From an uncultured virus (IMG/VR IMGVR_UViG_3300005326_000004) (taxonomy: Duplodnaviria > Heunggongvirae > Uroviricota > Caudoviricetes), in the IMG/VR virus record IMGVR_UViG_3300005326_000004: a stretch of 20,000 nt of DNA. One strand, written 5' to 3'. Below are positions 1 to 20,000 of this stretch, in pieces (within the stretch, counting starts at the first letter, position 1; the number at the start of each line of letters is the position of its first letter). Below the pieces are notes generated by a model. That model made no database searches. It saw only the letters and a program-made list of their open reading frames with translations, and was not told where the DNA came from. The translations under genes were made by a program, and so were the position numbers.

Positions 1-726
1 TTAGATCGTGTGTCGTATTGTACATTACGGTACAGTAAGGAAGAATGTTTGGATTTACCAGACCAGATATATCAGGTGCGTACGGTTGAACCATCCGTTG
101 AGCAAACGCAAGTTACTCAAGAAGTCGTTTTAGGAATTCACGTCAACTCTCTTACCGAAAGCAACGTTGAGTACCATACGCAAAAATTGGTACAAATCAC
201 CGGGGGTTTCTTACTGGATAAGGAAGGTAGTTGTGAAGTATACAAAACAAATCCGAAGTTGCAGGAATTGGGAGAAACCCTTTCACAAATATCTGGTAAG
301 TGTATCATATATCATTATTACGTCAAAGAATCCGAATTGATCAGTGAGTACCTGAAAGATATGGGGTACTCGTTTGTTGTGGTAAATGGTAACGTAAGTA
401 AAGCCGAACAGAAAAAGCAAATTGATTCATTTATCAACGGGAATGTACAAGTACTTCTCGCAAATCCAAATAGTGGAGGTGAAGGGATTGATGGTTTACA
501 AGTATCATCCACCATCATATATTACAGCAGAAGTTATATGGGTAGTATATTGCGTCAACAATCGGAAGGGCGTATACACCGGCAGGGCCAAAAAAACAAC
601 TGCGTGTATATAGACTTGGTTATGCATAACACAATAGACGAAATACTTTTTGATAATATGTCCAATTGTTCAAAACAATTTAAGAGTGTACTTACGTATT
701 TGCAAAAAAAGTATAAAAAAGGTTGA
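1..726 (+). CDS. SNF2/SF2 helicase, C-terminal part (5' truncated by window)
   Basis: Frame is open from base 1. Contains 'LRYSKEECLDLP', helicase C motifs 'LLANPNSGGEGIDGLQ' and 'QSEGRIHRQGQ' (motif VI), and 'YIDLV..NTIDE'. Confidence 0.9.
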   Translation, partial: LDRVSYCTLRYSKEECLDLPDQIYQVRTVEPSVEQTQVTQEVVLGIHVNSLTESNVEYHTQKLVQITGGFLLDKEGSCEVYKTNPKLQELGETLSQISGKCIIYHYYVKESELISEYLKDMGYSFVVVNGNVSKAEQKKQIDSFINGNVQVLLANPNSGGEGIDGLQVSSTIIYYSRSYMGSILRQQSEGRIHRQGQKNNCVYIDLVMHNTIDEILFDNMSNCSKQFKSVLTYLQKKYKKG

Positions 727-751
727 CATATATACTATCATATGGTATATT
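723..751 (+). promoter_or_regulatory. sigma70-type promoter
   Basis: TTGACA (723-728), 17-nt spacer, TATATT (746-751) preceded by TGn (extended -10). The -35 box contains the helicase TGA stop. Confidence 0.75.
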
Positions 752-794
752 ATAATTGTGGGGGGAGGTGATACCGAACCCCATAAAAATAAGA

Positions 795-839
795 TGAAAC
801 CATATAACATACCGGACGTATAATATTATATGGGGGGGG
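795..839 (+). promoter_or_regulatory. putative ECF-type promoter, motif copy 1
   Basis: TGAAAC-N16-CGTA followed by TAATATTATATGGGGGGGG; a related motif recurs at 1888-1930. Confidence 0.45.
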
Positions 840-870
840 AAGGGAAGCCACCAATTGAAAGGGAAGGACA

Positions 871-1137
871 ATGAATATAAACACCACTGATACCACCCCA
901 ACGCCAAAGGATTATGATAATGCGTTGGATATTTTCTCACTGGAAAAACGGTATGACAAACATACCTACACCAAGGAAGAAAATATCGTGTTGTTCAATG
1001 CTATCCTGGCGTTCGTTATCCGTTACCGGGCTCACATCGAATATTACGGATTGGAAGAGTTCCTTACCAAGTTTGCTGAAACGTACGTTAAGGACGGATT
1101 GAATGCCGCTCTTGACAATGTTATCATGAAAGGGTAA
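871..1137 (+). CDS. hypothetical early protein, paralogue of 1142..1627
   Basis: Purine-rich RBS (GGGAAGGA). Shares 'FV(I/L)RY...I...GL..F...F...Y' with the next ORF. Confidence 0.75.
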   Translation: MNINTTDTTPTPKDYDNALDIFSLEKRYDKHTYTKEENIVLFNAILAFVIRYRAHIEYYGLEEFLTKFAETYVKDGLNAALDNVIMKG

Positions 1138-1141
1138 GACA

Positions 1142-1627
1142 ATGAAACGTTACATTGAAAAAACCACACCCGAGCAGGACGAAAAAAACGCCATACGTAT
1201 TTTCCGTATTTACAAAATGGCCAGGAACGGTAATATTGTACTTGATAAAGTGTTGAGAGAAATCTCCCTGGATATTCGGGGGGCTTGCACTCCCGGCCAG
1301 AAGAAGCGTTTTTACACGCAAATTTCTGCTATGAAGGATGCCGGTCTGTTCGCTCCGGATGAAACGGATGAAGAGAACATCTTTTACATCTCCGCTGCTA
1401 CTGAATTTGTCCTTCGTTACACAGATATCATTGATCAGTGCGGTCTGAATTATTTTATTGAGGACTTTTCCAGGTGGTACATTGAGCGGTCTAACAATGA
1501 ATCCCATGCGGAGTATACCAATGAATCGTTTGGACCGGGAAACGGGCTCGATCCTGATGGAACCAAACCCGTGTATGACGCTTGGGCTGCCGGGGATACC
1601 AAACACAACCGTACTGACGAGGCGTAA
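1142..1627 (+). CDS. hypothetical early protein (paralogue family); 3' end overlaps hammerhead 1
   Basis: 161-aa ORF packed directly after the previous gene; similar to both 871..1137 and 1964..2209. Confidence 0.8.
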   Translation: MKRYIEKTTPEQDEKNAIRIFRIYKMARNGNIVLDKVLREISLDIRGACTPGQKKRFYTQISAMKDAGLFAPDETDEENIFYISAATEFVLRYTDIIDQCGLNYFIEDFSRWYIERSNNESHAEYTNESFGPGNGLDPDGTKPVYDAWAAGDTKHNRTDEA

Positions 1628-1666
1628 AGCGCCGAAACGGGAGAATACTCTCTCCCGTATACGGTT
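1607..1666 (+). ncRNA. type I hammerhead ribozyme 1 (cleavage GUA|, after 1659)
   Basis: Stem I AACCGTA/TACGGTT; core CTGACGA (1614-1620); stem II GGCG-TAAAG-CGCC; GAAA (1634-1637); stem III CGGGAGA/TCTCCCG; U16.1-A17. All core nucleotides are present. Confidence 0.93.
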
Positions 1667-1695
1667 AGCAGTACCAGCAACAAAGGAGGTTTATT

Positions 1696-1887
1696 ATGTA
1701 CGAAGTCACTTCCACAAGAAACGGTTATGTTCTGTGCTATGTCAATGTCCGGAGCATTGCGGATGCCAGACATATGGCAGAATGCCTTGAAAAGGAAGAC
1801 CCGTCCATAAAGGTGATTATTTACCATGTTCATTACGTTTTGACCAAGGGTTCTTTTTGCAAGATTATCCGTGAAATTGAAAGATAA
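1696..1887 (+). CDS. hypothetical protein (63 aa)
   Basis: Strong RBS AAAGGAGG just upstream of the ATG. Confidence 0.75.
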   Translation: MYEVTSTRNGYVLCYVNVRSIADARHMAECLEKEDPSIKVIIYHVHYVLTKGSFCKIIREIER

Positions 1888-1930
1888 TGGAACCACCCCG
1901 TAGGTCCAAACGTGTAATATATATGGGGGG
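1888..1930 (+). promoter_or_regulatory. putative ECF-type promoter, motif copy 2
   Basis: TGGAAC-N17-CGTG followed by TAATATATATGGGGGG; matches 795-839. Confidence 0.45.
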
Positions 1931-1963
1931 ATGGATAACGTACTCAACAAAAGGAGCAATACA

Positions 1964-2209
1964 ATGGAAAAGAATAACAACTACAATCCGTCCAAGCACA
2001 CGATGGAGACCGCGCTTCACATCTACAAAATGGTGAAATATGATAACATTGCGATGGAAGACGCAGTGAAGGAAATCGCTCTCACAATCGAAGAATGCCG
2101 GGAACACGAAAATCAGCATGACATTGCCGAAGTCATGGAAGTTCTGATGGAGAAGAAGAAGGAAATGGAATTGGAGGAAATGCTCAAAAATGTTTCGATT
2201 ACGGCGTAG
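1964..2209 (+). CDS. hypothetical early protein (paralogue family); stop abuts hammerhead 2
   Basis: RBS AAGGAG at 1951-1956 favours ATG 1964. 'IYKMVKYDNIAMEDAVKEIALTI' aligns with 'IYKMARNGNIVLDKVLREISLDI' of 1142..1627. Confidence 0.8.
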   Translation: MEKNNNYNPSKHTMETALHIYKMVKYDNIAMEDAVKEIALTIEECREHENQHDIAEVMEVLMEKKKEMELEEMLKNVSITA

Positions 2210-2273
2210 TTATCCTGACGAGTCGTGTAGCGACGAAACAGAGTGAACCCAATCCGTTCACTCTGTCGATAAC
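2209..2273 (+). ncRNA. type I hammerhead ribozyme 2 (cleavage GUC|, after 2267)
   Basis: Stem I GTTATC/GATAAC; core CTGACGA (2215-2221); stem II GTCG-TGTAG-CGAC; GAAA (2235-2238); stem III CAGAGTGAAC/GTTCACTCTG; U16.1-C17. Confidence 0.95.
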
Positions 2274-2305
2274 AACCAAAAACCCATAACGAAAAGGAGC
2301 AACCA

Positions 2306-2479
2306 ATGGATGAATTAATTCACTACTTTGGTTGCGGTATTTTTGAAGGTTTTGGAGTGGTATTATTCGTGTATATCAAAAATAAGTTTTTCAGCAAAGT
2401 GGAACAAAAGGAATCCGAATTGAAGGAAGCGTTTCCGAACTTCCATTTTCCGATTGAAGAAGGTGAGTTGTATGATTAG
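2306..2479 (+). CDS. small membrane protein, 57 aa (not in ORF track)
   Basis: RBS AAAAGGAG. Translation MDELIHYFGCGIFEGFGVVLFVYIKNKFFSKVEQKESELKEAFPNFHFPIEEGELYD; N-terminal hydrophobic stretch followed by lysines. Confidence 0.7.
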   Translation: MDELIHYFGCGIFEGFGVVLFVYIKNKFFSKVEQKESELKEAFPNFHFPIEEGELYD

Positions 2480-2540
2480 CATTATTGGTGTTGCAATCAT
2501 TTGGGGAGCCGTTTACTACGTAATATGGAGGATGAACTAA
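2472..2540 (+). CDS. 22-aa hydrophobic peptide (not in ORF track)
   Basis: MISIIGVAIIWGAVYYVIWRMN, preceded by AAGGTGAG; its TAA overlaps the next ATG (TAATG). Confidence 0.5.
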   Translation: MISIIGVAIIWGAVYYVIWRMN

Positions 2541-2746
2541 TGGAAACATTATTGACTCCTTTGGTCCAGGGACTGGTATTCGGATGTGGCACAGCGGTCA
2601 CTTTCGGAATCGTTATGCTCGCTGAATGGTTGATCAAGGAAACGTTCAAGCACAGGGGAGGGGGTAATCCCCTCCTCCATTGGGGGATACAATGTTTTTA
2701 CGCAATGCAGAAGAAGTACTCCATATATTGGAGCAAAACGCAATAA
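2540..2746 (+). CDS. small membrane protein
   Basis: GGAGG RBS before ATG 2540; TM-like segment LVQGLVFGCGTAVTFGIVMLAEWLI. The 3' end is uncertain because it runs through a hairpin and overlaps the next ORF. Confidence 0.55.
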   Translation: METLLTPLVQGLVFGCGTAVTFGIVMLAEWLIKETFKHRGGGNPLLHWGIQCFYAMQKKYSIYWSKTQ

Positions 2747-2856
2747 TTCGTAACCGGGGAGAAGTGGTTGACATGCACATTGTACGGCAATTGTTCAGCC
2801 AATTTATGGTGGAGGATGTCGAAGATTTGGAAGATTCCCCTACATTCAAGGAATAA
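2692..2856 (+). CDS. hypothetical protein, 54 aa, acidic tail (not in ORF track)
   Basis: GGGGGA RBS. Translation MFLRNAEEVLHILEQNAIIRNRGEVVDMHIVRQLFSQFMVEDVEDLEDSPTFKE; ends 3 nt before the next start. Confidence 0.6.
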   Translation: MFLRNAEEVLHILEQNAIIRNRGEVVDMHIVRQLFSQFMVEDVEDLEDSPTFKE

Positions 2857-2859
2857 GAC

Positions 2860-3150
2860 ATGGCTCGATTGCCGTATTACAGCGTACACAAAATCAAGAA
2901 ATTCCATGAAGAACACGGAGGTACGTTTTTTGATAAAAAACGTTTCGAGTTCAACCGATGGCATATGATTGACTTTGGGTACAAACGTTACAAGGGGGAA
3001 ACATACCTATACAAAAAAGTTGGTAAACTGGTTGTATGGCGTTTGGATAAAGTCACCGGGGAATTAATCGAAACCTCGTTTAGTGACTTTGATCATTCCG
3101 TTGTTTTTTGCAGACCAGCAACACGGTGGAATTCACGGAGGAATAAGTAA
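2860..3150 (+). CDS. hypothetical phage protein
   Basis: AAGGA RBS; TAATG coupling to the next gene. Confidence 0.7.
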   Translation: MARLPYYSVHKIKKFHEEHGGTFFDKKRFEFNRWHMIDFGYKRYKGETYLYKKVGKLVVWRLDKVTGELIETSFSDFDHSVVFCRPATRWNSRRNK

Positions 3151-3455
3151 TGGCTATAAAATCAACAGAAATTGAATGTGTTGATGTATACGCTTATGGC
3201 CTCGCTGCCGAATATCGGTTTACCATGCGAGTCCCAAAAATGCCCGATTCCAAACAGCAGATCCTGCTGGCAATCAAGGACGCACAAACGTTAAACGAAG
3301 GAGATCTCTACCCACACCTGATCAACAATCCCATCCGGTATATTTCGTTACCGGGAGGCAAAAGTTATTTTGCCGTGAACAAAACAAAATGTGTTGGCTA
3401 TTCATTCAGGGAAGTTATTGAAATCAGTAAAAAGGAGATGAAATATGAAGTTTGA
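3150..3455 (+). CDS. hypothetical phage protein
   Basis: GGAGG RBS; coupled to both neighbours. Confidence 0.7.
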   Translation: MAIKSTEIECVDVYAYGLAAEYRFTMRVPKMPDSKQQILLAIKDAQTLNEGDLYPHLINNPIRYISLPGGKSYFAVNKTKCVGYSFREVIEISKKEMKYEV

Positions 3456-3774
3456 AGTGGCAAAACGGGAGAGACCTTCCCATTACCGGAAAAACATGGA
3501 CCCCACTGTCTGGTCTTTTTTGGAGGCCGTGGATGCATTGGAAAACCAAGATGGATTGTGTATTCTCGTCCCTTGGGAACCGAGTGATACAGGATTAACA
3601 CTGAAAGCCAAGAAGCAAAGAATCCTTTCGTACCTACATCGGTACCTTTCAAACAAAAAATTCTCCGTTCTCAAAATGGATGAAGACAATACGTTGGGGA
3701 TTTTCCGCAGGTCTGATACCCCAGTGGTGAAGGGTAAAATACACAACGTCAATAAAATGGAAAAAACATGTTGA
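3445..3774 (+). CDS. hypothetical protein, possibly small DNA-binding
   Basis: AAGGAG RBS; basic 109-aa ORF. Confidence 0.7.
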   Translation: MKFEVAKRERPSHYRKNMDPTVWSFLEAVDALENQDGLCILVPWEPSDTGLTLKAKKQRILSYLHRYLSNKKFSVLKMDEDNTLGIFRRSDTPVVKGKIHNVNKMEKTC

Positions 3775-3799
3775 CATAACATATAATATGTATTATATT
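3771..3799 (+). promoter_or_regulatory. sigma70-type promoter
   Basis: TTGACA (3771-3776), 17 nt, TATATT (3794-3799). Same design as 723-751, again containing the upstream TGA stop. Confidence 0.75.
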
Positions 3800-3809
3800 A
3801 TATGTCTTG

Positions 3810-3862
3810 GTACAGGGGTGGGGCTTTTCACGGTAACGGTTCATCCACCCCCATCCCTGTAC
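3810..3862 (+). other. 5'-leader stem-loop
   Basis: GTACAGGGGTGGGG / CCCCATCCCTGTAC form a 14-bp stem (one G-U) with a 25-nt loop, directly after the promoter. Confidence 0.6.
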
Positions 3863-3887
3863 ATAAATACAATTATGGAGGCACACA

Positions 3888-4070
3888 ATGAAATTAGGTG
3901 AATTGGTTGACTTGTTGACCAGTTTGCTGGAAAACGGCTCAAGCAATCCGGATGATACCGTAATCGTGGAAGCGTACCCACACAGTTACGATATTGAAGA
4001 TATTCAAATCGGGTACGAAAGTGGGGAGCATTTTGTTTCCATCGTTGCAAAGGAAGGGCGAGCATGGTAG
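3888..4070 (+). CDS. hypothetical protein (60 aa)
   Basis: GGAGG RBS; typical small phage ORF starting 'MKLGELVDLL'. Confidence 0.7.
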   Translation: MKLGELVDLLTSLLENGSSNPDDTVIVEAYPHSYDIEDIQIGYESGEHFVSIVAKEGRAW

Positions 4071-4840
4071 GTACAGATCGTGAATTGGTCAAAAACAATT
4101 TCCGCACAACGGAAGATGCTGTTATGAACGTACCGCAGCCGGAGTTCACTAACACATGGAGGCCGTACGCACACAACATTATCATTGAAGGGCTCACCCG
4201 AGTGACCAGGGAAATGGGGCTTACGGTTGTTCACAAACAGTATTCCCTGAATGAGAAAGGTACGCAAATGTATGGGGCCTGGGGAATTGATACCGATATG
4301 AAAAAAGGGTCCGAAGGTCACCACATATATCAAGCCATCATATTTCGTAATTCGATTGACAAGGCGTTTTCTTTCGGCATTGCGGGAGGAACGGACACCT
4401 GGGTATGTGAGAACCTGGCTGTGTGGGGAAATTTCATTGAAATCCGGAAACACTCGAGTTCTTTGGACAGGACGGAATTGGTTTCGGCAATGTTCAAAGG
4501 AATCAAATCCCTCAAGCCCGAATTGGATAAAGTCATTGAATGGCATGATCTCATGAGGGAAATTCGGCTGGATACCAAGACGGTTGAAGCCCTGGCATAT
4601 CAAGCCATCATGCAAGGGGTAATCAATCTGAAAAAGTTACCCGTGTTCCATCGGTTGCTTTTCGGTGAGGATCACCCGTACGATAACACTACGTTGTTTG
4701 GATTCCACGGGGCATGTACCGAGGTTTTGAGGGATGGTCAAATCAATTCAACGATGATCGAACGCCAGGAGAAGTTGAATACGTTGATCAAGATGGAATG
4801 TCCCGCACTGCATGAGGTGTATGGTCCTAACGACATATAA
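4064..4840 (+). CDS. DUF932-family protein
   Basis: Motifs 'TWRPYAH' and 'FRNSIDKAFSFGIAGG..TWVCENL' resemble the DUF932 signature. Confidence 0.75.
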   Translation: MVGTDRELVKNNFRTTEDAVMNVPQPEFTNTWRPYAHNIIIEGLTRVTREMGLTVVHKQYSLNEKGTQMYGAWGIDTDMKKGSEGHHIYQAIIFRNSIDKAFSFGIAGGTDTWVCENLAVWGNFIEIRKHSSSLDRTELVSAMFKGIKSLKPELDKVIEWHDLMREIRLDTKTVEALAYQAIMQGVINLKKLPVFHRLLFGEDHPYDNTTLFGFHGACTEVLRDGQINSTMIERQEKLNTLIKMECPALHEVYGPNDI

Positions 4841-4879
4841 AGGGGTTTTATGCAAGGCACAACGTGTAAGGGTCCACGC

Positions 4880-5013
4880 GCACCCCCGATGGTAAACACA
4901 TAAGTAATCAAGAAGTACCATACCTAAACCCAGGTCAAAAACCATAGGTAATAAAAACATAAGGGTACAGCAACGTAAATGTACATACGAGCACCCCCGA
5001 TGGTAAACACATA
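4880..5013. repeat. 23-bp perfect direct repeat GCACCCCCGATGGTAAACACATA x2
   Basis: Copies at 4880-4902 and 4991-5013 (111-bp period) in the non-coding gap upstream of the primase. Confidence 0.9.
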
Positions 5014-5038
5014 TAGTATATGAAGTCAAAATATGGTG

Positions 5039-5069
5039 AAAGGGGAGGCATGGGAAGCACTCCCCTTTT
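5039..5069 (+). terminator. hairpin or possible intrinsic terminator before the primase
   Basis: AAAGGGGAG...CTCCCCTTTT inverted repeat ending in Ts. Confidence 0.45.
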
Positions 5070-5091
5070 AAAACCAATTCGGAGCCAGCAT

Positions 5092-6069
5092 ATGAATGTC
5101 AAAAAAATACTCAATGCATTTGGAATCATGTACGAGGAAACGCATCCAGCGGTTTCCAAAAAGTGCGTTGGCATTGACTGCCCGTACTGCCATGATACCG
5201 GTAAGCATATGGGTATTTTTCTTGACACGGGGAAAGCGTTTTGTTGGAAATGTCAAAAAACCCGGTTCATATCCCAAGTACTTTACAAATTGAAAGGGGT
5301 AACACAGGAACAGTTTGAAGCGGTTTCCGGTATACGGGTACGAAATGATGATCAACCAAAGAACAATTTGGACCGGATATTCAAAAAAACGAATACCAAT
5401 TATGTACAGGTGGAGGCAGATAACTCTGAAATCATAAAACACTTTTTATCATTTGAATCCATCAGCAGTAAACCGTATTTATCAGCAATCCATCATGTAA
5501 TGTTGGATTATGTTACATCCCGTTTCACTTGGGATGAATTGAAGTTATACGGTGCTGGGTATGCTCTCAGCGGGCCTATGATGAATCGGCTTGTAATCCC
5601 GTACCCAGCACCGTTTATTGGACCACCAATAGGTTTTGTGGGGAGGGATTTTACCGGGATAGCCCAACGGAAATATTTTGTTACACCAGGGCTCTCACTA
5701 CATTCACACGTATACCCAAATAGTGCATTTGGGGATAGACGAACGGATGTACTGGTTGTGGTAGAAGGCATTTTCGATTCATGGGCTATTACGGATTATT
5801 TGGCAGTGGCTTTATGCGGAAAAGCCATTTCAATCAAGCAGATTTCAAAAGTTATATCAATGTACCCAACAATGGATATGACCCTTGTAATCTGTTTGGA
5901 TGGAGATACGTCAATCCGTGATCGGGGAAATGTACAACGTGAGTTAGGGGTATTTTTCAAAAATTCGGTTATGGTGAACTTACCGGAGTTATTGGACCCG
6001 TCAAGTATACCAACCAATGAATTATCGTATTACATTGACAAAGGAGTTGAGTCACATGGGAAAGATTAA
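5092..6069 (+). CDS. DnaG-like DNA primase (Zn finger + TOPRIM)
   Basis: CPYC...CWKC zinc ribbon, 'IGFVGRDF', and TOPRIM motifs 'VVVEGIFD' and 'ICLDGD'. The GGAG RBS favours ATG 5092, although the ORF is open from 5020. Confidence 0.88.
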   Translation: MNVKKILNAFGIMYEETHPAVSKKCVGIDCPYCHDTGKHMGIFLDTGKAFCWKCQKTRFISQVLYKLKGVTQEQFEAVSGIRVRNDDQPKNNLDRIFKKTNTNYVQVEADNSEIIKHFLSFESISSKPYLSAIHHVMLDYVTSRFTWDELKLYGAGYALSGPMMNRLVIPYPAPFIGPPIGFVGRDFTGIAQRKYFVTPGLSLHSHVYPNSAFGDRRTDVLVVVEGIFDSWAITDYLAVALCGKAISIKQISKVISMYPTMDMTLVICLDGDTSIRDRGNVQRELGVFFKNSVMVNLPELLDPSSIPTNELSYYIDKGVESHGKD

Positions 6070-6241
6070 AACGGATTTGAAGGAATTGAGTCCGAACGAA
6101 TACAAAAAGAAGTGGTTGACCATCAGAGCATATTCGGAAAAATACGGATGGAACAAAGACACAATCTACAAATGGGTAAAGAAAGGGAAAATTGAAGCGC
6201 GGAAATTCGGAAAAATGATCCTCGTTCTCGATGCCAAATGA
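6056..6241 (+). CDS. HTH (excisionase/MerR-like) DNA-binding protein
   Basis: 'WLTIRAYSEKYGWNKDTIYKWVKKGKIEARKFGK' is a typical HTH_17 pattern; AAGGAG RBS before ATG 6056. Confidence 0.8.
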   Translation: MGKIKTDLKELSPNEYKKKWLTIRAYSEKYGWNKDTIYKWVKKGKIEARKFGKMILVLDAK

Positions 6242-6262
6242 TAATCTTCTTGGGGGTTAATT

Positions 6263-6769
6263 GTGGATACGGTAATTCATAAAACAATCGTTAAATTCTG
6301 TTATGAATTTAAAAAAAGGAACCCTCATATATTGGATGAAGTGGATGATCTGATCTGTGAAGCATACGTGCTACTTCCAAAAATTGAAAAAATGTACGAC
6401 AAGGAACAACACGTTTTGTTTACCACATTCCTTTGGAATGGGTTATACAGATACTTTTTGGATATGGTTGAATCAGACCGTAGTGGGGTATTCACATCAT
6501 TGGATGAATTAACGGAGTCCGAAGAATACCCCATTGAATTTCCATCCCAACGGATAACCTCATTTCCACCCGCCTTCCTGAACAGTTTATCCAACAATGC
6601 CCGTTTGTATGTTGAAACCATCTTGGACTTTCCGGAAGAGTTGGAAACGTTCATGAGTCGTAAAAACAAAAAGTACCCGTTCAAGTACCAGGTGGGTCAA
6701 TATTTGGGATTCAATAAAACGGAGGTTCACCGTATTCAACAGGAAGTTTTGGAGAAGTACATTTATTAA
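6263..6769 (+). CDS. RNA polymerase sigma-factor-like protein
   Basis: Region-2-like 'DDLICEAYVLL.KIEKMYD......FTTFLWNGLYRYFLDMV'; C-terminal HTH-like 'QVGQYLGFNKTEVHRIQQEV'. Confidence 0.65.
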   Translation: MDTVIHKTIVKFCYEFKKRNPHILDEVDDLICEAYVLLPKIEKMYDKEQHVLFTTFLWNGLYRYFLDMVESDRSGVFTSLDELTESEEYPIEFPSQRITSFPPAFLNSLSNNARLYVETILDFPEELETFMSRKNKKYPFKYQVGQYLGFNKTEVHRIQQEVLEKYIY

Positions 6770-6784
6770 AAAAGGAGTAAATCC

Positions 6785-7195
6785 ATGTGTCTTAATATAC
6801 GACTTGGTAAACGGATAATGAAAAAGGATACCACGATTTATAGAGTAGTAGAAGTACGTGATGGTTTATATTACTCTTGCCTTTTCGATAAGGATAGTGG
6901 TTTTCATCACGGAGTAAACCGTGCAGTAGTCTGTCCTGTTGTGTATATGACAAAAAAAGGTAGACGAATGTATCCATCCGGTTATCATTGTTTCACAAAA
7001 CGTAGTGATGCAAAAATATATAAAGAAGAATTTTTGGAAGCGCTTTACAAGTGTCTTGACTTACCGTTACCATACTATAAAATTGTTGTGTTCACTATTC
7101 CACAAGGAGTAAAAACATATGCGGGATATACTAAATTAGAAAACACAGATAGAAAAATGTATACGTTGGTTTCCCCCATACTTGTTTTGAAATGA
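6785..7195 (+). CDS. tandem paralogue 1 (MCLxIRLG / YPSGYHCF family)
   Basis: AAGGAG RBS; shares motifs with the next two ORFs. Confidence 0.85.
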   Translation: MCLNIRLGKRIMKKDTTIYRVVEVRDGLYYSCLFDKDSGFHHGVNRAVVCPVVYMTKKGRRMYPSGYHCFTKRSDAKIYKEEFLEALYKCLDLPLPYYKIVVFTIPQGVKTYAGYTKLENTDRKMYTLVSPILVLK

Positions 7196-7210
7196 ATGAA
7201 AGGGTAAACT

Positions 7211-7645
7211 ATGTGTCTTGATATACGCCTTGGTAAACGGATAATGAAAAAGGCTACCACGGTTTACAAAGTGGTACGGGTTATTTACCTACGCGGTCAG
7301 GAGATTTATACACCATGCTTTTTCCCGTTGTCCCCTGTTTTTAAAAAAGGTGTTAATCATGCGGATGTGACTGCAATTTTGTATTCCACATATAGGGGCT
7401 ACCATACATATCCATCGGGTTATCATTGTTTCCAGAAAGTGGGGGATGCCGAAGCATATATGAAGGAGTACTTGAATGGTGAGCTTGCACATGATGAATC
7501 CGTCAAAATTGTTGAATTCACCATCCCGCGAGGAGTGGAAGTATATGCGGGCTACACCTCGGTATTACCATCCACACATTTGAGGAATAGTCCAGTAGTT
7601 GGCAAACTGTATACGTTGGTTTCCCCAATTCTCATTTTGGAATAA
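7211..7645 (+). CDS. tandem paralogue 2
   Basis: MCLDIRLG...YPSGYHCF...IPRG...LYTLVSP. Confidence 0.85.
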   Translation: MCLDIRLGKRIMKKATTVYKVVRVIYLRGQEIYTPCFFPLSPVFKKGVNHADVTAILYSTYRGYHTYPSGYHCFQKVGDAEAYMKEYLNGELAHDESVKIVEFTIPRGVEVYAGYTSVLPSTHLRNSPVVGKLYTLVSPILILE

Positions 7646-7662
7646 ACGAAAGGAATACACTT

Positions 7663-8085
7663 ATGTGTTTAGATATCCGCCTGGGAGACAAAGTTCTAAT
7701 GAGGGACACGGTTGTTTACAAAGTGGTAAGGTATTACAAACAAGGTGCAATGTCGTTTTTTGAACCGTGTTTCTTTGGAAGATACAGACATTTCAAAAAA
7801 GGTGTAAACTACGCAAGTGTACAACCAATTGAATATTATACATCGAAAGGGTTACGTACGTACCCGTCCGGGTATCATTGCTTTACGAGACGGGAAGCTG
7901 CAAAAATCTACATGGAAGAATTTTTTCAGGAGGAAGGTGCAACAATTTTGGAGTTTGTTATCCCAAAAGGTACCAAAGTATCCACCGGGTATACGGAAGT
8001 GTTTGATATAGTTGAACTTCGCAAATTGTATACGTTGGTTTCCCCGGTAATTGTGTGGAATAGAGAAGAAAGGTATGGTATATAA
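7663..8085 (+). CDS. tandem paralogue 3
   Basis: MCLDIRLG...YPSGYHCF...IPKG...LYTLVSP. Confidence 0.85.
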   Translation: MCLDIRLGDKVLMRDTVVYKVVRYYKQGAMSFFEPCFFGRYRHFKKGVNYASVQPIEYYTSKGLRTYPSGYHCFTRREAAKIYMEEFFQEEGATILEFVIPKGTKVSTGYTEVFDIVELRKLYTLVSPVIVWNREERYGI

Positions 8086-8300
8086 TGATTCAGGATAGAA
8101 TTAATGCATTATTGACGTGGTTAAAAACCCGATTTATCGAGGAAGAGCCCGCACCAAAACCATCTGAACCAATAAAGAAAAGTTGTATCAGTTGTAAATA
8201 CGGATTACATGATATGGATAAACCACCATGTAAGGAATGTCAGGCTGTACAGCAAACAGACGGGTCTTTCATATTCACCAACTGGGAAAGGACATTGTAA
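8085..8300 (+). CDS. small Cys-rich (CxxC...CxxC) protein
   Basis: CISC...CKEC; TAATG coupling to the upstream gene. Confidence 0.7.
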   Translation: MIQDRINALLTWLKTRFIEEEPAPKPSEPIKKSCISCKYGLHDMDKPPCKECQAVQQTDGSFIFTNWERTL

Positions 8301-8303
8301 CAT

Positions 8304-8606
8304 ATGAACAGTCCATTATACATCAAAATACACTATGACAATGTAAACGTGAAGTTCACGCACGAAACGAATATCAAAGCATCAAAGGTCAATGATATTC
8401 TTTGGGATTACCTGGAGACCCAGCAAGGGAAGGGTAAAGACCTGCGAATGCCGAACAAGCAAGCGGTGTATGATATAACCATCAAACTTGATCTTACCGA
8501 AGATACGTTTTCCGTGTCCGACAATTGCGGAAATGATTCCCTTCGGGATGGTATCATAATGTACTTTACAAAAGGTAACAAAGAGGGTTCAGACGGGGAG
8601 GAGTAG
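8304..8606 (+). CDS. hypothetical protein
   Basis: AAGGA RBS; tightly packed between neighbours. Confidence 0.7.
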   Translation: MNSPLYIKIHYDNVNVKFTHETNIKASKVNDILWDYLETQQGKGKDLRMPNKQAVYDITIKLDLTEDTFSVSDNCGNDSLRDGIIMYFTKGNKEGSDGEE

Positions 8607-8608
8607 TT

Positions 8609-8803
8609 ATGCCGTTGGATGTGATCATAAGAGGAAAAACAATCCACATTGAAGATAGTGAACGTGTTCAATGTGAGATATGGACTCGGGTAATGGGTTA
8701 TTACCGACCTGTAAGTGAGTTCAATATCGGGAAGGTCCAGGAATTCAAAGACCGTGTTTCCTTTATTGAAAGGGGAATAGATGGCAACACGTCATTACCA
8801 TAA
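8609..8803 (+). CDS. nrdD: stand-alone NrdD C-terminal glycyl-radical-domain-like protein (64 aa)
   Basis: 'CEIWTRVMGYYRPVSEFNIGKVQEFKDR' matches the class III RNR C-terminal motif (RxxGY.RP...N.GK..E...R); GGGGAGGAG RBS. Confidence 0.8.
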   Translation: MPLDVIIRGKTIHIEDSERVQCEIWTRVMGYYRPVSEFNIGKVQEFKDRVSFIERGIDGNTSLP

Positions 8804-9152
8804 TACCGGAATGAAATTGTATGTAAGTCGATTGAGTTCTTTTGTGACGGAGGCCAAGGACGTTCAAAAGAAGTACGATTCACAAATCGCTGAATTGACT
8901 CGGCAGGTTGTACGGGGTGAGAAAACCATTGAACGGTTGATCAATGCCCTTCCTAAAACGTGTTCTAATTGTCCACGGGAAAAGCATTGTAAACTTAATT
9001 CGTTGAATGGTGTACAACCAACAGCGGAAGATTGTTTTGAAGCAATAAAAGAGTGGGCTTATTCAGGAAGGAGCACACCAAGAAAACAATGGAAGAAAAA
9101 CCCGTTTTGTGTAAGTGTGGTTGCGGAATGCCCGCCCCAATCTGTAAAGTGA
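8781..9152 (+). CDS. hypothetical protein (coiled-coil + Cys motif)
   Basis: AGGGG RBS; heptad-like segment followed by CSNCP...C. Confidence 0.6.
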   Translation: MATRHYHNTGMKLYVSRLSSFVTEAKDVQKKYDSQIAELTRQVVRGEKTIERLINALPKTCSNCPREKHCKLNSLNGVQPTAEDCFEAIKEWAYSGRSTPRKQWKKNPFCVSVVAECPPQSVK

Positions 9153-9265
9153 ACAACAAAGCAAAAGGGCTGGTTAAAGGCCAGCCCCGTGATTACATAA
9201 AAGGACATTATATAAAATTGTTAGATCGTGGAAAGAAACACCCTTGGAGAGTTTGGCATGAGTGA
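9089..9265 (+). CDS. small CxCGCG-motif protein
   Basis: 'LCKCGCG......YIKGH' is a motif often seen at the N-terminus of phage HNH/NUMOD proteins; no nuclease domain follows. Confidence 0.55.
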   Translation: MEEKPVLCKCGCGMPAPICKVNNKAKGLVKGQPRDYIKGHYIKLLDRGKKHPWRVWHE

Positions 9266-9494
9266 AGTATTAAAACGTTATGTTGAAAAAGAAGTTTTTG
9301 ACAAAATAGAATGGAAGATTACCGTTACGGCAACCGTTGAAGGTGTTGAATACATACAAGGTGAAATCTTCCACGAAGGCAATTTGAAATTCATTATGAT
9401 TGACAAGAGATCGTTTTTGGGTATGCATATTGAAAAAATTATGTCCACCATAAAAACAAGAATACTTGTGAAGAAAAACATCATTGTTTTTTAG
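9258..9494 (+). CDS. hypothetical protein, last gene of the + arm
   Basis: GGAG RBS before ATG 9258; 3' end overlaps the convergent holin-like gene by 14 nt. Confidence 0.55.
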   Translation: MSEVLKRYVEKEVFDKIEWKITVTATVEGVEYIQGEIFHEGNLKFIMIDKRSFLGMHIEKIMSTIKTRILVKKNIIVF

Positions 9495-9678
9495 CGTCCT
9501 TCAAAGCCGCACGTAAAGCAGCACCACCTAAACCAAGTAGTATATTTCCAACTACGGTGGAAACGTTAGGGGGGATAACACCGTACGCTTCGGCAACATT
9601 CACGGCAATGTATCCACCAGCACAAATGTACGTACGTTTGCCTTTCAACCAATTCCATATTTTTTCAGTCGTTTTCAT
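9481..9678 (-). CDS. holin-like membrane protein
   Basis: 65 aa with 'WLKGKRTY', two hydrophobic segments and a basic C-terminus; GAAAGGAA RBS; next to the endolysin. Confidence 0.7.
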   Translation of the reverse strand: MKTTEKIWNWLKGKRTYICAGGYIAVNVAEAYGVIPPNVSTVVGNILLGLGGAALRAALKDAKKQ

Positions 9679-9692
9679 AACATTCCTTTCAT

Positions 9693-9734
9693 AAGCCCCC
9701 ATTAATTTTATCGGGAGATAATGGGGGCTTTTTT
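9693..9734 (+). terminator. intrinsic terminator for + strand transcription
   Basis: Perfect 12-bp inverted repeat AAGCCCCCATTA / TAATGGGGGCTT with a T run to 9734. Confidence 0.7.
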
Positions 9735-9762
9735 GAGTATGGACCAGCCCATTAATCCATAC

Positions 9763-10191
9763 TCATTTTCCGTATGTCCACCTGATCACAGGTCGATCTT
9801 TTTGTGTGTGTCTCATATCCAAGTGGATGAATGAATCGTCTACCCCAATTCCGGTAAATCCGTAATCAGGAGCCATTGCTACAATGAGTGACAAGTCCGC
9901 TTTGAATTGAATCCGATCATCATTTGTAATCGGTTTCACATCGGTAGCGAATATGAGGTGTTGGGAACTTTCCGCACCACCTACTTCTTTGTTATGCTTT
10001 TTACAACGGTATCCGGAAACGATACGAAGGCCAGACCCCAGTTCCACACGTAACCCTTCCAATGCAGCCATATGCTTGAAAAATTGGTCCGATATACGCA
10101 GGGTATCACAGCACTTACAACGTATCCATTCCTCATCATAATCAAAATGCTCCGTTATGGATTTGTTCACTTGTATAATGCTCATAATCAA
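9763..10191 (-). CDS. endolysin, peptidase M15A family
   Basis: 'HF...E..CKCC', 'SGYRC..HN..VGGA..SQH...ATD' and 'GFTGIG....FIHLD.R' Zn-peptidase motifs. Confidence 0.9.
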   Translation of the reverse strand: MIMSIIQVNKSITEHFDYDEEWIRCKCCDTLRISDQFFKHMAALEGLRVELGSGLRIVSGYRCKKHNKEVGGAESSQHLIFATDVKPITNDDRIQFKADLSLIVAMAPDYGFTGIGVDDSFIHLDMRHTQKDRPVIRWTYGK

Positions 10192-10472
10192 CTCTTCTTT
10201 CCAGGACCGTTTAATAAGTAATCCAGGATTTGCGCTTGGCCTGTTTTCAAATCATTCAACGAGGAAAGAACTTCATGACGGCAAGATGTTTGCCTATCCG
10301 AGCATCTCCCTTCACAAACCAAATGACTTATTTGCTCATCGTGACGGGTAAGGTGTTCATCGGTATTTTTCTTGTATTCCATGAACGTTCCTTTTACCAT
10401 CCCGAAAACGATACCCACTCCAATTGCTGTTGAAAGTAGAGTTATGACTGTTTGTTCTGCAAGATTTACCAT
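10188..10472 (-). CDS. lysis-cassette membrane protein (N-terminal TM + coiled coil)
   Basis: AAAGGTGG RBS before ATG 10472; TM segment 'VITLLSTAIGVGIVFGMV'; ATGA overlap with the endolysin. Confidence 0.65.
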   Translation of the reverse strand: MVNLAEQTVITLLSTAIGVGIVFGMVKGTFMEYKKNTDEHLTRHDEQISHLVCEGRCSDRQTSCRHEVLSSLNDLKTGQAQILDYLLNGPGKKS

Positions 10473-10482
10473 TGTACCACCT

Positions 10483-11406
10483 TTACTCGTTTGTGGCAAT
10501 AACCAATCCTGCTGCTCCAGCTCCACCTGTTTCTCCCCCGGTTGCAGTTGTACCGACTCCACCCGCACCACCATTAGCGGTAACTTGCGTAAGGGCAACG
10601 GTCCCTTCCCTGTATCGGATGATCACCACACCTCCACCACCACCTCCACCACCACCCGCAACGCTTCCAGCGGTTGCAGCACTTCCTGCTCCCCCATTTG
10701 CGGAAATTAATGCACTTGTACCAAGGGTCACTGTACCAGCACACTCAATGTAAATGAATCCACCACCATTACCACCCGCCCCACTTGCGGCTACTCCATC
10801 CGATGCCCCACTACCACCACCCGCACCAAACGACTCAAACAAGGAATCTTTGTTGCCAAACATACGGGATATTTTTTTCCACAAGACGGTAGCCGTACCC
10901 GCTGCACCCGTATTTGATGCTGTGCCTACTCCACCAGCAGCTCCTGCTCCACCTCCATCTCCACCAAGGTTTGTATCATCACCACCACCCGCACCACCCG
11001 CACCACCAAGGCAATTCATCATTTCATCTTTTTTCGCTGAACCGAACGGGAAACCCCCTTGCGTTCCTGGATTCCCGGCAGCTGCAGTTGATACCGCAGC
11101 ACCACCCGCTGCACCTTTACCATCCAATGATATTTTGGAACTTACCCCTAACGTGAGATCACCGGAGATCAAAAGGACCAATACACCATTGGTTGAATCG
11201 GAGCAACCCAACGTAAACAAGGTTGTGATTGTTAAGGAAGTGTACTCATAAATACCGGATGCAAGATTTTCATCTCCGGTTACGGACTTGGCTCCATCTT
11301 TACCGGAGCCCCCAAATGTCCAACTACCAAATGGATTTCCATTTACAAGATCGGTATTTGTATTTAATGCTGTTCCCAGCACGGCAGCAACTAACCCTGT
11401 GCTCAT
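10483..11406 (-). CDS. glycine-rich tail fibre/tip protein
   Basis: Repeated 'GAGGGxG' and 'ANGGAGG' motifs; last gene of the tail module. Confidence 0.7.
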   Translation of the reverse strand: MSTGLVAAVLGTALNTNTDLVNGNPFGSWTFGGSGKDGAKSVTGDENLASGIYEYTSLTITTLFTLGCSDSTNGVLVLLISGDLTLGVSSKISLDGKGAAGGAAVSTAAAGNPGTQGGFPFGSAKKDEMMNCLGGAGGAGGGDDTNLGGDGGGAGAAGGVGTASNTGAAGTATVLWKKISRMFGNKDSLFESFGAGGGSGASDGVAASGAGGNGGGFIYIECAGTVTLGTSALISANGGAGSAATAGSVAGGGGGGGGGVVIIRYREGTVALTQVTANGGAGGVGTTATGGETGGAGAAGLVIATNE

Positions 11407-11417
11407 GTAAAATGTCC

Positions 11418-11759
11418 TTACGTTATGACTCTGGTAACGGCAGTACAGGTATTACCAGTCCATGTTAGTGTTTCGGTAACAGTCCGGGAAAGTCGGCTAT
11501 ACACGGAAACAATCGTTGTAGGTTTATTTCCAGACCATGTAATCGTAGTTGTGCAATCAATATCTGTTGTGGTACTGCCATCTGAATCCGCTACGGTAAC
11601 AGTAGCCAACTTACCACTGGTGTACGACATAGTGAGATCAACGGTATGTAATGACTGCCCTTCCGCAGCTGCTTTCACTTCTGCTCGCAAATTATTGTAT
11701 TGGGAAGCTTCAATATCGTTTACACCATCCACTACTTCTGTTGTACGTGCATACGCCAT
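11418..11759 (-). CDS. tail-associated structural protein
   Basis: Thr-rich, beta-strand-like; N-terminal 'I.AS.YNNL' motif typical of fibre anchors; TAATG coupling. Confidence 0.65.
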   Translation of the reverse strand: MAYARTTEVVDGVNDIEASQYNNLRAEVKAAAEGQSLHTVDLTMSYTSGKLATVTVADSDGSTTTDIDCTTTITWSGNKPTTIVSVYSRLSRTVTETLTWTGNTCTAVTRVIT

Positions 11760-12259
11760 TACTTAACCTCAATTGTGGATTCAATCGTTAATGTTTTTGA
11801 GGATGTTTTCTCTTCATTTATCAAAGCGTGAATGATCATCGTACCGGAATCAATCAAGGATGTGGCTGATTCCCCAAATAATCCGTATTCCCGTAATGAA
11901 CCATTCCCTTCCGCTGCAGTAAAATACACGGTAATTTTTACCAATGCACCTGATACGTTAATGGATGATACTGCTTTTCTGGATAGTTCAGCACCTAATG
12001 TGGTATCAGAATCAACCGGGGCTATGGCAAGTGTACCAACGGCTCCATATGTGATATTGCAAAAGTTCCCTTGTCCACCAAGACGCTGTGCAATCATATT
12101 TTTACATGAATTCACAACCAGGTTTTTGTATTCCTTTGTGGTAACTTCCCCGGTTTCAACATCGGTAAAAATGAATTTGTGCTTTCCAGTTAACCCAACA
12201 TTGTTACCTTGTAACCGTTTCAACATTTGGGATACGGTAAGGCCAATTCTTTTTATCAT
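11759..12259 (-). CDS. baseplate/tail-fibre attachment protein
   Basis: 'KNLVVNS', 'YGAVGT....P..SDTTL..E..RK' and 'LREYGLF' motifs typical of tail collar/baseplate proteins. Confidence 0.75.
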   Translation of the reverse strand: MIKRIGLTVSQMLKRLQGNNVGLTGKHKFIFTDVETGEVTTKEYKNLVVNSCKNMIAQRLGGQGNFCNITYGAVGTLAIAPVDSDTTLGAELSRKAVSSINVSGALVKITVYFTAAEGNGSLREYGLFGESATSLIDSGTMIIHALINEEKTSSKTLTIESTIEVK

Positions 12260-13719
12260 AAGCTTTCACCCCACTTTGTGGATGAGCCCCACTTTTTGGA
12301 ACCCCATTTGATACGTGTATCCAAGTTCAATAATATTTGGGTAACCTCTTCAATCGTTACTTCGCCATTCAACAGGTTCAAATTGTCAACCATTTCATCT
12401 TCACGGTACACCAAAGACTTCTTGTTGTTCTTTAACATATTCAACAGTAAATCTTTTAATTCGTACAACGTGGAAGCGAACGTGACTTGATACTGTATTA
12501 CATCGGGAGCAAGTAGCCGTATCAATACCCGTTGAATTTGATAATTCCCAACATAACTTTCATATCCACTACACGCCACGGTTATGTATTGCCCTGATTT
12601 GAAGCCATGCTCATACGTAGTGAATGAACCAGTTACAAGGGCATCCCCAAATGTGTTTACTTCCACACGTGCTCTATCATGAGCCATTTCTTTGCTCATT
12701 ATGGAATCATCCACAATGATATGCTCATAAACACCCGTACCACCTTCAACAGCTGCAATGGCAATTTGTGAAGCGTAGTTATCCGCACATACAAGGATTG
12801 GAATTTCATATTGATAATCTATATCTATCAAATCACCTTCGGCGGGAGTAGGGAAATCATTAGCACAACGGAAATACTTTTCTTCGTAGTTCCAAAAGAA
12901 ATCAAACGTTCCATCATCTGCATTGATATAATCCACGGCAGAAGTATAACTATCCTGTCCACCATAATAATGAGTCAGTAATATGGAGGATACCGCATGG
13001 GGTTTATGAGCCAGCGGCCAAATACGTGTTCTTCCATCGGGAGCAAAGAATTCCCTGAATGTATCGGAGAGGTAATAACCCCCACGTACGTACACGCGAT
13101 TACGTACTTGTGTAAAGTCGGGAGTCAATTGGAAATTATCAACTTTCGTGGCTAACACGGTATCATTGATTGTAAATGGGGCTGGTCTGGTTTCATATGC
13201 AAAGAAATGTATATCTTTGTTGTAATCAACATACCAGTCATATTTGGTCATTGTACAAAGTTGGGTAATTGCTTCCGAAGGACGAATGTAATTGAACGAT
13301 ACTTCTTTTATCGTTGGACCGGTAGCTACATTGTTTGTAGTGTACCCAATGGATAAATCCGTATAATTGGCAACAATGTCTTGTATGATTTCACCACATG
13401 TAATATCTTCGTATACGCATTTAACCAAGTACCTATCCAACATACGTTGGTAATCTGTGCAAACAATATCATATGAGTATAACCGATTTGCCGGGACACT
13501 ACTGGGAGCTAACCGTCTTTTGTTCACGGATAAAATAGAACCACCAAACAAAATGTTGGTAATGGTATCCCGGTAAATCAAAACAGACATACCTGGTATA
13601 GGAACAACACTGGGATCTTCCATAGAAAACGAAGCCATATCAGGGGCATGGGTAAGCTCGTTTTCGATCACCAAATTTTTTGAGTTTACGATTGTGTTAT
13701 TTACCAATACGTATATCAC
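12256..13719 (-). CDS. tail hub/baseplate protein
   Basis: Directly after the tape measure gene; 'YDWYVDYNKDIHFF' and 'VRNRVYVRGG' hub-like motifs. Confidence 0.75.
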   Translation of the reverse strand: MIYVLVNNTIVNSKNLVIENELTHAPDMASFSMEDPSVVPIPGMSVLIYRDTITNILFGGSILSVNKRRLAPSSVPANRLYSYDIVCTDYQRMLDRYLVKCVYEDITCGEIIQDIVANYTDLSIGYTTNNVATGPTIKEVSFNYIRPSEAITQLCTMTKYDWYVDYNKDIHFFAYETRPAPFTINDTVLATKVDNFQLTPDFTQVRNRVYVRGGYYLSDTFREFFAPDGRTRIWPLAHKPHAVSSILLTHYYGGQDSYTSAVDYINADDGTFDFFWNYEEKYFRCANDFPTPAEGDLIDIDYQYEIPILVCADNYASQIAIAAVEGGTGVYEHIIVDDSIMSKEMAHDRARVEVNTFGDALVTGSFTTYEHGFKSGQYITVACSGYESYVGNYQIQRVLIRLLAPDVIQYQVTFASTLYELKDLLLNMLKNNKKSLVYREDEMVDNLNLLNGEVTIEEVTQILLNLDTRIKWGSKKWGSSTKWGESL

Positions 13720-13730
13720 ACTGAATCCCC

Positions 13731-16700
13731 TTAAAATGAAAGTGATTCACGTAAACGAATTTTACGGAGGATTTCATCACCGGCTATTCTACCAAGTTCA
13801 CGAACATCCAATGCACTGTTGATATTATTACCGGATATGATTACGGTGAATCCAGCCCCTATGTTGTCTTTGTGCCTGGGGTCATTACGGGTTAAAACTT
13901 CTTCACCAGCCAATGCAACGATTTGTTTTTCCTGCCCGATCATACCGGGGATGATACCGCCTTGATGGAAGGTGCTACCGAATTTGTAATCAGAGCCCCA
14001 ATACTCAACTTTTTGTTGTTTTATTCGTTCAAAAGCTTCAGAACGGCTTTCCCCAGTTTTGGCTCTCTCTGCATCAATTTCAGCCAGTATATTTTGTGGA
14101 AGAACGGAATTTGAAGTAAGCCCATTCCACATACCAACATTACCCAAAGCAGTACTGTAGCCAGAAGGTTTTGTACCGGAATTTATTTGTTTAGCCCAAG
14201 AACCCACTTTTGTAGTGTTCGCTAATAAAGAAGCTTTTTCTTGATCGGTTAAAAAATAAGCCCAAACTTCGGTAAGATGTTGGAAGGTTCGCATATTTAA
14301 TTCATTTTGAGAAGCTCCCGCAGTAAACGCTTTTAGAGCAGTTCCCCCATTTTCTTGTATGAAAAGACTACCATGTTTTTTACGGGTTTCTTCGGACGTT
14401 CCCGTAACACCCTCAAACAAATCCATAAGGGCTTTACCACCAAAATACACGGCAGCTCCTACCGCACCCGCACCCGCAATTGTTCCAGCAGCTCCTAACG
14501 CTCCTCCAATGATTCCACCCGCACCACCACTACCACTGAACAATCCACTTATTGCAGACCCCAATTGTGATAGCAAACCACCTTCACCCGACATACCGGA
14601 AAACAGTGCAGCCCCCATTTGTTTACCGTAGTTTACAAGTTGACTCGTAATCCAATTGGAAAGAGCGGAGGACAATTTGCTGATCAGGTTTTCTTTGATC
14701 GAATCGAAGGCATTGGCAAAACCGGCCTTCATGTTTTCTATACCCTGATGAAACTTCCCGTGCAATACATCATTAACAAAACCATCCCCAACCTTTTGGA
14801 ATGATTCATTTGCAATCACTCGCAATTCGTTGAAGTAGGTGTCAATGCGGACTTGCATACGAGCCCACGGACCCTTCTCGCTAATGATGTTATTGGCGTA
14901 TGCCTCCCAATCCAGCCCCATCTCTTTCAGTCGTTCGTATGTGTTACGCTGCATCTCATTCATATGTCCAACGTACACATCTTTAATAGCGAACAAAGTT
15001 CCTTTTTGTGTAGCGGGATTTCCACTCTTGGAAGCCCCCAATGCCCGAGCGTACCCTTCCCAATCCAAACCCATTTGATTTAATTTCAAAACGGTTTCTT
15101 GTTCGGACTTGGTAAGTGTATCCTTGTACTTATTGAGAATGGCTTCTATTTGTGGGGTAACGATACCTTCAACATATGTCTTCCAATCAAGACCCATTGC
15201 GAACAATGTTCTGGCTTGAGCCATCTGTTCTTCGGACAAATACCGTTTGTATTGGTCCAAATATTGAGCGTTCTCTTTGTTACAGAGTTCAATGTATTCC
15301 TTATAATTTTTACCGGCTTTTTGGAGTTTTTCAATTTCCTTTAACTGTTGCTCGGTAAGGAATTCCCCGTACATTTTACGAAGTTCCGCAATGTGCTGCT
15401 CTTCGGTAGTTTTTTGTTTTGCAACAGATTCCTTTTTTACCTTCTCTGTAGCAGCAGCATTATCTTTCGTGTCTTGAAGTTGAATATCTAAACTATCAAC
15501 ATGGTTCTTTACTATTTTTTTATTTTCTAAATCATTTTTTATAGCATTCATTTCCATATGCAAAGCAAACTCATTTTTGAATGCTTCCCATTTATTGGAA
15601 ACGGCGCTGGCTGCATTTTCCCCAGTTTCTTTGATCTTCCCGAATATATCACTCAACTCAGGAAGTTCCACTCCCAACTTATCCAACATCCACCGGAATG
15701 CATTGTACATTTTACTGATCACTGCAGTGGCTTTATCCCATACCCACGTAAATACCTTGTCAACTACTTGCCAAATCGTATTAAATCCCTGTATAAAGAA
15801 ATCTATTACAGGCATAAGAGCTTTACCTATACCAGTAAGTACTTCTCTTACTTTGTGATCAATCCAATTCCAAGTATCTTTTACTGCTCCCCACACAGTA
15901 TTGAAAGCAGTAACAAGGGCGTTTGTTACAGGAACAGCAACTTGGTTGTAAAAAGTAAGCATAGCAGCGGAAACCACATCCCAATGTTTTGCGATTTCAT
16001 ACAAAGCAATAGCAACAGCGGCAAGGGCTAATCCGAATGGACCAGTCCCGGCTAAAAGTGAGCTCATCTTTGTGAACAAACCAATCAGAGCAGGAAGTCC
16101 GGTTGAGGCCACAAGCAAACCACCAACAGCAGTGAGAATCAATCCCAATGCGGTAGCCACCCCACCTAATATTTGTGCAAACCGTTCATGTTCCCGAAGG
16201 AAGTCAACTACTTTGGCCGCTAAATCGGTAATCGCTTCAATCACGGGGGTAATCGCTGGGAGCAGGGTATACCCGAATTGACGGGCTACACCCGCAATAG
16301 CCATCTTCATGGTATCAAACGAATCATTGAATTCACCCGCTTGCTTTGCCGTAAGTGAATCAATGGTCATACCGTACTTTTCCGCATCCTTCATCAATTT
16401 ACGGATACCCTCACCACCTAATTCAAACACGGGTAAAAGGTCCGTTCCTGAACGTCCAAAGATCTTTTGAGCCAAAGCTGCTTTCATGGTTTCGTCTTCC
16501 ATGTCAGCAGTTTTATCCGCAAAGTCGATCATAACATCAACAGCATCACGAAGTGAACCATCAGAATTCTTTATGGAAATACCAAGTTGATTAAAAGCTT
16601 CTTGTGCTTGTTTGGAACCATTTGCGGCTTCATACAAGTTCCGTTGAGCGCGTTTTATTGAGGTTTCCAGGGTATCCATTGAACCACCGGACGTCTCGAC

Positions 16701-16991
16701 AGCCAAAGCCAATGCGGAAAGCTTTTCCGTTGAGACCCCCGTCCGGGAGCTCATTTCATCCATTTCATCACCAAAGTTGGCTGCAGATGTTACGGCAAGA
16801 GCCAAAGAACCGGTAATAGCCGCACCAATACCGGCAATGACAGTACCTGCCTTCCGAAGCTGTTCTTTATGATCTTCGATTTTATCCGAAACACTTTTAA
16901 TTCCAGCAGAAGTCTTTTCCATCTCCTGCTGGAATCCTTCCATCATGGCCTTGATTCGGACTGCTAATGTCGCTGCAAGAATATCACTCAT
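13731..16991 (-). CDS. tape measure protein
   Basis: 1086 aa, helical and Ala-rich; 'ALAQKIFGRSG.DLLP' TMP motif, central hydrophobic region, Trp-periodic repeats, C-terminal 'FHQGGII...GEEVL'. Confidence 0.93.
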   Translation of the reverse strand: MSDILAATLAVRIKAMMEGFQQEMEKTSAGIKSVSDKIEDHKEQLRKAGTVIAGIGAAITGSLALAVTSAANFGDEMDEMSSRTGVSTEKLSALALAVETSGGSMDTLETSIKRAQRNLYEAANGSKQAQEAFNQLGISIKNSDGSLRDAVDVMIDFADKTADMEDETMKAALAQKIFGRSGTDLLPVFELGGEGIRKLMKDAEKYGMTIDSLTAKQAGEFNDSFDTMKMAIAGVARQFGYTLLPAITPVIEAITDLAAKVVDFLREHERFAQILGGVATALGLILTAVGGLLVASTGLPALIGLFTKMSSLLAGTGPFGLALAAVAIALYEIAKHWDVVSAAMLTFYNQVAVPVTNALVTAFNTVWGAVKDTWNWIDHKVREVLTGIGKALMPVIDFFIQGFNTIWQVVDKVFTWVWDKATAVISKMYNAFRWMLDKLGVELPELSDIFGKIKETGENAASAVSNKWEAFKNEFALHMEMNAIKNDLENKKIVKNHVDSLDIQLQDTKDNAAATEKVKKESVAKQKTTEEQHIAELRKMYGEFLTEQQLKEIEKLQKAGKNYKEYIELCNKENAQYLDQYKRYLSEEQMAQARTLFAMGLDWKTYVEGIVTPQIEAILNKYKDTLTKSEQETVLKLNQMGLDWEGYARALGASKSGNPATQKGTLFAIKDVYVGHMNEMQRNTYERLKEMGLDWEAYANNIISEKGPWARMQVRIDTYFNELRVIANESFQKVGDGFVNDVLHGKFHQGIENMKAGFANAFDSIKENLISKLSSALSNWITSQLVNYGKQMGAALFSGMSGEGGLLSQLGSAISGLFSGSGGAGGIIGGALGAAGTIAGAGAVGAAVYFGGKALMDLFEGVTGTSEETRKKHGSLFIQENGGTALKAFTAGASQNELNMRTFQHLTEVWAYFLTDQEKASLLANTTKVGSWAKQINSGTKPSGYSTALGNVGMWNGLTSNSVLPQNILAEIDAERAKTGESRSEAFERIKQQKVEYWGSDYKFGSTFHQGGIIPGMIGQEKQIVALAGEEVLTRNDPRHKDNIGAGFTVIISGNNINSALDVRELGRIAGDEILRKIRLRESLSF

Positions 16992-17254
16992 CTAAACTTT
17001 CCTGTTTTGCGTAACTTGCTTGAACCCGTTCTTGTAACGCTTTAACGGAAGCGAAACCTTCATCCTGCCGTTGTTTGACGAATGTATTGCTCTTGAGCTC
17101 ACCGCGTTCCATTTGGGAAGCCCGAGTCATTATTGCTGCATCGAAATCCAAAGCCATTATTTCTGTTGGATCTATACCCATCAATGCCGAAGGTCGGGTA
17201 TGATACCGTTGAGCGATTGTATCCAAAATAAAGACGTATCCGTCATTATTTACG
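16984..17254 (-). CDS. tail assembly chaperone, downstream (T-like) ORF, probably reached by frameshift
   Basis: Lies between the chaperone and the TMP; 'AQRYHTRPSALMGI....ALDFDAA'; no clear RBS and ATG of its own. Confidence 0.65.
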
Positions 17255-17671
17255 AAAGGGCTCAGCCACCAAACTCTGTGCAGCCATGACCGCACCAAAT
17301 ACGGCAATAAGATCTTCATCCGGAATATCATTTACATGGATTTCATCTTCTGAACAGTTAGGGTCTTCGGAAACTTTTGGTGAGATAACGGTAACGGCTG
17401 CAATCTTCCGAACCACCCGCATAAACAACGTAAAATCCTCTTGGTTGATTCCATCCCAGCCATTGGGGTCTTTTGTCATTTTATCGGATGTAACCATTAC
17501 CGATTGAAACAAGTTGAGAGGGATGTAGCCGGAGGCAATACAATCCATAATACGCAGATGTCGGTATTCGATCACCGTACCGGAAGGTAAGGCAAGAAAA
17601 TACGTTTTCATACTTTTCTGTTTCCAGTCGGAAGCAGACGAAACTTTATTAATGGGCTGTTTCTTGTTCAT
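17246..17671 (-). CDS. tail assembly chaperone (G-like)
   Basis: AAGGAG RBS; lies between tail tube and TMP; ends CCC TTT CGT AAA TAA. Confidence 0.8.
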   Translation of the reverse strand: MNKKQPINKVSSASDWKQKSMKTYFLALPSGTVIEYRHLRIMDCIASGYIPLNLFQSVMVTSDKMTKDPNGWDGINQEDFTLFMRVVRKIAAVTVISPKVSEDPNCSEDEIHVNDIPDEDLIAVFGAVMAAQSLVAEPFRK

Positions 17672-17700
17672 TGCAAATCTCCTTTAAGTCTTATCTCCCG

Positions 17701-18246
17701 TTAAGACGTAGCGGTGGAATCTCCCATGAGGAATAACTGTTTTCCAGCGGCCTTGGTTGTGTCAGCCAACGCATGGAATTCAACTTGGACAACACGCTCC
17801 CCATTACGGTTATACGTTTTATTCAACTGGATATGGGGCATGGCTTTGTAGATGGTAAGCTTCTGGTTGGTATCCGTGGTAAGCGTTCCAGAACCATCCG
17901 TAGTAGGAGTAACAATAACCTGATAAGCTTGAGACGAGGTGACCTGCTTACCACCAACCTCAATCTTCTTTTTCACACCACCCGTATCCAGGGTGTACGT
18001 TCCCATAGCCATAACGTTTTTGAGTGTACCCAAATCCGTTTCCAACATGGGAACCGTGAGGACCGCACGTTCATCCACAACCTTCTGATCAAGCAACATG
18101 GAACTCTGATCAGCGGTGAGGTCAAACCACGATACATCATAACGGAAAGTTACCCCACCTTTGAAGAAGCCAAGGTCAACAGCATTGAACGTGACTTGGC
18201 AAGGACCAAATTCGATATTTCCAGCGGTTCCTGTCATAGTAGACAT
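17701..18246 (-). CDS. major tail (tube) protein
   Basis: 181 aa; 'NIEFGPCQV.....DLGF.KGGV', C-terminal 'VEFHALAD'; gene order fits. Confidence 0.8.
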   Translation of the reverse strand: MSTMTGTAGNIEFGPCQVTFNAVDLGFFKGGVTFRYDVSWFDLTADQSSMLLDQKVVDERAVLTVPMLETDLGTLKNVMAMGTYTLDTGGVKKKIEVGGKQVTSSQAYQVIVTPTTDGSGTLTTDTNQKLTIYKAMPHIQLNKTYNRNGERVVQVEFHALADTTKAAGKQLFLMGDSTATS

Positions 18247-18761
18247 TATAATTCCACTCCTATTCTTTTTGCCAATTGGATAATTGCTTCGTTAAGCCGA
18301 TTGTTCATCTCATCCGCAGATTCCTGTAATGCTTTGGTCAAATACGGTTTAGGATAAACACCAACAGTTCTATGGAATTTACCATCTTCCCCTTTGTATA
18401 CCCACGGGGTTTTTCTTCCCCGGCCATTTTCGGCATACAAGCCAGTTCCGAAATGGACAAACGTAGCATAAGGAAGATCAGTACCAACAGTTACTTCCAT
18501 TGAATCAGCACCAATCTCAACCTTTCCAGATTTGGTATGTCCATAAAGACCACTCGTTCGTTTACGGACATACCACGTATGGGGCTCATCGTACACCATG
18601 CTTTGAAGATTCTTTTTGGCTTCCTCAACTACCATTTCCGCACATGCCTCCATCGCTTCTCGCATTTCAGGCGTGTTCGCTATATCACTCAACCGTTCAA
18701 AGTATTTGACCACTGGAGTGAAATCAACGTCCAACGTTATAGATGTGGAAGCGTCAGCCAT
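18246..18761 (-). CDS. HK97 gp10-like tail completion protein
   Basis: 'VGTDLPYA.FVHFGTG.YA..G.GRKTPW' and 'P.PYL..AL' motifs. Confidence 0.85.
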   Translation of the reverse strand: MADASTSITLDVDFTPVVKYFERLSDIANTPEMREAMEACAEMVVEEAKKNLQSMVYDEPHTWYVRKRTSGLYGHTKSGKVEIGADSMEVTVGTDLPYATFVHFGTGLYAENGRGRKTPWVYKGEDGKFHRTVGVYPKPYLTKALQESADEMNNRLNEAIIQLAKRIGVEL

Positions 18762-19168
18762 TACCGTGCCCTCAATATCATGGAATACATTACTTGGTAA
18801 TAATACAATGCATTGTTAGCACCGTAAATTCGATCAGGACCACTATTCCGATTTGACAAACAACATTCAACCTCGGAATTAAAATTGTGAACTACTAATT
18901 TATCAAGGATGGTATCCAGATTTTGGGTAAGGGTAAACGCCGCTTCAAGATCAATTGACCGCACCAATATACGCACACCAATGGGCATCAATTGGGGAAC
19001 ACTTTCATGTACCCCCGGCAATTCCGCAAACACGGAAAGGGCATATGCAGCACCATCATCTGGAAACGATTGCCTATATAATGGTACGGTGTAATTCCCA
19101 TTGCCAACCAATGTAGCCATATTGGTAGTCAAATAATCTATTACGGCTTTTTCAGCGTCCAAAATCAT
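18761..19168 (-). CDS. tail terminator / minor capsid-like protein
   Basis: 135 aa; 'FPD....AL.V' and 'VRILVRS' patterns; neck/tail module position. Confidence 0.6.
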   Translation of the reverse strand: MILDAEKAVIDYLTTNMATLVGNGNYTVPLYRQSFPDDGAAYALSVFAELPGVHESVPQLMPIGVRILVRSIDLEAAFTLTQNLDTILDKLVVHNFNSEVECCLSNRNSGPDRIYGANNALYYYQVMYSMILRAR

Positions 19169-19177
19169 GATAGCTCC

Positions 19178-19999
19178 TTACGAAACTTTCTTGTAAACAA
19201 CCACGGCAGTAAGCCCGGTAATGTCCGTAGGGGAGCCGGTAGCAACGTATTCCAACTGGACTTGCTCCGAAGAAAGAATACGTCTGAACGCTTCCGGTAT
19301 TGTTCCCATATCGTACAAGTAACCTTTGGTCAAAGACAGACCATCGGAATTCGGACCCTGGATATACGCATCAACCAGCGTAGCCGTATTGTCCGTAACC
19401 TTTACCCGCATGAACGCAGTGGAAGACATTGTGGTATACGTGGAAGCAGTTCCAAGATATACCTTGTAAATGTCAACATCACAATGGGGTTTGAAGATGA
19501 CGGAATTTTTGGTTGCACTGTCAGCCGCTGCAATAGTCCCGACATTGCACACCTGATAGTAGTATTGATCGGGGGAATTGCCAGTCATCTTACCATTGAG
19601 ATCAATACGGAATGTTTCCACTCCGCGCTCTTTCACAACCAGATGATCCTTGGCATCTACGTTTGTCGTTTTGATCACGGCAGCCGTACCAATATCATCC
19701 ATAATACGGATAATGTTGTCTGTGGTTTCCCCAACAGTTGCAGTCGGCTGATCAATGGTGTACGTGAACGATACAACTACACCACTCAACGCAACACCTG
19801 AACCGGTTTTTGCAAACCGAAGAGACAATGTATCCCCGGCTTTCAACGAAGCGGCAGCAGCGGTAATGGTAAAATCACGGGGAACTTTGGCAGTGAATCC
19901 CGTGGAAGCCGTGGTGAGTGTTCCCAGGTCCGTGGTGGAGCCGGTCTGCTCAAGATAAATGGTCTGATAATTGCTTGCGTTTGCAGCGGCAGTGGTATC
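19178..19999 (-). CDS. virion structural protein with repeated beta domains (5' truncated by window)
   Basis: Frame is open to the window end. 'LKAGDTLSLRFAKTGSGVALSGVVVSFTY' resembles the C-terminal 'LSSEQVQLEYVATGSPTDITGLTAVVVY'. Confidence 0.7.
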   Translation of the reverse strand, partial: DTTAAANASNYQTIYLEQTGSTTDLGTLTTASTGFTAKVPRDFTITAAAASLKAGDTLSLRFAKTGSGVALSGVVVSFTYTIDQPTATVGETTDNIIRIMDDIGTAAVIKTTNVDAKDHLVVKERGVETFRIDLNGKMTGNSPDQYYYQVCNVGTIAAADSATKNSVIFKPHCDVDIYKVYLGTASTYTTMSSTAFMRVKVTDNTATLVDAYIQGPNSDGLSLTKGYLYDMGTIPEAFRRILSSEQVQLEYVATGSPTDITGLTAVVVYKKVS

Positions 20000-20000
20000 A

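Follow-up and report, generated by a model that had tools for sequence, protein, structure and literature searches.

Clustered hammerhead ribozymes that flank genes in prophages were described by Perreault et al. 2011 (PMC3088659), who proposed that a long transcript would be processed by them into gene-length mRNAs and raised circular products as an alternative. Three tandem prophage arrangements are reported there to cleave during in vitro transcription and one to cleave in E. coli; of the 18 hammerheads conforming to the consensus, 14 were active in vitro and four inactive. The review of Weinberg, Weinberg and Hammann 2019 describes the roles of bacterial self-cleaving ribozymes as largely elusive. 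Outside bacteria and their phages, the hammerheads of viroids, satellite RNAs and retrozymes provide two self-cleavage sites that bound a unit-length RNA whose ends are a 5'-OH and a cyclic phosphate, and the type I hammerheads of eukaryotic RNA viruses occupy short untranslated gaps, with a cut that falls from a few to tens of nucleotides ahead of the next ORF start, a position for which a role in cap-independent translation has been proposed.

The locus considered here belongs to an uncultured phage (IMG/VR record IMGVR_UViG_3300005326_000004), from which a stretch of 20,000 nucleotides, hereafter the window, was analysed. It carries two type I hammerheads on the + strand, HH1 (1607..1666) and HH2 (2209..2273). 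As in the clusters of Perreault et al. 2011 (PMC3088659), canonical gene-strand hammerheads flank a short block of non-conserved small genes: the two motifs, 608 nt apart, enclose two ORFs in phage DNA. The present phage is however an orphan with different genes, both of its hammerheads are of type I whereas type II is what the 2011 paper stresses in bacteria, and the 2011 arrangements were shown to cleave while cleavage of the window pair is predicted. Like the viroid, satellite and retrozyme hammerheads, HH1 and HH2 are predicted to bound a unit-length RNA with the same end chemistry; yet those units repeat one ribozyme so that their ends rebuild it, whereas the stem I sequences of the window are not interchangeable and its unit consists of two ordinary protein-coding genes carried by a DNA phage. 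The likeness to eukaryotic RNA viruses lies in the short gaps that are filled and in the distance to the next ORF, but the window is that of a bacterial DNA phage with Shine-Dalgarno starts. The locus is an ordinary new example of the layout published in 2011, and the idea of self-processing is not new; the locus adds one clean two-ribozyme example to a picture that it leaves unchanged.

The two motifs and their phage context

Family profile searches detected helicase, primase, tape measure and endolysin genes in the window, which is that of a tailed phage, and phage genes lie on both sides of the ribozyme pair. The location of both hammerheads within a phage replication-gene block is supported. 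No tRNA genes were found in the window. Relatives were sought at several levels: blastn of positions 1-5000 against phage records gave no match, the primase had no match across genome contigs, and the ORF at 1142..1627 had no homologue in viral or metagenome contigs and matched only itself in a set of 5.8 billion proteins. A search with the C-terminus of the helicase returned 28 loci, all of them only 24-28% identical, and these unrelated helicase loci, taken as a negative control, contained no hammerhead. The exact HH1 sequence did not occur in the viral and metagenome contigs either. Since the phage has no close relatives in the searches made, there is no locus-specific covariation to draw upon. 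The sole sequencing run containing the stretch is a DNA run, which may be its source, and no RNA run is listed.

Both ribozymes were read from the sequence and recovered by a descriptor scan, a covariance model and minimum-energy folding. In HH1, stem I pairs 1607-1613 with 1660-1666 (7 bp) and is followed by the core CTGACGA at 1614-1620 (C3 U4 G5 A6 N7 G8 A9), then by a 4-bp stem II (1621-1624/1630-1633) whose first pair is G-C and whose loop is TAAAG. GAAA at 1634-1637 provides G12, A13, A14 and A15.1, the last of these forming with U1658 the A15.1-U16.1 pair that opens an 8-bp stem III (1637-1644/1651-1658) with a 6-nt loop. Position H17 is A1659, a non-G base, which places the predicted cut at 1659/1660. 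HH2 has a 6-bp stem I (2209-2214 with 2268-2273), the same CTGACGA core at 2215-2221, a 4-bp stem II (2222-2225/2231-2234) with a first G-C pair and a TGTAG loop, GAAA at 2235-2238, and an 11-bp stem III (2238-2248/2256-2266) opened by the A2238-U2266 pair and closed by a 7-nt loop; its H17 is C2267, likewise non-G, for a predicted cut at 2267/2268. The claim of the first-pass annotation that the coding strand bears two complete type I hammerheads, with canonical cores, perfectly paired stems, a 4-bp stem II closed by G-C, a 5-nt loop and GAAA, was thus borne out feature by feature. Its further statement that each ribozyme starts at a stop codon is right for HH2, the first base of which, G2209, is the last base of the upstream TAG, and wrong for HH1, in which the stop TAA (1625-1627) sits inside loop II and the initial 21 nt coincide with the final seven codons, counting the stop, of the ORF at 1142..1627.

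The descriptor scan of the window returned type I matches only, with none of type II or type III, and a relaxed scan of types I and III allowing one core mismatch added no further hammerhead. In both motifs the core and all 35 stem pairs are intact, with no mispair adjoining the core. When the window was subjected to 2000 dinucleotide shuffles and both strands were scanned, two type I matches appeared at lax stem thresholds, and motifs equal to either observed hammerhead never did (0/2000). Model R1 is a covariance model for which 43 sequences were taken from a set of 96 distinct type I hammerheads on other viral contigs, and none from the window. It scores HH1 at 52.1 bits (E 5.9e-13) and HH2 at 37.9 bits (E 7.5e-9), the next best match in the window reaching 8.3 bits. 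For both, the minimum-energy fold is the hammerhead three-way junction (z of -4.55 for HH1 and -4.64 for HH2), and none of 200 shuffles was as stable as HH1 or HH2. The alignment A1 shows 100% pairing, a circular result because its sequences were chosen by a pairing descriptor, and it was left unused as structure evidence.

These figures bear on the reading in which both motifs match the hammerhead consensus by chance. Such a reading could appeal to the bare core pattern, which is not significant in the window (two observed against 1.08 expected), and to the Rfam gathering thresholds, which neither motif reaches. It is countered by the shuffles, which yielded two lax matches and none as good, by the E-values of model R1, and by the occurrence of two same-strand motifs 600 nt apart, each in a gap that runs from a stop codon to a ribosome-binding site. 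Given the shuffles and model R1, chance is effectively refuted, and the presence of two real type I hammerhead motifs on the + strand is confirmed. In cellular genomes, used as a negative control, only 21 of 51 bare core matches were complete hammerheads.

Regarding Rfam, a check with its hammerhead models had been advised in the first-pass annotation. No match was found in the window at gathering thresholds, and no match to the type I model was reported; in E-value mode only partial alignments to RF00008 (type III) were obtained, at 21.8 and 14 bits against a gathering score of 48.5. Twister, pistol, hatchet and other ribozymes were absent from the window at E up to 5. The two motifs share with clan CL00010 (RF00163 for type I, RF00008 for type III and RF02276 for type II) the catalytic core and the three-helix junction, RF00008 aligning over the core and stem II, but they differ from these families by scores that fall far below the threshold. 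Since the gathering thresholds also miss every one of the many descriptor-complete hammerheads in 20 viral comparison loci, the low scores reflect the reach of the models rather than non-membership, and a whole class of such phage hammerheads is overlooked at these thresholds.

Type I hammerheads of other viral contigs

The set of 96 distinct type I hammerheads mentioned above was gathered from IMG/VR loci. A start codon follows the cut by 10-49 nt in 78 of the 96 (median 27 nt), compared with 34% of 1920 random positions, and the upstream stop ends between -10 and +9 nt from the first base of the ribozyme in 75 of 89. Clustering is common: two or more hammerheads on one strand were present in 33 of 125 loci, and hammerheads on both strands in none of the 125. 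Four positions outside the core are nearly invariant in this family, namely an A before the 6-bp stem I (86/87), an A after it (83/87), and, in loop II, a U at position 1 (87/90) and an A at position 3 (87/90). These positions may make up the tertiary contact by which stem I touches loop II and which hammerheads require for speed at cellular Mg2+.

HH1 and HH2 resemble this family, characterised by a 6-bp stem I, a 4-bp stem II and a 5-nt loop II, in topology, stem II and loop size, in a loop II that starts with U, in the A that precedes stem I, in a start codon that follows the predicted cut by 36-38 nt, and in an upstream stop at or in the ribozyme. Besides having statistical support, the motifs thus fit a phage family that is widespread and shares their placement. 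They differ from it by a longer stem III (8 and 11 pairs, the mode of the family being 6) and by stem III loops of 6-7 nt in place of tetraloops. More precisely, HH1 can form a seventh stem I pair, and its stop lies 20 nt inside the ribozyme, whereas a stop at least 10 nt inside occurs in only two of 89; its A at position 17 is found in 5/96. The C-G pair of HH2 that adjoins the core is found in 1/96. Each of the two keeps three of the four nearly invariant positions: HH1 has a U, not an A, just after the 6-bp stem I, and HH2 has a U, not an A, at position 3 of loop II, a base seen there in 1/90. Given these departures, either ribozyme could be slow at cellular Mg2+.

This is the point at which another explanation has to be weighed, that of a ribozyme cassette spreading among phages, of which the window would carry weak or inactive copies, harmless between genes and without a role in expression. 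It would account for a departure of each copy at a nearly invariant non-core position, for the lack of conservation of the flanked genes, both in this phage and in published cases, and for the frequent sharing of stem I by adjacent copies elsewhere, as local duplication would give; the four inactive hammerheads among the 18 that conform to the consensus, as tested in vitro by Perreault et al. 2011 (PMC3088659), also speak for it. However, the intact core and stem pairs of both motifs are not expected of decaying elements, and a placement running from stop codon to ribosome-binding site fits the family rule. We therefore hold inactive cassettes to be unlikely.

Taken together, the stop placement, the spacing between cut and start, the A-bracketed 6-bp stem I and the type I orientation, which leaves the ribozyme with the upstream RNA, point to a role in supplying each downstream gene with a clean, defined leader, and these family statistics are more useful than the window locus itself.

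Predicted cleavage of the replication-block message

Downstream of the ORF of 161 aa at 1142..1627 (+ strand), which overlaps HH1 by its 3' end, the + strand carries an ORF of 63 aa (1696..1887; ribosome-binding site AGGAGG at 1684-1689, start 36 nt past the first cut site), one of 81 aa, or 92 aa if its start is at 1931 (1964..2209, the TAG of which ends at the first base of HH2), and one of 57 aa whose N-terminal part includes a hydrophobic stretch (2306..2479; AGGAG at 2295-2299, start 38 nt past the second cut site). Both cut-to-start distances, together with their AGGAG(G) sites, agree with what had been annotated at first, and so do the coordinates of the 608-nt fragment (1660..2267, + strand) that would carry the ORFs 1696-1887 and 1964-2209 if both ribozymes cut. 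For the flanked ORFs, neither Pfam nor PHROG yielded a match, even with E values up to 5 allowed; the family searches gave none for the ORF at 1142..1627, an atlas search with the ORF at 1696-1887 returned unnamed clusters only, and the look-alikes of the ORF at 1964-2209 in the atlas were not usable, being unnamed or below the bar. The 608-nt fragment was also considered as a foreign insertion and this was rejected, its GC content of 0.431 giving no signal next to flanks at 0.407 and 0.434.

A promoter-like site on the + strand at 723..751 (TTGACA, 17 nt, TATATT, with a TG), known as a consensus match only, could start the transcript bearing both ribozymes; the assumption of a single transcript depends on this one match, and the total of promoter-like sites in the window does not exceed that of shuffles (30 against 25.9 +/- 4.8). 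The designation "early operon" is not supported, having been deduced from the helicase and primase genes and from this one site. Of the remaining gaps in the operon, 3775-3887 alone has an unusually good fold; tried as a ribozyme, it was rejected, having no ribozyme match and being a plain hairpin beside a promoter-like site.

In the reading that we favour, to which a probability of about 0.7 can be given, HH1 and HH2 would both be catalytically competent type I ribozymes that split the replication-block message at two gene boundaries into segments with separate fates. Both would be transcribed within one polycistronic message, and each would fold once its 60-65 nt are made and cut itself in vivo at 1659/1660 or 2267/2268, dividing the message without a host RNase. 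Because the topology is of type I, nearly all of the ribozyme would stay on the upstream piece, which would acquire a compact structured 3' end with a 2',3'-cyclic phosphate, whereas the downstream piece would begin with a 5'-OH and retain 6-7 leftover nt, followed by a short leader running straight to the ribosome-binding site. The 608-nt RNA would thereby begin at U1660 with a 5'-OH and terminate at C2267 in a 2',3'-cyclic phosphate, its 3' end being formed by the body of HH2. The three predicted segments (up to 1659, 1660-2267 with its two small ORFs, and from 2268 onwards) would likely have separate lifetimes and translation rates, the net effect being that of a natural "insulator" between genes. 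The processing of a polycistronic RNA by self-cleavage, as proposed in the first-pass annotation, is in this sense partly supported, and it is the same deduction as the one made for prophage clusters in the account given by Perreault et al. 2011 (PMC3088659).

Two possible consequences of cleavage deserve separate mention. The unmasking of ribosome-binding sites was dropped as the main mechanism on the grounds of predicted accessibility, which is the same before and after cleavage (0.57 versus 0.48 for one site and 0.27 versus 0.26 for the other), and no simple translational gain is therefore visible. As for the general claim that a 5'-OH stabilises RNA, it is not supported, the effect being host-dependent: RNase J1 of Bacillus subtilis degrades the 5'-OH product that the glmS ribozyme generates.

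The unchanged accessibility also weighs against the view that the ribozymes are translation-coupled switches, in which the ribosome ending the upstream ORF would unfold stem I and the core, so that cleavage would report upstream translation and set the downstream yield. What gives this view its appeal is the overlap of HH1 with the last seven codons of the ORF at 1142-1627, the start of HH2 on the final base of a stop codon, and the 75 of 89 family members with an upstream stop within -10 to +9 nt of the ribozyme start; with a stop at the ribozyme start, a terminating ribosome would indeed be expected to cover stem I and the core. Tight phage gene packing alone could nevertheless explain the overlap, and we consider such switches improbable.

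Possible fates of the predicted 608-nt RNA

Beyond mere release, the 608-nt RNA might be joined into a circular two-ORF mRNA, either by the reverse reaction of the hammerhead or by an RtcB-type ligase. The ends of hammerhead products have the very chemistry that RtcB joins, and this suits the proposal. In the window, however, the 5' end of the fragment, when kept in register, can make just 4 of the 6 pairs needed for stem I of HH2, with a mismatch adjoining the core, and the co-fold that scores best is shifted out of register, with C3 of the core tied up in it. Moreover, family searches of the 39 ORFs of the window, which covers 20 kb of the genome, gave no RtcB match, and circular or spliced products of clustered hammerheads were sought by Perreault et al. 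2011 (PMC3088659), who detected none. Circularisation, which the first-pass annotation had put forward for this fragment, was consequently not retained and is judged very improbable.

A broader form of the same idea would regard hammerhead-flanked phage gene blocks as RNA modules that close into circles. Here, the circle would need a host RtcB-type ligase because the two stem I sequences do not match, and the notion appears barely credible; were it true, the product would be a long-lived circular mRNA. Circular products in general gain some favour from other viral contigs, in which the stem I strands are fully interchangeable in 12 of 27 adjacent type I pairs, against 9% of pairs taken from different loci. 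There, the 5' end of the excised RNA can restore stem I of the downstream ribozyme exactly, which would make ligation by the ribozyme itself possible, and the RNA could rebuild a whole hammerhead on itself.

Two type I hammerheads in the window

Two complete type I hammerhead motifs, with an open stem I and capped stems II and III, can be read from the sequence within 1607-2273 on the + strand. Hammerhead 1 (HH1, 1607-1666) runs AACCGTA, CTGACGA, GGCG-TAAAG-CGCC, GAAA, CGGGAGA-ATACTC-TCTCCCG, TA, TACGGTT, with its scissile bond 3' of A1659, and hammerhead 2 (HH2, 2209-2273) runs GTTATC, CTGACGA, GTCG-TGTAG-CGAC, GAAA, CAGAGTGAAC-CCAATCC-GTTCACTCTG, TC, GATAAC, with its scissile bond 3' of C2267. 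Both have the canonical core throughout (C3-A9, G12-A14, the A15.1-U16.1 pair and H17) and stems with standard pairs at all positions, and they were the sole matches in a descriptor scan of both strands of the window for all three topologies. Sequence reading and scan thereby confirm the two complete type I hammerheads described in the first-pass annotation, whose coordinates are correct for both cut sites and for the 608-nt fragment (1660-2267) expected if both ribozymes cut. The distances it gave from cut to ATG (36 nt to 1696 and 38 nt to 2306) and the AGGAG(G) ribosome-binding sites before these two starts are likewise found in the sequence. Its statement that each hammerhead starts at a stop codon holds for HH2 and fails for HH1: the ORF 1142-1627 stops at a TAA in loop II of HH1, its last seven codons, stop included, lying within the ribozyme.

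The bare CTGANGA...GAAA pattern is not enriched in the window (2 observed vs 1.08 expected). The full motif is above chance: 2000 dinucleotide-preserving shuffles of the whole 20-kb window, scanned on both strands, gave 2 type I matches at lax stem thresholds, and none of the 2000 matched HH1 or HH2 in quality. Besides, the predicted minimum-energy structure of both regions is a three-way junction, with predicted fold energies of -26.9 kcal/mol for HH1 and -25.5 kcal/mol for HH2 (z -4.55 and -4.64, respectively), and none of 200 shuffles was as stable as either.

The search with Rfam hammerhead models that had been proposed as a check gave no match in the window with Rfam 15 at gathering scores, and E-value mode returned only partial core alignments to the type III model (21.8 and 14 bits, for a threshold of 48.5). 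Since the same gathering search also returned nothing in 20 IMG/VR loci rich in descriptor-complete hammerheads, this miss reflects the restricted reach of the curated thresholds and is no counter-evidence. Among the matches listed, other viral contigs contribute 96 distinct type I hammerheads, of which 43 are exactly 52 nt long, have a stem I of 6 bp and a stem II hairpin of 13 nt, and align free of gaps; a covariance model, R1, was built from these 43 as an independent check. With filters off, R1 recovered HH1 at 52.1 bits (E 5.9e-13) and HH2 at 37.9 bits (E 7.5e-9), and no other match in the window scored above 8.3 bits; pair counts on the R1 alignment were set aside as circular, the sequences having been picked by a pairing rule.

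By every sequence criterion examined, HH1 and HH2 are hammerhead ribozymes. Perreault et al. 2011 (PMC3088659) report activity for 14 of 18 consensus-conforming candidates, which gives a reasonable prior for the activity of HH1 and HH2; the motifs are real, and they very probably self-cleave.

The type I family in viral contigs

An IMG/VR scan for the core, a 4-bp stem II and a 5-nt loop returned at least 125 loci. Among the matches listed, 114 of 125 loci carry complete hammerheads, and the raw matches comprise 117 of type I, 38 of type III and 9 of type II, a few of the type III matches using the same core as a type I match. Removal of identical sequences leaves 96 distinct type I ribozymes among the matches listed, a markedly uniform set: stem I has 6 bp in 87/96, with an A preceding it in 86 and following it in 83 of these 87; the first base of loop II is U in 87/90 and its third is A in 87/90; and a stem III of 6 bp with a tetraloop is the commonest. 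The A's bracketing stem I and the U1 and A3 of loop II look, from their conservation in sequence, like a tertiary contact for the open-ended stem I.

As for placement, again among the matches listed, the cut falls 10-49 nt (median 27) before an ORF start codon in 78 of 96 type I ribozymes, a rule that 34% of 1920 positions drawn at random from these strands also satisfy. An upstream ORF was found for 89 of the listed type I ribozymes, and in 75 of them its stop codon ends -10 to +9 nt from the first base of the ribozyme. Two to four hammerheads lie on one strand in 33/125 of these listed loci, and on both strands in none; two or more occur in 20 of the 63 loci of at least 2.5 kb. As controls, hammerheads were absent from 28 unrelated viral loci recruited by helicase similarity, and a search of cellular genomes totalling 596 Gb with a similar core pattern gave 51 matches, only 21 of them complete hammerheads, scattered over many phyla.

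HH1 and HH2 have the topology, stem II, loop size and placement typical of this family. They are mild outliers, stem III being longer in both. HH1 has U1666 where the family has an A after stem I, which gives it a seventh stem I pair; its position 17 is A (as in 5/96 among the matches listed), and the stop codon is found 20 nt into the ribozyme. In HH2, loop II position 3 is U in place of A, and the core-adjacent pair is C-G, as in 1/96 among the matches listed.

Proposed transcript processing and the possible fate of the 608-nt fragment

The best-supported reading, and one already published, is that self-cleavage splits a polycistronic transcript of the phage where one gene gives way to the next. 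Perreault et al. 2011 (PMC3088659) report that single genes in prophages, or short blocks of them, are often flanked by multiple hammerheads, a layout taken to imply that long phage transcripts are cut down to mRNAs the length of an operon or a gene; they describe the expected cleavage in three tandem arrangements during in vitro transcription and, for the Agrobacterium tumefaciens arrangement, in E. coli too. The HH1/HH2 locus is in this respect ordinary, clustered hammerheads punctuating phage genes having been in print since 2011. A 2019 review (Weinberg, Weinberg and Hammann) repeats the clustered phage arrangement and calls bacterial ribozyme roles "largely elusive", and a 2026 paper describes type I hammerheads as usually DNA-encoded motifs in bacteria and bacteriophages. 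No literature settling hammerhead function in phages was found in a search that left most subscription journals outside.

In the type I orientation, cleavage would leave the ribozyme body with the upstream RNA, where it would form a structured 3' end with a cyclic phosphate, and the downstream RNA would carry a 5'-OH, then a short leader of 36-38 nt into the ribosome-binding site. Unmasking of the ribosome-binding site by cleavage is not predicted at either site, the predicted unpaired probability from this element to the ATG being 0.57 uncleaved vs 0.48 cleaved at site 1, and 0.27 vs 0.26 at site 2.

Excision of the 608-nt two-gene RNA (ORFs 1696-1887 and 1964-2209) is a fair prediction from the motifs. 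The first-pass annotation had further proposed that this RNA could be circularised or stabilised. Circularisation is unsupported: the fragment's 5' end pairs in register with the stem I strand of HH2 at 4/6 positions, with a mismatch at the core-adjacent pair, so that stem I is not rebuilt, and the best predicted co-fold of the two is out of register and occupies core C3; ribozyme-catalysed circularisation is therefore not expected. The RtcB family was not found among the 39 window ORFs scanned, though a host enzyme could conceivably act in its place. Perreault et al. 2011 (PMC3088659) report looking for spliced or circular products and detecting none.

Among the matches listed, 27 pairs of type I hammerheads are neighbours on the same strand; in 12 of these the upstream 3' strand of stem I fits the downstream 5' strand 6/6, compared with 9% of comparison pairs from different loci. 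Such partners differ in stems II and III and bound fragments of 250-1714 nt; they were seen in IMG/VR loci L020, L021, L032, L043, L045, L069, L080, L095 and L096. These interchangeable strands could reflect local duplication, or could let the excised RNA rebuild a hammerhead.

Stabilisation of the 608-nt RNA is possible and would depend on the host. The effect of a 5'-OH on RNA stability depends on host RNases: in E. coli it shields RNA from 5'-end-dependent decay of the RNase E type, but in Bacillus subtilis it makes the glmS ribozyme product a target of RNase J1. On this point, the review by Weinberg, Weinberg and Hammann (2019) confirms only that degradation ensues after glmS cleavage.

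Genomic setting

Family matches of the ORFs identify the window as part of a tailed phage. A + strand gene block, from 1 to about 9500, holds many small ORFs without a family; on the same strand, 1-726 codes for the C-terminal part of a helicase, 5020-6069 for a primase and 6017-6241 for an HTH protein. The genes of a second block, on the - strand, are for an M15 endolysin, a tape measure protein of 1086 aa, a tail assembly chaperone and head-tail connector proteins. No recognisable function was found for the ORFs around the ribozymes (161 aa upstream, 63 and 81 aa between, 57 aa downstream), and no close relatives of the phage in any of the viral, metagenome, genome and protein sets searched. 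The 20-kb window yielded neither additional hammerheads, with one core mismatch tolerated, nor other Rfam ribozymes.

An identical promoter-like site (TTGACA, 17 nt, TATATT) occurs in the gaps 723-870 and 3771-3887, and the copy at 723-751, a consensus match only, could be the start of a transcript spanning both ribozymes. The two gaps also have in common an AT-rich 29-nt element (804-832 and 3776-3804, 79% identical), and a 14-bp G/C-rich hairpin without a U-tract is predicted at about 3810-3862 in the second (region z -4.83). The 161-aa ORF 1142-1627 and the 81-aa ORF 1964-2209 share a short motif, IYKM..(G/D)NI...EI.L.I (BLASTP E 5e-5 across 25 residues), and a related motif, IYKWVKKGKI, lies in the HTH_17-matching part of ORF 6017-6241; the three may encode small DNA-binding proteins. 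A 27-nt direct repeat (4876-4902 and 4987-5013, 96% identical, spacing 111 nt), in the 179-nt gap directly 5' of the primase gene, is a candidate for a regulatory or origin-like element.

Further along the + strand, three tandem paralogues (6785-7195, 7211-7645 and 7663-8085) share a match to phrog_13450, of unknown function; at the DNA level the repeats (6785-8085) are 62-87% identical. The 64-aa ORF 8609-8803 (+) matches PF13597, a family of anaerobic ribonucleotide reductase (E 7.7e-9), over the last ~30 family positions only, a region that carries the glycyl-radical site, and may represent a 'spare part' encoded as a separate protein. Near the convergence of the + and - gene blocks, a strong 8-9-bp G/C hairpin at 9166-9188, with a T-run on the - strand, is likely the terminator of the - strand genes.

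Follow-up and report, generated by a model that had tools for sequence, protein, structure and literature searches.

A phage hammerhead ribozyme that shares its 5' half with the last codons of the upstream gene, probably as a by-product of tight packing at stop codons

In prophages, multiple hammerhead ribozymes have been found to flank single genes or short gene blocks. The processing of long transcripts has been proposed as their role, and cleavage has been demonstrated for three prophage arrangements, according to the available sections of Perreault et al. (2011; PMC3088659). Another hammerhead that is located in a messenger RNA, described in the accessible part of a 2019 review (PMC6765202), is the discontinuous hammerhead of mammalian Clec2, which is interrupted by a long insertion and lies in the 3' UTR, downstream of the stop codon and ahead of the poly(A) signal. 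The same review, as far as its accessible part goes, considers the role of hammerheads in phages and prophages to be unproven and states that their purpose needs additional work. No statement about an overlap between a hammerhead and a stop codon is contained in the accessible portions of these two sources and of PMC8782182, or was found in the open full-text literature, subscription journals being outside this scope.

We have analysed a stretch of 20,000 nucleotides, hereafter referred to as the window, from the uncultured virus IMGVR_UViG_3300005326_000004, in which two hammerheads (HH1 and HH2) were identified (Table 1). The sequence belongs to an uncultured tailed phage or prophage. One sequencing run was found to contain it, a groundwater metagenome (DNA) that is probably its source, and no RNA run was found that does. 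Besides the genes listed in Table 1, its plus strand carries a DUF932-like gene and many small genes, and on its minus strand there are an endolysin, tail fibre-like genes and a tape measure protein of 1086 amino acids. HH1 and HH2 resemble the hammerheads described in the available text on prophages (Perreault et al., 2011; PMC3088659) in that they have the consensus core, a three-stem fold and an open stem I. The arrangement described there is likewise similar, with same-strand copies spaced by a few hundred bases on either side of one or two small genes of a phage operon. In the window, HH1 and HH2 are 543 nt apart on one strand and enclose the ORFs 1696-1887 and 1964-2209, with phage genes all around, which is the clustering known from phages and prophages. 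Both belong to a region of small orphan genes that is bounded by the helicase and the primase.

The preliminary description of this DNA had claimed that HH1 is dual-coded with the last codons of a gene and that the stop codon of this gene lies in loop II of the ribozyme, and both claims hold. The codons AAC CGT ACT GAC GAG GCG TAA occupy 1607-1627 and the translation ends in NRTDEA, followed by the stop, and the UAA at 1625-1627 makes up the first three bases of loop II (1625-1629). In all, 21 nt are shared between HH1 and the ORF 1142-1627. In the RNA these correspond to the 5' strand of stem I, the CUGACGA segment, the 5' strand of stem II and three bases of loop II, and in the reading frame to the stop codon and the six sense codons before it.

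Table 1. Positions of the two hammerheads, their parts and the surrounding genes in the window.
Feature	Position	Strand	Remarks
Helicase, C-terminal part	10-726	+	
Orphan gene P0001, 161 aa	1142-1627	+	Last 21 nt inside HH1; ends in KHNRTDEA, then stop
HH1, whole type I hammerhead	1607-1666	+	Found by our own hammerhead parser, fold and covariance model; elements in order AACCGUA, CUGACGA, GGCG, UAAAG, CGCC, GAAA, CGGGAGA, AUACUC, UCUCCCG, UA, UACGGUU
HH1 stem I, 5' strand AACCGUA	1607-1613	+	Doubles as codons for N, R and the first base of T
HH1 catalytic core C3-A9, CUGACGA	1614-1620	+	Also within codons ACU GAC GAG
HH1 stem II, GGCG/CGCC	1621-1624/1630-1633	+	Loop II UAAAG, 1625-1629
HH1 core G12 A13 A14 A15.1 (GAAA)	1634-1637	+	
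HH1 stem III, 8 bp from A15.1-U16.1 inward	1637-1644/1651-1658	+	Loop AUACUC
HH1 predicted self-cleavage site	1659/1660	+	After H17 = A1659, before U1660; from hammerhead consensus geometry
HH1 stem I, 3' strand UACGGUU	1660-1666	+	Predicted 5' end of the downstream cleavage product
Shine-Dalgarno AAAGGAGG	1682-1689	+	Serves gene 1696-1887
Orphan gene downstream of HH1, 63 aa	1696-1887	+	Weak coding score (0.059)
Gene P0004, 81 aa	1964-2209	+	From the upstream ATG at 1931, the 92-aa P0002
HH2, type I hammerhead	2209-2273	+	Core CUGACGA, 2215-2221; 48.6 bits with model R1
Shine-Dalgarno AAAGGAG	2293-2299	+	Serves gene 2306-2479
Gene downstream of HH2	2306-2479	+	
Primase-like gene	5020-6069	+	

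The core of a hammerhead has been defined as C3 U4 G5 A6 N7 G8 A9, G12 A13 A14, the pair A15.1-U16.1 and an H17 that is not G, in combination with helices that have no mispair at 1.1-2.1, 10.1-11.1 and 15.1-16.1 and no multiple mispairs in short stems (available sections of Perreault et al., 2011; PMC3088659). All of these core positions are present in HH1, as CTGACGA at 1614-1620, GAAA at 1634-1637, U1658 and A1659. Its helices are composed of standard pairs throughout, with 7 bp in stem I, 4 bp plus a U-G pair in stem II and 8 bp in stem III, and the pairs that adjoin the core are intact (A1613-U1660, G1621-C1633 and A1637-U1658). The minimum-free-energy structure obtained with RNAfold for 1600-1675 is the hammerhead itself (z = -4.37), and none of 200 shuffled sequences folded as well. 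Stems II and III had pairing probabilities of at least 0.9 in sequence contexts of up to 760 nt, with stem III at 0.98 whatever context was folded, and the values for stem I were 0.43-0.93. A tertiary partner for loop II (UAAAG) or loop III was sought by eye, and no complement was seen in the flanks. The bare core pattern alone proves nothing, because it has 2 matches in the 20-kb window against 1.17 expected. By every class-defining feature for which a sequence can be tested, HH1 is a genuine type I hammerhead, and self-cleavage is predicted.

Furthermore, a covariance model (R1) was built from an alignment of 70 distinct viral hammerheads, each no longer than 62 nt, with the window excluded. 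The training hammerheads came from viral contigs scanned with a pattern that fixed the core and stem II only, from which our own script parsed the full hammerheads. Stems I and III in this training set show many pair types, although the parser itself demanded pairing. A search of the 20 kb with R1, with filters off, gave exactly two strong matches, HH1 (1608-1665, 54.5 bits, E 2.1e-16) and HH2 (2209-2273, 48.6 bits, E 2.2e-14), and the next best match scored 7.9 bits. The score of HH1 exceeds that of most members of the family, and the loop II consensus of the model, UaAAg, corresponds to the UAAAG of HH1. Neither HH1 nor HH2 reaches the gathering score of the Rfam hammerhead families (clan CL00010), and the best Rfam match at HH1 was to Hammerhead_3, with 21.8 bits against a threshold of 48.5 (E 1.6) in a permuted alignment that extends over 1606-1643 only. 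This miss stems from the limits of the Rfam seed models and does not mean that HH1 falls short in a class-defining feature.

HH2 consists of a stem I of GUUAUC/GAUAAC, a loop II of UGUAG and a stem III of 11 bp, with predicted cleavage after C2267, and its minimum-energy structure is also the hammerhead (z = -3.64, RNAfold). The TAG stop codon of P0004 at 2207-2209 straddles the start of stem I in HH2 by 1 nt, the ribozyme beginning on its G. After each ribozyme there is a strong Shine-Dalgarno sequence at 16-20 nt and a start codon at 29-32 nt, and no terminator-like sites were found on the plus strand from 1 to 2666. A blastn search with 1-8000 gave no match to known phages, and a search with the helicase fragment identified one related phage contig, at 47% identity, in which no hammerhead was detected (best R1 match 8.1 bits). 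Since this relative is devoid of hammerheads, the ribozymes may be regarded as sporadic insertions among variable small genes, and not as fixtures of the operon type. The exact string formed by the core and stem II of HH1 was recovered elsewhere, in metagenome and genome contigs, from only one unrelated element, represented by two metagenome records and an Acidobacteria MAG, and no upstream ORF was found at this element.

The dual coding presupposes that the ORF 1142-1627 is a gene. Codon log-odds were calculated after training on 15 confident genes of the window, which themselves score 0.17-0.49. With 0.254 bits per codon, the frame of P0001 is the best of the six, both for the whole ORF and for each half. 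Over the last 40 codons the ORF frame scores 0.225 compared with 0.297 for one minus-strand frame, and over the last 20 codons before HH1 it scores 0.366 compared with 0.335 for one minus-strand frame. The ATG is preceded by a ribosome-binding site, GAAAGGG, and the gene is on the same strand as its neighbours and equally tightly packed. A weak similarity, with identity at 10 of 25 residues and a pairwise E of 5e-5, connects its N-terminus with that of P0002, the gene that precedes HH2. An alternative genetic code was considered and rejected, as long ORFs and all three stop codons are normal under table 11.

Beyond the window, no homologues of P0001 were found in viral contigs, and both a search of 5.8 billion protein clusters and an exhaustive HMMER search of 1.84 billion representatives returned the query alone. 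It has no match in Pfam or among the PHROGs, and P0001, P0003 and P0004 are cluster singletons from one data set, which is filed in three sources. In a single-sequence AlphaFold model, residues 121-161 are coil with a pLDDT of 35-42, which hints at a coil tail but is weak evidence, because the mean pLDDT of the model is only 46. The tail T-D-E-A of P0001 is best read as dictated by the ribozyme and not by the protein, which would not need it.

The explanation that we find the most probable, and that we would expect to hold, is that HH1 is genuine and cuts an early transcript, and that its overlap with the ORF is a by-product of packing that may cause a brief delay but is no regulatory gate. 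According to this explanation, HH1 and HH2 would cut a long early transcript co-transcriptionally or soon after its synthesis, on either side of the two-gene block 1696-1887 and 1964-2209. Cleavage of HH1 between 1659 and 1660 would yield an upstream product in which the stop codon is retained, 32 nt from the newly formed 3' end. This product would terminate in the hairpins of stems II and III and carry a 2',3'-cyclic phosphate, and the downstream product would start with a 5'-OH, followed by a 36-nt unstructured A/C-rich leader bearing the Shine-Dalgarno site. The overlap itself would arise as phage hammerheads pack directly onto the preceding stop codon. In the frame of P0001, stem I offers no stop and the UGA of the core goes unused, so that the gene would read through CU-GAC-GAG-GCG to the UAA in loop II.

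A ribosome with the UAA at 1625-1627 in its A site covers about 12-15 nt of downstream RNA in the mRNA channel. Because the terminating ribosome must melt stems I and II, folding and termination would exclude each other at any given moment. However, such melting would apply equally to most phage hammerheads, for example those with stops at -8 or -3. Moreover, cleavage is irreversible, so that one ribosome-free interval suffices and at most a short kinetic delay is to be expected. The motif, its place in the family by covariance model, the ORF with its coding bias and the statistics across the family are shown directly; we infer the cleavage of HH1, the fates of its products and the absence of regulation, the first two from what is typical of the hammerhead class.

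To place HH1 in a broader context, we surveyed stop codons upstream of phage hammerheads in three scans of viral contigs with differing stem II compositions, the scope being these three compositions only. The scans comprised 354 sources including the window, among the matches listed, and parsing gave 229 distinct, complete hammerheads that have 250 nt or more of upstream sequence, in 207 sequence clusters, again among the matches listed. The upstream ORF was defined as the longest one on the same strand with at least 50 codons and an end between -150 and +60 of C3, which provides crude gene calls. Among the matches listed, such an ORF was present at 213 of the 229 hammerheads and lacking at 16. 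The stop codon was located more than 10 nt upstream of stem I at 40 hammerheads, 1-10 nt upstream at 39, abutting stem I at 16, straddling the start of stem I as in HH2 at 41, inside stem I at 35, at the UGA of the CUGA core at 29 and beyond the core at 13, HH1 included (all counts among the matches listed).

Taken together, 134 of the 213 upstream stop codons adjoin the ribozyme or overlap it, 118 of them by overlap, among the matches listed. The histogram of stop positions has sharp peaks at -9/-8/-7, -3 and +1; stop and stem I are separated by a median of -1 nt (n=191, with quartiles of -6 and 3), and the ribozyme end and the following start codon by a median of 24 nt (n=176), all among the matches listed. 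The 13 stops beyond the core are distributed with five at +11, two at +12, one at +15 and five further downstream, and for six of them a rival ORF of similar length was flagged, which makes these cases ambiguous (among the matches listed). Stop-codon overlap is the rule for phage hammerheads and read-through of the core is the exception, at 6% among the matches listed.

The position of the stop in HH1 can also be viewed from the perspective of the ribozyme. The UGA of the core always closes one of the three reading frames, and the other two need a stop from stem I or loop II. Loop II opens with a U in 103 of the 205 cluster representatives other than the window, and a stop triplet begins at its first base in 65 of the 205, for any frame of the upstream gene, among the matches listed. 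Judged from these counts and from the R1 consensus, the loop-II UAA of HH1 is family consensus and not an adaptation. Two observations speak against packing as the whole explanation. The pile-up of 134 of 213 stops at the 5' edge of the ribozyme among the matches listed could be due to a functional link between termination and folding as well as to genome compaction, and stops that close frames B and C occur in the ribozyme's 5' half in 110 of the 205 representatives each, compared with 54-68 of the 205 for the equally long 3' half, among the matches listed. Overall, the pattern suggests that the overlap in HH1 is a rare extreme of the usual tight packing at stop codons and no special device for control.

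A stop at +11 from C3 was observed in the window and in four other uncultured viral contigs (L188, L250, L290 and L329) among the matches listed. The hammerheads in these four score 40-59 bits by R1, and they share with the window the frame NCU GAN GAG GNN stop, which yields a tail of T or S, D or E, E, and A, G or S. The actual tails are RTDEA in the window, LTDEG in L188, LTEEA in L250, ITDEA in L290 and RSDES in L329. The upstream proteins differ from P0001 and from each other, and only the tails are alike. The phages of the +11 loci were called unrelated in a comparison that covered the first pattern set, without these four. No match was obtained in Pfam or the PHROGs for the seven other ORFs with stops in loop II. 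The L250 and L290 genes have homologues, whereas P0001 has none.

For the upstream protein of L290, 29 homologues were found, of which 20 were aligned with the query (21 members). The ITDEA end is present in 3 of the 21, namely the query and the two members nearest to it, at 93% and 87% identity. Of the remainder, one ends in VTNK and two have a different, longer tail, and 15 of the 21 end a few residues from a conserved LKW motif. To judge from this alignment, the ribozyme-encoded tail is a recent, lineage-specific add-on that is dispensable to the protein, 18 of the 21 being without it. The L250 protein has 11 homologues, and in the alignment of 12 sequences an invariant SLTEEA end follows a variable, indel-rich linker in 11, down to 65% identity, the most distant member ending in SVLA. 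Two loci of this family were found, both with proteins 100% identical to the query and one of them on L250's own contig. The retention of the tail in 11 of 12 members implies that the read-through layout can stay stable over long divergence. This persistence may be explained by a conserved RNA or, alternatively, by selection for the overlap, and constraint at the RNA level would be the simplest reason.

One may ask whether the overlap serves to gate cleavage by translation. Ribosomes in the 5' half of HH1 would then block its folding, cleavage would be confined to periods of little or no translation of the upstream gene, and the fate of the downstream message would be coupled to that translation. 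Considering the size of the ribosome footprint, a stop codon at 1625-1627 means that the terminating ribosome would have 1607-1633, which comprises the 5' strand of stem I together with the core and stem II, within it or at its entry. The abutting or overlapping stops at 134 of the 213 hammerheads among the matches listed also imply that interference with stem I is near-universal and could be exploited, and the SLTEEA overlap has been stable in the L250 family, where 11 of 12 members retain it. On the other hand, reading through to a point beyond the core is seen in only 13 of the 213 cases among the matches listed, and most of the genes stop at stem I, where the occlusion would be shorter. 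Furthermore, the UAA in loop II is consensus sequence, an equivalent tail is absent from 18 of 21 members of the L290 family, and with irreversible cleavage a single ribosome-free interval would be enough, which leaves a kinetic delay at most. Finally, the sole phage relative found with the helicase (47% identity) is without a hammerhead, so that operons of this type do not have the ribozyme as a built-in element of control. We thus consider gating at HH1 to be unlikely, albeit the most serious of the competing explanations for this locus.

A related hypothesis concerns the whole class of phage hammerheads, rather than HH1 in particular. In this broader version, the near-universal placement of the ribozymes on or next to the upstream stop codon would be a translation-coupled device, and the terminating ribosome, or ribosome traffic through the 5' half as in HH1, would set the time at which the ribozyme folds. 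If so, upstream translation would determine when and how far the operon is cut, and thereby the relative stability and expression of the neighbouring early genes, and HH1, of which 21 nt are inside an ORF, would be the most strongly coupled form. We are doubtful about this hypothesis.

A different role for the ribosome would be to assist folding. By stripping the upstream coding RNA up to the ribozyme, ribosomes would protect the hammerhead strands from mispairing with upstream sequence, and translation would then favour cleavage, not hinder it. In line with such a role, the predicted probabilities of stems I and II in HH2 fall to 0.0-0.01 when upstream coding sequence from 2100 onward is added, owing to base pairing between 2104-2130 and the ribozyme's 5' half, and the tight spacing between stops and ribozymes, with a median gap of -1 nt among the matches listed, is what would be expected. 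However, HH1 was robust in all contexts tried (stems II and III at least 0.9, stem I 0.43-0.93) and would need no such help. The competitor of HH2 is a thermodynamic prediction only, with a modest z-score for the fold of -2.2, and folding during transcription may sidestep it. For these reasons we find assisted folding improbable. Least credible of all is that there is no real dual coding, with the ORF 1142-1627 either not a gene or untranslated to its end, or HH1 an inactive relic, since the lack of homologues and of Pfam or PHROG matches for the orphan P0001, its poor structure model (mean pLDDT 46) and the failure to identify by eye in HH1 a loop-loop tertiary contact of the kind known from natural hammerheads are outweighed by codon log-odds that are the best of six frames (0.254 bits per codon), with a value of 0.366 over the 20 codons that precede the ribozyme, by the GAAAGGG site before the ATG, by a strand and packing like those of the neighbours, and by the fit of HH1 to every core position with a score above most of the family.

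Our preferred explanation thus remains packing of the hammerhead onto the stop codon of the preceding gene. The window adds two clean hammerheads that were missed by Rfam annotation, and HH1 is an unusually clear case of one stretch of RNA that serves both as codons and as a catalytic core. The pile-up of stops at stem I, the UGA of the core and loop II, and the forced tail that comes with it, are relevant to the annotation of gene ends in phages. Likewise, the pile-up offers a simple handle on the interaction between translation and cleavage; if there is no such interaction, it is a curiosity of genome compaction.

Engineered hammerhead switches used in synthetic biology mask the ribosome-binding site and act on downstream initiation through stem I. 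These switches and HH1 are alike in that the folding or cleavage of a hammerhead can interplay with bacterial translation. Unlike in the engineered switches, the Shine-Dalgarno sites of the window (1682-1689 and 2293-2299) are outside both ribozymes. We had considered the masking of a downstream ribosome-binding site by stem I as a candidate role and rejected it, the Shine-Dalgarno sites being situated 16-20 nt beyond both ribozymes.

The Clec2 hammerhead, as described in the accessible part of the review (PMC6765202), has in common with HH1 that it is near the site of translation termination in an mRNA and that cleavage alters the 3' end of the message. It is dissimilar in that it is eukaryotic, is contained wholly in a UTR and has no overlap with codons. 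Most similar in role are the hammerheads in the arrangement of Perreault et al. (2011; PMC3088659, available sections), for which, as for HH1 and HH2, the cutting of transcripts into gene-length messages is the proposed function. Whereas the available sections of that study are without an account of the upstream reading frame, the upstream gene in the window runs 21 nt into the ribozyme. HH1 and HH2 fit the known clustered arrangement of phage hammerheads, and the dual coding in HH1 is real but most likely incidental.

Neither hammerhead of the window, HH1 or HH2, was detected at the gathering threshold when the whole window was scanned with Rfam release 15, and the sole sub-threshold match was a permuted alignment to Hammerhead_3. 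Each was recovered at E < 1e-13 with R1, a covariance model built from 70 viral examples with the window excluded.

A tail of the form [T/S]-[D/E]-E-[A/G/S] ends unrelated phage proteins, namely that of the gene whose final codons (1607-1627) lie inside HH1 and those at L188, L250, L290 and L329, which are loci on other uncultured viral contigs. The tail is imposed by the ribozyme, because translation of each gene continues across the hammerhead core and ends at a stop codon in loop II. Such convergence could mislead both the annotation of gene ends and the clustering of proteins.

The first base of HH2 is the final base of the TAG stop codon of ORF 1964-2209. When upstream coding sequence was included in the fold (2100-2310, + strand), the 5' half of HH2 was predicted to pair with 2104-2130, and the predicted probability of stems I and II fell to about zero.

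A short N-terminal motif, F/LxIYKM...NI....V.EI.L.I, is common to the proteins encoded by 1142-1627, the gene preceding HH1, and by 1931-2209, the longer reading of the gene preceding HH2. The two are identical at 10 of 25 positions there (pairwise E 5e-5), a likeness that hints at duplication of a gene-plus-ribozyme module. On several other viral contigs, at least four hammerheads lie inside a few kilobases (L010-L012, L260 and L261, all on the same 66.6-kb viral contig; L059-L062; L246-L247; L290), and nearly every pair of small genes there is separated by one hammerhead.

Features of the window with their positions and profile matches
Feature	Position	Strand	Match
HH2, type I hammerhead	2209-2273	+	R1, 48.6 bits
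Three tandem paralogous genes, 136-144 aa	6785-7195, 7211-7645, 7663-8085	+	phrog_13450
64-aa ORF	8609-8803	+	NrdD profile (PF13597), partial

The three tandem paralogues (6785-8085) share the start MCL[ND]IRLG..., and the PHROG that they match is of unknown function. In the NrdD profile, which describes anaerobic ribonucleotide reductase, the 64-aa ORF matches the final 30 positions and nothing else (E 7.7e-9); the ORF is a stand-alone fragment similar to the glycyl-radical C-terminus.

The only phage relative found is L357, a viral contig with a helicase 47% identical to that of the window. It is without a hammerhead, and it retains the gene order helicase, DUF932-like gene, primase with different small genes in between, so the part of the window that carries the ribozymes falls within a variable region.
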